Below, piece by piece: positions 1 to 64,000 of a DNA stretch of 64,000 nt (positions within the stretch are counted from its first letter, which is position 1; each line of letters starts with the position of its first letter). The position numbers were made by a program, and so were the translations under genes. The notes below the pieces were generated by a model that worked only from the letters and a program-made list of their open reading frames with translations, did no database searches and was not told the origin of the DNA. This DNA is from Promethearchaeota archaeon. GTDB taxonomy: Archaea; Asgardarchaeota; Lokiarchaeia; Sigyniarchaeales; SOKP01. The stretch is taken from contig JAEOUA010000001.1 in NCBI GenBank assembly GCA_016839555.1, forward strand, positions 64,001-128,000, given 5' to 3'.

Positions 1-2
1 AT

Positions 3-755
3 CATCAAAACGAACTTGAGCGATTTGTAGGTCCTAAAAATTCTAAAGAAAAATATAAAAATTTTACAATTCCCAAAGATCTAAAAGCATCAGAAGGAGA
101 TTGGGAGCAGAATTATCCCGATTATCTCGGCTGTTGTGCAAGTATTGATAAAAATATTCAGAGAATTTTTAATAAATTAGAAGAATTAGAACTTATGGAA
201 AATACAATTTTATTTTTTACAAGCGATCATGGCTGCCACTTTAAAACAAGAAATTGGGAGTATAAAAGATCTTGTCATGACGCATCTATTCATATCCCCT
301 TAATAGTTTATGGGTCTCAATTTTTAATAGGTAAAAAAATTAAAGAACTGGTTAGCATCATAGATATTCCTCCCACAATTTTGAAAATAGCTGGTGTTCA
401 TATTCCTCCTTATATAAAAGGGAGACCATTACAAGATTTAATAGAAGAAACCCCAAAAGAGTGGCCAAATAAAATATTTATTCAAATTAGCGAATCGCAA
501 GTGGGAAGAGCAATACGCACCAAAAAATGGAAATATTCTGTTCGTGCTCCCCATAAATCTGGATTTTTATTCTCTAAAAGTAAAGTCTATTGCGAGGATT
601 TTTTATATGACTTAGAGAATGATCTATTTGAACAAAATAATCTGATTGAAGATCCTCAGCATATTAATATAAGAAAAAAATTGGCAACGCTTTTAAAGAA
701 GCATATGAAAAATGCAGGTGAAGAAATTCCAGAAATAATTCCTTATAAAGGTTGA
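3..755 (+). CDS. Sulfatase-like hydrolase, C-terminal part (5' end lies outside the window)
   Basis: The frame is open from base 3 (HQNELERFVGP...YLGCCASIDKNIQRI) into the tracked ORF. Sulfatase motifs FTSDHG, SIHIPLIV, VSIIDIPPTIL and LYDLENDLFEQNNL are present. Confidence 0.85.
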   Translation, partial: HQNELERFVGPKNSKEKYKNFTIPKDLKASEGDWEQNYPDYLGCCASIDKNIQRIFNKLEELELMENTILFFTSDHGCHFKTRNWEYKRSCHDASIHIPLIVYGSQFLIGKKIKELVSIIDIPPTILKIAGVHIPPYIKGRPLQDLIEETPKEWPNKIFIQISESQVGRAIRTKKWKYSVRAPHKSGFLFSKSKVYCEDFLYDLENDLFEQNNLIEDPQHINIRKKLATLLKKHMKNAGEEIPEIIPYKG

Positions 756-789
756 GTAGATTTAACTTTTCAATTACAAAATTTTTTTA

Positions 790-1167
790 TTAATTATCAA
801 TTGATACAGTCACGGCAGCATTACACATTATTATAATATCCGAAGTATCTCCTAATTCTTCTATTTTTATTCCTTTCACTGCTAATCCTCCTTTAACTAT
901 TTCTATAGACTTTTCTCCAAAAGGGACAGCCCTTAATACCTTCTTTTCATCAATATTTTCTGGATATGGTGCTCCAATTTTAACATGAACTTTCATTTGC
1001 AATAATTCTTTTGGACTAGATAGATTACAAATCTCTATGAGTCCAGTTAAACAATTATCTGAGATAGCATTTTTAATTGCTTTCTGTGCAGCGGTGGTGC
1101 AATCGTTTTTATGCCCATGTTGATCAGTTCCACAACCCAATTGAACTATAAATCGTTTTTCAGTCAT
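790..1167 (-). CDS. Lin0512-family conserved protein
   Basis: N-terminal RFIVQLGCGTDQHG..CTTAAQKAIKNAI and later VPFGEK..IVKGGL and CNAAVTV match the Lin0512 family pattern. Confidence 0.75.
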   Translation of the reverse strand: MTEKRFIVQLGCGTDQHGHKNDCTTAAQKAIKNAISDNCLTGLIEICNLSSPKELLQMKVHVKIGAPYPENIDEKKVLRAVPFGEKSIEIVKGGLAVKGIKIEELGDTSDIIIMCNAAVTVSIDN

Positions 1168-1381
1168 TTTTTAAATTACTATTTAGTTTTTTATAAAGAT
1201 ATAATAATGTAAAAATTGTTTCGGAAAATAAAGATTTTTACTTCTTTCAATTCATTAAGCAAATTATCAGTTAAAGCAAGCAGAATAAGAAAAATTTCAA
1301 TAAATTGGAAAAATTTAAACGAAAACTAAAAAATTAAGCATGAATTTATTAAATAAATAATCAAGAAAAATACCCAATTCT

Positions 1382-3127
1382 ATGGATCTCATTGATAGAA
1401 AAAAGCTAGCAGAATATATTAATTCTTATATTCCCTATTTGTCTGTAGGTCAAATTGAGGATTTGATCGAAAAGCCTCCTAAAGAGATCAATTACACTTA
1501 TGCTTTACCCTTATTCAAATTAGCAAAACATGAAAAAAAATCCCCCCACCTTATAGCAAAAGACTTGAGTAAAAAAATGATATTACCTTCTTTCTTAGAG
1601 GAAATAACACCAGAAGGTCCTTATATAAATTTTAGAGTGACACCAATTCTCATATTACGAAATATTTTTGAACTAAAAGAAAATTATGGGAGAATGAGGG
1701 AAAAATTAGAAAAAAGGCGTGAAGAAAAAAGGGAAGCTGATATAATCGAAAATGGTTCACGTCGTATCGTGATAGAATATCCTTCTCCCAATACAAACAA
1801 ACCCCTTCATCTAGGACATATTAGAAATATGCTTATAGGGAGTTCAACATCGAACATATTGGAATATAAGGGATATAAAGTTTTTCAAGTGAATTTAAAT
1901 AATGATAGAGGAATTCATATTTGTAAAACTATGCTTGCTTATAAAAAGCTGGGGAAGGGAAAGAAGCCAAACAAGAAGCCAGACCATTTTTTGGGAGACT
2001 TTTATGTCAAATATAATGAATTAGAAGATCAAAACGAAGATATTATAAATGAGGCACAAGAATTATTAAAAAAATGGGAAGAGAGAGATTCAGAAACTCT
2101 TGCATTATGGAAAAAAATTAATTCTTGGGCAATTGAAGGATTTCAAGAGACATACAAGAAATTTGGAATTTCTTTTGATAAGCAATATTTTGAATCAGAT
2201 TATTATTGGAAAGGAAAAAAAATCGTGTTTGAGGGATATCAAAAAGGTATTTTCAAAAAAACTGATGATGGTGCTATTATTGCTCCTTTAGAAGATAAAT
2301 ATGATTTGCCGGATAAAATTCTTTTAAGAAGTGATGGAACTTCTCTCTATATTACTCAAGATATTTTTCTTGCCTATTTAAAGAAAAAAGATTTTGATTA
2401 TGATGATTCTATATATGTTGTGGGAAATGAGCAAGATTTATATTTCAAACAATTATTTGCGGTGCTGGAAATGCTTGGATTTAAAGAAAAAAAATATCAT
2501 TTATCGTATGGTATGATATATCTCCCTGAGGGAAAAATGAAAAGTAGAGAAGGAATAGTAGTGGATGCAGATGATTTAGTTGAAGAAATGCAATCACTTG
2601 CATACAAAGAGGTCGATAAAAGATACCCGAATTTATCTAAAAATGAAAAAAATAAACGAGCAAATATCATCGGAATGTCCGCATTAAGATTTTATATATT
2701 AAAAATTAGCCCAAAATCCGACTTTATTTTCGACCCTGAAGAAAGTATTTCTTTTGAAGGTGAAACAGGGCCCTATGTACAATATGTTTTTGCAAGAATT
2801 CAATCTATTATTAAAAAATCTTCCTTGAAAATCGATACTTCTATTAATCCCAACCTTTTAAATGATATAACGGAATTAGATCTTATTAAATATCTCAATT
2901 ATTTCCCAGAAATAGTAGATACTGCCGCAAAAAACTACGAAATCCATCTGATTCCCCAATATTTATTGCATTTATGTCAGATTTTTAATTCATTCTATAG
3001 TAAATGTCCCGTGATTCAAGAAAATAAAGATTTAGAGAAAGCACGATTGCTATTAATTAGATGCGTTCAGACAGTTATTAAAATCGGATTGAATTTAATC
3101 GGGATAAAAACCCTTAAAGAAATGTAG
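1382..3127 (+). CDS. argS: Arginine--tRNA ligase
   Basis: EYPSPNTNKPLHLGHIRN (HIGH-type), LLRSDGTSLY, KMKSREG (KMSKS-like), FEGETGPYVQY, C-terminal ..KEM. Confidence 0.97.
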   Translation: MDLIDRKKLAEYINSYIPYLSVGQIEDLIEKPPKEINYTYALPLFKLAKHEKKSPHLIAKDLSKKMILPSFLEEITPEGPYINFRVTPILILRNIFELKENYGRMREKLEKRREEKREADIIENGSRRIVIEYPSPNTNKPLHLGHIRNMLIGSSTSNILEYKGYKVFQVNLNNDRGIHICKTMLAYKKLGKGKKPNKKPDHFLGDFYVKYNELEDQNEDIINEAQELLKKWEERDSETLALWKKINSWAIEGFQETYKKFGISFDKQYFESDYYWKGKKIVFEGYQKGIFKKTDDGAIIAPLEDKYDLPDKILLRSDGTSLYITQDIFLAYLKKKDFDYDDSIYVVGNEQDLYFKQLFAVLEMLGFKEKKYHLSYGMIYLPEGKMKSREGIVVDADDLVEEMQSLAYKEVDKRYPNLSKNEKNKRANIIGMSALRFYILKISPKSDFIFDPEESISFEGETGPYVQYVFARIQSIIKKSSLKIDTSINPNLLNDITELDLIKYLNYFPEIVDTAAKNYEIHLIPQYLLHLCQIFNSFYSKCPVIQENKDLEKARLLLIRCVQTVIKIGLNLIGIKTLKEM

Positions 3128-3162
3128 CATATTGAAATAAATTTTAAAAATTGTGAACGATT

Positions 3163-4059
3163 GTGAACTTTTTTGATTTTGGAGAAGTTATAACAATGGA
3201 TACTGAATTTGTCATTTTTGGCATACCCTGGGATTATTTCACGTCTCTAAAGAATACAAACTCCGCTTCAGCTCCAGAAAAAATAAGGGAAGTATCTCAG
3301 CATCTAGCGTTAACCACAGAACAGGGAATTAAAATTCCGGAATTAAGGGTAATCGATTTAGGAAATATCGATATTAAAAAAGAAAAAATACCCGAGAACT
3401 TAAAAAAAATTCAAAATTTTATTGAAAACATTTATAATCAAAAGCAAGATTTAGTATTAATAATGATAGGGGGCGACCATTTTTGTTCCTATCCAGTAAT
3501 AAAAGCATGTGGAAATAGGTTTAAGGAAGAGAAAAGCTTTGGAGTGATAATTTTCGATGCGCATTTGGATTTTTATCAAGAATTCGATAATAATATCTAT
3601 TCTCATGCTGCAGTTTCACATCGAATTTATGATTTAGAATTTATTAACCCTCTTAATTTTTTGATTGTTGGAACGCGGGATATTGATATTCCCGAGCTGG
3701 AATTAGCAAAGCAAGAAAAAATCACATACTTTAACGCATACGAATCCATCGATGGTTTAAATGATTATATTAATAGAATTATTTTATTTTTTCAAAAATC
3801 TAACATTAAAAACCTTTATTTATCAATTGATATCGATGTATTAGATCCCTCTATCGCACCAGCAACAGGATATGCCATCCCGGGAGGTTTTTTATATCGA
3901 GATCTATGGAGTATATTAAAAAAAATCTCTCAAAATTTTAATATTATTGGATTTGATGTTGTAGAAGTTTCTCCTAATTTAGATTTACCAAATAATATAA
4001 CATGTAATTTAGCTGCGAAGCTGATTACTGAATTAATATCATTTATTTCTAATAGATAA
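3163..4059 (+). CDS. speB: Agmatinase (ureohydrolase/arginase family)
   Basis: GGDH, DAHLD, SHA, SIDIDVLDPSIAPATG and GFDVVEVSP metal-binding motifs. GTG start. Confidence 0.85.
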   Translation: MNFFDFGEVITMDTEFVIFGIPWDYFTSLKNTNSASAPEKIREVSQHLALTTEQGIKIPELRVIDLGNIDIKKEKIPENLKKIQNFIENIYNQKQDLVLIMIGGDHFCSYPVIKACGNRFKEEKSFGVIIFDAHLDFYQEFDNNIYSHAAVSHRIYDLEFINPLNFLIVGTRDIDIPELELAKQEKITYFNAYESIDGLNDYINRIILFFQKSNIKNLYLSIDIDVLDPSIAPATGYAIPGGFLYRDLWSILKKISQNFNIIGFDVVEVSPNLDLPNNITCNLAAKLITELISFISNR

Positions 4060-4067
4060 TTAGGTTA

Positions 4068-5021
4068 GTGTTAATTATGTCCGAAAATAATTTTAAAAAA
4101 AAGTTAAAAAAGGTTAATCAAATAAAAATTACAAAAAAAACGTCCATCACCTCTCTTATGTTAGCATTAAATGAAACAGGATTTAATGCGAAACGCTTAG
4201 CTGTTGCGTGCGAAATATATGAAAAAATGATAAAAGATCCCGAATGTGTTAAGTTTTTTGGACTCGCAGGCGCTATGGTACCCGTTGGTATGCAAAGTAT
4301 TATCCATGATTTTATTGAAGAGGGCTATATTGATGTATTAGTCACAACCGGAGCCAATTTAACACACGATATTGCAGAGACTTTAGGATACCATCATCTT
4401 CAAGGAGATATAAATATTGAAGACCTAGATGATGCAATATTACATAAAGATCAAATAAACCGAATATATGACGTTTTCTTACCGAATGAAGTCTATGAAG
4501 GAATAGAAGATTTCATTTCTAAATTAGATATCCCTTCCAAAGATATGGCAGTTCATGAGTTTCTAAAATTTTTGGGAAAACAGTTACCTGAAGATCCTAA
4601 TTCTATTTTAAAAATAGCCGCTGAAAAGGATGTGCCGATCTTTTGTCCCGCATTCACAGATTCAGGCCTAGCTCTGCAAATAGGATTTCATTATAAAAAA
4701 TTAAACTTAAATCATTTTTCTGATATGCTCAAATTAATTGATCTTGCATGGGATTCTAAAAAAGCGGGAGTATGTATTATTGGTGGAGGCGTCCCTAAAA
4801 ACTTCATTTTTCAATCCCTTCAATTCTGTCCCACGTCAGCGCGTTATGCAATTCAAATAACTATGGATCGTCCAGAACCAGGTGGATTAAGTGGGGCTAC
4901 TCTAAGTGAAGCAATTTCATGGGGAAAAGTAAATGAACAAGCGGAACATTCCATGGTAATTGTTGATGCAACGATAGCATTACCATTAATCTTATGGTAT
5001 TTGAAATCTACTATAAAATAA
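4068..5021 (+). CDS. dys: Deoxyhypusine synthase
   Basis: GLAGAMVP, TTGANLTHD, PIFCPAFTDS, GGGVPKNF, GGLSGATLSEAISWGKV (catalytic Lys), DATIALP. Confidence 0.93.
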   Translation: MLIMSENNFKKKLKKVNQIKITKKTSITSLMLALNETGFNAKRLAVACEIYEKMIKDPECVKFFGLAGAMVPVGMQSIIHDFIEEGYIDVLVTTGANLTHDIAETLGYHHLQGDINIEDLDDAILHKDQINRIYDVFLPNEVYEGIEDFISKLDIPSKDMAVHEFLKFLGKQLPEDPNSILKIAAEKDVPIFCPAFTDSGLALQIGFHYKKLNLNHFSDMLKLIDLAWDSKKAGVCIIGGGVPKNFIFQSLQFCPTSARYAIQITMDRPEPGGLSGATLSEAISWGKVNEQAEHSMVIVDATIALPLILWYLKSTIK

Positions 5022-5099
5022 AATATTTAAAATCAAACAAGCAAGAAAAAGTCTTAAAAAATTAAAAATAAAAAAAACTGGAATTAAATGAAGATTCCC

Positions 5100-5648
5100 T
5101 TATTTAACTTCAATTTTTTTCTTCTCTACTGGCTCAGGTTCTTTCTTTGGAACTTTCACTTTTAAGATTCCTTTATCAAGGATAGCATCAATGCTGTCTT
5201 CGTCAATATTATCTGGCAAATTAAATGCTCGATAGTAATTCGCTGATCGATATTCGCTCCTTACGACCTCTCCTTTCTCCTCTTCTTTCTTTTCTTCCTC
5301 CATTTCTCCTTTAATCTCTAATAAGCCATCATGTATTGAAACTTCTATATCTCCTCTATCTAAGCCTGGCATTTCTGCAGATATCATAAATGCTTTATCA
5401 TCTTCAATGATATTTGATAATGGTGTGCGGAAAATTGGTCTATCTTCCCACTTCAAAAGTGCTCTAGGTCTTCTAAAAGGTCGCCAGAATAGATTATCAA
5501 AAGATCTTGTCATATCATCAAACATTTTATCCATCTCCTGGAACAGCGAGAATGGATTATGGCGTCTTATTGATAATTCACGAGATTTCTTTTCATCTGA
5601 AGTTTCTTTAGAACCTTCACCTTTTTTCACATCAATCTTTTCAGACAT
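5100..5648 (-). CDS. Small heat shock protein (Hsp20/alpha-crystallin)
   Basis: AEMPGL..DIEVS, YYRAFNLP, AILDKGILKVKVPK and C-terminal IEV (IXI/V) motif. GGAGGT ribosome-binding site upstream. Confidence 0.95.
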   Translation of the reverse strand: MSEKIDVKKGEGSKETSDEKKSRELSIRRHNPFSLFQEMDKMFDDMTRSFDNLFWRPFRRPRALLKWEDRPIFRTPLSNIIEDDKAFMISAEMPGLDRGDIEVSIHDGLLEIKGEMEEEKKEEEKGEVVRSEYRSANYYRAFNLPDNIDEDSIDAILDKGILKVKVPKKEPEPVEKKKIEVK

Positions 5649-5694
5649 ATCATCAACCTCCTATTTCTTTATTGAAATGTTTTAGTAATAAGGG

Positions 5695-5735
5695 GATTGT
5701 AAATTATTACTTTACAATCTCTATTTTAAATAGAG
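5695..5735. promoter_or_regulatory. Two adjacent inverted repeats upstream of hsp20 (candidate repressor operator or 5'UTR hairpin)
   Basis: GATTGTAAA-N7-TTTACAATC (5695-5719) and CTCTATTT-T-AAATAGAG (5719-5735) lie just downstream of a minus-strand TTTAAATA TATA-like box near 5745-5752. Confidence 0.5.
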
Positions 5736-5942
5736 TAATTCTATATATTTAAATCTTTTGGTTTTAATTTTTAAATAAGATCTGAATTTATCTTACCTAA
5801 TGAAATCCCATTAATAGCCCGTTCTAATAATTAATAATGTTTTTTATTTTAAAATGTTTCTGGCATCTTTTCTTTATTCTTTATTTTTCTTATTTTGTCA
5901 AAAAAAAGTACAAACAAATATAATCTTTAATAAAGAATTTGC

Positions 5943-6443
5943 TTATTTTTTCTTCTCATTTTCAATATACTTTTCGAGTAAAGTAAATACTTCTTTTAAT
6001 ACAAGCTTTTTAAATATGAGGCGATTAGCATGAAATATATGCTTATTGACAAATGTCTCTTCGCTCGAAGAAAATCCTATATATACTAAACCAACTGGTT
6101 TTTCTGGAGTTCCTCCCGTAGGACCTGCAATACCTGTAATTCCAATCCCTACATCCACCCCTGAAAGTTTTCGAATCCCTTGACCTAATTGCTTCGCAAC
6201 TTCTTCAGATACCGCTCCATTCTGCTCGATTATTTGCTTATTAACGTTAACCATCTCAATTTTCGCTTTATTACTATAACAAACTACACCTCGTTCAAAA
6301 ACTTTTGAAGAACCTGATATATTTGTGATCATATGACAGATATAACCTCCAGTGCAAGATTCCGCAAATGCAATCATTTTTTTGTTCTGGGTAAAAAGAT
6401 CTATTATTCTCCCAATCCTTTTTAAGTAATCCACTCTCATCAC
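5943..6443 (-). CDS. CinA/PncC-family nicotinamide mononucleotide deamidase
   Basis: AESCTGG, SGSSKVFERGVVCYSNKAK, GAVSEEVA, GITGIAGPTGGTPEKPVGLVYIG. Confidence 0.92.
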   Translation of the reverse strand: MMRVDYLKRIGRIIDLFTQNKKMIAFAESCTGGYICHMITNISGSSKVFERGVVCYSNKAKIEMVNVNKQIIEQNGAVSEEVAKQLGQGIRKLSGVDVGIGITGIAGPTGGTPEKPVGLVYIGFSSSEETFVNKHIFHANRLIFKKLVLKEVFTLLEKYIENEKKK

Positions 6444-6573
6444 TAAAATTTTTTTTCCACATTTTTTTATCTTTATATAAAATAATAAGAGTTAAAAACA
6501 AAAAATAAATAATTGTTATATATATTTTCTATGGTTAATTACTTACAATAAAAATATTCTACAGTGTGATTGA

Positions 6574-7116
6574 ATGAGCAGTAAAGACGATAAAAAGGGC
6601 TATGTGTTTAAAATAACGGTGATAGGTGATGGTGCCGTTGGAAAAACCTCTCTCATTAAGAAATACACACAAGGTTCATTTCAAAAAGATTATATTAAAA
6701 CACTAGGAGCTCAATTCAGTAAATATGATGAGGAAATAGAGGGAGAGAATTGCAAACTTTTCTTTTGGGACATTGCTGGGCAAGATCAATGGAAATTCAT
6801 GAGGCCCACGTTCTATAAAGGCAGTAAAGCAGCAATAATCGTATTTTCGCATACAAATCCAGAGAGTTTTGACAATGTGCCAAAATGGCATGAAGATATC
6901 AAAAAATACTGCGGAGACATTCCCATTGTATTATTCGGGAACAAGCTTGATTTAGTTGATGAAAAAGATTTAAATGATAAAAAAGTCCAAAAATTGGTGA
7001 AAAAAAGGGAATTTTTAGCATATATGAAGACCTCAGCCAAAACAGGTACAGGAGTATATCAAGGCTTTCAAAAAATAATCAGAGAATTGCATTCGAAATA
7101 TAAACTAAGAGAATAA
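6574..7116 (+). CDS. Rab/Ras-like small GTPase
   Basis: G1 GDGAVGKT, G2 YIKTLG, G3 WDIAGQ, G4 NKLD, G5 TSAK. No C-terminal prenylation cysteines. Confidence 0.95.
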   Translation: MSSKDDKKGYVFKITVIGDGAVGKTSLIKKYTQGSFQKDYIKTLGAQFSKYDEEIEGENCKLFFWDIAGQDQWKFMRPTFYKGSKAAIIVFSHTNPESFDNVPKWHEDIKKYCGDIPIVLFGNKLDLVDEKDLNDKKVQKLVKKREFLAYMKTSAKTGTGVYQGFQKIIRELHSKYKLRE

Positions 7117-7124
7117 GTATATGA

Positions 7125-7433
7125 ATGATAGAGAATAACGAAAATAAGCAAGGGAATCCCAAAATTTTATTCTTTTCATCAAAATATTGTATGCCATGTA
7201 AACCTGTAGAAGATCGCTTAAAAAAAATTAATATTTCAATGTTTGGGAAAAAGTTAAATATAGAAAAGATTAACATCAACGAAGATATGAATCGAGAAAA
7301 AATAAATACTTATAAGATCACTTCTGTTCCCACGATAATTGTTGGGGGAAGAAAATTGATGGTAAATATTGATGATACGGATATAATAGATGCAATTTTA
7401 CAAGCATATGTTGATTCAGTAAAAATTGAATGA
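7125..7433 (+). CDS. Thioredoxin/glutaredoxin-like protein (CMPC)
   Basis: FFSSKYCMPC CxxC motif and cis-Pro motif ITSVPTIIV. Confidence 0.85.
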   Translation: MIENNENKQGNPKILFFSSKYCMPCKPVEDRLKKINISMFGKKLNIEKININEDMNREKINTYKITSVPTIIVGGRKLMVNIDDTDIIDAILQAYVDSVKIE

Positions 7434-7520
7434 AGATAATTCTGCATTAAAAATATTTTAAATATAAAAAAGGAATAAATTACAACCTAAATAGGAGATG
7501 GGAAAAAAATTAATAGACAA

Positions 7521-7988
7521 TTGTTATCGGAAATATTATCGGAAATGAAAAAGAATTTAAAAAAGGGAGTTTCAATAGGAGATTTAAAGGCGAGTGCCCT
7601 TTTTGCGCTTGGGCAACAGTTGGATGCAATCTTCTACTACCTTGGTCATGAACTTGGCAATATTATAAATGTAAAACCGACTGAAGATGAAAGTCAAATT
7701 ACCGAACAATTAAAGCATATAATCGCTGAATATAATATTGGAGATGTTGAAATCACCAAAAGTACGGAAGAAATTATTGAATTAAAGTTGCGAAATCATT
7801 CTTCCATTAGGGATTTGATTAATAAGGGAATTAAATCTGAATCAAGTTTCTGTTCGTTTGAAGCGGGAATGCTTGCGGGTATTGTAGAAAAAATGAGTGA
7901 TTTTCATTGCTTTGCTCAAGAACTAAATTGCAGTCTCCAATCGGGAGATGACTTCTGTGAATTTATGATCGTCTTTCAAAAAGAATAA
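7521..7988 (+). CDS. V4R (4-vinyl reductase/Bet3-like) domain protein
   Basis: IFYYLGHELG and FCSFEAGMLAGIVEK..AQELNC..GDDFCEF give the V4R Cys/Glu pattern. Confidence 0.85.
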   Translation: MLSEILSEMKKNLKKGVSIGDLKASALFALGQQLDAIFYYLGHELGNIINVKPTEDESQITEQLKHIIAEYNIGDVEITKSTEEIIELKLRNHSSIRDLINKGIKSESSFCSFEAGMLAGIVEKMSDFHCFAQELNCSLQSGDDFCEFMIVFQKE

Positions 7989-8077
7989 AAATGAATAATT
8001 TTTTAAATTTCTAAATTATTAAATTAATATCTTTATTTACATTAAATTCGAATATAATAATTAAGTGAAAAATACAT

Positions 8078-8593
8078 ATGGTGTATAAATGTAAAATTGT
8101 TTTACTTGGCGAAGCAGCTGTGGGCAAAACATCCTTAGTATATCGATTCGTGCAAGATACCTTCCGAGAATCATATAAAAGTACGTTAGGTGTCAATCTA
8201 TTAAAAAAAGATTTAGATATTGACAACTATGGAGATACTTCAGCACAGATCTGGGATTTAGGAGGGCAAGAATCCTTCAAGAGCTTGCGTCAATTATATT
8301 TGGAGGGCGCTAATGGTGCGTTAGTGATTTATGACGTTACAAACAGAAAATCATTCGAGAAATTAGATGAATGGATAACTAGTTTTCGAGAGACAAGAGG
8401 AGATGAGCCGCTCCTTTTAATAGGTAATAAAATAGATTTACAGAAGAGAATTCAAATTGCCGAAAAGGAAGGCAAAGAATATGCCGAGAAAAACAATCTA
8501 TCTTTTCTCATAACCTCGGCTAAAACGGGGGATGCAGTGAAGACTGCTTTTAGAGAATTAATTAAACAAATTTTAGATCGTCTCACTAAGTAA
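8078..8593 (+). CDS. Rab-like small GTPase
   Basis: GEAAVGKTS, YKSTLG, IWDLGGQESF, YLEGANGALVIYDVT, GNKID, TSAKTG. Confidence 0.95.
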   Translation: MVYKCKIVLLGEAAVGKTSLVYRFVQDTFRESYKSTLGVNLLKKDLDIDNYGDTSAQIWDLGGQESFKSLRQLYLEGANGALVIYDVTNRKSFEKLDEWITSFRETRGDEPLLLIGNKIDLQKRIQIAEKEGKEYAEKNNLSFLITSAKTGDAVKTAFRELIKQILDRLTK

Positions 8594-8644
8594 TCTTTTC
8601 AAAATCTAAACTAATATTTAAGAATTCATTACTTCAAATTTTTT

Positions 8645-8809
8645 ATGAAAATCATTTGGAAATTTAATTGGTTACATTATCATATTTATAATATTTTATT
8701 ACGCTATTATTTAAAACCAGATTTAATTTTAGAAACAAATATTTTAGGAATTGAAGAATGTGCTGAAAAAATTTTTTCGAAAATAAAATCTCAATTTCAG
8801 ATAAATTGA
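8645..8809 (+). pseudogene. 54-codon ORF whose C-terminal half resembles the end of a P-loop nucleotide kinase (probable gene remnant)
   Basis: Manual translation gives MKIIWKFNWLHYHIYNILLRYYLKPDLILETNILGIEECAEKIFSKIKSQFQIN*. PDLILET..IEECAEKI resembles the C-termini of CysC-like kinases. Confidence 0.3.
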
Positions 8810-8830
8810 AAGAAAAAAGCTCGTAATAAC

Positions 8831-9190
8831 TTAATCTTTTTTAATTTCATTTTTTTGACATATCGCTTTAAAAGATTCTAGATACTCTTGATAAAGCTCA
8901 TTAATCAAGCTAGAATCTTTAGCTTTTCTAAATGCCATAAGAAATAATTGGTTTAAAGATTTTTTACTATTTTCCCCATAAATATCCCCTTTTAATCCGA
9001 TTAGATCCGAATATTGCTCTAACCAATTATTTAAAATTAATCTATTCTCATTTTTTAAATCTAAATTATTTAATAACCCATAAATACGCAGAATTAAAGG
9101 TGCCTTATATTTTATTTCAAGACTATCCTTTGTTTGATATTCTTTTAAATTCTTTTTATGAGGGATATGATGTGATAAAAAGGCAGGCAT
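8831..9190 (-). CDS. Hypothetical protein
   Basis: 119-aa ORF with host-like composition and no recognised motif. Confidence 0.6.
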   Translation of the reverse strand: MPAFLSHHIPHKKNLKEYQTKDSLEIKYKAPLILRIYGLLNNLDLKNENRLILNNWLEQYSDLIGLKGDIYGENSKKSLNQLFLMAFRKAKDSSLINELYQEYLESFKAICQKNEIKKD

Positions 9191-9306
9191 AGATAAATAT
9201 AAAGAATAAGAGTATGGATAAATATAAATATAATATCTGGAGGATATAGGAAGCTTTTAGCATGAAAATTCTGAAAAAATTTCCTTATTTAAAAAAAGCT
9301 AATTTG

Positions 9307-9588
9307 TTAAAAACTAATTCTAAACCTTTTAAACTCATTCGTAGCTTCTTCATATTTACTCTCGACTCTTTCAATTCTGGCGAATGAGGGACCATTATGA
9401 GCAAACTTTAAAAGCTTTTCCAATTTATCTTCCGGTCCTTCTGCTTCAATATGAACAGAGCCATCTGGCATGTTTTTCACATAGCCCTTTAATCCCCATT
9501 TTTGAGCTTTCTCTTGGGTAGTAGATCTAAAAAATACTCCTTGAACTCTTCCGAACACATCGATTTTTATCCGTTTCACATCTGTCAT
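9307..9588 (-). CDS. acyP: Acylphosphatase
   Basis: VFGRVQGVFFR, GLKGYVKNMPDGSV.IEAEG, GPSFARIERV. Confidence 0.95.
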   Translation of the reverse strand: MTDVKRIKIDVFGRVQGVFFRSTTQEKAQKWGLKGYVKNMPDGSVHIEAEGPEDKLEKLLKFAHNGPSFARIERVESKYEEATNEFKRFRISF

Positions 9589-9742
9589 ATCATTTAATTT
9601 ATAAAACTTTTTAAACTAATGATTTAAAAAAATTAAAAATGAGATCAAATTCGATCCTTTAAATTTTTCCTTGATTAGATTAATCTTAATTAATTACGAT
9701 ATCATTATCTTTTATTTAAAAAAGATATGAATTTATAAGATT

Positions 9743-10378
9743 TTAGAATCTTAATTGATAAAAGTTTTTTTCTTTATTAAAAACAATAAGTTTTTTCTTT
9801 TGGAGCTTATCTAGTATTTTATTGAGCCATTTTTCTGATACATCAAATTTCGTAACTAATTTTTCAAAAGATAAAGGCTCACTAATAGCAAATAGGAACA
9901 ATAATCTACTTTCTAAGTTTAAAATGTCCGATTTTATAACTCTTTTGAATTTCTCTTCCAAATTATATAATTTTACTTTCTCCTTGGCAAGATCATTGCT
10001 CAGCTTAGAGATCACCTCATCTCTGGTTTTAAATACATCCAAACTAAAATCATAAATACGTTTCAACTGCTCTTTTAATTCTTCGCCTTCCTGTCCAGCC
10101 TCTATTTCCTTATTAAATTCATCAATTACGGTAATGTAATCAGCTCCATCATCATATTTATCAAGTACAAGTAATATAATTAACTCTTTTTCCTCATTAT
10201 AAAATGATATAGAATTCCAGTTTTTTTCCTCTGTAATTATATAACTTTGAGAAAAATTATGACTTATCTCTATTTGTTGGACGGTATTCTCAGGGATTAT
10301 TAAATCATCGGGATATTTTATTCGAATTTTAGCACCCTCAACTATATCAAATTCTACTAAAGCAACCCCCTTTACCAA
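9743..10378 (-). CDS. uDENN/longin-like N-terminal domain + coiled coil + C-terminal winged-helix-like protein
   Basis: VALVEFDIVEGAKIRIKYP resembles the uDENN/NPRL2 first hairpin. Central heptad region. C-terminal LSFEKLVTKFDVSEKWLNKILDKLQKKKLI looks like a wHTH. GGTGAG RBS before a TTG start. Confidence 0.6.
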   Translation of the reverse strand: MVKGVALVEFDIVEGAKIRIKYPDDLIIPENTVQQIEISHNFSQSYIITEEKNWNSISFYNEEKELIILLVLDKYDDGADYITVIDEFNKEIEAGQEGEELKEQLKRIYDFSLDVFKTRDEVISKLSNDLAKEKVKLYNLEEKFKRVIKSDILNLESRLLFLFAISEPLSFEKLVTKFDVSEKWLNKILDKLQKKKLIVFNKEKNFYQLRF

Positions 10379-10579
10379 TTAACTCACCATATGTTATTAT
10401 GAAAATTAATAGTATCAGTATAAGACTAATTAAATAATGAAATATTAATGTTATAAATTTAATTTTATGGATTATTAAAATTATTTTCAAAAAATCATAA
10501 GAATTAATTGATTGAATACATTAAATTAAAACCTAAAAAATATAAACTTGAAAAAAAATCTTTAATTAGAGAGCTTTTG

Positions 10580-10861
10580 ATGTCGAATAATAAAAAATTT
10601 TATTATGTATATATCTTGGAAACTACATCAAAACGATCTAGGAAAAAAAAATATTATACAGGATATACTGGAAACTTGTATCGTAGACTAGAACAACATA
10701 AAAACGATAAAGGAGCAAAATTTTGTCGGGGGAAAAAAATCGAATTAAAATATTTCGAAACGCATTTTAATAGATCAGATGCAATGAAAAGAGAATTAGA
10801 AATAAAATCATTAACTCATGATGAAAAAACTCAATTAATAAAGGATTTTCAGAAGAGATGA
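10580..10861 (+). CDS. GIY-YIG nuclease family protein (UPF0213-like)
   Basis: YYVYIL..YYTGYTGNLYRRLEQH..KGAKFCRG..RSDAMKRELEIK. ATG at 10580 preferred over TTG at 10508. Confidence 0.88.
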   Translation: MSNNKKFYYVYILETTSKRSRKKKYYTGYTGNLYRRLEQHKNDKGAKFCRGKKIELKYFETHFNRSDAMKRELEIKSLTHDEKTQLIKDFQKR

Positions 10862-11676
10862 TTCCTATGCAGAACAAGAAGAATTTTTTAATTTGCTTGG
10901 CGGGCTTACCGGCATCTGGAAAATCTAATTTTGCTCAAAAACTAAAAACGGAATTAAATAATGCTTTTCAAAATCAGCAGGTCAAAATTGTAGACCCCGA
11001 TGTTATTCGAAGCTCCATAATTCAGGGAGGAGAATTTGATTATACAAAAGAGCAACTTATCCGTGAAAAAAATCTGTTAGAGATTAGGAATTTATTAAAA
11101 AAGGGGTTTATAGTAGTAAGTGATGATCTTAATTATTATTCAAGCATGAGGCATGATTTACGAGCAGTTGCTAATGACTTAAATCTACCTTTTTTTATAG
11201 TTTATATCTCAACACCATTAAAGGCATGTATCCAGTGGAACGAAAAAAGAGGAAAACCAATTCCAAATGAAGTTATTTATAAAATCAATCGTAAATTTGA
11301 TTATTTTGAAAAATATGATTGGGATACCCCCGATCTTATTATTGACTTATCCACATCAAATAATATAGACAAAATACTCACAAAATTCTTAGATAAAATT
11401 AAAAAAGAACTAAATCGAAAAAAAGCCTCGAAAAGAAGAAAAGAAGCGAGTAAAATAGAAACATCTCAATCATATCACGAAAAATTGGATATCATATCAC
11501 GAAGAATTATAACAGAATTATTAAAAAATCCACACAATAGGAAATATAAAAATAAAATAATTAAGCAGAGAGGGATCTTTATTAGAAATAATTTGAACCC
11601 AGAATTATCGGATTCGAAAATTGAAGAACGTTTTATAAAGTTTTTAAAAAAAAAGTTGGATATAGAGATTGGCTGA
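10858..11676 (+). CDS. pstK: L-seryl-tRNA(Sec) kinase (PSTK; Kti12/PSTK family)
   Basis: GLPASGKS, DVIRS, DDLNYYSSMRHDL, NEKRGKPIPNEVI..KFD..KYDWDTP and the C-terminal helical domain (LDIISRRII) follow the archaeal PSTK pattern. Confidence 0.85.
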   Translation: MIPMQNKKNFLICLAGLPASGKSNFAQKLKTELNNAFQNQQVKIVDPDVIRSSIIQGGEFDYTKEQLIREKNLLEIRNLLKKGFIVVSDDLNYYSSMRHDLRAVANDLNLPFFIVYISTPLKACIQWNEKRGKPIPNEVIYKINRKFDYFEKYDWDTPDLIIDLSTSNNIDKILTKFLDKIKKELNRKKASKRRKEASKIETSQSYHEKLDIISRRIITELLKNPHNRKYKNKIIKQRGIFIRNNLNPELSDSKIEERFIKFLKKKLDIEIG

Positions 11677-11747
11677 ATAGTTTCAAGTTAGGAGTTATAA
11701 AAAATAAAACAAAAGAAAATAAGCAATCATTATTTTATATCAATTAG

Positions 11748-14066
<2,319 letters not shown>

Positions 14067-14230
14067 ATCCTCTTTCTCTTTTTAATATTTTCCCTATTTC
14101 TTTCTAATTTTATTTATTACCTCATTTTTAAATTAATTGCATTTTATCAAAGTATTTTAATTTTGAAATCAAACTAATATTATTAAAAAATATAATTTGA
14201 TAAAAGTAAATTTGAAAGAATGATATAAAT

Positions 14231-15430
14231 TTGAGTAATATCAATATTAATTGGAAAGGGCATATAGCTAAATATCAAGCTGCTATGGAAGATTTGAATT
14301 TAGATTTCTGTATTTTAACCAGAATTAAATCAATCACCTATTTAGCGGGCTGTTTTGTCCCATGGAAAAGCGCCATATTATTGCCAAAAGAAGGTGAAGG
14401 AGAGCCTATTCTTTTCACTGTACTTTTAGATGTGGAAAGAGTTAAAGCAGAGGGACAATTAGAGACAGATGGATGGGGTCCTATGAAGGGATTCAATTGG
14501 GAAACAAAAATACAACGCACTGCCAAGAAAATGGGGATTTATAGTCCAAAAGGAAAAGCACCTCGAATAGGTGTTGAGTTGGGATTGGATATCTGCGTAA
14601 CTGGTCAATTGCTCTCATATACTGAAGCTCAACTATTAAAAAAAGTCTTTCCGGGTTGTGAATTAGTTGATTTTAATGATAAAACGGAAAGGATACAATT
14701 AATTAAAGAGCCAGAAGAAATTGAAATGCTCAAAAAAGCGAGTGAAATCACTGATGTTGGACAAGCTGCTGTAAAAAAAGAATTACAAGAGAGACCTCCT
14801 GGAAAAGTATTTACTGAAAATGAGATTGCGGGAATAGGAACCCTTGCTATGAGGAAAGCGGGCAGTAATTATGAATGGACATTTACTGGAAATGAAGAGA
14901 TTGGATCGGGGTACCGTGCTAGTTGGACCTTTAATGGGTGTACTCCTGCGACTAATAAAGAAGTTAAGGAAAGCGAGTCCTTGTTGGTTGATCTTCACAG
15001 TGAATATGGCTGTTATTTAGGAGACTTGAGCCATAATTATGTATTAGGGGATTGTCCACCAGAATTAAAAAAATTCAATGATGTATTTGAGCAATTATCA
15101 TATGCTTTAATTGATAATATGAATCCTGGAACAACTTTTGATGAATGTTATAAAGAAGTACATAAAATAGCGGTTAAGGAGGGATTTGGGAATGACCTCT
15201 TTTTCGGATTGGGACACGGAATAGGTTGTATAGGTAATGAATCATTCCCAGTAGTAGTCCCCGGTAAAGATTGGGGTGATATGACTTTTGAAGAGAATAT
15301 GGTGGAAATAGCTGCAGTCGTGTTTAATAGACCAGGATTAGGAGGCTTAAGATTAGAATCACCGACATGGGTCACGAGAAATGGTGCACAGCTTCTTCCA
15401 AAAACTTCTCTCGATGTAGATTATGTTTAA
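14231..15430 (+). CDS. M24 family (Xaa-Pro peptidase/creatinase-like) protein
   Basis: IKEPEEIEMLKKASEI, LVDL..YLGDLS, GLGHGIG, GGLRLE. Confidence 0.8.
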   Translation: MSNININWKGHIAKYQAAMEDLNLDFCILTRIKSITYLAGCFVPWKSAILLPKEGEGEPILFTVLLDVERVKAEGQLETDGWGPMKGFNWETKIQRTAKKMGIYSPKGKAPRIGVELGLDICVTGQLLSYTEAQLLKKVFPGCELVDFNDKTERIQLIKEPEEIEMLKKASEITDVGQAAVKKELQERPPGKVFTENEIAGIGTLAMRKAGSNYEWTFTGNEEIGSGYRASWTFNGCTPATNKEVKESESLLVDLHSEYGCYLGDLSHNYVLGDCPPELKKFNDVFEQLSYALIDNMNPGTTFDECYKEVHKIAVKEGFGNDLFFGLGHGIGCIGNESFPVVVPGKDWGDMTFEENMVEIAAVVFNRPGLGGLRLESPTWVTRNGAQLLPKTSLDVDYV

Positions 15431-15463
15431 AATTTTTCAAAAATAAAATAAAAGGTTTAGATA

Positions 15464-16627
15464 TTATAGATTATTCACAAATTCTTCGATTCTATTCATC
15501 GCTTCCCTTAATTTATTCATTTCAGTAGCATAAGAAATTCTTAAGTGATCATCAGAATACGAGCCAAAAATATTTCCAGGAACCACAGCGACTCCCTTTT
15601 CTTTCATTAGTCGCATGGAAAATTCCTCACTTGAAATATTAAACTTCTCTAAAGAAGGCATGATGTAAAATGCACCTTGGGGTTTAATAACTTTAAATCC
15701 AATTTCCTTTAATCTCTCATACGAAAAGTCCCTACGCTTTTTGTATGTCGCAAGAATTTCGTCAAAAAACTTATTATCCATTTTTAAGGCCTCTAAAAAA
15801 CCATATTGGGCAGCATGATTAGTTCCTGCTACTGTATATTGATGATATTTTTCCATTAAATCTATAATCTCTTTTTTTGCTACAGCATATCCTAACCGAA
15901 AACCTGTTGCGGAATATAATTTTGACATCGCATTTAATGTTGTTGTCCTTTCAAATATTTCATTCATCGATCCAGGACTTATATGTTTTAATCCGTCATA
16001 AATATAGTTTTCATATACTTCATCCGAGATCAAATATAAATCATATTCTAATATGATCTGAACTAGTTCTTCCATCTCATTTTGTGTAAAAGCATATCCA
16101 GTCGGATTATTTGGAGAATTAATGAGAATTGCTTTTGTTTTCTCAGTGAGCGCAGATCGCATCGCCTCAAAATCAGGACCGAAATCCTCCCTTCTCTTAA
16201 TTTCTTGGACCTCAACGCCAAAGAAAGGACCTAAATAAAAATAAGATACAAAGTTTGGTGAAAATAAGAGGAACTGATCGCCTGGATTGAATAAAGAAGC
16301 AAAGGTGAGGGTTAACGCTTGGCTTCCCCCATTAGTTACGATAATATTTTCTTTCCAATCAACAGAGATATCATTTATCTCCCTTAATTTATATTCTATT
16401 TGCTCCAAGAGCTCGGGTATCCCCCTCGTAGGCGCATAATGAGTAATGTTTTTCTTAAGCGCTTCAATATTTCCATTAATTGCGGGTTCCGGCGTATCAA
16501 AATCAGGCTGTCCAATACCTAAGCTGATCACATCAGCACGACCAGCAGCAAGATCAAATAATTCTCTAATCTTTGATTTTGGAGTTTTTTCTTTAAGTGT
16601 TATTGATAATTCCTTCACTAAACACAC
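15464..16627 (-). CDS. PLP-dependent aminotransferase class I/II (AspC-like)
   Basis: ISLGIGQPDF, NSPNNPTG, SDEVY, SKLYSATGFRLG, LRISYA. Confidence 0.93.
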   Translation of the reverse strand: MCLVKELSITLKEKTPKSKIRELFDLAAGRADVISLGIGQPDFDTPEPAINGNIEALKKNITHYAPTRGIPELLEQIEYKLREINDISVDWKENIIVTNGGSQALTLTFASLFNPGDQFLLFSPNFVSYFYLGPFFGVEVQEIKRREDFGPDFEAMRSALTEKTKAILINSPNNPTGYAFTQNEMEELVQIILEYDLYLISDEVYENYIYDGLKHISPGSMNEIFERTTTLNAMSKLYSATGFRLGYAVAKKEIIDLMEKYHQYTVAGTNHAAQYGFLEALKMDNKFFDEILATYKKRRDFSYERLKEIGFKVIKPQGAFYIMPSLEKFNISSEEFSMRLMKEKGVAVVPGNIFGSYSDDHLRISYATEMNKLREAMNRIEEFVNNL

Positions 16628-16756
16628 ATCAATCTAATATTATAATTATAATTCCTTATTATGATTGATACAATTTAAGCATTTCAAATAAAAAATAGTC
16701 AAAGAATTTGCATTAAAAATTAATTATTAGGAGCTTTTTTTAAAAGAGGAGAACTT

Positions 16757-17305
16757 TTAGTCTATGGTTTCTCCATAATTTCTTAAAATTTGTCTCACAA
16801 GATTTTCAAACGCCTTCTCCACATTTTCCCCGTATTTTGCCGATGTTTCTACAAAATCACAAGCCTTTATCTCTTCTGCTAATTTTTGCCCTTCTTCAGT
16901 TTTAACCATACGCTGTTCTTCTAAGTCTTTTTTATTCCCAATTAAGATATAAGCCCCCTCCTTTTCCACATATTTCTTAAAGTCATTTAGCCATTTTTCT
17001 TTAATCGCCGCAAAAGTTTTTTCTCTGCTGATATCATACACTAAGAGGGCACCAACACAACCCTGAAAGTACATGGAGCGAATTACATTGTACTTTTCTT
17101 GTCCCGCCAAGTCCCACATAATTAATCTGACCCTTGTGTCATTAATATTTACATCTTTTCGAATTATATTCGCTCCAAGAGTTGGTTTATAGTCCTCTTG
17201 GAAACTACTTTCTACATATTGACTAATCAAGCTTGTCTTGCCTACGGCTGCCTCGCCGAGGATTGTGAGTTTAAAGACAAACTCTCTATTATCATTTGCT
17301 GACAT
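16757..17305 (-). CDS. Rab-like small GTPase
   Basis: GEAAVGKTS, YKPTLG, WDLAGQEKY, YFQGCVGALLVYDIS, GNKKD, ETSAK. Confidence 0.95.
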   Translation of the reverse strand: MSANDNREFVFKLTILGEAAVGKTSLISQYVESSFQEDYKPTLGANIIRKDVNINDTRVRLIMWDLAGQEKYNVIRSMYFQGCVGALLVYDISREKTFAAIKEKWLNDFKKYVEKEGAYILIGNKKDLEEQRMVKTEEGQKLAEEIKACDFVETSAKYGENVEKAFENLVRQILRNYGETID

Positions 17306-17339
17306 ATAGTTAAAATCCTTTTGTAATTAATACTATATT

Positions 17340-17894
17340 TTAAAACTTATTATTTTTTTTGATTTTTAATTTTAAGAAAAAACTCTTTTCTTCTGCTTTT
17401 GAGGCTTCATAATCGACTTTTTCTTGAGCTGATAAAGTTTTTTCAAGTGTGTGAACTAAAAATCCAATAAATAAATCACATGAATTGTCAATTTCCGAGC
17501 AAAATATACAATTTTCAATCTCTAAATTTATTGAAACACTAGTTTTTTCTAAAATTTTCACATTCCAATTTGTTTTAATTAATTGAGTGAGTTCTTCTAT
17601 ACTTTCTTGAAAATTCTTTCCAAATGGGAAGAGATAAAAGGAAAATTTCTTCCCAATAGTATATAATAGATCAAATGAATTGTATAATAGAACATCTTGA
17701 GCAAAAAGAATCTTTTTAAAGGGGGAAAGAATAATATATTCATTTGGATTAGTATCTCTTCGGTCTTTAAATTCAAGCATACCTGCTTCTTTTAGAATCG
17801 ATTTCATTCCATCATAATCGAGGATATCGAGGTATGCTTGAAGTAATGCCGTTATAACTTTATTTTGCACGAGCCCATTGGTTTTTTCAGTCAT
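17340..17894 (-). CDS. Divergent V4R-like protein
   Basis: N-terminal NKVITALLQAYLDILDYDGMKSILKEAG and later IENCIFC..SCDLFIGFL..TLE resemble V4R proteins. The last V4R cysteines are absent. Confidence 0.55.
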   Translation of the reverse strand: MTEKTNGLVQNKVITALLQAYLDILDYDGMKSILKEAGMLEFKDRRDTNPNEYIILSPFKKILFAQDVLLYNSFDLLYTIGKKFSFYLFPFGKNFQESIEELTQLIKTNWNVKILEKTSVSINLEIENCIFCSEIDNSCDLFIGFLVHTLEKTLSAQEKVDYEASKAEEKSFFLKLKIKKNNKF

Positions 17895-17927
17895 TTATTC
17901 CCCTATATTAAAAGAAATTATTTATTT

Positions 17928-18353
17928 TTATAATTTTAGAAGCGAGAGATCGAATCGTGGATCATGTTCTCTTTGAAGTTTTTCTTGTGTTTCATGAATA
18001 ATTACTTCACCTGTTACTGAAATTATTCCACTATGGAAATGACCCCCTAGTAAGCTATAATCCTCTCGTCCTACAATACAATGGAGATGAATTATTGGTT
18101 CTCCATTTTTAAATGCAATATTCCCCATACAACTTACTAATTCTACATTTTCTTCAAAAGTTTTGAATTTATATACTTTATTTGTAAGGTCAAAAAATCC
18201 AATAGTATATTTTTTTAAAGCTCCAATAATAGAAACTGATCCAGATTGTATGTTATGTTTCTTTACAATCTGAGTTACAGCATTTATAACTTCTTCATCT
18301 GGGGAAAGCTTAGCTAATATTACTCGATTAGATTTAGTTTGGATGCTTTTCAT
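17928..18353 (-). CDS. PPC/DUF296 domain protein
   Basis: IIGAL, ELVSCMGNI, PIIHLHC, GGHF, TGEVII. Confidence 0.88.
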   Translation of the reverse strand: MKSIQTKSNRVILAKLSPDEEVINAVTQIVKKHNIQSGSVSIIGALKKYTIGFFDLTNKVYKFKTFEENVELVSCMGNIAFKNGEPIIHLHCIVGREDYSLLGGHFHSGIISVTGEVIIHETQEKLQREHDPRFDLSLLKL

Positions 18354-18496
18354 TATATTGTTAATTTTTTATATTATATTAATAATTCTTAGTTCTTTTA
18401 AATTTAATATATAATTAAAAAATAATTCTAAAGAAATAATTAAATTATAGAACCGATATTTAAAGATATTTTTATTTAATGTAAAAAAGGAGATGA

Positions 18497-20578
18497 TTGA
18501 TAATAAATATAACAAGGAATAACATTTCAAACCTAAATTGGGAAGATTTTGAAAATCTAAAAGGAGATGAAATTGAAGAGACTGCCAAACAAATTTTATC
18601 TATTATGAGTTTAAAAGAAAAGGCTCGGAAGATGGCTGGAGATCAATCAATGCTTCATGCGATTGGGATGTTAATTCATTACAATAAAAATCCTATTTCT
18701 GCTGGCAGAATAGAGCAATTAAATATTCCAGGTATTCAATTCACTGACGGCCCTCGTGGTATAGTGCTTAATAATTCCACATGTTTTCCCGTTTCGATGG
18801 CAAGAGGGGCAACATGGGATATAGATCTAGAAGAGAGAATTGGCAATGCAATCGGAATTGAAGCAAAAGCTCAAGGAGCAAATTTCTTTGGAGGAATATG
18901 TATTAATCTTTTAAGACATCCAGCTTGGGGAAGGGCCCAAGAAACGTATGGTGAGGATCCGCACCTTCTTGGTGAAATGGGAAGTGCTTTGCTAAAAGGT
19001 GTACAAAGGCATATAATGGCGTGCGCCAAACATTATGCTTGTAATAGTGTTGAAAACACAAGATTTAAAATAAATGTAGACATAGATGAGAGAGTATTAA
19101 GAGAAGTATATCTACCTCATTTTAAAAAGTGCGTTAATAATGGAGTAGCTTCCATAATGAGCGCATATAATAGAGTAAATGGAAAATATTGTGGACATAA
19201 TGAGCATTTATTGCGTCAAATATTAAAAGAAGATTGGAATTTTCAAGGATTTTTGGTAACTGATTTTGTTTTTGGTATTAGAAATGGACTAAAAGCAATA
19301 AAAGCGGGTGTAGACATTGAAATGCCCTTTAAATGGAAAATGCACCCCAAGAAGATTGTTAAATGGGTAAACCAAGGAAAAATATCAGAAGAATTAATTA
19401 ATGAATCAGTTCTACGTATTTTAAAACAAGAGATAAGGTTCGCAAAAAAAGATAATCCTGAATTATATAATTTAGATAAAATCGCATCAGAAGAACATAC
19501 TGAACTTGCCTTAGAAGCTGCAAGAAAAAGCATCGTTTTATTAAAAAATGTAGGCAATCTTTTACCTTTAAAAAAGGAGAGTATAAAAAAAATCGCTGTA
19601 GTAGGAAAACTTGCGGATATGGAGAATATAGGTGATAAAGGGAGTAGCAGATTATATCCTCCTTATGTAATTACACCCCTCCAAGGGATTAAAAAAGCTC
19701 TGGGCGACTCTATTGAGGTAGTTTATAATGAAGGTAAATCTCTAACAAAAACAAAAGAAATAACTAAGGATGCTGATATAGTTGTTATTGTTGTAGGATT
19801 TACTTGGAAGCAAGAAGGAGAAAATATGACCTTTGCTGGTGGTGATCGAGATACATTATCTTTATCAGAGGATGACGAAAATTTAATTCTTACTCTTTCA
19901 GAATCATGTGATAGGTGTATTGTTGTATTGGAAGGAGGAAGTGCAATCATTACGGAAAGATGGAGGCAAAATGTCCCTGTAATTATAATGGCATGGTATC
20001 CGGGTATAGAAGGAGGAACGGCCATTGCGGATATCATTTTGGGAAATATAAATCCTAGTGGAAAACTTCCCACTGTATTTCCTAAATCCTCTGAACAATT
20101 ACCTTTTTTTGATTCATCAACTTTAGAAATCAAGTATGATTATTATCATGGATATAAATTAATGGATAAACGTGGATTTGAACCAGCATTTCCATTCGGA
20201 TATGGGCTCAGTTATAATACTTATGAATATAAAAATCTGAGAATAAATAAATCAGAAATCAAAAAAGGAGAAAAAATAGAAATCTCATTCGATATTACTA
20301 ATAAAGGAGATCTGAATGGTGATGAAATAGTTCAGCTGTATATCGGATATGAGAATTCTTCGGTGGATCGACCTAAAAAGGAATTAAAAGGATTTACCCG
20401 TGTTAATCTGGAATCACAAGAGACAAAAAAAGTATCTTTAAATCTTGATTCAAACGATTTAGCTTATTATAATACAGAAACTAAACAATGGGTAGTAGAA
20501 CAAATCAAGCATATCATCTATGTTGGACCTTCTTCTCGTGCAAGCGATCTGTTAGAGGCATCATTTCAAATTTCTTAA
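18497..20578 (+). CDS. Glycoside hydrolase family 3 beta-glucosidase
   Basis: TDGPRG, RHPAWGRAQETYGEDP, ACAKHY, IMSAYN, VTDF (nucleophile), FPFGYGLSY, Fn3-like C-terminus. Confidence 0.95.
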   Translation: MIINITRNNISNLNWEDFENLKGDEIEETAKQILSIMSLKEKARKMAGDQSMLHAIGMLIHYNKNPISAGRIEQLNIPGIQFTDGPRGIVLNNSTCFPVSMARGATWDIDLEERIGNAIGIEAKAQGANFFGGICINLLRHPAWGRAQETYGEDPHLLGEMGSALLKGVQRHIMACAKHYACNSVENTRFKINVDIDERVLREVYLPHFKKCVNNGVASIMSAYNRVNGKYCGHNEHLLRQILKEDWNFQGFLVTDFVFGIRNGLKAIKAGVDIEMPFKWKMHPKKIVKWVNQGKISEELINESVLRILKQEIRFAKKDNPELYNLDKIASEEHTELALEAARKSIVLLKNVGNLLPLKKESIKKIAVVGKLADMENIGDKGSSRLYPPYVITPLQGIKKALGDSIEVVYNEGKSLTKTKEITKDADIVVIVVGFTWKQEGENMTFAGGDRDTLSLSEDDENLILTLSESCDRCIVVLEGGSAIITERWRQNVPVIIMAWYPGIEGGTAIADIILGNINPSGKLPTVFPKSSEQLPFFDSSTLEIKYDYYHGYKLMDKRGFEPAFPFGYGLSYNTYEYKNLRINKSEIKKGEKIEISFDITNKGDLNGDEIVQLYIGYENSSVDRPKKELKGFTRVNLESQETKKVSLNLDSNDLAYYNTETKQWVVEQIKHIIYVGPSSRASDLLEASFQIS

Positions 20579-20693
20579 CATCATTTTGTTTTTTAAAAAT
20601 AGACAATTTAAAACCGGTAAAAAGAATAAAGAGAATTATAAAAAATTTTTATACAAAAACTTTTTACCTTAATTTCTTATAAATAACATAATA

Positions 20694-21623
20694 ATGCCGG
20701 AAAAAGTAGTAGAGATTTCTGGAGTGGAATTACAAATTACCGAGCCCGCTGAAATTGATATGGAATGGGTTGGGAATGAAGATTTAATTAATCAAGTGAA
20801 AGCTGCGTGGTTAATAGTTGATAAAGAGGATCTTCCTCTGACGCCCCGCATCCTTGGCAAACCGGGAATTGGAAAAACGACACTTTGCTATGCGAGTGGA
20901 AAGAGGCTTAAAAAAGATGTCTACATGTTTCAATGTACTATGGATACAAGACCCGAGGATCTTCTTATCAGTCCAGTAATTTCCTCAGATAAATCCATTA
21001 AATATGTTGCCAGTTCATTAGTATCTGCGATGATAAAGGGGGGTGTATGTCTTTTAGATGAGGCAAATAGGATGAGCGAAAAAAGTTGGGCCTCCTTAGC
21101 ACCTCTTATGGATAAAAGGCGTTATGTAGAAAGTATTATCGCTGGAATCCGTATTTATGCACACCCAGAATTTCGACTTTGCGTGACTATGAATAGTGAT
21201 GCTAGTACTTATGAAGTTCCCGAATATATTTTAAGCAGAATGATTAATATTTATGTGGATTTTCCTAATCGTGCTGAAGAGTTACAAATATTAAAGTATA
21301 ATTTACCTTTCGCTTCGGAAGAGATTCTAGAATATTGCAATGAATTTTTGCAAAATGCGCATATTCACGATCAACCAATTGTATCTCGAGATGGAATAAA
21401 ATGTCTACGATATTATATCAAACTAAGGCAATTAAAAGGGAAGGATCCTAAAAAATTAAATAAACCGGAGTTTAAAGATTCAATTTTGCATATATTAGAT
21501 AAGCAAGCGATTAAATATTGTCCAGACGAGTATGAAAATTATCTTAAGGAAATTAAGAAAAAAGATGAGAACCAAAAAATATTGGGAACTTTCTTTCCAT
21601 CAGAAAATCCTAATGATTTTTAA
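20694..21623 (+). CDS. MoxR/CbbQ-NorQ-like AAA+ ATPase (AAA_5)
   Basis: Walker A GKPGIGKT, QCTMDTRPEDLL, Walker B LLDEANR, AHPEFRLCVTMN, Arg finger ILSR. Confidence 0.85.
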   Translation: MPEKVVEISGVELQITEPAEIDMEWVGNEDLINQVKAAWLIVDKEDLPLTPRILGKPGIGKTTLCYASGKRLKKDVYMFQCTMDTRPEDLLISPVISSDKSIKYVASSLVSAMIKGGVCLLDEANRMSEKSWASLAPLMDKRRYVESIIAGIRIYAHPEFRLCVTMNSDASTYEVPEYILSRMINIYVDFPNRAEELQILKYNLPFASEEILEYCNEFLQNAHIHDQPIVSRDGIKCLRYYIKLRQLKGKDPKKLNKPEFKDSILHILDKQAIKYCPDEYENYLKEIKKKDENQKILGTFFPSENPNDF

Positions 21624-21639
21624 TTAAAAATAAAAGAGT

Positions 21640-23640
21640 ATGATCGAGAATAATTTTCCATTTATCAAGTATGGTAATAATGTTTTTGTAATTCCTACGT
21701 TTCATAGCCGGATTGAGTTTGCAAAATTGGTTCAGAAAGCTTTTTTTACTGTATATCCCGATTTAATAGCAGTTGAATTGCCAGCTACCGTGAAAAAGGA
21801 AGTTTTTGAAGGTATAGAGAGACTTCCTTTTCTTTCTTTAATCGCGTATGCAGATAGTTTAAATCCTGACAAACTTAACTTTATTCCTATTGATCCTGGT
21901 GATTCTATCATCCATGCAATTCGAATAGGAAAACAACAGAATGTACCTATAGAATTCATTGATTTATCAGTAAAAGAATATCAACCTGAAAACATAGAAC
22001 TGCCAGATGATTATTCTTTAAACGCTATTGATTTACAAACATTTTATAATGAAATTTCAGTTCATTTCCGAAAGACTCTTTATAAACAAAAAACCAAATT
22101 GCGAAATCAACTAGACTTCCAAGATCTAATAACCAACGAGGAGCAATTAGATGCGAGGTATGAAAATCTTGAAAAAGATGTTTTTAGAGAAATGTATATG
22201 GCCTCTAATCTTTTGAGAATGATGCCAGCTTATCATAGAATCTTATTTATTGTGGGGATGGCTCATTGGGAATCTATAAAATATTATTTAGAACATCCTT
22301 CATTGCTAAAAAATGTTAATATTGACCTAGAACCCCATAAATACCTTAAAATTTACAATGTGAAGGGGAATCATGCTCGTTATCTTCTCAGAGAATTACC
22401 ATATCATGTATATCAGTGGGAACTTTTTAATCAACAATTTTTTAAGAAAATTTTGGAAAATATTCAAACTATAGAAGAATTAAATTCTCTTATTGATGAA
22501 TTTGATAAAAATACTCATATCAAACAAATATATCTTTCTGCGAAGAATGAATATGAAGAGGAATTCAAAGAATATATTAACCTTCAAAAATTGAAAAATC
22601 TTTTTCAGTATACACGTAATATCACCTTAACGGAAAAAAGACTCATACCTAATTTATTTCATTTATTAATTTCTTCAAAAAACCTTATAGATGATGATTT
22701 CGCATGGAAAGTAATGGAGGAAGCAATTAAATACCCCTTTGATGATGATAGTGAAAAATATGAAACTATTAAGCTTGATATGGAAGGTGGATACGATCCA
22801 AATGGCCGTTATATTAAATTACAGAGACATCATCCCTCATATTATAAAAAACCTAAAGAGGTCCCATTGGAGAAGAGGCCAAAAGAAAAATATCCCGGTG
22901 AATGGCGAGACAAATGGGAGGGAGGGAAAAATCGGACAGTATCTTATCCGCCGGAAGATATAATTGAGGAAAATTATTTTGCATATATTCGTCAAAAAGC
23001 TATTAAAAATTTAAAAGAACGACGAATAAATATTGAAGAATTTCAATCAAGCATCAAGGATGGTATAGCAATTAAAGAAACAATTAGAGATTGGGGTATC
23101 AATAAAAAAATTTATGTGAAGAATGAACAAAAAATTAAAGGAAGAGTCGATACAATTGTTATTATTTTTGAGGAAGATGATGGAGAGATAGAAAAATATC
23201 CCTATAAGCTGACTTGGTGGGCAGAACATGATAAAGAAAGTAACCTTGCGTTTTATTCAACCAATCCGGGAGAATATCTTATTGGACCAGGAATCTCTCA
23301 TGTAGAAATAGGGGGTTTGCTCAGTATTTTTCCTCCTATATTTATTGAACAAGTATTCAGTGCGTATATGGATTATAATTATAAAGATGCGGAAACTAAA
23401 GCGGAACGCCTCCTTAAAGCGGCAATTCTCTATTCTAGAGAAAAATATATTGTATATATTGCCAAAAACCCGCCCCGAAAACACTTTTATTCTCTTGCGG
23501 GCGTAAAGCATAGAGAAATTATATATATTCCTCTCGATAATTATTCTCAAGAATCTTTTAAGCCCGTAAGACATATTCATATTTTAGCTGGGAAAGATAA
23601 AAGAAAAATTGCACATAACTATATTTTCTTAAATAAATGA
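21640..23640 (+). CDS. Conserved hypothetical AAA-partner protein with a TraB/TIKI/YehM-like N-terminal domain
   Basis: PTFH..PDLIAVELP, IEFIDL, REMYMA, ILFIVGMAHW. Starts 16 bp after the AAA gene. Confidence 0.6.
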   Translation: MIENNFPFIKYGNNVFVIPTFHSRIEFAKLVQKAFFTVYPDLIAVELPATVKKEVFEGIERLPFLSLIAYADSLNPDKLNFIPIDPGDSIIHAIRIGKQQNVPIEFIDLSVKEYQPENIELPDDYSLNAIDLQTFYNEISVHFRKTLYKQKTKLRNQLDFQDLITNEEQLDARYENLEKDVFREMYMASNLLRMMPAYHRILFIVGMAHWESIKYYLEHPSLLKNVNIDLEPHKYLKIYNVKGNHARYLLRELPYHVYQWELFNQQFFKKILENIQTIEELNSLIDEFDKNTHIKQIYLSAKNEYEEEFKEYINLQKLKNLFQYTRNITLTEKRLIPNLFHLLISSKNLIDDDFAWKVMEEAIKYPFDDDSEKYETIKLDMEGGYDPNGRYIKLQRHHPSYYKKPKEVPLEKRPKEKYPGEWRDKWEGGKNRTVSYPPEDIIEENYFAYIRQKAIKNLKERRINIEEFQSSIKDGIAIKETIRDWGINKKIYVKNEQKIKGRVDTIVIIFEEDDGEIEKYPYKLTWWAEHDKESNLAFYSTNPGEYLIGPGISHVEIGGLLSIFPPIFIEQVFSAYMDYNYKDAETKAERLLKAAILYSREKYIVYIAKNPPRKHFYSLAGVKHREIIYIPLDNYSQESFKPVRHIHILAGKDKRKIAHNYIFLNK

Positions 23641-23778
23641 ATAGAAATCAATAACATGGGAAAATCAAAAGATTTTAGATATAACTATCATTACCAAAAT
23701 AAAGTAAAATTTTTTTACCCTATATCCATATTTTAATTAATATATAAGAATATATTGATCATCTTTTAATTTGTACCT

Positions 23779-24303
23779 ATGTTTCAGACGTTACTTTTCA
23801 AAATCGTGATAGTGGGTGATGGCGGCGTTGGCAAGTCTACAATGCTACAAAGATTAGTAACAAATGAATTTATTTCTTGCCAAGTCACTATTGGAACTGA
23901 TTTTAGAATGTTTAATGTTGCAATAAATAACTGCCTTATAAAATTGCAAATTTGGGACCTAGCTGGAGAGGAACGGTTCCATTTTCTCTTAGGGAACTAT
24001 TGTCAAGGTGCAACTGGAGTGCTGCTCTGCTATGATATCACGCGCTATACCACTTTTAAAAATATCGAAAAATGGTATAATATCACTAAAAATAATGCTG
24101 ATAATCCTATATTTATCTTAGTTGGGGAAAAAAAAGATTTAGAATATAGAAGAGTAGTTTCCAAAGAAATGGGCTATTATTTTAAAAAACGATTTCAATT
24201 GGATTATTTTTTTGAAACCTCTTCAAAATCAGGCATAAATAATAAAGTTATATTTGAAACTCTTGCAGCTGCTATCGCAGAAAAGAGAAATCTTGATTTA
24301 TAA
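23779..24303 (+). CDS. Rab-like small GTPase with variant G3 and G4 motifs
   Basis: GDGGVGKS, VTIGTDF, IKLQIWDLAGEERF, G4 reads EKKD instead of NKxD, G5 ETSSK. Confidence 0.9.
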   Translation: MFQTLLFKIVIVGDGGVGKSTMLQRLVTNEFISCQVTIGTDFRMFNVAINNCLIKLQIWDLAGEERFHFLLGNYCQGATGVLLCYDITRYTTFKNIEKWYNITKNNADNPIFILVGEKKDLEYRRVVSKEMGYYFKKRFQLDYFFETSSKSGINNKVIFETLAAAIAEKRNLDL

Positions 24304-24417
24304 CCTTGTTTGATTCTTAATAAAGGTGTCTTTACGACTTTTGAATGATTTTTATAAAAATTCACATGCTCTTTTTCTTTAAATATGTTCATTGGTTATT
24401 CTTTTTTAGACAATATC

Positions 24418-24588
24418 ATGAAAAAAGTGAGTTTGTTGAGAACCAAAGGGAAAGAACGTGTGTGTAAAAATTGCCAGCATTATGATATAGAAAGGCATGT
24501 GTGTAGATATTTCCATAGAAAGCTCGCTCCTCATTTTTATTGCATTGTAGACGGAAATAAGGTGTATTTTCTAGAAAATTCTCATTAA
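24418..24588 (+). CDS. Small Cys-rich (possible Zn-binding) protein
   Basis: CKNC..HVC..FYC in a 56-aa ORF from ATG 24418 (alternative start 24385). Confidence 0.45.
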   Translation: MKKVSLLRTKGKERVCKNCQHYDIERHVCRYFHRKLAPHFYCIVDGNKVYFLENSH

Positions 24589-24784
24589 GTCCTATTTTTA
24601 ATTTGTTTATAGCTCGTTATTAACACTGTTTTTAAATAAAAATGGAACATTTACCACCTTCTAATTCTTTTACAAAACTAAGAATACCAAAACGAATTAA
24701 GTGCAAAATATCACAAATCTAATATAAAAAATAGAAAATAAAGAAATTATTAGGTTAAGTTTTCAAAAAAATAGGAGAAAAAAA

Positions 24785-26488
24785 TTAGTCTTCAACTGAA
24801 TCTAAAATAGATTCAATTTTGCTTTGAATGACTTCTGGCTTCTCTGCCTCTTCGTCTTTTAGTGCCAACTTGCGCTCGTAATTCTCACGGTGAATGGTAT
24901 TATATGCACAGAATGGAATCTCTAATACCTTGCTTCTGTCATCAGGGTCTATAATCCCATAGTGAACCAAGCACCTCTGAACTCGCTCTAAATCGAAGTT
25001 ATAAGCATCTTGGAAATGCATAGCCCCGATCATTAGGTTTTTCGTGTGTAAAAATGTTCCAGCACTTTCTAAACTTGGGGCAAAAACTAATTTTGCAAAA
25101 CTCTGATATGTTTTATTGGTAAGGATTTTTTGTGGATTTTTAATATATCTGGTTAATCCCGCAAAATAATATGCCTTCATTATTTGTCTATATCCTACAT
25201 CAGAAAGCTCATCGACAAATTTACCAATAGTTTCCACGATAATTCCAAATTTTGATAAATTTAACCCTTTAAAAAATCCCGTTGGTTTTGGAACTTCTTT
25301 ATTATAGACCATGTCATAGACCTTATTTGTCCATCTAATCAATCCTTCGACATCGAAATAATTATCAATACCTTCCCATTCATCATTTTCGTTCACCACA
25401 ACGATACTTGCAAAGCCGCAATCTTTATGTGAAAGCATGGCCCATTCAGGCTTACTATCAAACCAAGCAAGTAGCTTAGTAAATTTACCGGTTGTTGCAA
25501 GCGGATAAAACTTCCCAAACTTTCCATTCATATGCTTATTAATAGCAACCTTTAAGTCTGAGGTGGTATATCGTAAATCCATAAGCTCTTCGAAACTAAT
25601 ACGCCCACAGAGGGAAACAGGTTGAAATACCACTCCCGAAACTACATCGGCATTGTCTTTCGCAAAATCAAGAATATTGCCAACTTGATGGTCATTCACT
25701 CCTCTTGCTACGGTAGGAACGAGCATTACACCATATTGACCAACTTCACGACAATGTTCAATTACTTTCTTTTTTAGAGGCCATAAATTCACACCTCTAA
25801 TTTTCTTCCAGGTTTCAGGATCATCAGTGGCATCAAATTGTAAATAAATAGCATCTACTCCCGCTTCCTGGAGTTTTCTAGTATATTCTAATGATTTTCC
25901 CATTCGGACTCCGTTAGTAGATACCATAGTTTCAATAAAGCCTAATTCCTTGGCTTTTTTTAATATCTCTGGTAAGTCTTCTCGTACGGTTGGTTCTCCT
26001 CCTGCTACTTGAAGCATTGGAGGAGCATAAGGTTTCATAGATCTAAAATGTCTCATTATTTGTACTATTTCATCGAATGTTGGTTCGACAACATATCCTT
26101 TTGCCGATGCGTTCGCAAAACATATAGGACACGTCAAATTACAACGATTTGTCACATCAATAAGACAGATGCATGGCGCAGTTTTATGATTTTCGCAAAT
26201 GCCGCAGTCATAAGGGCATCCATTTTTGGTGGGTTTAATACCAGAAGATATAAATTCGGGTTTTGAGGTGTTATTTTTTTTGGACCCTATTTCCTCAGTA
26301 AATTCAGCAGCCCATTTATATTCATCTGGGTTAATAGATATCTTATCTTTAAAATCTCCATGCGATTTACATGTTTTCCTCATCATTACCCAGCCAGTTT
26401 CGGAATCCACATAAAGCTCAGCTGGAATCTGTTGAAGACACTCCGGACATAAACTTGTTGTCGTACGTATAATTTCCTCTTCAGTCAT
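24785..26488 (-). CDS. tes: Tetraether lipid synthase (Tes/GDGT-MAS, MJ0619-like) radical SAM enzyme
   Basis: N-terminal SLCPEC..KTC..HG site, GCPYDCGICENH cluster motif, DVTNRCNLTCPICFANA radical SAM motif, GGEPT, MHFQDAYNFDLERVQRC, IPFCAYN. Confidence 0.85.
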   Translation of the reverse strand: MTEEEIIRTTTSLCPECLQQIPAELYVDSETGWVMMRKTCKSHGDFKDKISINPDEYKWAAEFTEEIGSKKNNTSKPEFISSGIKPTKNGCPYDCGICENHKTAPCICLIDVTNRCNLTCPICFANASAKGYVVEPTFDEIVQIMRHFRSMKPYAPPMLQVAGGEPTVREDLPEILKKAKELGFIETMVSTNGVRMGKSLEYTRKLQEAGVDAIYLQFDATDDPETWKKIRGVNLWPLKKKVIEHCREVGQYGVMLVPTVARGVNDHQVGNILDFAKDNADVVSGVVFQPVSLCGRISFEELMDLRYTTSDLKVAINKHMNGKFGKFYPLATTGKFTKLLAWFDSKPEWAMLSHKDCGFASIVVVNENDEWEGIDNYFDVEGLIRWTNKVYDMVYNKEVPKPTGFFKGLNLSKFGIIVETIGKFVDELSDVGYRQIMKAYYFAGLTRYIKNPQKILTNKTYQSFAKLVFAPSLESAGTFLHTKNLMIGAMHFQDAYNFDLERVQRCLVHYGIIDPDDRSKVLEIPFCAYNTIHRENYERKLALKDEEAEKPEVIQSKIESILDSVED

Positions 26489-26666
26489 AATTACATTACC
26501 TAATTTCGTGTGTATTAAATTACATTAATTCAAAATTTATTTAATTAAATATTTCTTGAAATAAATTTAAAATAATGAAGAAGTTAAATAATAAAAAAGA
26601 AATTAAATTTTTAAAATTATTAAAAGTATTAAAAGGGTTTTTAATGGAATTTTAGAAATTGTTATT

Positions 26667-27074
26667 TTGATGTCAATGATTGAACAAAAACCAGGTAATG
26701 AAGAAGAAGAGGAGCTTAAACTAGACATAGGAACACTCATTTTTGTTATAGTAGGATTTGTGGTCTCGTGGATAAACATGATTATTATTTATCAAACCCA
26801 AACCAAGAGTACGAATGAATTGTTAAAAATTTTTACCTATTTATCCATAATTTTTACAACAGTAATTCCTTGTGTGGGGATAGGATTAAAAAATCGGTTG
26901 TGGGGGTATGGCTATATAATTGGATTTGCTATAGCAGGAGTTCCATTTCTATTTATTGTAGACCTTTTTATTGGAGCGTACACATCAGCAACAACTCTTT
27001 TTCTCTTTATAATTTTATGGCTTATCTTTTGGAAAACGTGGAGATCGCTCCACAACATTAGATATTTCGATTAA
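26667..27074 (+). CDS. Hypothetical membrane protein (about 4 TM helices)
   Basis: Four hydrophobic stretches after an acidic N-terminus. Confidence 0.7.
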   Translation: MMSMIEQKPGNEEEEELKLDIGTLIFVIVGFVVSWINMIIIYQTQTKSTNELLKIFTYLSIIFTTVIPCVGIGLKNRLWGYGYIIGFAIAGVPFLFIVDLFIGAYTSATTLFLFIILWLIFWKTWRSLHNIRYFD

Positions 27075-27160
27075 AATTAAAATTCTTTTTGTTATATGTG
27101 TTTTTTAATCAGTATCATAAATAAAATAACAAAAAAATAGGACTGCAAAAAAAGCTTCCA

Positions 27161-27361
27161 TTATGCCAAATGCACCATTAAACGCCCATATAAATCTGCC
27201 ATAACAGCAGCAGACCCTTCATGTCTCGCTGTTATTACATTTATCCCTTTTTGATGTATCGCATCCATTAGAAATTGTGTATAACCTCCCGGCAATCCGA
27301 ATATATGATTGATACCCGTTTCTTTTAAAATGTCAGCCACTAAATCAATGACTCTAACCAT
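27161..27361 (-). pseudogene. Truncated thiamine-pyrophosphate enzyme (acetolactate synthase-like) N-terminal fragment
   Basis: HIFGLPGG and TARHEGSAAVMADLYGRL, then a stop after 66 aa with no continuation before the convergent gene. Confidence 0.8.
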
Positions 27362-27639
27362 CTCTACAAACTCTCTTTAATTTACGTTTTTGATTTTTAT
27401 TATAAATATTATTTTATAAGATCACGATTAAGAATTTATAATTAATTCAAATAACACTGATAAATTTTTTTTTAAATATATCAATATAAATTTAAAATTT
27501 CTTTAAATTAATAAAGGAAATTGAAATTCGAATATAAAGCAATAAGATTTTCTCATATATTTCATTTTTTTTATTTTGTATGAAATTATATATAGCTAAA
27601 ATCATTATAAGAAATTAAAAAAATTTTTGTGAAAGAATT

Positions 27640-28590
27640 GTGGAACTTAAAGAGATAGCTAATAATATTTTTGCATGCTTGCAAGAAGATAAAGGATTTG
27701 GATGGAATAATACCGGATTCATTAATCTTGGTGGAGGCTTAATTATTGATACTTGTTATGATTTAAACTATACGAAAAATATGATAGAACTTATTAAAGG
27801 GATATATTCTGGACCAATTCGCCGAGTTGTAAATACCCATCATAACGGAGATCATACATGGGGCAATCAACTTTTTAAAGATTCTGAAATTATAGCTCAT
27901 CGTCTCTGTGCGGAAGAAATGGAAAAGGAAAAAGCGCGTAATTTACCTGGACTACTTCAGACTGGTATAAAGAGACCACATAGGTTTCCATCTGATATGA
28001 AATGGTTTATTGATGATATCAGTGAATTTGATTATTCTGAGGTTGAAATCACACTACCAAATCATTTAATCGAAAATAGGTTAGATCTAGAATTAGATAA
28101 TCTCATTTGTCAAATTATTTATGTTAGTCCAGCACACACATCAAATGATTTAATCGTCAATATTCCCGATGAAAAAATCGTCTTTTCTGGTGATATTGTT
28201 TTTCATAAAACAACCCCCTTAGGCTGGGAAGGTACCCACCAAAAATGGATAGAAGCTTTGGATTTAATTATTTCTATGAATCCCAAAATTATTGTTCCTG
28301 GGCATGGTCCTCTGTGTGATGTAGATGGTGTAAAAAAATTGCGTGAGTATTTTGAGTTTGTCTATTCTGAAGCTAAGCGTTTTTATGATGAGGGATTGGC
28401 TCCTTTGGAAGCATCAAAACGAATTGATCTAGGTCCTTATAAAGAGTGGACCGAACCAGAACGATTAATTTTCAACGTTAATAGAGCTTATCGCGAATTT
28501 AAAAAAGAGGAGCCATGGGATGCTCCATTCAACGAAATTGATCTTTTATCCAAAGGTGGCAAATTAAGAGCTTACTGGGAAAAGAATTAA
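27640..28590 (+). CDS. Metallo-beta-lactamase fold hydrolase (cyclase-like)
   Basis: NTHHNGDHTWGN, PAHT, FSGD, IVPGHG. Confidence 0.9.
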   Translation: MELKEIANNIFACLQEDKGFGWNNTGFINLGGGLIIDTCYDLNYTKNMIELIKGIYSGPIRRVVNTHHNGDHTWGNQLFKDSEIIAHRLCAEEMEKEKARNLPGLLQTGIKRPHRFPSDMKWFIDDISEFDYSEVEITLPNHLIENRLDLELDNLICQIIYVSPAHTSNDLIVNIPDEKIVFSGDIVFHKTTPLGWEGTHQKWIEALDLIISMNPKIIVPGHGPLCDVDGVKKLREYFEFVYSEAKRFYDEGLAPLEASKRIDLGPYKEWTEPERLIFNVNRAYREFKKEEPWDAPFNEIDLLSKGGKLRAYWEKN

Positions 28591-28689
28591 AACAAATAAA
28601 ATAAATTTGAGAGAAAATTATTTGAAATAAAATAGTGTAAAAATCAGAAATTAATTTCAAGTGATTCCTAGACTCCTATAGATAAATAC

Positions 28690-29316
28690 TTAATCTTGGA
28701 AGCCTTTTTTATTATATTCCAAGGGGACTCCAAAAGTATTAAGAAACATAGCTAATGCGTTGTATTGCCCAACGAGAAAAATTAGATCCATGATCTGTTC
28801 TTCATTATACCTTTCATTCAATGCTTTCCAAGTTGGATCAGTTATAAAAGCATCAGCATAGAGTTCATCCACAGTCAGGACTAATAACGCATCAAATGGG
28901 TCCCATCTTTCTGGGTCAGCCCCTTTTTTAATAAGATTTATTTCCTCCTCACTAAGTCCTGCATTCTTTCCCAATAAAACATGTTGACCCCATTCATATT
29001 CTGAATAACAGAGCCAAGCTGTGCGTAGGATTAATATCTCCCGATCTCTCTCAGGAAGGGATAGTTTTGAGCTTATTTGTCTTAAAGACATCATGAACCG
29101 CATTGTTATATCAGAGTTTCTCATCATGGTAGAATATACATTGAGGCCAAATAAAGCATGTGATACAGGATTTTCTATTAATAAATTAACCTTTTTTTCC
29201 CATTCTGATTTGTTTACGAGATCTTTATTTATTTTTCGAGCCTCTTTTATATCTAAAGGTGGGATCCTAGGTTCTGAAAGCCTTATACGATTAGGAACAT
29301 TAATCTTACGACCCAA
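28690..29316 (-). CDS. Carboxymuconolactone decarboxylase/AhpD family protein
   Basis: LPERDREILILRTAW..SEYEWGQH..GLSEEEI and LVGQYNALAMFLNTFGV. Start uncertain. Confidence 0.85.
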   Translation of the reverse strand: MGRKINVPNRIRLSEPRIPPLDIKEARKINKDLVNKSEWEKKVNLLIENPVSHALFGLNVYSTMMRNSDITMRFMMSLRQISSKLSLPERDREILILRTAWLCYSEYEWGQHVLLGKNAGLSEEEINLIKKGADPERWDPFDALLVLTVDELYADAFITDPTWKALNERYNEEQIMDLIFLVGQYNALAMFLNTFGVPLEYNKKGFQD

Positions 29317-29601
29317 AGAAGCTTCATCATTTTTTTTTAATTTAGCTCACCTTTAAATTTATGTTTTTTTTTTAATTAATCCTTAAGATGTACTTTCATT
29401 TAAATTTTGTGTAAGTTACAAAACTTAAAATGGCTTTTTTTATTGGATGTCTCTCAGTTTAATCACATTATTTCTAAACTGTTTTTTATCTCCTCTTTAC
29501 CTTTAATAATAAATAATATTTTCTAAAAAACCCGTATATTATTATTGTTTAATATTTTTTTATATCAAAAGATAAATGAAAAATTTTAATTAGTAAAATA
29601 G

Positions 29602-30534
29602 ATGACACATCAATTTGAATATAAAGATTATTGGTTTAATTATGTTCTCGATGAAGATCCCCGAAAAATTAAAGATTTGATTAGAGAGGAATATATAACA
29701 TCGCAAGGAATTAAGATCCACTTAGATATTTATGATGATAAGAGTAAAAATTTAGAAAAAACAGTAATTTTTTCTCATGGAACTTCGGTCTATTCAAGAT
29801 TCTATGCTGAATGGTTATATAATCTTTATCAAAATGGATTTAGAATCGTAGCTCCAGATTTGCCTGGACATGGTTTAAGTGGGGGTGAGAGGGGACACTT
29901 TACAATGGAAATGTTTACTCAAACGATGTATGATGTAAACAGTTGGGTAATTGATAATTTTGGAGAAAAGAATGCCGTTATGGGCTCTAGTTTGGGAGGG
30001 ATAAATGCTCTCTATTCAGCAGCTTACGATGATGACCGATTAAAGGGTGCCGTATGCCATAATGCTGCAATTTTTAATGAAAAAGCTTATAAAAAAATTA
30101 TAGATATGACTTTCCTGCTTAGAATGCTTCTACCATTGGTTCCAATAACTGCAAAAATAGCACCAAAATTACATTTTAGCGTATTTTTATACTTGGATTT
30201 TTATCGTTTGTGTAAAACAGAAAGATTATTAGAGCGTATCCCTCTTATTTTAGAAGATGAGATATTTGCAGATAAATACACTGCTATGGGATTAAGAACC
30301 CAGTTAAGAGCACCACTTGCAAAACCAGTTGAAGAGATCAAAACACCTATAATGATTATTAATGGAGATGAGGATGCACTCTTTTCAGAAGATTATATGC
30401 GAGAAATCTATGAACGTTTAACATGCTCTAATAAGGAATTGCAAATTATAGAAAATGCTTCTCATCTAATATTTCAAGAAAATATCCCAGAAGCATTGGA
30501 ACGTATTGTTCCATGGTTAAATAAGGTATTATAA
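29602..30534 (+). CDS. Alpha/beta hydrolase (lysophospholipase-like)
   Basis: FSHG, DLPGHGLSGGERG, nucleophile elbow GSSLGG, GDED, ASH. Confidence 0.88.
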   Translation: MTHQFEYKDYWFNYVLDEDPRKIKDLIREEYITSQGIKIHLDIYDDKSKNLEKTVIFSHGTSVYSRFYAEWLYNLYQNGFRIVAPDLPGHGLSGGERGHFTMEMFTQTMYDVNSWVIDNFGEKNAVMGSSLGGINALYSAAYDDDRLKGAVCHNAAIFNEKAYKKIIDMTFLLRMLLPLVPITAKIAPKLHFSVFLYLDFYRLCKTERLLERIPLILEDEIFADKYTAMGLRTQLRAPLAKPVEEIKTPIMIINGDEDALFSEDYMREIYERLTCSNKELQIIENASHLIFQENIPEALERIVPWLNKVL

Positions 30535-30566
30535 AAAAGGAGTATTAAAGAAATTTGAATAATAAT

Positions 30567-31022
30567 TTAAGATAATAATTTTACATCCTCGATTTTTACT
30601 TCAACAACTTTGTCAAGTACCATAAACTTTTTTTTAATTTTATCAAGGAGTTCTGAATTTAAAGAATCTGCTTTTACATAAGATTCATAATAGCAATCAC
30701 CAAGATCGAAGCATAATCCTGTTGTATGAAGAATTTCTTTACTTAAATTTAACTCCTTTAAGATACTCGATATACCTTTTACCAAATTCGGTGAAAAATC
30801 TTCAATTTTGATTAGCATCTTCTTAATCTGATTATTGGAAATAGGAAAGCAATTAATTTTTATTACGTCTTTTCTTGGAATAAAAATTAGCAGATAGTAA
30901 GGCGATTTAATAACTTCCTTTTTAATTTCATCTGGGAATAAATTATTAGTTTTTAATTCTTCGTTATCTATAATCAGACCTATAGATATCTTATTTCTTT
31001 CCGCTTGATTATCACTACTCAT
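30567..31022 (-). CDS. Hypothetical protein with possible C-terminal ACT-like domain
   Basis: SPNLVKGISSILKELN..ILHTTG..YESYV..VLDKVVEVKI has an ACT-like beta-alpha-beta-beta-alpha-beta pattern. Confidence 0.55.
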   Translation of the reverse strand: MSSDNQAERNKISIGLIIDNEELKTNNLFPDEIKKEVIKSPYYLLIFIPRKDVIKINCFPISNNQIKKMLIKIEDFSPNLVKGISSILKELNLSKEILHTTGLCFDLGDCYYESYVKADSLNSELLDKIKKKFMVLDKVVEVKIEDVKLLS

Positions 31023-31261
31023 ACTTAATCCATTAAATAGATTCTTTAATTATTAATATAAACTTTCTCATATAAAATTGACTTTCTTCTTATATTAGAA
31101 TATGTATTTTTAGATAATATTTTATACATTATATCCTCGTATTATTTGAATCTTGCCTACATACTATATCAATTTTTAATTTAAACTCATTTTTTATATA
31201 TTAAATTTAATTATATGAACTTTTAATTAGATTTCTTCAATAAATTAGGATATCAAATAGT

Positions 31262-31753
31262 ATGGATCATTATTATTCATATGGATTTAAAGCTGATAGC
31301 TATGAAATACATAAAAATCTGTTTCATGCGATTTATTTTGTAGATTATATTAGTGGATCACTCTTATTGAGTACCAAATTTTCTGAGAATTCAAAGGTTT
31401 GTAGGACGAATGAAGATCTTATCAGTAGCTTTCTAAATGCTATTAATCTTTTCATTAGAGAAATAAGTGAAAATAGAGACAATAGAGACGAAATTCAGGA
31501 GATAAATTTTAAAGATACGAGAATTTTATATGAACGCAGGGGTAGACTCATGATCATAGCCATTTCGAAGAAAAATAATATTAAAATAGAAAGAGAGATT
31601 TTAAAAATAATTTCAGAGGATTTTTACAGTCGCTTTGAGCAAAAAATTAAAAATTTCAGAGGATTTATTGATAATGATATATTAAATTATAAAAATATCC
31701 TAAATACTTTGGATTTTCACAAGTTTTTTAGTTTAGATAAAGAATTGTATTAA
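31262..31753 (+). CDS. Stand-alone longin-like domain protein
   Basis: AIYFVD..SGSLLLSTKF, EDLISSFLNAINLFIREI, IQEINF..RILYE..LMIIAIS, LKIISEDFYSRF match the Asgard longin pattern. Confidence 0.75.
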   Translation: MDHYYSYGFKADSYEIHKNLFHAIYFVDYISGSLLLSTKFSENSKVCRTNEDLISSFLNAINLFIREISENRDNRDEIQEINFKDTRILYERRGRLMIIAISKKNNIKIEREILKIISEDFYSRFEQKIKNFRGFIDNDILNYKNILNTLDFHKFFSLDKELY

Positions 31754-31793
31754 AAAAAAGTCTTATGTACAGGCTGATCTAATTAATATTTTT

Positions 31794-32552
31794 TCACTTA
31801 ATACTTATAGGTTTTAATTCTTCTTCTGGCATGGAGGCCATTAATGAAATTACCGTTAATTTCATCTTAAGCATTTCTAGCACTTCCTCCCATAATTTTT
31901 GACAATGCTCAGACTCACCAGAAAGCCCAAAACTGTTTATTAATTCATTAAACTTAGATTCCAACCCTTTTTCTAATAATTCTTGGTTTTCTAAAGAAAG
32001 TTTTTGGGTTTCTAACCATTTATCAATTGATCTCTTTATTTGTATTTCCTCTTCTGAATTAAGTACATAGGTAACCTCTACCTCCTCATAATCTTCAATC
32101 TTTTCAACATACTCCTCATCCCCATATAAAGGTTTTATAAGGAGACTTAGATTGATAATTAAAGGTTCAAGTTTCAATCTTCCAAGGGATTCCGTTAAAA
32201 CATTCAGCACGATATCTTGCTGGGAGATTTTAGAATAAGTTATATATTCTTGAATAAAACGCATTATAATATTTTTAATTAGCAATTCTTCAAAATCTGC
32301 TAAGGATTTTACTTCAAACTCTAAGGTTTTTTTAAGAGTGATAAACACGGATTTCATAAATAGAGGGATTTCCTTAAAAATAACAAAATGTTGGATAAAT
32401 TGGTACGTGTAATCCAATAAGTTTAGTTTAAACCCTTCGGTATAGTCTCTCTCTTCAAGAATTGCTTCGAGTTCCGTATGATCCTCTGGGATAGATAAAA
32501 ATTGCTTTATTTTGTTACAGCTTTCTTGAATATAAGTTGAAACCATTCTCAA
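31794..32552 (-). CDS. Hypothetical alpha-helical acidic protein
   Basis: 252-aa ORF with no recognised motif. Confidence 0.7.
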   Translation of the reverse strand: MRMVSTYIQESCNKIKQFLSIPEDHTELEAILEERDYTEGFKLNLLDYTYQFIQHFVIFKEIPLFMKSVFITLKKTLEFEVKSLADFEELLIKNIIMRFIQEYITYSKISQQDIVLNVLTESLGRLKLEPLIINLSLLIKPLYGDEEYVEKIEDYEEVEVTYVLNSEEEIQIKRSIDKWLETQKLSLENQELLEKGLESKFNELINSFGLSGESEHCQKLWEEVLEMLKMKLTVISLMASMPEEELKPISIK

Positions 32553-32838
32553 TAAATAAAATAATATAAATTCTTTTTAAATTTTTCTTTTCAATAGGAG
32601 TTTATTTATTTGTATTTCTAATTTTTATAGTATTTTAAAGCTCTGTTTTGAAAAAAGTGCTGGAGTTAATGCTTTTGAACCATTTAATTTGGATAATATT
32701 AATAGCTACGCTGCTTTAATCGATGAAATTGGTACCAAATCAAATGCAGATAAATTCAATAGTTAATTTCAAATCCATCATTAAGATTTAATTTAAATAT
32801 AAAGCAATCGAAATCAATTTAATCAATGCTTTCTATTA

Positions 32839-34170
32839 TTATAATGGCGTTAATGCTGTAGAACCGTGCTTTTGAGCCGCATCAATGATTTCCATTATTT
32901 TTTCTTGTGGAATTGGAACTAAGTCAAATACAGTCATACCTGATAATTTCAATTCTGCTTTTACTGTTTCAGCTAGATTATTGCAATCACCAGAGAAATG
33001 TACTTTCCTCTTACCGAATTCTTTCTTGAGTTTCTCGCCAACTTCATCTATAGCACAATAGCCTGCTACTAAGCCTTTAGTATATCCTTCTTCTTTTAAT
33101 TGTTCTATAAGATTATTATTGTGACCTTTTCCCATTATAATGAACCATTTCTCAGGCTTAAATTTCTCAGGATAATCATAAGCTAACATTTGCAAAGTTG
33201 CTAACGGATTATTTTGACACCCTTCTCTACATAATAATTTCGTGCCTTTCACAATTTTAACATTTTCAGGAAATTCTTGGAGTAAGTCCCACTCGTATTT
33301 TTCTTTGTAGTCCTCTAAATTTTTTCCGATAACATTGATCTTGCTTAAATCACCTTCGCCTAATCCTCTCTCGTATGCTATTTTTAAATGAGGTATCTCG
33401 TCAATTGTTAACCCAAATACTCTTGCCCCTACTACATCGACGGCTAAAGTGTCCCTTCCTCCGATTAAAATATTAAATTGCTTAACAAGGCGATCTTCAA
33501 ACGCAGTTGGTGGGTAATGCCCATGAATGGTACCCTCTGTTCCGTCAATAATAGTTATGTCTGGCTGGATATACTCATATACATCAACCAGCTTTGAATG
33601 TAAATTATAGTTATGATCTTTGCCCCGGTCTTCGTGTTGGGGAAATCCCCATTGATTCTTTATACCAAGCGTTACTCCTGCCATTGAATGAGTTTTCAGT
33701 TTCGGTAAATTTATATAGGTGATAGAATCCCTATTATTGATGATTTTTACGATCGTTGCTGGCAACCTGAAAGTCTTTAAATTGTATCCTTTTGCATCTT
33801 CTTTAACGCTTTTTTTGCCCTTGAATTCAAAGGTTTCTGTATCATTTTCATCCAGATATATGATTTTTGCGCCTTTTTTTTCACACACTTCTCTATATCC
33901 TGTCATCTCGAAAACAATTCGAGTCATATTTCCTTGAGTCGAATTTTCCATTACAATAACTTTCGCACCAATTCCTTGTAGATATTCTATTACCTTCTCT
34001 AATACTTCGGGAGAAGTATAACAATGTTTCCTGAAATCTATGCCATTAACTTTAATATAAACTTCCTTTGAGCTTTTTAAAATGGGTTCGGATTTTTCAA
34101 GATTTGAAAAAATTTCTTTAACAGCCGATTTTAACCCTTTTTTCGTATCAGAAATGTATACATCTGTCAT
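32839..34170 (-). CDS. DUF362 domain protein
   Basis: VYIKVN, TSPEVLE, INLPKLKTH..VTLGIKNQWG, IIDG..GT, DTLAVD. Cys-containing C-terminal extension (CREGC). Confidence 0.85.
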   Translation of the reverse strand: MTDVYISDTKKGLKSAVKEIFSNLEKSEPILKSSKEVYIKVNGIDFRKHCYTSPEVLEKVIEYLQGIGAKVIVMENSTQGNMTRIVFEMTGYREVCEKKGAKIIYLDENDTETFEFKGKKSVKEDAKGYNLKTFRLPATIVKIINNRDSITYINLPKLKTHSMAGVTLGIKNQWGFPQHEDRGKDHNYNLHSKLVDVYEYIQPDITIIDGTEGTIHGHYPPTAFEDRLVKQFNILIGGRDTLAVDVVGARVFGLTIDEIPHLKIAYERGLGEGDLSKINVIGKNLEDYKEKYEWDLLQEFPENVKIVKGTKLLCREGCQNNPLATLQMLAYDYPEKFKPEKWFIIMGKGHNNNLIEQLKEEGYTKGLVAGYCAIDEVGEKLKKEFGKRKVHFSGDCNNLAETVKAELKLSGMTVFDLVPIPQEKIMEIIDAAQKHGSTALTPL

Positions 34171-34294
34171 TATTTATTCATTTCCTATCATTTTATAATT
34201 AATATTAATTAGGGATGAAATAATATAAGATTTTTGATATAATTATGATAAAGAACAATAGAAATCACAAGAGAATCTTATTTATCTATAACGA

Positions 34295-34367
34295 ATATCG
34301 AAAAGGGTAAAACTTATATTATATAATAGAAATATTATTATTTTCGATATATTTTTATTCGATATAT
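34295..34367. promoter_or_regulatory. Repeated TTCGATAT boxes upstream of padR (candidate operator)
   Basis: ATATCGAAAA (34295-34304) is the reverse complement of TTTTCGATAT (34341-34350). TTCGATATAT is directly repeated at 34343 and 34358. Confidence 0.45.
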
Positions 34368-34434
34368 ACCTATCAAATTATAGAAAAATTGAAATTTATA
34401 TCAATTGAATTGAATTATTGCTTATTTTAAGCTT

Positions 34435-35016
34435 ATGACTCAGAGACTCAACAAAACAGCAGAAAAATTGGGAGAACAGATGAAAAAAGGGTTTATTAGT
34501 CATCTAATCCTCCTTGTTTTAAATAATAAACCTTTCCATGGCTATAAAATTATTCAAGAAATCGATAATCGCACTTTGGGGATGTGGAATCCCTCTACTT
34601 CTACTATTTATCATATATTGGAATTATTAGAAAAGAAAGAATTGATAGAATGCATTGAGAAGCAATCCGAAGGGAGACAAAAAAAGGTTTATGCGATTAC
34701 GGAAAAAGGAAGAAGTGCTTTAAAATTGCTAATTAATATATATAAAAATATGCAAGAAACGATGAAACGGATGATTCTTTCAAGTATTAGCCTAACTGAA
34801 GAAATAGATGAAAAAAAAGTTGAATACTTTTTACCACATGATCTTCATTTATTAAATATCAAGGAACTGGGTCCTCTGGATGATCAATTGCGTTCGTTAA
34901 AAATGAAAAAAATAATGATCACAGAACGCTTAAAACAGCTTAAGAGAGCAATAAGGCAAATTGATATTGAAATTGATCGGTTATCGATTAAATTAAAGAA
35001 TCAGGAGAATAAATAA
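34435..35016 (+). CDS. PadR family transcriptional regulator
   Basis: LILLVL..PFHGYKII, PSTSTIYHILELLEKKELI, RQKKVYAITEKG. Confidence 0.92.
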   Translation: MTQRLNKTAEKLGEQMKKGFISHLILLVLNNKPFHGYKIIQEIDNRTLGMWNPSTSTIYHILELLEKKELIECIEKQSEGRQKKVYAITEKGRSALKLLINIYKNMQETMKRMILSSISLTEEIDEKKVEYFLPHDLHLLNIKELGPLDDQLRSLKMKKIMITERLKQLKRAIRQIDIEIDRLSIKLKNQENK

Positions 35017-35019
35017 AAA

Positions 35020-36354
35020 ATGACTGAAAATATTATTGAAGTTAACAATTTAACTAAAATCTATGATGAAGGAGACGTACTCGCAGTTGATGATATAAGT
35101 TTGAATCTCAAAAAAGGAGAGATTTTTGCACTGTTAGGTCCCAATGGTGCCGGAAAAACAACCACTATTTCTATGCTTGCAACATTATTAAAGCCAACAA
35201 AAGGAACAGCTATAGTGAATTCTTATAATATTGAAGAGGAACCTGATAAGGTCAGAAAAAGTATCGGTGTTGTTTTTCAAGAACCTTCTCTTGACGGCGA
35301 CATGAAAGGGTGGGAGAATTTAGAACTTCATGCTATTTTGTATGGGATGTCTAAAAGTGAAAGAAGACAAAAAATAAAAGAAGTGTTAAAACTTGTTGAT
35401 TTGGATGATAAGGCGGAAATGTATGCAAAGAATTATTCTGGTGGAATGAAACGTCGATTAGAGATTGCAAGGGGATTAATTCACAATCCTCAAGTCTTAT
35501 TTTTAGATGAACCCACCTTAGGGTTAGATCCACAAACCAGGCGTAAAATCTGGGAAAAAATCAAGGAACTGAATGAAAGGCTTAATATGACGATCTTAAT
35601 TACGACCCATTATATGGAGGAAGCTGATGTGCTTGCCGATAGAATATGTATTATGGATCATGGCAAAATTATTGCCTTGGATACTTCGGAGAATTTGAAA
35701 CATAAATTATCGGGAGATATCATAGAGATTGCTTTAGATGAAATTAAAGATTTTTCCATCATCCATCGGATGATTTCAGAATTGAAAAAAATTACTGGGA
35801 TAAAAGATGTGAAATTTGGGGCTAAAGGCGAAGGAGGTATGGAAGACTTTGACTTTAAAATGCCTCAAGGCATGAAAGGTGTTAACCCTCAAATGATACA
35901 GCTAAGAATGCAAGAAATAATGTCTGATCCTAAAAAATTTGTAAGAGCTACTAAGAAATTTCCTATGGCTAATAATTTCTTTTCGAGAGCACCACTTCAT
36001 GCTAAAGAGCGCATTGCGAATCTTTTTAAAGACAATACGGAATTATTAAACGAATTACCTAAGAATATGAAAGAAACGATTTTAAAAATACACTCAGGTG
36101 AATATAAAGAAGAACAGAAAATGGGAGAACCTCTTTTGACAATTTCATGTGAAAATGGAGGGGAACAGCTCCCTGAGATTATTCAAAAAACTATTGCTTT
36201 TAATAATATAAAAATTAAATCAGTAGAGATGCATAATCCCACTTTAGAAGATGTTTTCTTGTTTTACACTGGTAGAGAAATTCGGGAGGAATCTTCCAAT
36301 AGAGTTAATGGAGTTAAAAAATTAATACAAATGAGACAGTTGAGGCGAGAATAG
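35020..36354 (+). CDS. ABC exporter ATP-binding subunit (DrrA-like) with a large C-terminal insertion
   Basis: GPNGAGKTT, YSGGMKRR, FLDEPTLGLDP, TTHYMEEAD, PTLEDVFL.YTGREIRE. Confidence 0.93.
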   Translation: MTENIIEVNNLTKIYDEGDVLAVDDISLNLKKGEIFALLGPNGAGKTTTISMLATLLKPTKGTAIVNSYNIEEEPDKVRKSIGVVFQEPSLDGDMKGWENLELHAILYGMSKSERRQKIKEVLKLVDLDDKAEMYAKNYSGGMKRRLEIARGLIHNPQVLFLDEPTLGLDPQTRRKIWEKIKELNERLNMTILITTHYMEEADVLADRICIMDHGKIIALDTSENLKHKLSGDIIEIALDEIKDFSIIHRMISELKKITGIKDVKFGAKGEGGMEDFDFKMPQGMKGVNPQMIQLRMQEIMSDPKKFVRATKKFPMANNFFSRAPLHAKERIANLFKDNTELLNELPKNMKETILKIHSGEYKEEQKMGEPLLTISCENGGEQLPEIIQKTIAFNNIKIKSVEMHNPTLEDVFLFYTGREIREESSNRVNGVKKLIQMRQLRRE

Positions 36355-37166
36355 TGAGTAGAACAGTAAGTAGTTTTGTAAAAATTGAAGGAAAAATGAG
36401 ATGGGAAGCCATTTGGATATTATCTAAACGAGAATTATTAGCGTTTGCAAGAAATAAAACTAGAATTATTACATCCATCGCTCAAGGACTATTATTCTTA
36501 TTTATATTTAGTGGGGGCTTTTTTTCATTGGATATTGAAATAGAAGGAGTGTCAATAACTCCAACAGCCTTTGTTGCAACTGGAATAATAGCGATGGCAA
36601 TCTTATTTAGCGGAGTGTTCGGTGGATTAGGAATTATTCGAGATCGGATGTTTGGGTTTATGCGAGAACTTCTTGTGTCGCCTATAAGTCGGAGAACTCT
36701 GATGACGGGTAAAACTCTAGGTGTAGCTTTACAAAGCTTGGTACAATGTTTAGTAATGGCTGTTATTAGTATCTCAATGGGATTTTTTGGGTATGATCTC
36801 AGTTTAATTTGGAGAACACTTCTCTTAATGCCTGTCGCATTACTCTTTAGTATGGGAGTTGTAGGTATTGGATTAACCATCAGCACTCGCTTAACAGATT
36901 TTCAGAGCTTTGGTCTAATTCAAACTTTTTTAATTATGCCTATGTTCTGGCTCTCAGGTGCGCTGTTTGCGTTTAATAATGTTCCAACAGTTATGCAGGT
37001 ACTAATGATGATAAATCCCATTTCTTATGGAGTTGATATCTTTAGATTTATAATTTTGGGAGTTTCATTCTTTCCGTTCTGGTTGGATTTATTAGTTCTT
37101 GTACTATTTGGTGCTATATTAATAGTAATCGGAGCCAAAAGTTTTTCAAAAATGGAGATTTCATAA
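36354..37166 (+). CDS. ABC-2 type permease (DrrB-like)
   Basis: Six TM segments, RDRMFGFMRELLVSP, MPMFWLSGALF, NPISYGVD. Overlaps the ATPase stop by 1 nt. Confidence 0.92.
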   Translation: MSRTVSSFVKIEGKMRWEAIWILSKRELLAFARNKTRIITSIAQGLLFLFIFSGGFFSLDIEIEGVSITPTAFVATGIIAMAILFSGVFGGLGIIRDRMFGFMRELLVSPISRRTLMTGKTLGVALQSLVQCLVMAVISISMGFFGYDLSLIWRTLLLMPVALLFSMGVVGIGLTISTRLTDFQSFGLIQTFLIMPMFWLSGALFAFNNVPTVMQVLMMINPISYGVDIFRFIILGVSFFPFWLDLLVLVLFGAILIVIGAKSFSKMEIS

Positions 37167-37396
37167 GCTAACTTTAAGAATAAGTTAAAACTTTTTTTCA
37201 TTTTCTTTATTTTGATAGCTCTTATCTTTATATAAATTTTTGAATTTTTTATTCTATTATAATATCATATAAGCCGAAATTAGTATATACCTTAGTACTA
37301 TGTTATATGAATAAATTATGTGAATCTATTTCATTTTCTGGCTTTCAGATGAAGATTTTGAATTAATTTATTTAAATTCATTTATTTATATTATTA

Positions 37397-39364
37397 ATGG
37401 ACTTAAGAAAGAATAGACCGATAATAATAGATTTTGAGCCAATATCTCGAAGAATTACTCTCACATCTCTGAAAAAGACATTATATGAAATATTGACAGA
37501 TCTTAATATTAAAATTAGATCCGAATGTGGGGGTAAAGGAACGTGCGGAAATTGTAGGATTAAGATACAAGAGGGTCAAAAATTTTTTCAAGCTCCCACA
37601 TCTGCTGAAGAAACTTTATTAAATGAGAAGCAACTCAGAGATGGATGGCGTTTAGCCTGTCAAACAACTATAAATAACGCAATGGAAGAAAAACTTCTTC
37701 AGAACACCCCTCCTCAAATCAAAATATTTCTTCCTGAAGATACTTTAGTTGAGGATTTTAAAATTCTTACCTCTGGCGCAGCAAAAGAGGTAGAACTAAA
37801 TCCCTCAGTAAAGAAAGTTTTTTTAAAGGTAAAAAAGCCAACATTAGAAAAGCCTGTTCCTGATGTAGAGAGGCTGATGGAGGAACTTTTCCAGATTAGA
37901 AACGATTTAACTTATCCAATCCAGATTGAATATGATTTATTAAAAGAATTACCTCATTTATTAAGGACAAATAATTCTGAAATAACTTTAACTATTTGGA
38001 ACGACGAAAAGATCATAGATTTAGAGCCCAATAATAAGGTTTCAAATAATTTTGGAATTGCGTTTGATATAGGGACAACCACAATAGTTGGGTATTTGAT
38101 TAATTTAAATAATCATAAAATCTATTCTGTCCATTCGAAATTAAACCCTCAAACGGCCTATGGAGAAGATCTTATCACTAGAATCACGTATATAAAAACC
38201 CATAAAGATGGTCTTCAAAAACTTCAGAATTTAGTCTTAGAGGCTCTAAATGAAATAATTAAGAAAACATGTGATGAGTCGAAAATTGATTCTTCTCAAT
38301 TATATGAAGCAACTATTGTGGGCAATTCTGTAATGCATCATATTTTTTTAGGATTAGACCCTGTGAATATTGGGTTAAGTCCTTATGTACCTATTGTCCA
38401 ACAAGGATTAAATATAGAGTCTAGAAATGTGAATTTAGATATTGCTAAGCATGGAAATATTTATACTCTTCCTTTAATCGCGGGATTTGTTGGTGCAGAC
38501 ACGATGGGTGTTATTCTCTCTTCTGAAATTTATAAAGAAGATAAATTATCATTGGCAATTGATATAGGCACTAATGGAGAAATTATTGTGGGCAATAAGG
38601 AATTATTAATTACAGGGAGTTGTGCGGCAGGTTCTGCTTTAGAAGGCGCTCATATAAAATATGGAATGAGAGCTGCTGGAGGCTCAATTGATTCTGTAAA
38701 AATTAATAAAAAAACTTTAAAACCAACTTATACTACAATTAAAAGAAAAAAGCCAATTGGTATATGTGGTTCAGGATTAATAGATGCTGTTGCTGAAATG
38801 TTGAGAGTAAAAATCTTAACCAGGAGTGGAAATTTCAATAAAGACCTTCTAGACCATGAAAGAATCATCATAAAAGATAAAAATAAAGAATTCATTCTTG
38901 CGTTTGAAGATGAAACTTTTTTAGATACTCCAATCACTCTATCTCTTGATGATATACGTCAGATTCAAATGGCTAAAGCTGCTTTTTATTCTGGAATGCG
39001 TATAATTCTTGATCATCTCAAAACTTCATTTGATAGAGATTTTGATATTGAGCAAATATTTTTAGCCGGTGCGTTTGGAAATTATATCGATAAAGAAAAT
39101 GCACGCTTCATAGGAATGATTCCAGATATTAAATCTGAAAAAATTTATCAAATTGGAAATGCTGCTGGGATTGGAGCACAATATTGTTTACTTAATAAAG
39201 AATTTAGAAAAAAAGCGAAAGATCTTTTACGGGATATTCAATATGTGGAAATTGCGGTCAAAAAGAGATTTCATAGAGAATATGCTGAAGCACTATATTT
39301 CCCCCATATGAATCTTGATTTCTTTCCAAGCTTAAAAATTTATAAAGAAATACCTAAACGGTAG
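37397..39364 (+). CDS. ASKHA-type reductive activator of corrinoid enzymes (RACo/AcsV-like, DUF4445) with N-terminal [2Fe-2S]
   Basis: CGGKGTCGNC..RLACQ, AFDIGTTTIV, NPQTAYGEDLITRI, AGFVGAD, DIGTNGE, CAAGSALEG, GICGSG, LAGAFG, GNAAG. Confidence 0.92.
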   Translation: MDLRKNRPIIIDFEPISRRITLTSLKKTLYEILTDLNIKIRSECGGKGTCGNCRIKIQEGQKFFQAPTSAEETLLNEKQLRDGWRLACQTTINNAMEEKLLQNTPPQIKIFLPEDTLVEDFKILTSGAAKEVELNPSVKKVFLKVKKPTLEKPVPDVERLMEELFQIRNDLTYPIQIEYDLLKELPHLLRTNNSEITLTIWNDEKIIDLEPNNKVSNNFGIAFDIGTTTIVGYLINLNNHKIYSVHSKLNPQTAYGEDLITRITYIKTHKDGLQKLQNLVLEALNEIIKKTCDESKIDSSQLYEATIVGNSVMHHIFLGLDPVNIGLSPYVPIVQQGLNIESRNVNLDIAKHGNIYTLPLIAGFVGADTMGVILSSEIYKEDKLSLAIDIGTNGEIIVGNKELLITGSCAAGSALEGAHIKYGMRAAGGSIDSVKINKKTLKPTYTTIKRKKPIGICGSGLIDAVAEMLRVKILTRSGNFNKDLLDHERIIIKDKNKEFILAFEDETFLDTPITLSLDDIRQIQMAKAAFYSGMRIILDHLKTSFDRDFDIEQIFLAGAFGNYIDKENARFIGMIPDIKSEKIYQIGNAAGIGAQYCLLNKEFRKKAKDLLRDIQYVEIAVKKRFHREYAEALYFPHMNLDFFPSLKIYKEIPKR

Positions 39365-39433
39365 GTAAATAAAAAATTAATATATTTTTATCAATATTAG
39401 TATGAAAGTAAAATTTAGATTTAATAAAGTTCT

Positions 39434-40210
39434 ATGCCGTCCCTAAAATTTAATAATAAAACAATTTATTATTTAATTAATAGACCAACCAATTTCAAAA
39501 AAGATGATAAAGCAGTTATTTTTATTCATGGATCGGGGGAGCATTCATTTATTTGGCAGCAACAAATTGAGGAAATAGATTTTAATATCCCATTAATCGC
39601 TTTAGATCTACCCTCACATGGAAAATCATCCAAATTTGAGCAGCTCTCTTTAGATTTATATGTAGAATCAATTAAAGAATTACAAAAGGAATTAAATATA
39701 GAAAAAGTAATTCTATGTGGGCATTCCTTAGGTGGTGCGATTGCTCAAACCTATTATTTTAAATACCCAGAAGATGTCATTGGTTTAATTCTCATGTCAA
39801 CTGGAGCAAAACTTCGAGTATTAAATGAAATTTTAAATAATACTAAAAATAATTTTAACCAATATTTAAAACAAATACCAATAGGATCTTTTCATCGAAA
39901 AACTTTAAAAAAAGTCATCTCAGAATATGTAAAAGAAATAGCGAAAATTAACCCAATAGTAGTTCATAGAGACTTTCAAATATGTCATAATTTTAATGTA
40001 ATGGATAAACTAGATTCTATTGAAGTTCCTTGTCTCATTATAGTTGGAAAAGCTGATATATTAACTCCCGTTAAATATCATAAATATTTTAATAAACATA
40101 TCAGATATTCAGAATTGCATATTATTGAAAATGCGGGTCATTCTGTAATGATTGAAAAACCAGTTGAAGTTAATAAATTCATTGAGGAATTTCTCCAAAG
40201 GTTTGACTAG
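39434..40210 (+). CDS. Alpha/beta hydrolase
   Basis: FIHGSG, DLPSHGKS, GHSLGG, GKADILTP, AGH. Confidence 0.9.
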   Translation: MPSLKFNNKTIYYLINRPTNFKKDDKAVIFIHGSGEHSFIWQQQIEEIDFNIPLIALDLPSHGKSSKFEQLSLDLYVESIKELQKELNIEKVILCGHSLGGAIAQTYYFKYPEDVIGLILMSTGAKLRVLNEILNNTKNNFNQYLKQIPIGSFHRKTLKKVISEYVKEIAKINPIVVHRDFQICHNFNVMDKLDSIEVPCLIIVGKADILTPVKYHKYFNKHIRYSELHIIENAGHSVMIEKPVEVNKFIEEFLQRFD

Positions 40211-40231
40211 AATGGAAAAGAAAACAAGAGA

Positions 40232-41035
40232 ATGATGAGAGAATATACTTATGGACCATTTCAATCAAGGAGATTAGGGCTCTCATTAGGTATAAATATT
40301 TTACCCGAACATGTTGTTTGTACATATAATTGTGTATATTGTGAAATCGGTCCAAAATCCAGGGATAGTTTAGTTTCTCCTGAACATAGAGTAAAATTGC
40401 CAGTAAAATCGCGTTTTAGAAAGGAATTAATCTCAGTTTCAAAATTTTTTCCACATCTTGATAGTATGAGTTTTTCTGGATACTTTGGTGAACCAACCTT
40501 AAATATGTATTTATTAGATTTCTTTAATATTGCGAAAGATGTAAGAAATAATAGAGAATGGAATGCGAAAAAGCCCAAATTGACCATTTTTACCAATTCC
40601 AGCACGTTATATAAAAAGAAGATACGAGATATTGTTGGAAGATTTGATTTAATCTTAGCAAAATTAGATGTAGCAAGCGATGAAGAGTTTATAAGAACAA
40701 ATCGTCCACATAAAGATGTTCCCTCAATTAGTGAAATAATTACTTCAATTCAAGAGCTAAGGAATGAAATGAATAGTAATAATAAATTAGCTATACAATG
40801 CTTAATCTATCAATCAAATAGAGAAAAGTTTGAATCAAATGATAATCCGAAAAATATAGAAAATTTAGCTAACGCAATAAAAAAAATAAAGCCTCATTAC
40901 GTTCAATTATATTCTATAGCTCGAATTCCGGCTGAATATTATGTGTTTGCTATAGATAATGCAAGAAAGCAGGAAATTATTAATAAATTTAAAGAAATTA
41001 TTAATGATAATTCGATCAAAATAGATTATTATTAA
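40232..41035 (+). CDS. Radical SAM Fe-S oxidoreductase (COG0731-like)
   Basis: YGPFQSRRLGLSLGIN, CTYNCVYC, GEPTL, FTNSS, AKLD. Confidence 0.88.
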   Translation: MMREYTYGPFQSRRLGLSLGINILPEHVVCTYNCVYCEIGPKSRDSLVSPEHRVKLPVKSRFRKELISVSKFFPHLDSMSFSGYFGEPTLNMYLLDFFNIAKDVRNNREWNAKKPKLTIFTNSSTLYKKKIRDIVGRFDLILAKLDVASDEEFIRTNRPHKDVPSISEIITSIQELRNEMNSNNKLAIQCLIYQSNREKFESNDNPKNIENLANAIKKIKPHYVQLYSIARIPAEYYVFAIDNARKQEIINKFKEIINDNSIKIDYY

Positions 41036-41130
41036 TCATTAATTCTGAGTTTTAATAATTTTAATTTTATAAAAGCTACTATTTAAATTAACTTAAAATT
41101 GAAAATTCATATATAGCTGAAATTTATATC

Positions 41131-42147
41131 ATGATAGAAAAATATATAGCAGGTTCAGATGTAGGAGGGACGTGGATTCGAGTAGCACTTAGTCCTTTAA
41201 CCCTAGAAAAAGATTCCATTCAAATCAAACAGGTTAAAACTAAAAAAGAAAATAAATATTCTATTAGTTCGCAAATATGTCAAATATTATCTGAATTAAT
41301 AGATGAATCCAATATTAAAAGACACCAACTATTGGGGTTTGGTTTAGCATCTGCTGGACCGTTAGATCTTAAAAAAGGTACATCATTTAATAGTCCAAAC
41401 TTAGGTTTCAAAGAAGTACCCTTAAAAGAACCCATAGAAAAAGAATTTCCTGATATCCCCTTTTACTTAATAAATGATTGTAATGCTGCTGTATTGGGTA
41501 TTCATTATTTTGAAGCAACAGAAGAAGAAAAGGATAATTTAGTATATATTACGATGTCGACTGGAATTGGGGGAGGTGTAATTTGTAATGGATATTTGGT
41601 TTTGGGAAAGGATGGAAATGCCGCAGAAATTGGACATAGTAAAGTTGCCCCAAAAAGTAATTACAAATGTGGTTGTGGAGCATATGGCTGCTGGGAGTCA
41701 ATTAGCTCGGGCACCGCTGTTAGAAAACGAACATTAGATGCTTTAAAAAATTCCGAATCTAATGCGGAAATATTATTGGAATTAATTAATAATGATAAAT
41801 CAAAAATTGGAGCAAAAGAAGTTTTCGAAGCAGCGCGAAAAGGAGATATATTATCCCGTGAAATCATTGATGAATGTGTGTTTTATAATAAAGTAGGAGT
41901 TGGTTTGATAAATGATCATTTTGATTGTAAAGCCATCTATTTTGGAGGAGCAATGATGAATGACCAAGATCTCCTCTTTGTTCCGTTACAAAAACAATTC
42001 CAAACAGAATCCATCGAATTTACAATAAATAAACCTCCAGAATTGAAAATTACTCAATATAGGAGCGAGATTGGAATTATGGGCGCCTTGGCATTGGTGA
42101 AATATAAAGTAGAAAATAACTCGGTAGTGAGTACTTATAATTTTTAA
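41131..42147 (+). CDS. ROK family sugar kinase
   Basis: DVGGT, AGPLD, NDCNAA, STGIGGG, AEIGH, CGCG..GCWE. Confidence 0.92.
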   Translation: MIEKYIAGSDVGGTWIRVALSPLTLEKDSIQIKQVKTKKENKYSISSQICQILSELIDESNIKRHQLLGFGLASAGPLDLKKGTSFNSPNLGFKEVPLKEPIEKEFPDIPFYLINDCNAAVLGIHYFEATEEEKDNLVYITMSTGIGGGVICNGYLVLGKDGNAAEIGHSKVAPKSNYKCGCGAYGCWESISSGTAVRKRTLDALKNSESNAEILLELINNDKSKIGAKEVFEAARKGDILSREIIDECVFYNKVGVGLINDHFDCKAIYFGGAMMNDQDLLFVPLQKQFQTESIEFTINKPPELKITQYRSEIGIMGALALVKYKVENNSVVSTYNF

Positions 42148-42353
42148 ATAAATGATTGTTTATTTCCACATCACTATTAATTATCGTAATTTACCTTAAA
42201 TAAAAACCTTTTAATTATTTAATTTAAAAAAATCTTAAAAAAATAATTTGTTACTTTTATAAGGAATATCACTATATTCTTTTTTGAGTAGATTTTAAAT
42301 TTTAATACCATAAAAATTTGATATTTAAGATATAATTATATAGTAGATCTGAT

Positions 42354-42596
42354 ATGACTGAGATTAAACTTAAAATACCAAAAAATTTGCTTAAAAAAAT
42401 GAAAAAACACCCGGAGATTAAATGGGAAACAATTGCTCAATCAGCTTTAGAACGTTATATTGAAAAAATTGAAATTACTGAGAATCTTACATCAAGTAGC
42501 AAATTGACTATAGATGATATTAATGAAATAAGTAACGAAATCACTAAAAGAAGTTGGCAACGACATAAAGAATATCTTGAAAAATTAAAACAATGA
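42354..42596 (+). CDS. Putative antitoxin (archaeal RHH/VapB-like)
   Basis: IKLKIPKNLLKKMKKHPEIKWETIAQSAL. ATGA overlap with the downstream PIN gene. Confidence 0.75.
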   Translation: MTEIKLKIPKNLLKKMKKHPEIKWETIAQSALERYIEKIEITENLTSSSKLTIDDINEISNEITKRSWQRHKEYLEKLKQ

Positions 42597-43057
42597 AGCT
42601 TATTATTGATACAAATGTATTAATCTCCGGCTTATTGAAAGATTCAATAACTAGAGAACTGCTTCTTAATGAATCATTTGAATTTTATTTTCCTGAAATC
42701 GTCATGCTTGAAGTAAAAAAATACCTTCCTTATATTATTCAAAAATCAGGGCTAACTGAGAAAGATATAAAAAAACTTCTAAATATTTTATTTGAGAATT
42801 TAAATTTAGTTCCTATTAATGAATATGAAATAAACATAGATAAAGCTTAGAAGATTATGGGTAAAATCGATGAGAAGGATACCCCTTTCATAGCTCTTGC
42901 TTTATCAATTGAAAACGATGGTATATGGTTTAATGATAAACATTTTGATATGCAAAAGAAAATTAAAGTCTATAAAACTATTGATATCATTAATCTTTTA
43001 GAGAATAAAACTGATAAAGCACTTAGAAATTCTGATAAAAATCATGAAAATTATTAA
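42593..43057 (+). pseudogene. PIN-domain (VapC-like) toxin interrupted by an in-frame TAG at 42848-42850
   Basis: IIDTNVLIS..EV.. then KA*KIMGKIDEKDTPFIALALS..GIWFNDKHF in a single frame. Confidence 0.85.
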
Positions 43058-43320
43058 AGCAAGGGAAAGTTTGAGTGAGGGAAATGATTTTTCTTAACTC
43101 AAGATCCTCCTCATTCCGAGCATCGGTCGGTTGGGTCAGATTGATCATCAAAATCAAAATTTCCCTCTAATATTATAAAATTCTGTTCTAAATTAACTTG
43201 ACTATCATTATTTTTAATAATAATTTTTTATTGCAAATTCCTTTTCACTTTCGCGAGATTATAATCAATGGAGTTCATGTTTGAGTTAATAAATGAAAAT
43301 CAAATGTTTCACTATGTAAT

Positions 43321-43632
43321 TTAGTTTCGTTTTATCCCTTCTTGAATAGTTTTCCATATTACTTCAAGATTAACACCAAAATAACCATGTATTAATTTAT
43401 CTCTAATAGCCGCCATCTCTTGCCATGGAATAGACTTGTTTTTATTTTTTATACGAGGTGGAATCTTTTTTGCTGCTTCACCGATAATTTCAAAACATCG
43501 AACTACAGCATAATTGGTCTTATCATCAGAAAAAAATTTGTCATAACTCATACCTTTTGTAAACTTTTTTATTTTTGTAATAGAATCAAGAATATCGTTA
43601 AGAAAATCAATGAATTCACGTTTAGAACTCAA
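43321..43632 (-). CDS. HEPN/DUF86 ribonuclease toxin (HepT-like), C-terminus apparently shortened
   Basis: FLNDILDSI, AVVRCFEIIGEAAK, IPWQEMAAIRDKLIHGYFGV (Rx4H motif). Confidence 0.88.
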   Translation of the reverse strand: MSSKREFIDFLNDILDSITKIKKFTKGMSYDKFFSDDKTNYAVVRCFEIIGEAAKKIPPRIKNKNKSIPWQEMAAIRDKLIHGYFGVNLEVIWKTIQEGIKRN

Positions 43633-43973
43633 ATCTCTACAACCTCGCTTAAAATATGCTAACTTATCTCAGGTCTTAATGCATCTTTCATCACTAAGTC
43701 TACTTTAAGATTAAGGACGTCACTAAGATATTTTTCAAGGCGAATAAATTGAAATAATGTTGGGGTTTCATTAAAACTCACTAGAATATCTAAATCACTG
43801 CCCTGTTTTTCTTCGCCTTTAATATAAGAGCCGAAAATCCCAAAATATTGAATGTGATACCTTTTCCTTAAAGAAGGTAATTCCTTTTCTAAAATTTCTA
43901 TAATATTTTGAAGAGAAGGTGGTTTATTTAATTGCTCTTCCATCTTTTTAAGAGTTTGTTTATTAAATTCCAC
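43629..43973 (-). CDS. Minimal nucleotidyltransferase antitoxin (MntA-like) with premature TAG at 43659-43661
   Basis: IFGSYIKGE..SDLDILV..KVDLV. After the TAG the frame continues HILSEVVEI*, ending in a TTGA overlap with the HEPN start. Confidence 0.85.
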
Positions 43974-44278
43974 TTGGGAGGATCTATACTATTAAAGAAT
44001 AATTTTGCGTAATTTATAATATTTTAATGTTTAAATAAATTTTTAGGTAAATGGCAGCTAAGGTTTTAAGTATAGGAAAAATTAAGCAAATTAATTTTTA
44101 GTTTTTTCCCTTATCAAATTGTTTTTTCTCGATTAAAAGATTGAGAATTAATCAGATAATATTAGAATTATCAAAAATTTTATTTTGGATAATATATATT
44201 TTATAATATTAAAATATTAAGAGAAAAATATTATTTTAGTTATACATTCCTAAAACATCCAAATATACGGTATAAAAA

Positions 44279-44452
44279 ATGAAATGTGAATGTCCTGCCT
44301 GTTATTTTGTATTTGAAATGGATGATGACACAATAGTGGGAGAGGTAGTACCTTGTCCCGATTGTGGAGTCGATCTTGAAGTTATGGAAATTGAAAATGG
44401 AAAGGTAACAGCTCAAATAGCAGAAATTGCGGAAGAGGATTGGGGAGAATAA
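44279..44452 (+). CDS. lysW: LysW amino-group carrier protein (57 aa, not in ORF track)
   Basis: Manual translation gives MKCECPACYFVFEMDDDTIVGEVVPCPDCGVDLEVMEIENGKVTAQIAEIAEEDWGE*: two CxxC and the terminal EDWGE signature. Confidence 0.95.
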   Translation: MKCECPACYFVFEMDDDTIVGEVVPCPDCGVDLEVMEIENGKVTAQIAEIAEEDWGE

Positions 44453-44687
44453 CTTTCAAAACCTTAATTTTTAGATAAAAATATTCTAAGCTTGAAACTT
44501 TCCTAATTTCTTCTAAATTTTATTCTTTTTTGCAAGATAAATATAAATATTATAATATTTGAATTTTCTAATTTTAAATTATTGAAAAAATTCTTTTAGA
44601 TTTGAAATATAAAAAATTAGGTATTGAGTTTTTATGTAATTCTTTATTATTTTAAAAAGATAAAGATAACTAAAGGAAGAAACAAAA

Positions 44688-45263
44688 ATGGATCGAACAG
44701 AAAAACTTACAAGAGAAACAAAAGAAACAAAAGTAACTGTAGAATTAAATTTGGATGGTTCTGGCAAAAATGATATAGATATCGGCTATAAATTTATGAA
44801 TCATATGCTTACATTATTTTCTCGACATGGAAATATCGATTTAAATATCAAAGCTTCAGGAGATTTAACTCATCATGTAATTGAAGACGTCGGAATTACT
44901 CTTGGACAATGTATTTTAAAAGCTTTAGGAGATAAAAAAGGGATAAATCGATATGGATCGGCGCTCATCCCAATGGATGAATCCTTGGCTCGTTGTGCTA
45001 TTGATTTCTGTGGGAGAAAAGCACTGATCCTCGATTTAAAACTGAATGAGGAGTGTAATATAGAAGATGTTGCGGTAGAAGATATAAAACATTTTTTTAA
45101 TTCTTTTGCCGAGAACGCGAAGATGAATTTACATTTAGAAGTATTATATGGCTCAAATGATCATCATAAGACAGAAGCAGCTTTTAAAGCATTAGCAAGA
45201 TCAATAAAGCAAGCAAAAACTATTGTGTCTGATGAGATTCCCTCCACCAAAGGTATATTATAA
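44688..45263 (+). CDS. hisB: Imidazoleglycerol-phosphate dehydratase
   Basis: RETKET, FMNHML, HHVIEDVG, PMDESLA, NDHHKTEAAFKA, PSTKG. Confidence 0.96.
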   Translation: MDRTEKLTRETKETKVTVELNLDGSGKNDIDIGYKFMNHMLTLFSRHGNIDLNIKASGDLTHHVIEDVGITLGQCILKALGDKKGINRYGSALIPMDESLARCAIDFCGRKALILDLKLNEECNIEDVAVEDIKHFFNSFAENAKMNLHLEVLYGSNDHHKTEAAFKALARSIKQAKTIVSDEIPSTKGIL

Positions 45264-45340
45264 TTTTATTTTATTATTATTTTTCTATAGAACATATTTT
45301 TATTAAAAGATATATCAGACAATATGGTATTTCATAAAAA

Positions 45341-48300
45341 ATGAATATTAATAAGGACTTACAATTAACTTATATTTCTTCTATATATTGGAATAATGAA
45401 ATAAGTGACTTTTCTTTAATTTCTAGTTCTAAAAAAATACCCTCAGATGCGAGCTTTTTTTTAATTTGGATTCCTTTTCAAGATTCCTTGGAGTATTTAG
45501 AAGAAAATATGAAAAAGAACTTTAAGGAGATACCCATAGATAAATTAATCTCTTGTTCTATTAATTTAGTCCTTCCAACTCTAAACGATTCTGGATTTGA
45601 AAATGTATTTCATATAAGGAAAGTTTATGGAAAAATATTACCTATCTTACCAGCTAGTAAATTTCTCAATAAACTAGAAATTTTTGAGAATGAAGACACT
45701 CCTGAATCTTCCAGATTTCTGAGTGATTCAATTATAACTTGGGCTTTATTAACTAAACTTATCTTCGAATTAATAAGCAGAGGGAGCTTTGTACCTGATT
45801 TAGATAAATCATCAGAAAGATTTTATAACGGCCATTGGCGCATAATACTGGAAGATCAATATGATAATGAACGATTTCAAAAAATTTTACATAATTGTCC
45901 TTGGACAGCTCATAATCTTCCAGAAACACTAAAACTAAAAAATAATAATTCATCACCACAACAAAAGTATATTGTTGAGGAATTATGGCATCCTTCATAT
46001 ATATTTTCTGAATATATGGATACTATTGGGGATTTATTAATAAGATCAATATTAATTAAAAATAATTTTCAAACCTTTAATGAATTCTATAATACTGAAA
46101 TACTTAAGGAAAAGAATAGAGAAGTAAATTTGAACTGGGATTATAAATTTTTGAAATCTTTATTAAAAAAAGACACTCGCTTTCATATACAACAATTTCA
46201 TGAAACAATTGTACCAAAATTAATTAAGAATTGGTTAAATATTTCAAGAATATCCACCCTTCGATATGGAATTAAGATTGTTTTGCAATTAGAGTTACCC
46301 AACGACAACCAAGAAGAATGGCCGCTAAATCTTTATATTGCCTTTCAAAACTCACAAAATCTTATTTTATTAAAAGACTTTTTAAAAGGAGAGAGCAACT
46401 TAGATTTAGAAGTTATGGACTTCTTTGAAACTAAGGAAGAATTAATGGAACTAATCTTAAGAAGCTTAGGAAAAATTGTTAAGATATATCCTCCCATAAA
46501 AAAGGCTCTGGATGGTTCCTATCCGAAAGAATTGAAGCTATCATCTTCAGAAGTAATGAATTTTCTTTCTTATCCTAAAGATATATTAATCCAGAGTGGA
46601 TTTAATGTGATTTTACCGGAAGTATTTAAAAAAGGAGGAAAACAAAGATTATCGGCAATAATGATTATTTATTCAGAAGAGGAATTAGAAGAGAAGAAAA
46701 TATCAACATCTTCTATTGCTCCTATGTTTCAATTAAACGATATGTTGAATTTTCGATGGGAGGGAGAACTTGGTGATAAACAATTAGATAAAGAACAATT
46801 TGAAAAACTTATTGATGCCAATCAACCTCTCATTAATATAAAAGGAGAATGGGTCTTAGTGGATCAACAAGATCTTGAGAATATACACAAAATTTTTAAT
46901 TCATCAGCAGAAGTTGGAAACTATACTAAACCTCAAGGAACTATTAAATATCTAGATGCTCTAAAATTAGGTTTATCTAAAGAAGTAGAAGTAGGTACCA
47001 CCGGGATTAATTATAAAGTAATTATAAAGGGACATTTTGAAGAAATTATAAATAAGATAAAAACAATAGAAAAATTTGAAGAAATTTCCATACCAGCTTC
47101 ATTTAATGGAATATTAAGAGAATATCAAAAAGTAGGTTTAACATGGATGGCAAATCTATGTGAATTAAATTTTGGAATGTGCCTTGCAGATGATATGGGT
47201 CTCGGAAAGACCATTCAAGTTATTGCCTTATTGCTGCATTTTAAACAAAAATACCCCCAAAATTTAAATAGTGTTTTAATAATATGCCCTACTTCAGTTT
47301 TATATAATTGGAAAAAAGAAATAAACCGATTTGGACCAGATCTCGATGTGATTTTTCATCATGGACCAGAAAGAGTAAAAAAACTTTCAAAAATCTCTAA
47401 ATATGTCAAATCTCATCGAATAATCCTGACCACTTTTGGTACAATAAGAAATGATGTTGATTTATTAAAGACAATACAATTTACAGGAATTATCGTGGAT
47501 GAATCGCAGAATATGAAAAACTATGAAGCTCAACAAACCCAAGCCATCTATAAATTACAGAGTAACTATCGAATATGTTTGAGTGGAACACCAATAGAAA
47601 ATCGATTAATGGAATTATGGACATTATTCGAGTTTTTAAACCCAGGGCTCTTAGGAGATCAAAAAAAATTCCGAGATAATTTTGTAATTCCCATAGAAAG
47701 ATTCCATAATCAAGACGCGACAGAAAAACTTAAAAAAATCATATCACCCTTTATTCTAAGAAGAGAAAAAAGCGATAAATCCATAATAAAGGATTTGCCG
47801 GAAAAAAATGAAATGAAAATTTATATTGAGTTAAGTGAAATGCAATATGAACTTTATAAAAAATTAGTTCAGGAGACTTTAAAACAATTCGAAAGTACGC
47901 ATGCTGATAAAAAAAATAAAAGTATGTATATATTAACCCTGTTGACAAAACTGAAACAAATTTGCAATCATCCCTTCCAATTTTTACATAAATCAATTTC
48001 TATCGAAGAATTATCAGAAAATTTTGAAAACTTCGTCTCAATGTCTCCAAAATTAGAAAGACTATTAGAAATGATCGATGAAGTTATCAGTAAAGGGGAA
48101 AAAGCGATCATTTTTACTCAATTTACTCAAATGGGAAATATCCTTAAAAAAGTTTTGAGTTATAAATATAATTTTCCCATACTTTATTTTCATGGAAGTG
48201 TTACTGCCGATAAGAGAAAAGAAATAGTGGATGAATTTCAATCTGAAAAACCAAATACTCCGCCCCTCTTAATTTTGTCTCTTCGAGCAGGAGGTTTAGG

Positions 48301-48571
48301 TCTTAATTTAACAGCAGCAACTACGGTATTTCATTACGATAGATGGTGGAATCCTGCTGTAGAAAAGCAAGCAACAGATAGAGCATACCGAATCGGTCAA
48401 ACAGAAAGCGTAAATGTGTATAAATTCATTATGGCAGATACTATTGAGGAGAAAATAGATAAACTTATTGAAGAGAAAAAAGAGTTAGCTGATATGGTTA
48501 TAGCTACTGGAGAGTCATGGATTTCAGAATTAAATGACGAAAAAATTAAGGAATTAATTTCATTAGAATAA
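45341..48571 (+). CDS. SNF2-family helicase-like ATPase with long N-terminal region
   Basis: LREYQ, LADDMGLGKT, DESQNMKN, SGTPIENRLMELW, KLKQICNHP, SLRAGGLGLNL, WWNPAVEKQATDRAYRIGQ. Confidence 0.94.
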   Translation: MNINKDLQLTYISSIYWNNEISDFSLISSSKKIPSDASFFLIWIPFQDSLEYLEENMKKNFKEIPIDKLISCSINLVLPTLNDSGFENVFHIRKVYGKILPILPASKFLNKLEIFENEDTPESSRFLSDSIITWALLTKLIFELISRGSFVPDLDKSSERFYNGHWRIILEDQYDNERFQKILHNCPWTAHNLPETLKLKNNNSSPQQKYIVEELWHPSYIFSEYMDTIGDLLIRSILIKNNFQTFNEFYNTEILKEKNREVNLNWDYKFLKSLLKKDTRFHIQQFHETIVPKLIKNWLNISRISTLRYGIKIVLQLELPNDNQEEWPLNLYIAFQNSQNLILLKDFLKGESNLDLEVMDFFETKEELMELILRSLGKIVKIYPPIKKALDGSYPKELKLSSSEVMNFLSYPKDILIQSGFNVILPEVFKKGGKQRLSAIMIIYSEEELEEKKISTSSIAPMFQLNDMLNFRWEGELGDKQLDKEQFEKLIDANQPLINIKGEWVLVDQQDLENIHKIFNSSAEVGNYTKPQGTIKYLDALKLGLSKEVEVGTTGINYKVIIKGHFEEIINKIKTIEKFEEISIPASFNGILREYQKVGLTWMANLCELNFGMCLADDMGLGKTIQVIALLLHFKQKYPQNLNSVLIICPTSVLYNWKKEINRFGPDLDVIFHHGPERVKKLSKISKYVKSHRIILTTFGTIRNDVDLLKTIQFTGIIVDESQNMKNYEAQQTQAIYKLQSNYRICLSGTPIENRLMELWTLFEFLNPGLLGDQKKFRDNFVIPIERFHNQDATEKLKKIISPFILRREKSDKSIIKDLPEKNEMKIYIELSEMQYELYKKLVQETLKQFESTHADKKNKSMYILTLLTKLKQICNHPFQFLHKSISIEELSENFENFVSMSPKLERLLEMIDEVISKGEKAIIFTQFTQMGNILKKVLSYKYNFPILYFHGSVTADKRKEIVDEFQSEKPNTPPLLILSLRAGGLGLNLTAATTVFHYDRWWNPAVEKQATDRAYRIGQTESVNVYKFIMADTIEEKIDKLIEEKKELADMVIATGESWISELNDEKIKELISLE

Positions 48572-48600
48572 AAATTTCAAATTGTTAATAATTAGAAAAA

Positions 48601-49521
48601 ATGAACGAAAAAAGAGATTATAGAAAGCTATCAGATAGAAATTATTATCCTAAGATGGATAAACGAAAAAAACATGAAGAAGTAAAGCAAATTAAAGAAG
48701 ATTTAATTAATTATGCGAAAACTTCTTGGGGAAAAAAGTGGATCCATTCCATCTTAAAAATAGGTCGTCCTTATAGGATGCGTCGAGCGATGAAATATGC
48801 AGAAGATGAAGAGAGAATTAGTAATTTAGTAATAAAAAAAGGAGAAATTTTTTCATTAGTTCAAGGGACAGCTCCCACCCCATATCGAGTAAGAATTTTC
48901 TTTAAACCAATTCCTGAGAAGGCATGGCAAGAAATTGAAAAGGAGATCTCCAAAAATCTACTTAATTTAATCCATTTGTTAGAAGGTAATTTATCCGACG
49001 AAATTATTGAAATTTTTGAGAAAAAAAATTATTCTCTATTTTATGATATTTCAGAAGGATTTAATGCGAGATGTTCTTGTCCAGATCAAGCTATACCTTG
49101 TAAACATATTGCTGCTACTATACTTTATGTTTCTAGAGTTGTGGACTATAATCCATTAATTCTCTTAAAACTTAAAGGAAAAAAGAAAAAAGAATTATTG
49201 TCAGAACTAAATATCGGCAGAAATATTGCGATAGAGCCAGCTGATAAGGCATCTAATAAGCAAATGATTAGCAAGAAAACCTCATATTACTCGTTTAATG
49301 TACCTAAAATATCAACAAAAGAGATTAAGATTCAAAAATCCTTAAGGGACGATATAAAAGATATTAATTTTCAATTTAGCAAACCAGGTAAGGTTATAGA
49401 AACATTAGAAAATTTAGGCTTGCCACCGAATTTAGAAAATCCCAGAGCTTTTGCTATTGTTCTTGATAAAATTTATAGAACTATAACAACTGAAGCATAT
49501 AAAATATCACTCTCAAAATAG
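48601..49521 (+). CDS. SWIM zinc-finger protein (SNF2 partner)
   Basis: SWGKKW, VQGTAPTPYRV, CSCPD..PCKHIAA. Confidence 0.9.
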   Translation: MNEKRDYRKLSDRNYYPKMDKRKKHEEVKQIKEDLINYAKTSWGKKWIHSILKIGRPYRMRRAMKYAEDEERISNLVIKKGEIFSLVQGTAPTPYRVRIFFKPIPEKAWQEIEKEISKNLLNLIHLLEGNLSDEIIEIFEKKNYSLFYDISEGFNARCSCPDQAIPCKHIAATILYVSRVVDYNPLILLKLKGKKKKELLSELNIGRNIAIEPADKASNKQMISKKTSYYSFNVPKISTKEIKIQKSLRDDIKDINFQFSKPGKVIETLENLGLPPNLENPRAFAIVLDKIYRTITTEAYKISLSK

Positions 49522-49538
49522 AAAATTTCCCTAAAAAT

Positions 49539-49700
49539 TTAATAGTCTGGTCTATCCTTCTTTCTTGATTGTAAATTCTGAAGTATTTTATCCCATTTAT
49601 TTGCTAATTCCTTATTTCCAGCTTCTTTAACATATAAAATTGAGCGATTTAAGATTTTCATAATTTTTTCTTCAGAGGGCGAAAAATTTCTTTCTTCCAT
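49539..49700 (-). CDS. Small hypothetical protein (53 aa, not in ORF track)
   Basis: Manual translation gives MEERNFSPSEEKIMKILNRSILYVKEAGNKELANKWDKILQNLQSRKKDRPDY*. It fills the intergenic gap and has amphipathic helices. Confidence 0.5.
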   Translation of the reverse strand: MEERNFSPSEEKIMKILNRSILYVKEAGNKELANKWDKILQNLQSRKKDRPDY

Positions 49701-49847
49701 ATTATAGACTCTTCATTATCTTAAAAAAAAAGGAATATATTATTGAGATATTAGTGTTTGAATTATTTTCATATTATATATAAACTTAATAATTATGATA
49801 ATTATATTTACAATAAAGACTAAAAACTGAATTCAAGTTAAACAAAA

Positions 49848-50804
49848 ATGGAAAACTTGCTGAATAATTTATTAGAAAACTACATGGAGATCATAGATGA
49901 CATTTTAGCAGTAGCGATTGTTGATAAAAATGGATTAATAATCACTTCTAAGAAACGAGAGAGCTCAGAAAAAGGTTCAGACCAAGTGATAGGAGTGATC
50001 TCTGCGGTACTTGAAGGTTATATAGACCGCCTTAAAAAAGAATTTGATACTAAAAGCACCTTTTTTAATATTACAGAGACCGGTGACAAGAAGTTTACAT
50101 TCTGTTCAAAAGGTCAAAATACCATTTTAGCAACTATTTCAGAATTGGAAACCTCTAATACAGAATTAAGGGTTCTCTCAGAATACGTAGCAGGTCAGAT
50201 CGAATTATTAATTGAAGGGAAAGAAAACTTCACTATAAAAATACCTCATATTATCCAAGTACTCTCAAAAACACGTAGCGGAAAGTTTCCTGAGGGAGAA
50301 TATTCGGTAAAATTAATAATTACCGGTGATTCTAAAGTTGGAAAGACGAGTTTAGTAAGAAGGTTTGTAGAAAATAAGTTTAATGAGGAATATATAACAA
50401 CCATGGGAGTTGATATTACAAAACATGTAGTAAACATTGATGATCGAGCAGAAATCAATTTTATCATTTGGGACATTGGTGGACAAAATTTTACACCATA
50501 TAGAACCAAATTTTATAACGGAGCTAATTGTGCGATGATTATTATTGATAGAACCCGTCAAAAGACTTTAGAAACTATTGAAGGATGGTATAATGATATA
50601 AAAGAATCTGTAAAAAAAGAAATTCCCATTGTTATAGTTGCCAATAAAAGCGATCTTGTTAATGAAATTGAATTAGAAGAAAAAGAGATAAAGCAACAAG
50701 CGGATAAATTTGGATTTAATTTTATCATCAGCTCAGCTAAGACGGGCGAAAACGTATCTACAGCATTTTTATATATGGGCTATAAATTTTTGGAAAATTT
50801 ATAA
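49848..50804 (+). CDS. Roadblock/LC7 (MglB-like) domain fused to a Rab-like small GTPase
   Basis: N-terminal ILAVAIVDKNGLIITS..IGVISAVL (Roadblock). C-terminal GDSKVGKT, YITTMG, WDIGGQ, ANKSD, SSAKTG. Confidence 0.88.
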   Translation: MENLLNNLLENYMEIIDDILAVAIVDKNGLIITSKKRESSEKGSDQVIGVISAVLEGYIDRLKKEFDTKSTFFNITETGDKKFTFCSKGQNTILATISELETSNTELRVLSEYVAGQIELLIEGKENFTIKIPHIIQVLSKTRSGKFPEGEYSVKLIITGDSKVGKTSLVRRFVENKFNEEYITTMGVDITKHVVNIDDRAEINFIIWDIGGQNFTPYRTKFYNGANCAMIIIDRTRQKTLETIEGWYNDIKESVKKEIPIVIVANKSDLVNEIELEEKEIKQQADKFGFNFIISSAKTGENVSTAFLYMGYKFLENL

Positions 50805-50976
50805 TCATATACTTTTTGAATTATGTATTAAAACATGTTTATTGTATTTTTTTAAAAAAATTATTTTAAAAGCGAATAATTTATTATTATTAAAAATAAG
50901 GAGGTTTGAGTTAACAATAGTACTTAAAGTACAATTCAATGATGTATTAGCGACTTGAGATGCACAAGGATACTTA

Positions 50977-51840
50977 ATGGGGTTCTCTATTAAAGAATTG
51001 ACTTATAAAAATAAATATCTGTTGTTTCTTACAGAACAAGAATATGCAGGACCTTGGTTTAGTTTTAAACTATATGGAGAAAACGTGGGAACAATTCCTG
51101 TGATCCTTAAAAATATTGAACCGACTCCAATTTATAAATTGGTAAATAGCAAGAAAGGCACATTTGTAGATCGGATAACTCTTGATTTTGATATCAAAGA
51201 ATATTTAAAAAAACTTATCAAGGATGGAAAAATTGATTCGATAGAATTTACTAGAGAAGAGCTCTATATCAGATTATTTATTGATGTATTTAATAAACCA
51301 AAAGTGCCTTACATAAACACGTTTTTTACCTTTAAAAATATATCGGATTATGATTTAATAGATTTCAATATTTATTTTGTATTCGATTTTGATATAAATG
51401 GATTAGAAGGATTTGACAATGACTTATCAGGATATGATAAAGATAATGATATTTTATACCAATATGACAACACAAATCTACATGGTGGATTTTCTCCAAT
51501 CTCTAAATCTACAAATTTCGAAACATGTCTTACAAAAGATTTTGAAATTAATGAAAATCATTTAAATTTATCAAATACTCTATATGAAGAGCCTGGAGAA
51601 ATTTTATCAGCCTTACAGATTGAATTCAAGACATTACAACCAGAACAGACTTTTCAAACAGCATTAACTGTATCAGGAGGATTAAACAAACAAGAATTAA
51701 TTGAAAATATTCGAGATGGAAAGTCAAATGCTATCAAATTTCTAAACCAAGTAAATAGAAATGTCAAATCAAAACAGAGAAATCTCCAAGAACTGGCATT
51801 TGTGTCATTAAATCTTCAAGAAGCAAAAGACTGCGATTAA
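50977..51840 (+). CDS. Hypothetical beta-rich protein
   Basis: 287-aa ORF rich in aromatic beta-strands (FTFKNISDYDLIDFNIYFVFDFDI). No confident family. Confidence 0.7.
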   Translation: MGFSIKELTYKNKYLLFLTEQEYAGPWFSFKLYGENVGTIPVILKNIEPTPIYKLVNSKKGTFVDRITLDFDIKEYLKKLIKDGKIDSIEFTREELYIRLFIDVFNKPKVPYINTFFTFKNISDYDLIDFNIYFVFDFDINGLEGFDNDLSGYDKDNDILYQYDNTNLHGGFSPISKSTNFETCLTKDFEINENHLNLSNTLYEEPGEILSALQIEFKTLQPEQTFQTALTVSGGLNKQELIENIRDGKSNAIKFLNQVNRNVKSKQRNLQELAFVSLNLQEAKDCD

Positions 51841-52045
51841 TAAAAATGATGATTCAAATAAAAAAAGCCAGAGATGGGCATTTATTTGATGAATACCTTG
51901 CAAGAGGAAGTATTAATCAAATCGAATTTATCTACTTTTAATTATTTTAAGCATATTTGTAAAAATTATCAAAAGTTTTATATTCTATTGAAGTTCTTAA
52001 TTTTATATAAAAAACAATATAGAAGAAAAATATTATTTTGCTTTT

Positions 52046-52972
52046 ATGGAAAATAGCGATTTAAAGGTCTTTAAACTTCTTTACTCTGGAGAAATAAAAG
52101 AACAAACGCTGGAAAGCGGAAACTTAGTAGATATTTTTTCTAATTTTAGCGTCTTAGCTTTTTATATCGGTAAAAATAAACGTTTATATACTTGGATAGG
52201 CGAAGATGCATCTAGAACCTTAAAAAATTATATTGTAAATATGCGACAAGCTTTTTCAGAAGAATATCCTTATATGAGAGTATTGAGATATATAACAGAG
52301 GATTCTATTGAATCTATGAGTGAGAATGATGAATTTTTCTCAGATATTGGGATTTTAAAAGAAAATATCGTTAAACATTTAGAATTGGAAAAAAGTAAGT
52401 ATGAAGAAGAACTTCAAACCAAAATAAATAATCTCAAAGAGGAAGCAGATTCGTTTTTTGAAAATGAAAACTTCGAAAAGGCTATTGAAATTTCAAAAAC
52501 GATAATTGAGCTTGCAAAAGAAACACAAGATAAAAAATTGATAGAGGATCAGGAAGCATTTATATCTGAAGCAGAAGCAAGAATGAAAGCAAAATTTATA
52601 TTAACAGAAATTAGAGAAGAAAGTAAAAAAATTAAAAAAAGATATTTAGAAGCAAAAAAGAATAATATACAGATTAAAGCATTATATAATTATGTTCAAA
52701 CATTTAAGAAAAATTATGAGCAATATCTTACTTTGCCTGCCTTAGAAACTATACAGAGATTAATTTTAAATGTGGAAGAACTATGGTCTGAATATTTTTC
52801 TAAAATAAAGAAACAAGACCAAATAGAAGAAGATATGGAAATAATCAATTCTCTTAGGGAAAAAGGTAAGGATAAATTGAATAAGGGATCTTTATCGGAA
52901 GCTCATAAATATTTTGAAAAAATAACGGTTAAAATTAATAAACTTTTAAAAAAGACTAGTGAGAATATATGA
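52046..52972 (+). CDS. Gelsolin-like domain + helical (TPR/MIT-like) repeat protein
   Basis: VFKL..IFSNFSVLAFY..KRLYTWIGEDAS..ENDEFF follows the gelsolin-domain pattern. C-terminal FENENFEKAIEISKTIIELA repeat. Confidence 0.6.
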   Translation: MENSDLKVFKLLYSGEIKEQTLESGNLVDIFSNFSVLAFYIGKNKRLYTWIGEDASRTLKNYIVNMRQAFSEEYPYMRVLRYITEDSIESMSENDEFFSDIGILKENIVKHLELEKSKYEEELQTKINNLKEEADSFFENENFEKAIEISKTIIELAKETQDKKLIEDQEAFISEAEARMKAKFILTEIREESKKIKKRYLEAKKNNIQIKALYNYVQTFKKNYEQYLTLPALETIQRLILNVEELWSEYFSKIKKQDQIEEDMEIINSLREKGKDKLNKGSLSEAHKYFEKITVKINKLLKKTSENI

Positions 52973-55449
52973 GTGAAAAATTGGATGATATTTTTAAGGA
53001 ATTTGAAGATGTCTTTTTAGGTAGAGAAAATGAGATAAAAAAATTCCTCTTAAAATATAAAAAAGATGCCTTTATAAAGCAAGATGTTATCAATGTAGAA
53101 AGAATTGATGCCACGTATAGGCTTGAGACCTCAGGATATAGAAAGAATTTATCTATGTGGCAAAATTTTTATAAAAATCTTATTGTTAGCGTATGCATGG
53201 AAATTAAGCGCAAACAAAGACGTTTTGATTACAAATTCTTTTTTACTGAAGAAAAACTTGATTCAGAACTATTAGAAAAAGTAGAAGAGATTATTAAAGA
53301 AGTAAATAAATTAAAAGCTAGGGCAAAATTTTCAGAAGCGTTAGAGAAAATAGATTTAATAGAAGAAATGGTAGCTGATACACAAGATAAATATTTTAAT
53401 GCACAATTGAGGAATCTACGCCAAGAAATTAAAATTGCTGAAGAAGATTATAATAAAAAATTACAAAGAATAAAAAACTTAGAGTCTGCATTAGAAGAAG
53501 AGAGGCAAAAGCAAAATTATGATAAGGCATTAGATATTTGTGAAGAAATTGTAATCATTGCAGAATCAATCAATCAAAAACAAGTACAAAAAAAATATGA
53601 AGATCTAATTCAAGAATTAACTAGAGAAAAAATTAAAGGACAAATTAATAAATTAAATGAAAAAGCTGAGGAAGCCAGAAAATCCAAAAAGTTCAAAATA
53701 GCAATAGATTTATATAATCAAATTATAAAGCTAGCAGAGTCTGCTGGATTAACTGAAGAAAAGGAGAAATATACTAAAAAAATAGAAGAGACTAATCGTG
53801 AACTAATTAAAAAAGAAATTAATGAATTAGAACAAAAAGTTGATAAAAATAGAAAAGCAGGAAGACGTTTTGTTGCGATATCTAATTGTAATGAAATCAT
53901 TGAGCTTGCAGAGTCAATCAATTTAACTGAGATTAAAGAAAAAACTCTTCAAAAAATCGATGAAATTAAAAAAGAAATGGATCAAGTAAGAAAAAGAGAA
54001 GAAATTGAAAATAAAATCGCTATGTTGGAGAAGGAATTTGCAGAGAGTAAAAAAAATGAAAATTATGAAGAATCTTTAGAAATTACTTTAGAAATTATTG
54101 AATTAGCTAGTTCCATTGATGATAAAGAAACTTGGAAAAAATATACCCAAATAAAAGATGAAATAATAACAAAATTAGAAGAAAAAGAGAAGTCAAAACA
54201 ACAAGAAATTATTGAAGATAAAATAAGAGACTTAGAAGCACAAATAGAAGAAAATCGAAAATCAAATAATCTTGAAAATATTATTATACTTTCAAATACA
54301 ATAATAGAACTCAGTGATTCGATTGAAAGGGATGATATTAAAAAACAATATCAAGAATTGATAGAAAAAATCAAAAAAGAACTCGAGCAAAAGAGAAAGA
54401 AAGAACAAACTGAAGATATTAAACATAAAAAAATATCTGAGCTCCAAAAGATTATTAATGAAAGAGTCCAAAAAAAGGAAAAGGAGCAAGAAGAATTATT
54501 TAATAATGCTAAAAAATTCGAGGATATGATTCAGCTAGAGGAAAATGTCATGCTTATCATTGAGGAATATTCCGTTGATGAGATTATAGGAGATATTTCT
54601 GATGATATAAATCAGATAATAGAAAAATTAAATATTTTACTTAATGAGCATAGAGTCGAAATAAAGGAAAATATTAAAAGTGAATCGGTTTTAATCAGCG
54701 CATCAGGAGAAATTATAGAGTTAGATGATGAAATTAAAGTGGAAAAAGTGGAAGAGGAAGAAGAAACAATATTTAATGTTACATCGGGGTTTGAAAATCC
54801 ATTTGATGATATGATTGAAGAAGCAATTATTACGGATTTAATTCCATATAATTTCGCAATCAATAATGTAGAATTTAATGGAGAGGAAGTTAAAGAATTA
54901 AATAACACACTTTTATTAAAAGATGGGCTCGAAGTGAAATGGCAATTAAAAAATATTAATAAAAATGAACGCGTTGATATTAAATATGATTTAAGAAAGA
55001 GAATATCACGAACAATTCTATTTTTACTCGAAGATCAAGTTAAAATTTTTAAAACTCATTCAAAAATTAAAGAGTCTATACCAAAAGTAGAGGGTCTTTA
55101 CGATGCTAAAATGCCTTTTAAGAATTCCTATGATAAAGCTTTAAATGGATTAGTAATAGAAGATATTATTCCACTTTATTATGTTCATACTATACGAGAA
55201 CCCACTGTATATTTACCTCAAGAGAACGAAACAAATCAAGGAAGTATGGTAAAATGGAATATCGGAAAATTAGAACCTACTAAAATTAAGTACCATTATA
55301 AATTATTAGAGTTGTATAAATTAGAAGAATTAAAAGCTTTAATATATAAATTAGATAAAGAAGGGTTTGCAGCTCTTAAAAAAGATGAAATAATTGAATC
55401 ACTAAAAAAATATAATGAAATCACCAAGATATTGAAAGACTTTATCTAA
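52969..55449 (+). CDS. Large coiled-coil/helical-repeat protein with duplicated C-terminal beta-sandwich
   Basis: About five IIELAESI-type repeats. Two similar modules: N..D....A/L.I.D.IP....VKW.[LI]..[IL].......Y.L. ATGA overlap with the upstream gene. Confidence 0.75.
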   Translation: MSEKLDDIFKEFEDVFLGRENEIKKFLLKYKKDAFIKQDVINVERIDATYRLETSGYRKNLSMWQNFYKNLIVSVCMEIKRKQRRFDYKFFFTEEKLDSELLEKVEEIIKEVNKLKARAKFSEALEKIDLIEEMVADTQDKYFNAQLRNLRQEIKIAEEDYNKKLQRIKNLESALEEERQKQNYDKALDICEEIVIIAESINQKQVQKKYEDLIQELTREKIKGQINKLNEKAEEARKSKKFKIAIDLYNQIIKLAESAGLTEEKEKYTKKIEETNRELIKKEINELEQKVDKNRKAGRRFVAISNCNEIIELAESINLTEIKEKTLQKIDEIKKEMDQVRKREEIENKIAMLEKEFAESKKNENYEESLEITLEIIELASSIDDKETWKKYTQIKDEIITKLEEKEKSKQQEIIEDKIRDLEAQIEENRKSNNLENIIILSNTIIELSDSIERDDIKKQYQELIEKIKKELEQKRKKEQTEDIKHKKISELQKIINERVQKKEKEQEELFNNAKKFEDMIQLEENVMLIIEEYSVDEIIGDISDDINQIIEKLNILLNEHRVEIKENIKSESVLISASGEIIELDDEIKVEKVEEEEETIFNVTSGFENPFDDMIEEAIITDLIPYNFAINNVEFNGEEVKELNNTLLLKDGLEVKWQLKNINKNERVDIKYDLRKRISRTILFLLEDQVKIFKTHSKIKESIPKVEGLYDAKMPFKNSYDKALNGLVIEDIIPLYYVHTIREPTVYLPQENETNQGSMVKWNIGKLEPTKIKYHYKLLELYKLEELKALIYKLDKEGFAALKKDEIIESLKKYNEITKILKDFI

Positions 55450-55485
55450 GATAGAAACCTTGCTTTGTTTAAATATTCTCTATTT

Positions 55486-55962
55486 TTATCCTCTTAAAGT
55501 AGCTATGATTGTTTTTTCATCCAATAAAAAATCTATCGCATCATTAGGATTGGTAAAAATGACATCCGCATTCATTAAACTTTTCCCACTTGCTCCCTCA
55601 CTTCCTATTATTAGAATTCCCAAAGCTGCATTTTTAAGCATTAACATGTCATTATTGCCATTACCAATTGCTATTGTATTTTCTTTTCCCAATTTTAATA
55701 ATTCTTTATTTTTTGCTTCTGCATCTGTTTGATTTCCTGTATTTATTCTAATATATTTAGAATCTAATTTCTTAGCCAATTCATTTAAATTACCACGCGT
55801 ATCTGATGATATCAGAAAAATATTATAGTGCCGTTTTAAAGCTCTAAATTTTTCTATTAATTTATTTGAGATTTTTCCATTAAATTGTAGGGTGCCATTG
55901 ATATCAAAAATGATGTTGCTTATTTCAAGTAAACCAAAATGAGGAATATTAACTTTCTTCAT
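55486..55962 (-). CDS. HAD-family soluble P-type ATPase-like phosphatase (COG4087)
   Basis: FDINGTL..GK, SSDTRG, AIGNGNNDMLML, TIIATLR. Confidence 0.88.
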   Translation of the reverse strand: MKKVNIPHFGLLEISNIIFDINGTLQFNGKISNKLIEKFRALKRHYNIFLISSDTRGNLNELAKKLDSKYIRINTGNQTDAEAKNKELLKLGKENTIAIGNGNNDMLMLKNAALGILIIGSEGASGKSLMNADVIFTNPNDAIDFLLDEKTIIATLRG

Positions 55963-56000
55963 ATATTTTCAAGTTTTCTATAATTAATTAAATTTTAATA

Positions 56001-57542
56001 TTGGTTATTTTTAATAACATTGTAATGTCTAAAAAACAAAAAATAAATCAAGTAATATTATTAATTATTGATGATGTAAAATCTTCACAATTCTTTGAAT
56101 TATTAGATGGGGGAAAGCTTCCCAATTTTAAAGAATTAATAGAAAATGGATCTTTCTGCAAAGATTGCATAACTTCCTTTCCGAGTGTAACATTTCCTTG
56201 CTATCCTAATATCATTACTGGAGCATATTCGGGATATTATCTAAAAGAAGGAAGCGGAATTCCATCTTATCATTGGGTTGCCCGAACAGACCCTCCCTCT
56301 ATAAAGAAAAAACTACCATTTATACGAAACTACTCAATCGGTACTCATATATTTAAAATAGGTTCCGATTTGGGGGATAATGTGAAGACTATTTTTGAAC
56401 AGGCAGGCGAAGGAAACTTTCTCAGTTCTTTAAATATCGTATATCGCGGCTCTTATATTGTACCTCCCACAACATTTAATACGGAGAATGTTTTCAAAAA
56501 TATCGAAAAGGCGTTTATCCAGCCCGAAAAATTTTTCGAAATAAGGGAAGTTCCCAAGATAACAGTAGGATATATTCCTAAAACGGACGAGTTATTGCAT
56601 GATTTTGGATTTGATCATCCAGACTATATAAATGAGATATTGAAATGTGATAAATATTTTGGTTCTCTCATTAATGTTTTAAAAAAAGGGGGATATTATG
56701 ATTCAACCGCATTATGTATAATCTCTGATCATGGAAACTATAAAGTTAAAAACCTCTATGATCTTGAACCTTTTTTCGAAAGAAAAGGACTTATTCCTTA
56801 TAATCCTAAAAAAAAAAGGGGCGATTTTGATGCTAATTTTGGTTCTATAGGTCATTTTAATTTTCCAGGTGATACATGGCATCATCATCCAACAATAAAC
56901 CAAATGAAAAATTTTTCTCCAAGTGGGAAAAGTAATAAATTGAATTTATTTGAAACGCTTTGGGAGATTCCGGGAGTTAAATTAATGTATTATAGGGATG
57001 ATGAAAATACGCCAGAACGAGGTAAAATTTATATCAAAGAAAAAAGTGAAAAAGATGGAAAATTAAGAGAAGGATTAATTGAGTATAGAGGATTCGGAAA
57101 GGAATTAGAGACTAAATATACTTTTTATGATGAACATGAAATATATGGTTATGAAAAAAGTGAAAAATCTGCAACATTACTTGATAATAATTTTCATAAT
57201 ATAGAGGATTGGCTTTCTGGGACGTATAATATTGATTTTCCAATGGTTAGTGATCAAATTTCACGCTATTTTAAAAATCCTCGTTGTTGCGATATTTTAA
57301 TATCCACTAAAGGAGAATATGGGTTTAATTATGAGCATGGGGAAACTAAAAACGAACATGTCTATTCACATGATATTGGATTAAAGAAATCTATGACTGT
57401 ACCGATGATAATAGGAGGGTCACAAAATATTCCTCAAACTGAATTGACCTACTGTAAAACAACTGATATTGTTCCTACTCTTTTAAATCTGTTAGGAATT
57501 ACACCACATAAGAGCGTGATTGGAAAAAATCTCTTTAAATAA
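56001..57542 (+). CDS. Alkaline phosphatase superfamily nucleotide pyrophosphatase/phosphodiesterase
   Basis: IIDD, SFPSVTFP..IITG, DELLH, IISDHG, YSHD, TTDIVPTLL. Real start may be the ATG about 8 codons in. Confidence 0.85.
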   Translation: MVIFNNIVMSKKQKINQVILLIIDDVKSSQFFELLDGGKLPNFKELIENGSFCKDCITSFPSVTFPCYPNIITGAYSGYYLKEGSGIPSYHWVARTDPPSIKKKLPFIRNYSIGTHIFKIGSDLGDNVKTIFEQAGEGNFLSSLNIVYRGSYIVPPTTFNTENVFKNIEKAFIQPEKFFEIREVPKITVGYIPKTDELLHDFGFDHPDYINEILKCDKYFGSLINVLKKGGYYDSTALCIISDHGNYKVKNLYDLEPFFERKGLIPYNPKKKRGDFDANFGSIGHFNFPGDTWHHHPTINQMKNFSPSGKSNKLNLFETLWEIPGVKLMYYRDDENTPERGKIYIKEKSEKDGKLREGLIEYRGFGKELETKYTFYDEHEIYGYEKSEKSATLLDNNFHNIEDWLSGTYNIDFPMVSDQISRYFKNPRCCDILISTKGEYGFNYEHGETKNEHVYSHDIGLKKSMTVPMIIGGSQNIPQTELTYCKTTDIVPTLLNLLGITPHKSVIGKNLFK

Positions 57543-57616
57543 ATGGATAAAGCTTTATTCTAGATTTTTTAATAAAAACTATTTTAAATAACATTCATTT
57601 TACAAATTGAGAAAAA

Positions 57617-58075
57617 ATGGAAAAAGATCGTAGAAAAACTATATTTTCTGAAGAAGAAAAGAAATTAATCCAATCATTAAAACAAGAACTTAGGTTGATG
57701 GGAATACCCCGAAATGAATGGGCGAGTTATATTCAACAAGAGCTTACTTATCATAGAAATAAGAAAAATCGAAAATCACCTTTGAAAAAGGAATTGGGAG
57801 TTTTAGGCTTCTTTAAAAAAATCTGGGATAAGATAATTAGCTTCTTTTTTAAATCAGCAATAAAGAGATTTACAAAAGATGGAGATTTTATTGAACAATT
57901 TCAAAAATATCTTGAAGAACCCTACCAATTTTCTGAAGAAGAAAAAAAAATTGTGGAGATGTTAAATCCTCAAGTATATTTTAACAATGTTAGCGATTTA
58001 GGGAAAGGAAGAGGAACATTTAAGAAAAAAGGAGAAGAAACAATAGTAGACTTTGATGATGAGATGACTGATTGA
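57617..58075 (+). CDS. Hypothetical protein
   Basis: 152-aa ORF with an amphipathic segment (LGFFKKIWDKIISFFF) and a repeated FSEEEKK motif. Confidence 0.65.
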   Translation: MEKDRRKTIFSEEEKKLIQSLKQELRLMGIPRNEWASYIQQELTYHRNKKNRKSPLKKELGVLGFFKKIWDKIISFFFKSAIKRFTKDGDFIEQFQKYLEEPYQFSEEEKKIVEMLNPQVYFNNVSDLGKGRGTFKKKGEETIVDFDDEMTD

Positions 58076-58345
58076 ATTCTATTTTTTTTTTATTTAATTT
58101 TATCTAAACTTCATAAAGAAAAAATAATGAATTTTTAATAATTTTAATTGACATCAAGTTTAACTTAAATTTCATAAAACATTTAAAATTTCTAAATTAT
58201 ATCTTTCTATTAATTATAATGATTAGATATACTTTTAATTTAAGAATTATAAAATTATCAAAATCCAAAAAACTTTTTATGTGAAAACATTTTTTTTCCT
58301 AAAAATTTAATATATATCTAACATAATCAACTGAGCTAAAAGAAA

Positions 58346-59650
58346 ATGCAGATTGATTCTTTAGTAGAGCAATCGAATAATAATATAAAGGTTATTAATA
58401 AAATAAAAACAAAAAATTACATATCTTGGATAGATATAATGAGGGGGATTGGTATTATAATTATTATCTTCCATCATGTGGGATTAAATGTTTTTCTAGG
58501 GTCAGGGGCTTTATCATATGAGTTTTACGATAATATCCTTTATTATTCAGTAATACCTGTTTTTATTTTTTTATCAGGATATACTATGTATATTAATTAT
58601 AATGAAATTAGTAATTATAAAACATATTTCAAAAAAAAATTTAAATATATAATTCCCAATTATCTTATATGGGGAATTCCCACCTGCTTTTTTTTCTTAC
58701 TATTTACGTTATCTTCTAATTTAGATTTTATTTCCTTATTAATAACTACTGTTTTAAGTGTATTAACAGGAAATATATGGATAATTTATTTTATTTATGT
58801 TATAATTCAGCTCTATATTATCTATCCCTTGATATTAAAGATAATAAATAGAATAAAAAAACCATTTATTTATTTTATAATTTATATCTTATTACTTTTA
58901 ATTATCTTCATCATCTCGATCTATTTAATTGATGTGGCATCACTTTCGAAACTTGCTTTAAAGATTCCACTAAATCAACAGGCAAATTTGAATTTATATA
59001 TTTTAAGATATACTCCAATATCAGTTACTTATCTAGAATATCTTTCAATTTTTATTTTTGGTATATTATGCGCTAAATATAAAAGTAATATTTCAAATTT
59101 GAAGCACCATAAAGCAATAATAGTTTTATTGGTTCCCATCTTTATCTTGCTTTACTTTACTGTGAGTGGATATCACGTAAATCCTGTAATGTGGACATCA
59201 TCCTCCCAACCAGTAAAGATATACCCGAAATTCGAAGAATATTTTGGATGCTTCCTAAATATTATAGCACAACTCATCTACCTTTTTATGATATATTCAT
59301 TTTTTTCCAAAATAAAATTCTCTAGTAATACGATTGAAAAAGAAAATATTGAAAGAAGAAAAGTTAATGAAAAAAGTATAAAATTGAAATTTAAGAGATT
59401 AAATAATAAAATAAAATTAATTCTATGGAAAGTAGGAATATATTCAGCAGGTATCTATTATATGCATTTTTTTACTCTATACTTTTTCTTATCAATTCAA
59501 AATCTAATATTGTCCAAATTAATCCCAAATCTTTATATTCTATTTTTAATAAGATTTTTCGGGTTATTGTTTCTTATAGCTATATCCTATCTATTAGTTA
59601 ATTATTTAAGTAAAAATATAAAGAGGTCAAGATATATAATCGGTGTTTGA
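58346..59650 (+). CDS. Acyltransferase family 3 (membrane O-acyltransferase)
   Basis: YISWIDIMRGIGIIIIIFHH, VIPVFIFLSGY, VGIYSAGIYYMH. About 10 TM helices. Confidence 0.85.
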   Translation: MQIDSLVEQSNNNIKVINKIKTKNYISWIDIMRGIGIIIIIFHHVGLNVFLGSGALSYEFYDNILYYSVIPVFIFLSGYTMYINYNEISNYKTYFKKKFKYIIPNYLIWGIPTCFFFLLFTLSSNLDFISLLITTVLSVLTGNIWIIYFIYVIIQLYIIYPLILKIINRIKKPFIYFIIYILLLLIIFIISIYLIDVASLSKLALKIPLNQQANLNLYILRYTPISVTYLEYLSIFIFGILCAKYKSNISNLKHHKAIIVLLVPIFILLYFTVSGYHVNPVMWTSSSQPVKIYPKFEEYFGCFLNIIAQLIYLFMIYSFFSKIKFSSNTIEKENIERRKVNEKSIKLKFKRLNNKIKLILWKVGIYSAGIYYMHFFTLYFFLSIQNLILSKLIPNLYILFLIRFFGLLFLIAISYLLVNYLSKNIKRSRYIIGV

Positions 59651-59730
59651 AATAATCACTATAATTATTTATGAAAGATTCTATTTTATGAATTTTTTAA
59701 ATTTAAATTAAAAAAAAACCATTTTTAATA

Positions 59731-62529
59731 ATGAAGTCTAATAAAATTGTTTTGGTTCCAGAAACTCATTGGGATAGAGAATGGTATCTTCCTTTTCAAG
59801 AATTTCGAGCAAGACTAGTTATTATGATGGATAAATTATTAAACATCTTAAAAAACGATCCTGATTATGCAAACTTTACTTTTGATGGACAAACGATACC
59901 TATTGAAGATTATTTAGAAGTTAGACCAGATAAAGAAGAAGAAATTAAAAATTATGTCCAAGAAAATCGTCTTTCAATAGGTCCATTCTATGTCTTAGCA
60001 GATGAATTTCTGGTTAGTGGTGAATCTCTAATAAGAAATTTAATGATTGGACATCAAATTGCAAGAGATTATGGTCGGGTGATGAAAGCTGGCTACATTC
60101 CGGATCCTTTTGGTCATTGCGCTCAATTACCTCAGATCTTGAAGGGTTTTGAAATTCCTTCTGTATTATTCTGGAGAGGATTTGGTAATGAATTTGAGGA
60201 AAATAATTTGAATATGGAATTTAACTGGGAATCTCCTGGAAAGGCAGCTACTCTCTTGGCTATTCATCTAATTTCAAGCTATGGGTCTCTTGCTGATCTT
60301 AAAACCAAGAAAGTAAATGGAACTTATAAAAGGGCATTGCGTAGCATTAGACGAATAGTATCGCAATTAGAAAAGTATACTGCTACACCTATTATTCTAC
60401 TTAATAATGGTTCTGATCATGATGAAGCACAACCAGAAATACCAGAGATTATCCAACAATGGAATAAAAAAAATCCTGATAAAAAAATAGTGCAACGGGA
60501 TTTTGAATATTATATAGATAAGGTGCTTGAATATAATCCTAAATTAAATACATATCAGGGAGAACTAAGGGGTGGAAGATATGCTCATCTTCTTTCCGGT
60601 GTATTTTCAGCTAGGATGTGGATTAAACAAAGAAATACTAAAATCCAATATCTTTATGAGACGTATGCAGAGCCTTTAAGTGCCATAACATGGGTATTAG
60701 ATAATAAAGGAGAATTTGATTATCCATCTGATTATATTCAAACGGGATTGAAATGGTTAATCAAGAATCATCCTCATGATAGTATATGTGGATGTTCTAT
60801 TGACCAAGTACATGAGGAAATGAAAACAAGATTTGATTGGGCAGAACAAATAGGCAAAGAAATTATTAAAAATTCTGTAGGTTATTTGAGTAGCTTAATT
60901 CAAACCTCAACTGACAATAAAGATTTAATACCATTAATTGTATATAATCCTTTACCTTGGAAAAGAAAAGATGTGGTAATTTTTAATGCAATAACTCCAT
61001 CAAAAAATAAAAGTCACTTTCCTACCAATTTTACTTTAATTGATTATAAAGGGAAGGAAATAAAATACCAAGGATATTTAATAGTAGAAGAGCCAAGATA
61101 TGACCAAGAATCCAATATTAGTGGAACATTTACCTTTTTAGCAGAAGTTCCCGCTTGTGGATATAAAAGGTATTATATTAATCCAAATCAAAACCCATCC
61201 TATTTAAATGAAAAAGAAAATGAGTTGACCTCGAATTCAAATGAAAATTCTATAGAAAATGAATTTTATAAGATAAAAATTAATAATGAAGGAAATATTA
61301 AAGTTTTAGATAAAGAGACAGGAACTTGGTATAATCAAATATGCTTTTTCGAAGATAAAGGTGATTGGGGAGATGAATATGATTTTTCCGGGCCAAATGA
61401 TAATCAAATAGATATAGAATTTACATCTGATAACGCGATTATTTTAAAGGTTTCTAAATTACTTGATGGACCAATTTATAAGTCAATTACCCTAAAAAAT
61501 AATTTAAAACTACCCATTTCTCTAACCGAAAATAGAGAAAGAAGAGAAGACATTTTTATAGATAATAATATTGAAGTTAACATTTCTCTTTATCAAGGGA
61601 TTAAAAGAATTGATTTTAAGATTAATGTTGAAAATAATAGCAAAGATCATAGATTAAGGGTATTATTTCCTTCTAATATTAAAACTGATAAAATGTATGC
61701 TGATGGACATTTTTATATAATACCCAGGCAAATTGAATTGCCAAGTGGAAAAAATTGGGTTCAGCAACCTCTTCCTACAAATCATCAAAAGGATTTTGTT
61801 TCCATTTCAGATAATAAGAGATGTTTTTCTGTTATTAACAAGGGGCTTCCCGAATATGAAGCAATTAAAAATGGGGATGGCACTATTACATTGGCTATCA
61901 CATTATTAAGGTGCGTTGAATGGCTTTCAAGAGATGATTTTAAAACTCGAAATTCTCACGCAGGTCCTCAATTAAGAACTCCTGGAGCACAATGTTTAGG
62001 AAATCATACTTTCGAACTCTCCTTAGTAATAGAAGGAGCAAAAACCAATTGGTTGGATGCAAAAATTCATCTAAAAGGGAAAGAGTTTAATAATTCATTA
62101 ATGCCAGTATTTCCATCCATGATTAATTCTGATCTGAGATTGATGGATAAAATAGTTCTTAATCCAACAGGAATATTATCCTTATATCTGGAATCCAGCA
62201 AAATGGAAAGAAAACCTTTTTTGCCCCCAATATTAAGTTTTATTGAAATAGATAATAAAGCGGTTTTAATAAGCGCCTTGAAAAAGGCGGAAAATAGTAA
62301 TAGTTTGATCCTCAGAGTTTATAATATATCTGATAAAAAACAAGACACATCTCTAACGTTGTGTGACTCAATTAAGGTAAGTAATGTTTCAATAGTAAAT
62401 TTCTTGGAAGAAACTCCTAAGCATCATATTAAAGCAAATGTAGAAAAAAAGACCAATCACCAAATAAAGCTTAATCTAGGACCACACGTGATTGCAACAT
62501 TAAAAATTGATTTCGAATTTATAACATGA
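59731..62529 (+). CDS. Glycoside hydrolase family 38 alpha-mannosidase (MngB-like)
   Basis: THWDREWY, FDGQT, DEFLVSGESLIRN, PDPFGH, GSDH, NHPHDSICGCSID, DHRLRV, ITLLRC. Confidence 0.94.
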   Translation: MKSNKIVLVPETHWDREWYLPFQEFRARLVIMMDKLLNILKNDPDYANFTFDGQTIPIEDYLEVRPDKEEEIKNYVQENRLSIGPFYVLADEFLVSGESLIRNLMIGHQIARDYGRVMKAGYIPDPFGHCAQLPQILKGFEIPSVLFWRGFGNEFEENNLNMEFNWESPGKAATLLAIHLISSYGSLADLKTKKVNGTYKRALRSIRRIVSQLEKYTATPIILLNNGSDHDEAQPEIPEIIQQWNKKNPDKKIVQRDFEYYIDKVLEYNPKLNTYQGELRGGRYAHLLSGVFSARMWIKQRNTKIQYLYETYAEPLSAITWVLDNKGEFDYPSDYIQTGLKWLIKNHPHDSICGCSIDQVHEEMKTRFDWAEQIGKEIIKNSVGYLSSLIQTSTDNKDLIPLIVYNPLPWKRKDVVIFNAITPSKNKSHFPTNFTLIDYKGKEIKYQGYLIVEEPRYDQESNISGTFTFLAEVPACGYKRYYINPNQNPSYLNEKENELTSNSNENSIENEFYKIKINNEGNIKVLDKETGTWYNQICFFEDKGDWGDEYDFSGPNDNQIDIEFTSDNAIILKVSKLLDGPIYKSITLKNNLKLPISLTENRERREDIFIDNNIEVNISLYQGIKRIDFKINVENNSKDHRLRVLFPSNIKTDKMYADGHFYIIPRQIELPSGKNWVQQPLPTNHQKDFVSISDNKRCFSVINKGLPEYEAIKNGDGTITLAITLLRCVEWLSRDDFKTRNSHAGPQLRTPGAQCLGNHTFELSLVIEGAKTNWLDAKIHLKGKEFNNSLMPVFPSMINSDLRLMDKIVLNPTGILSLYLESSKMERKPFLPPILSFIEIDNKAVLISALKKAENSNSLILRVYNISDKKQDTSLTLCDSIKVSNVSIVNFLEETPKHHIKANVEKKTNHQIKLNLGPHVIATLKIDFEFIT

Positions 62530-62682
62530 TTCCCAATGATTAGAGTATTTAATTTTCAATGTCATGAAAATGTCTAATAGACCTTAAATGTTTAATTAAT
62601 CCATAAAGCGATTAGTTATCATGGTAAGGATCTTCAAATTTTAATTAAATGATTGCTTTAATAATCTAAGGTGAATTAAAAT

Positions 62683-63753
62683 ATGAATTTCATGGAATAC
62701 GGAAAATTATATATTTCAAAAATAAACGAAATGATAAAGGACTTCTTTGTAAGAAAAATTAACTCCATTCAAAATGCCTTTCTTAAGAATTATTATTCTG
62801 AATTAAAAGATTATTTTTTAGCTGGTGGGAAAAGAATACGTCCATTATTGTGTATCGCCGCCTATAATGCCTTTACTAAGGAAAAAAGTGATATGATTTT
62901 AGTCCCTTCTGTAGGAACGGAATTTTTGCATAATGCGTCATTAGTACATGATGATATTATAGATCGTGATCAATATAGAAGGGGTGAATTGGCATTTCAT
63001 TATCGATATCAAGAATATTATAGTAGATATGACTTAAAAAAGATGTCTAAAGAGGAATTTGGCAATTCTATTGGAATAATAGGAGGAGATTCCGCATTTT
63101 TTATTGGATTGGAACCTTATTTGTATAATCAGTTTGATAATAAACTAAATCTTGAAGCTATCAGCCTTTATAAACAAGCTTTTATTGAAATTTCTAATGG
63201 TGTTTTAATAGAAACCGAAATGCAAACAAGCAAACGAGATATTTCTATGGATGAATATATAGAGATGGTATCTCTGAAAACAGGAGCACTCTTAGAAAAA
63301 TCAATTTTAATAGGGGCTAGTTACGCCCAAGCAGAGGAACCTCATAAAAAATTATTAAGTATTTATGGGATGAATTTAGGAATAATTTTTCAAATTAAGG
63401 ATGACATTCTTGGGACATTTGGAGATGAAGAAAAGACTGGAAAACCTGCAGACAGTGATATAAAAGAAGGGAAAAAAACATGCCTATTCATAGAAGCTTT
63501 AAACAAATTGGATAAAAACTCTAAACAAACTTTGTCCCAAATCATGGAAAAAGATCATATTTCTGATGAAGATGTAAACATTGTAAAAGAATTATATTCT
63601 CAAGCAGACGTGGTTTCTTCTTGTAAAAAGTTGGCGAATTCATATTATCAAGAAGCAAAACAGTCATTAAATTCTTTAAAATCTATAATAAACGAAGAAG
63701 AAGCAGAATTATTTGATAGTCTGCTTACCTTTGTAGCAGAAAGAGAATTTTAA
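62683..63753 (+). CDS. Trans-polyprenyl diphosphate synthase (IdsA/GGPPS family)
   Basis: GGKRIRP, FARM HDDIID..RRG, LKTGAL, SARM-like FQIKDDILG, SDIKEGKKT. Confidence 0.92.
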   Translation: MNFMEYGKLYISKINEMIKDFFVRKINSIQNAFLKNYYSELKDYFLAGGKRIRPLLCIAAYNAFTKEKSDMILVPSVGTEFLHNASLVHDDIIDRDQYRRGELAFHYRYQEYYSRYDLKKMSKEEFGNSIGIIGGDSAFFIGLEPYLYNQFDNKLNLEAISLYKQAFIEISNGVLIETEMQTSKRDISMDEYIEMVSLKTGALLEKSILIGASYAQAEEPHKKLLSIYGMNLGIIFQIKDDILGTFGDEEKTGKPADSDIKEGKKTCLFIEALNKLDKNSKQTLSQIMEKDHISDEDVNIVKELYSQADVVSSCKKLANSYYQEAKQSLNSLKSIINEEEAELFDSLLTFVAEREF

Positions 63754-63777
63754 TCTCCATTTTTACTGAAATTTATT

Positions 63778-64000
63778 ATGAAAAAGCCAAATTTTGATTC
63801 AGATTCTATAAAGGGAGTTTTTTTTGATCTTTATGGAACCCTTTTTATTTATGATAACATGGAAGCGGCATGGGAAGATTGGATAACCATATTTTACCAA
63901 AAGTTAAAAAATAATGGACTTAAAATGAATATGGAGCAGTTTCGCTCAAAAACCGATGGATTTTTCTCACTTCCAGAACCAAAACAAAAAGAACAAGATC
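63778..64000 (+). CDS. HAD-superfamily hydrolase, N-terminal part (runs off window)
   Basis: Manual translation gives MKKPNFDSDSIKGVFFDLYGTLFIY..., which contains HAD motif I. The frame is open to the end of the window. Confidence 0.8.
   Translation, partial: MKKPNFDSDSIKGVFFDLYGTLFIYDNMEAAWEDWITIFYQKLKNNGLKMNMEQFRSKTDGFFSLPEPKQKEQD

Follow-up and report, generated by a model that had tools for sequence, protein, structure and literature searches.

The DNA stretch analysed here (64,000 nucleotides; the window) carries a four-gene cassette that we read, with a rough probability of 0.45, as a signalling module specific to a single order of Loki-type Asgard archaea, in which a small GTPase (GTPase 1), a thioredoxin and a stand-alone V4R protein of the MsvR type would be co-transcribed and act together and a second small GTPase (GTPase 2) would be a looser partner. 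The reading builds on the identities of the genes, the V4R fold, cysteines homologous to those of MsvR, gene linkage, restriction to one lineage and a terminator pattern, and from these we infer redox sensing, reduction of the V4R protein by the thioredoxin and some contact between V4R and a GTPase. On the best reading, GTPase 1 would be coupled to a thiol- or ligand-gated sensor, and V4R would not be a TRAPP exchange factor. Literature searches found no characterised system with this layout, and the initial annotation of the window knew of none.

Layout of the cassette and its two GTPases

The four open reading frames are co-oriented on the forward strand of the window, at 6574–7116, 7125–7433, 7521–7988 and 8078–8593, and encode proteins of 180, 102, 155 (from a TTG start) and 171 aa. 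The gaps between successive frames are 8, 87 and 89 bp, as initially annotated, and only the start of the third gene needs to be corrected. Its orthologues begin four codons upstream of TTG 7521, with M-[ND]-R-x-L-L, and the window has an ATT codon at this position (7509), 11 nt past a GGAG. The orthologue starts and the spacing to GGAG make 7509–7988 the probable extent of the V4R gene (7521–7988 otherwise), which leaves 75 bp between the thioredoxin and V4R genes.

GTPase 1 (6574–7116) and GTPase 2 (8078–8593) are Rab-like proteins, 32–33% identical to each other, that match the Ras family of Pfam (PF00071, cut-off 21.6 bits) with 159.6 bits (E 6e-47) and 169.9 bits (E 4e-50), respectively. 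Both carry the motifs by which we recognised small GTPases (GxxxxGK[ST], the switch-I Thr, DxxGQ, NKxD and SAK); motifs G1–G5 are invariant among 32 orthologues of GTPase 1, as is the catalytic Gln, and among 26 orthologues of GTPase 2. The nearest solved structures are Rab23, Rab43 and Rab1A for GTPase 1, and the best solved relative of GTPase 2 is the Thorarchaeota Rab 7EZB. The prenylation Cys motif of eukaryotic Rab proteins is absent from both C-termini (...SKYKLRE in GTPase 1, with no C-terminal Cys, and ...LDRLTK in GTPase 2) and likewise from those of the orthologues. In four genomes of a second family (f2), the orthologues stand clear of the paralogues, with 52–58% identity for GTPase 1 (paralogues at most 44%) and 52–55% for GTPase 2 (paralogues at most 45%). 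Paralogues resembling GTPase 1 (55–60% identity) also occur without thioredoxin and without V4R.

Runs of five or more T, surveyed at 54 loci, were found in 4 GTPase 1–thioredoxin gaps, 3 thioredoxin–V4R gaps and 36 of the 120-nt stretches past V4R. In the window, a run of six T lies just past the V4R stop (7999–8004, forward strand) and is a candidate archaeal terminator of a transcript that covers GTPase 1, thioredoxin and V4R (the trio). Judged from the sequence, the distribution of T runs and the 8-bp gap between GTPase 1 and thioredoxin fit a single trio transcript, and GTPase 2 probably has its own.

Some relatives carry stop-containing inserts of 30–39 nt in the V4R and GTPase 1 genes, which, like the longin gene described below that lies nearby in most relatives, are newly noted here. 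They look like tRNA-type (BHB) mini-introns; the BHB structures drawn by hand are 8–10 kcal/mol worse than the MFE folds, in part because these drawings have a misregistered outer helix at one locus (L086) and no outer exon-exon helix at two others (L019 and L009), and the energies therefore say nothing for or against the motif. A 29-nt interruption of GTPase 1 (L007, genome G018) is without a clear BHB fold; a frameshift or an error may have produced it. Apparent internal stops in GTPase paralogues (genomes G038, G030 and G166) were rejected as inserts, the alignment of one of them (L099, G038) overrunning the natural stop. The paralogue loci L100 and L101 showed neither an insert nor a stop within the frame.

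Conservation and linkage

The initial annotation had proposed synteny as a check; run here, it finds GTPase 1, CxPC thioredoxin and V4R together in 58 of 62 loci, which belong to three families (f1–f3) of one order. GTPase 1 is missing from the other four, in three cases because the contig ends there (L008, L043 and L027) and in one by a real rearrangement (G010). The thioredoxin adjoins V4R in 60 of the 62 loci. Gene order is not rigid: it is GTPase 1–V4R–thioredoxin in f3, and one f2 genome has GTPase 1 in inverted orientation. Identity of V4R is as low as 36–47% (tblastn) in relatives with the same layout. The genome has 27–29 Ras-family paralogues, and since the same orthologues adjoin the same thioredoxin and V4R genes despite this number, the layout is not due to chance.

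The trio consists of three distinct orthologous groups that are specific to this lineage. The V4R family is present in 124 of 134 f1 genomes, 14 of 14 f2 genomes and the single f3 genome, and in none of four genomes of a fourth family (f4). Outside the order, only weak, generic V4R matches were seen among 400 genomes of the phylum. A search of 1.84 billion representatives gave four full-length V4R clusters; the other strong matches are fragments, and below these the scores fall to 58 bits.

GTPase 2 is a distinct linked orthologue whose position is mobile. It adjoins V4R in 46 of 48 f1 loci (inverted in 15 of them). In f2, four loci have it upstream of GTPase 1, and at a fifth it is 3 kb upstream. 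Of the relay between two GTPases that had been suggested for this cassette, the part that stands is that GTPase 2 is a true linked orthologue; its varying place and strand, and its probable separate transcript, weaken the rest. A 119-aa protein (8831–9190, reverse strand), with no Pfam or NCBIfam match, may or may not belong to the module: of 16 long f1 loci, 11 have its gene next to GTPase 2 or close by, and at one of these (L070) the gene separates V4R from an inverted GTPase 2. A membrane zinc-finger gene lies between V4R and GTPase 2 in genera g4, g5 and g9; a search with it as query gave no counterpart in this genome.

Synteny extends to the wider neighbourhood, with ArgRS to CinA upstream in f1 and acylphosphatase, longin-wHTH, GIY-YIG and CDC48 genes downstream, and the downstream block lies behind V4R in 7 of 12 f2/f3 loci as well. 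Inherited gene order therefore accounts for part of the conservation. That it accounts for all of it, the region rearranging slowly and its genes having stayed together through descent, or being co-regulated at most, with no physical coupling of their products, is conceivable in view of the unrelated CDC48, GIY-YIG and ArgRS genes around the cassette, the many Ras-family genes per genome (by which GTPases come to adjoin many things) and the account of Tran et al. (PMC10933270) that MK-D1 GTPase genes do not in general share operons with roadblock, longin or TRAPPC3 genes. We consider this explanation unlikely, as the trio is kept where both flanks have changed (L056 in g14, L058 and L066 in g17, L063 in f3) and survives internal reordering, GTPase 2 has switched sides yet stayed adjacent, the terminator pattern indicates a single transcript, and the trio genes are lineage-specific, with no orthologues in the outgroup genomes searched.

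A dedicated thioredoxin

The second gene (7125–7433, forward strand) encodes a dedicated small thioredoxin of 102 aa with a CMPC active site, which matches PF00085 with 29.2 bits (cut-off 23.5). Among 32 orthologues, C22-x-P-C25 and P69 are invariant, and P69 would, from its position, be the cis-proline. The protein scores far below the canonical equivalog of NCBIfam (TIGR01068; 33.9 bits vs a curated cut-off of 96.8) and lowest of the six PF00085 matches in the genome, and three ordinary thioredoxins of the same genome outscore it. With a profile of its orthologues, the cassette thioredoxin scores 146 bits and the runner-up in the genome 30 bits; the best matches of this profile in five outgroup genomes reach 32–47 bits, and no stand-out orthologue of the thioredoxin or of GTPase 1 was found in these five.

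The V4R protein and its likeness to MsvR

The third protein (155–159 aa; 7509–7988, forward strand, with the probable start) is assigned to V4R by an MsvR profile, a structural model and fold matches. Its Pfam matches, to DUF2507 and V4R (PF02830; 22.8 bits, or 24.4 bits in the genome search, with a gathering cut-off of 31), are both under their cut-offs. The model (pLDDT 90.7) has the V4R fold, with VIA-align Z scores of 14.0–14.8 to PoxR, MopR and DmpR and about 14 (13.8–14.0) to MJ1460 (2OSD/2OSO), the only solved structure that sequence and profile searches reached (E 3e-4). MJ1460 is likewise a stand-alone archaeal V4R protein, 31–32% identical over 102–104 residues, with Cys at two of the cassette's cysteine positions (C137 and C146) but no counterparts of C111 and C130; we know of no GTPase or thioredoxin context for it. 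No longer protein carrying this V4R (fusion) was seen among 8000 candidates scored, which is weak evidence. One 201-aa protein (P0160) that joins a bacterial-type ElbB glyoxalase to a V4R N-terminus was set aside: it is probably a chimera of the assembly, since its match to ElbB continues into the V4R portion and the record is truncated.

By sequence, MsvR (methanogen-specific V4R regulator) is the curated family nearest to the V4R protein: the NCBIfam MsvR profile's C-terminal half (NF053755, positions 117–236 only) is matched with E 8e-11 and 42.1 bits. Members of NF053755 have an N-terminal helix-turn-helix and a C-terminal V4R and score at least 220 bits, and the cassette protein lies outside the family so defined. 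From its length, the profile match and the model, it has no DNA-binding domain.

The V4R protein has four cysteines, C111, C130, C137 and C146 (numbered from TTG 7521). All four are present in 30 of 32 orthologues, and C111 in all 32; C111 is the only one left in a divergent orthologue (L064), and a related cluster representative (P0151) has only two of the four. C111, C137 and C146 align with cysteines of the MsvR-like protein P0172 (hhalign 97.7%), which matches NF053755 over its full length with 89 bits, under the cut-off. Their spacing is 26/9, compared with 26/8 in P0172 and 26/8 in MaMsvR, where C206, C232 and C240 are the three cysteines conserved in V4R and the C206A substitution is reported to make DNA binding independent of redox state (PMC3729527). 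Oxidised MsvR is described as being re-reduced by the Methanosarcina acetivorans thioredoxin system (PMC7278568). These two reports are a direct precedent for a thioredoxin that controls the V4R cysteine site, as the initial annotation had supposed. The cassette differs from MsvR in that its V4R protein is without the DNA-binding domain at the N-terminus and has an extra fourth cysteine (C130), its thioredoxin is encoded in the same unit as V4R, and its presumed output is a co-transcribed small GTPase instead of DNA binding.

On the model that we favour, one transcript would supply GTPase 1, the CxPC thioredoxin and the MsvR-type V4R protein for joint action. V4R would be the sensor: its cluster of cysteines, likely a Zn/thiol site, would change state on oxidation and be reset by the co-encoded thioredoxin. 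The state of V4R would be passed to GTPase 1, with V4R as its regulator or effector, and the separately transcribed GTPase 2 would be a second, looser partner. Against this model speak the wider synteny, a genome with GTPase 1 and thioredoxin but no V4R match (G012), the loss of cysteines in L064 and P0151, the GTPase 1-like paralogues that have neither partner and, weakly, the lack of a fused V4R form.

PoxR and MopR bind phenols and Bet3 binds palmitate, and the V4R protein may instead be a ligand sensor, with a cavity for a small hydrophobic molecule, cysteines that hold a purely structural zinc and a thioredoxin that serves another client. Its top structural matches, PoxR, MopR and DmpR (rmsd 3.0–3.4, 126–128 residues aligned), are phenol-sensor domains, although they are only 11–16% identical to the cassette V4R and are fused to AAA+ transcription activators, with no thioredoxin or GTPase partner. 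The invariant H43, E44 and FCSFEAG motif of the cassette V4R could line a putative ligand pocket. According to Tran et al. (2024; PMC10933270), Asgard TRAPP/V4R proteins probably bind ligands and the Zn site tethers sheet to helix; the same source places Zn of PoxR in the region of the V4R Cys site and describes a structural Zn held by four cysteines in Thor-TRAPPC3. Given these Zn sites, the cysteine site of the cassette V4R need not be redox-active. A sensor of ligands alone is, in our judgement, quite unlikely, as it leaves the dedicated, divergent thioredoxin beside V4R unexplained, and among curated sequence families a redox sensor, MsvR, comes closest and not a phenol sensor.

Comparison with TRAPP and the nearby longin gene

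The V4R protein had initially been proposed, from its TRAPP-like fold, as a possible exchange factor or adaptor for one or both GTPases; the comparison with TRAPP proteins does not support the exchange-factor reading. It has the Bet3 fold and, at about 155 aa, the size of Bet3/TRAPPC3 and Thor-TRAPPC3 (7YH2, 7YH3), and its four cysteines recall the four-cysteine Zn site of Thor-TRAPPC3. The Z scores, however, are 10.4–12.5 to Bet3/TRAPPC3 and other eukaryotic TRAPP proteins and 10.8–11.5 to Thor-TRAPPC3, lower than those to the V4R sensors, and the TRAPP family (PF04051) is absent from its Pfam matches at E ≤ 0.01. In the model, the protein terminates right after the last strand and hence is without a Bet3-like C-terminal tail, the part with which Bet3 reaches Rab. 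We know of no archaeal Bet3/TRAPPC3-type member with a demonstrated GEF role. TRAPP cores combine longin and Bet3-type subunits, and the Rab is held there by the two longins (PMC10933270), a further point against V4R as the exchange factor. In the cultured strain MK-D1, the orthologue of the V4R protein is WP_147663616.1; by accession numbers alone, it differs from the MK-D1 proteins of Tran et al. (WP_147663132.1 and WP_147661794.1; PMC10933270).

A longin–coiled-coil–wHTH protein of 211 aa, a possible fifth component or output, is encoded 1.8 kb downstream on the opposite strand (9743–10378, reverse). Its model (pLDDT 81.9) runs beta-beta-alpha-beta-beta-beta-alpha, followed by a long helix and the wHTH. 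The longin part aligns with a Lokiarchaeal longin domain at Z 11.6 (VIA-align; rmsd 2.6, 118 aligned) and with VAMP7, NPRL2, synbindin, Ykt6, DENND1B, FLCN and Fuzzy at Z 9.1–11.0, and the wHTH part gives Z 8.7–8.9. The gene is found on the V4R contig, 0.3–8.2 kb off, in 25 of 35 V4R-bearing relatives, and a longin-domain gene directly adjoins V4R in most f2 genomes. That the longin-wHTH protein is tied to the cassette is something we infer only. With such a gene close by, and with both subunit types united in TRAPP cores, V4R, perhaps together with the longin protein, might be pictured as an exchange factor (or GAP platform) for one or both GTPases, with a Zn/Cys site that the thioredoxin only maintains, and the fold likeness to Bet3 and Thor-TRAPPC3 would agree with this. 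Against this stand the closer match to V4R sensors, the missing TRAPP match and the missing C-terminal tail. The longin gene, moreover, lies on the other strand, its product also has a coiled coil and a wHTH, it and the GIY-YIG/CDC48 genes diverge from a common promoter region, and it has orthologues in f4, a family without the trio; we hold this reading to be decidedly improbable.

We would also give little credence to a core made of thioredoxin and GTPase 1 only, the former acting on or with the latter and V4R being accessory. The GTPase 1–thioredoxin junction is the tightest (8 bp in the window), one genome (G012, 96% complete) has this pair and no V4R match, Cys113 of GTPase 1 is kept in at least 90% of orthologues, and the thioredoxin beside the V4R of L064 retains CGPC although that V4R has lost three cysteines; but G012 is a single draft genome, Cys113 is another residue in 3 of 32 orthologues, and V4R lies between the two genes in f3, all of which makes such a core very improbable.

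A five-part circuit made of TRAPP-core folds, in which the Bet3-fold V4R thiol sensor and the longin protein regulate both GTPases, the thioredoxin resets the sensor and the wHTH converts the GTPase state into transcription of the adjacent CDC48 operon, is also highly unlikely; if true, it would represent a prokaryotic precursor of the longin/Bet3 regulators of GTPases, with a role in gene control and not in membrane traffic.

Meaning for Asgard GTPases

Asgard archaea have dozens of eukaryote-like small GTPases and, to our knowledge, almost none of them has a known partner. Tran et al. found genome layout to be of no help in matching Asgard GTPases to their regulators (PMC10933270). The trio is an exception, as a single, defined GTPase orthologue is here matched with a sensor-fold protein and a redox enzyme, and its linkage is a rare, testable clue to the wiring of one Asgard GTPase. 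It can be taken to the bench, because records of it exist for both Loki-type species in culture (V4R orthologues WP_147663616.1 and NEF87_005024). If the coupling that we favour is true, a prokaryote would have a small GTPase that acts downstream of a sensor of thiols or ligands, and it would tell whether Rab-like GTPases and the Bet3/V4R fold had already come together before the rise of eukaryotes.

Gene composition and linkage of the trio

The initial annotation described four co-oriented genes, and the ORFs are indeed present with gaps of 8, 87 and 89 bp: GTPase 1 (6574-7116, +; Ras-family by Pfam, E 6e-47), a thioredoxin with a CMPC site (7125-7433, +; Pfam 29.2 bits, cut-off 23.5), the V4R protein (7521-7988 as called, probably from 7509, +; sub-threshold DUF2507 and V4R matches in Pfam) and GTPase 2 (8078-8593, +; Ras-family by Pfam, E 4e-50). 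The two GTPases share 32-33% identity. V4R orthologues start with M-[ND]-R-x-L-L, four codons upstream of the window's TTG; ATG is the start in all 13 orthologues examined, and the window has ATT at that codon (7509-7511), preceded by GGAG at 11 nt. The gene probably starts at ATT 7509, or else at TTG 7521.

The window's genome has a single V4R gene, and 35 of 41 relatives have it too. Among 400 genomes sampled from the phylum, its family is restricted to one order of Loki-type Asgard archaea (families f1, 124/134; f2, 14/14; f3, 1/1; f4, 0/4); outside that order the matches are weak and of the generic V4R kind (E 1e-6 to 1e-9). Linkage was counted at 62 loci from 62 genomes: the thioredoxin gene adjoins V4R in 60, and conservation of the layout, which the initial annotation left to a synteny check across Asgard genomes, holds within this order for the trio of GTPase 1, thioredoxin and V4R, with GTPase 1 adjoining both partners in 58 loci. 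GTPase 1 is missing from four loci: three stop at contig ends (L008, L043, L027), and in the fourth the absence is real (genome G010, where an 894-aa ORF precedes V4R and a GTPase 1-thioredoxin pair lies at the end of a different contig). Each genome encodes 27-29 Ras-family paralogues, of which one and the same orthologue is the neighbour every time; it shares 52-58% identity with GTPase 1 of the window, and paralogues share at most 44%.

Sixteen long f1 loci share upstream synteny (ArgRS, an arginase-fold gene, a deoxyhypusine-synthase-like gene and CinA) and the genes after the cassette (a 119-aa unknown, acylphosphatase, a 211-aa gene, GIY-YIG, a 272-aa unknown and CDC48); the 211-aa, GIY-YIG, 272-aa and CDC48 genes are also found downstream of V4R in 7 of 12 f2/f3 loci. 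Because the whole region is syntenic in the long f1 loci, conservation of the cassette within f1 is partly inheritance. The case for selection on the trio comes from rearranged loci (the order is GTPase 1-V4R-thioredoxin in f3, GTPase 1 is inverted in one f2 genome, and the flanks of the trio are altered in genera g14 and g17) and from the common lineage restriction. Using orthologue profiles in five outgroup genomes (f4, f6, f7), we found no stand-out thioredoxin (best 32-47 bits vs 146 bits for the window copy) and no stand-out GTPase 1 (a continuous paralogue series up to 179 bits). GTPase 1, thioredoxin and V4R together make up a module that is conserved and specific to this lineage.

GTPase 2 and transcription units

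GTPase 2 is a looser partner of this module. Its orthologue is distinct (52-55% identity vs at most 45% for paralogues) and follows V4R in 46 of 48 f1 loci, both misses being contig ends, with an inverted orientation in 15 of the 46. In f2 it immediately precedes GTPase 1 at four loci and lies 3 kb upstream at one; it is about 9 kb away in G032 and on a different contig in G030. Since a distinct orthologue stays close while its position and strand vary, we regard GTPase 2 as linked but movable.

Oligo-T runs are archaeal termination signals, and runs of five or more T were counted at 54 loci as a proxy for transcripts. They occur in 4 GTPase 1-thioredoxin gaps, 3 thioredoxin-V4R gaps and 36 of the 120-nt stretches after V4R (the compared lengths differ somewhat, making the contrast indicative); the window has T6 at 7999-8004, after V4R. 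As such runs follow V4R and are rare inside the trio, the pattern is consistent with co-transcription of the trio and with GTPase 2 being transcribed separately.

Other genes are found around GTPase 2. A gene for a TATA-binding protein whose N-terminus carries an acidic extension adjoins it at L072:7176-7838 (G019, g2), where it separates V4R from GTPase 2, and at L090:4262-4909 (G010, g5). Genera g9, g4 and g5 have a 104-136 aa protein between V4R and GTPase 2 (L073:8521-8910, L074:7471-7881, L077:8654-8968) with a multi-CxxC zinc finger at the N-terminus and two membrane helices at the C-terminus; this query had no match in the window's genome. The 119-aa helical protein (8831-9190, -; no family match) is near GTPase 2 in 11 of the 16 long f1 loci; at L070 it separates V4R from a GTPase 2 gene in inverted orientation.

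Candidate mini-introns in relatives

In some relatives, short stop-containing inserts break up genes of the trio that are otherwise conserved. In V4R they measure 39 nt in G281, G278, G255 and G267 (L086-L089) and 30 nt in G010 (L019), all placed after the codon of A29; in GTPase 1 of G020 (L009:522-1082) a 30-nt insert lies within the WDI|AGQ motif. When the V4R cases are folded, the two exon flanks pair and enclose an inner hairpin; the outer helix of the G020 fold is formed by the 5' exon and the 3' junction. Hand drawing allows the junctions to be shown as relaxed bulge-helix-bulge (BHB)-like motifs, for which the rule is a cut in both bulges; such cuts would excise exactly 39 or 30 nt and bring back the conserved reading. 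We consider these inserts, all in Lokiarchaeal protein genes, candidate mini-introns of tRNA type. Protein-gene introns of this type are reported for cbf5 in Crenarchaeota (PMC2738675), and the accessible text of a 2026 preprint on Asgard tRNA introns makes no mention of mRNA. An insert of 29 nt, a length not divisible by three, separates ...EEFN from FMRPTFY in GTPase 1 of G018 (L007:2637-2670 approx., -). It showed no clear BHB fold and may be an intron of different shape, a frameshift or an assembly error.

A predicted longin-winged-helix neighbour

The 211-aa protein (9743-10378, -) has no Pfam or NCBIfam match. Its model (pLDDT 81.9) predicts a longin domain (Z 11.6, rmsd 2.6 and 118 aligned residues against a longin domain from Lokiarchaea; Z 9.1-11.0 to VAMP7, NPRL2, synbindin, Ykt6, DENND1B, FLCN and Fuzzy), then a long helix (coiled coil) and lastly a winged helix (Z 8.7-8.9). 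Foldseek gave weak E-values (3e-3 to 4e-2) when the model was searched as a whole. A GTPase-platform fold joined to a DNA-binding one would be an unusual combination. The gene is on the V4R contig, 0.3-8.2 kb away, in 25 of 35 V4R-bearing relatives, directly adjoins V4R in convergent orientation in most f2 genomes, and is clearly elsewhere in G025, G026 and G030. It is single-copy and conserved across f1-f4, including f4 without the trio, and shares a divergent intergenic region with the GIY-YIG/272-aa/CDC48 row. It is a possible partner or output of the cassette.

The V4R protein and the proposed function of the trio

AlphaFold, given 27 orthologues, models the V4R protein with confidence (pLDDT 90.7), and Foldseek and VIA-align concur on the V4R/Bet3 superfamily. 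The initial annotation proposed, from the fold shared with TRAPP subunits, that the protein may be a GEF or adaptor for one or both GTPases. The fold relation to TRAPP subunits is real, but there is no Pfam TRAPP match (at E <= 0.01), and sensor V4R domains fit better by VIA-align: PoxR, MopR and DmpR reach Z 14.0-14.8 (rmsd 3.0-3.4, 126-128 aligned), as compared to 10.4-12.5 for Bet3, Trs33 and other TRAPP subunits and 10.8-11.5 for Thorarchaeota TRAPPC3. The stand-alone archaeal V4R protein MJ1460 reaches Z 13.8-14.0 (31-32% identity). The model also lacks a C-terminal extension, and in TRAPP the Rab is held by a longin pair (PMC10933270), so we consider a GEF of this kind unlikely. In MK-D1, GTPase genes are generally not in operons with roadblock, longin or TRAPPC3 genes (PMC10933270); the V4R orthologues on record, WP_147663616.1 (MK-D1) and NEF87_005024 (L. 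ossiferum), are not among the two MK-D1 proteins of that study. Literature searches by orthologue identifiers, COG1719 with GTPase, and Asgard small GTPase with thioredoxin clusters (including the accessible text of PMC12962969) yielded no description of the unit, in line with the initial annotation, which knew of no characterised system with such a layout.

The best curated match is instead the C-terminal V4R half of MsvR, a methanogen redox regulator (NCBIfam, E 8e-11, profile 117-236 of 236). A profile search of 1.84 billion representatives recovered four full-length clusters of the V4R family; the remaining strong matches are fragments, below which scores fall to 58 bits, and the nearest outsiders include MsvR-like proteins. 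One truncated metagenome protein (P0160), with a bacterial-type ElbB glyoxalase joined to a V4R-family N-terminus, is most likely an assembly chimera. The three cysteines of the MsvR-like protein P0172 (hhalign probability 97.7%) align with C111, C137 and C146 (numbered from TTG 7521), spaced by 26 and 8 residues in P0172 and by 26 and 9 in the V4R protein; C206, C232 and C240 of MaMsvR are likewise spaced by 26 and 8 (accessible text of PMC3729527). The same text reports that DNA binding by MaMsvR C206A no longer depends on redox state, and oxidised MsvR is re-reduced by the M. acetivorans thioredoxin system (accessible text of PMC7278568). C111 is invariant in 32/32 V4R orthologues and all four cysteines (with C130) are kept in 30/32; the f3 member replaces C130 by a cysteine two positions past C137, and one divergent f2 protein keeps C111 alone of the four. 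Against a redox reading, Thor-TRAPPC3 uses four cysteines to bind a structural Zn, and PoxR has a similar Zn site (PMC10933270).

The cassette thioredoxin scores lowest among the six PF00085 matches of a genome that also encodes three ordinary thioredoxins, and its orthologues, with invariant C-x-P-C and downstream proline, form their own orthologous group, which points to a dedicated extra thioredoxin. Counting against coupling, one thioredoxin keeps CGPC beside a V4R protein that lost three cysteines, G012 (96% complete) has GTPase 1-thioredoxin and no V4R match, GTPase-1-like paralogues (55-60% identity) occur without partners, and a search for longer proteins with the V4R profile revealed no fusion among 8000 candidates scored (weak evidence). 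Our leading, still tentative reading (probability about 0.45) is that the trio couples a GTPase to a sensor gated by thiol state or by a ligand.
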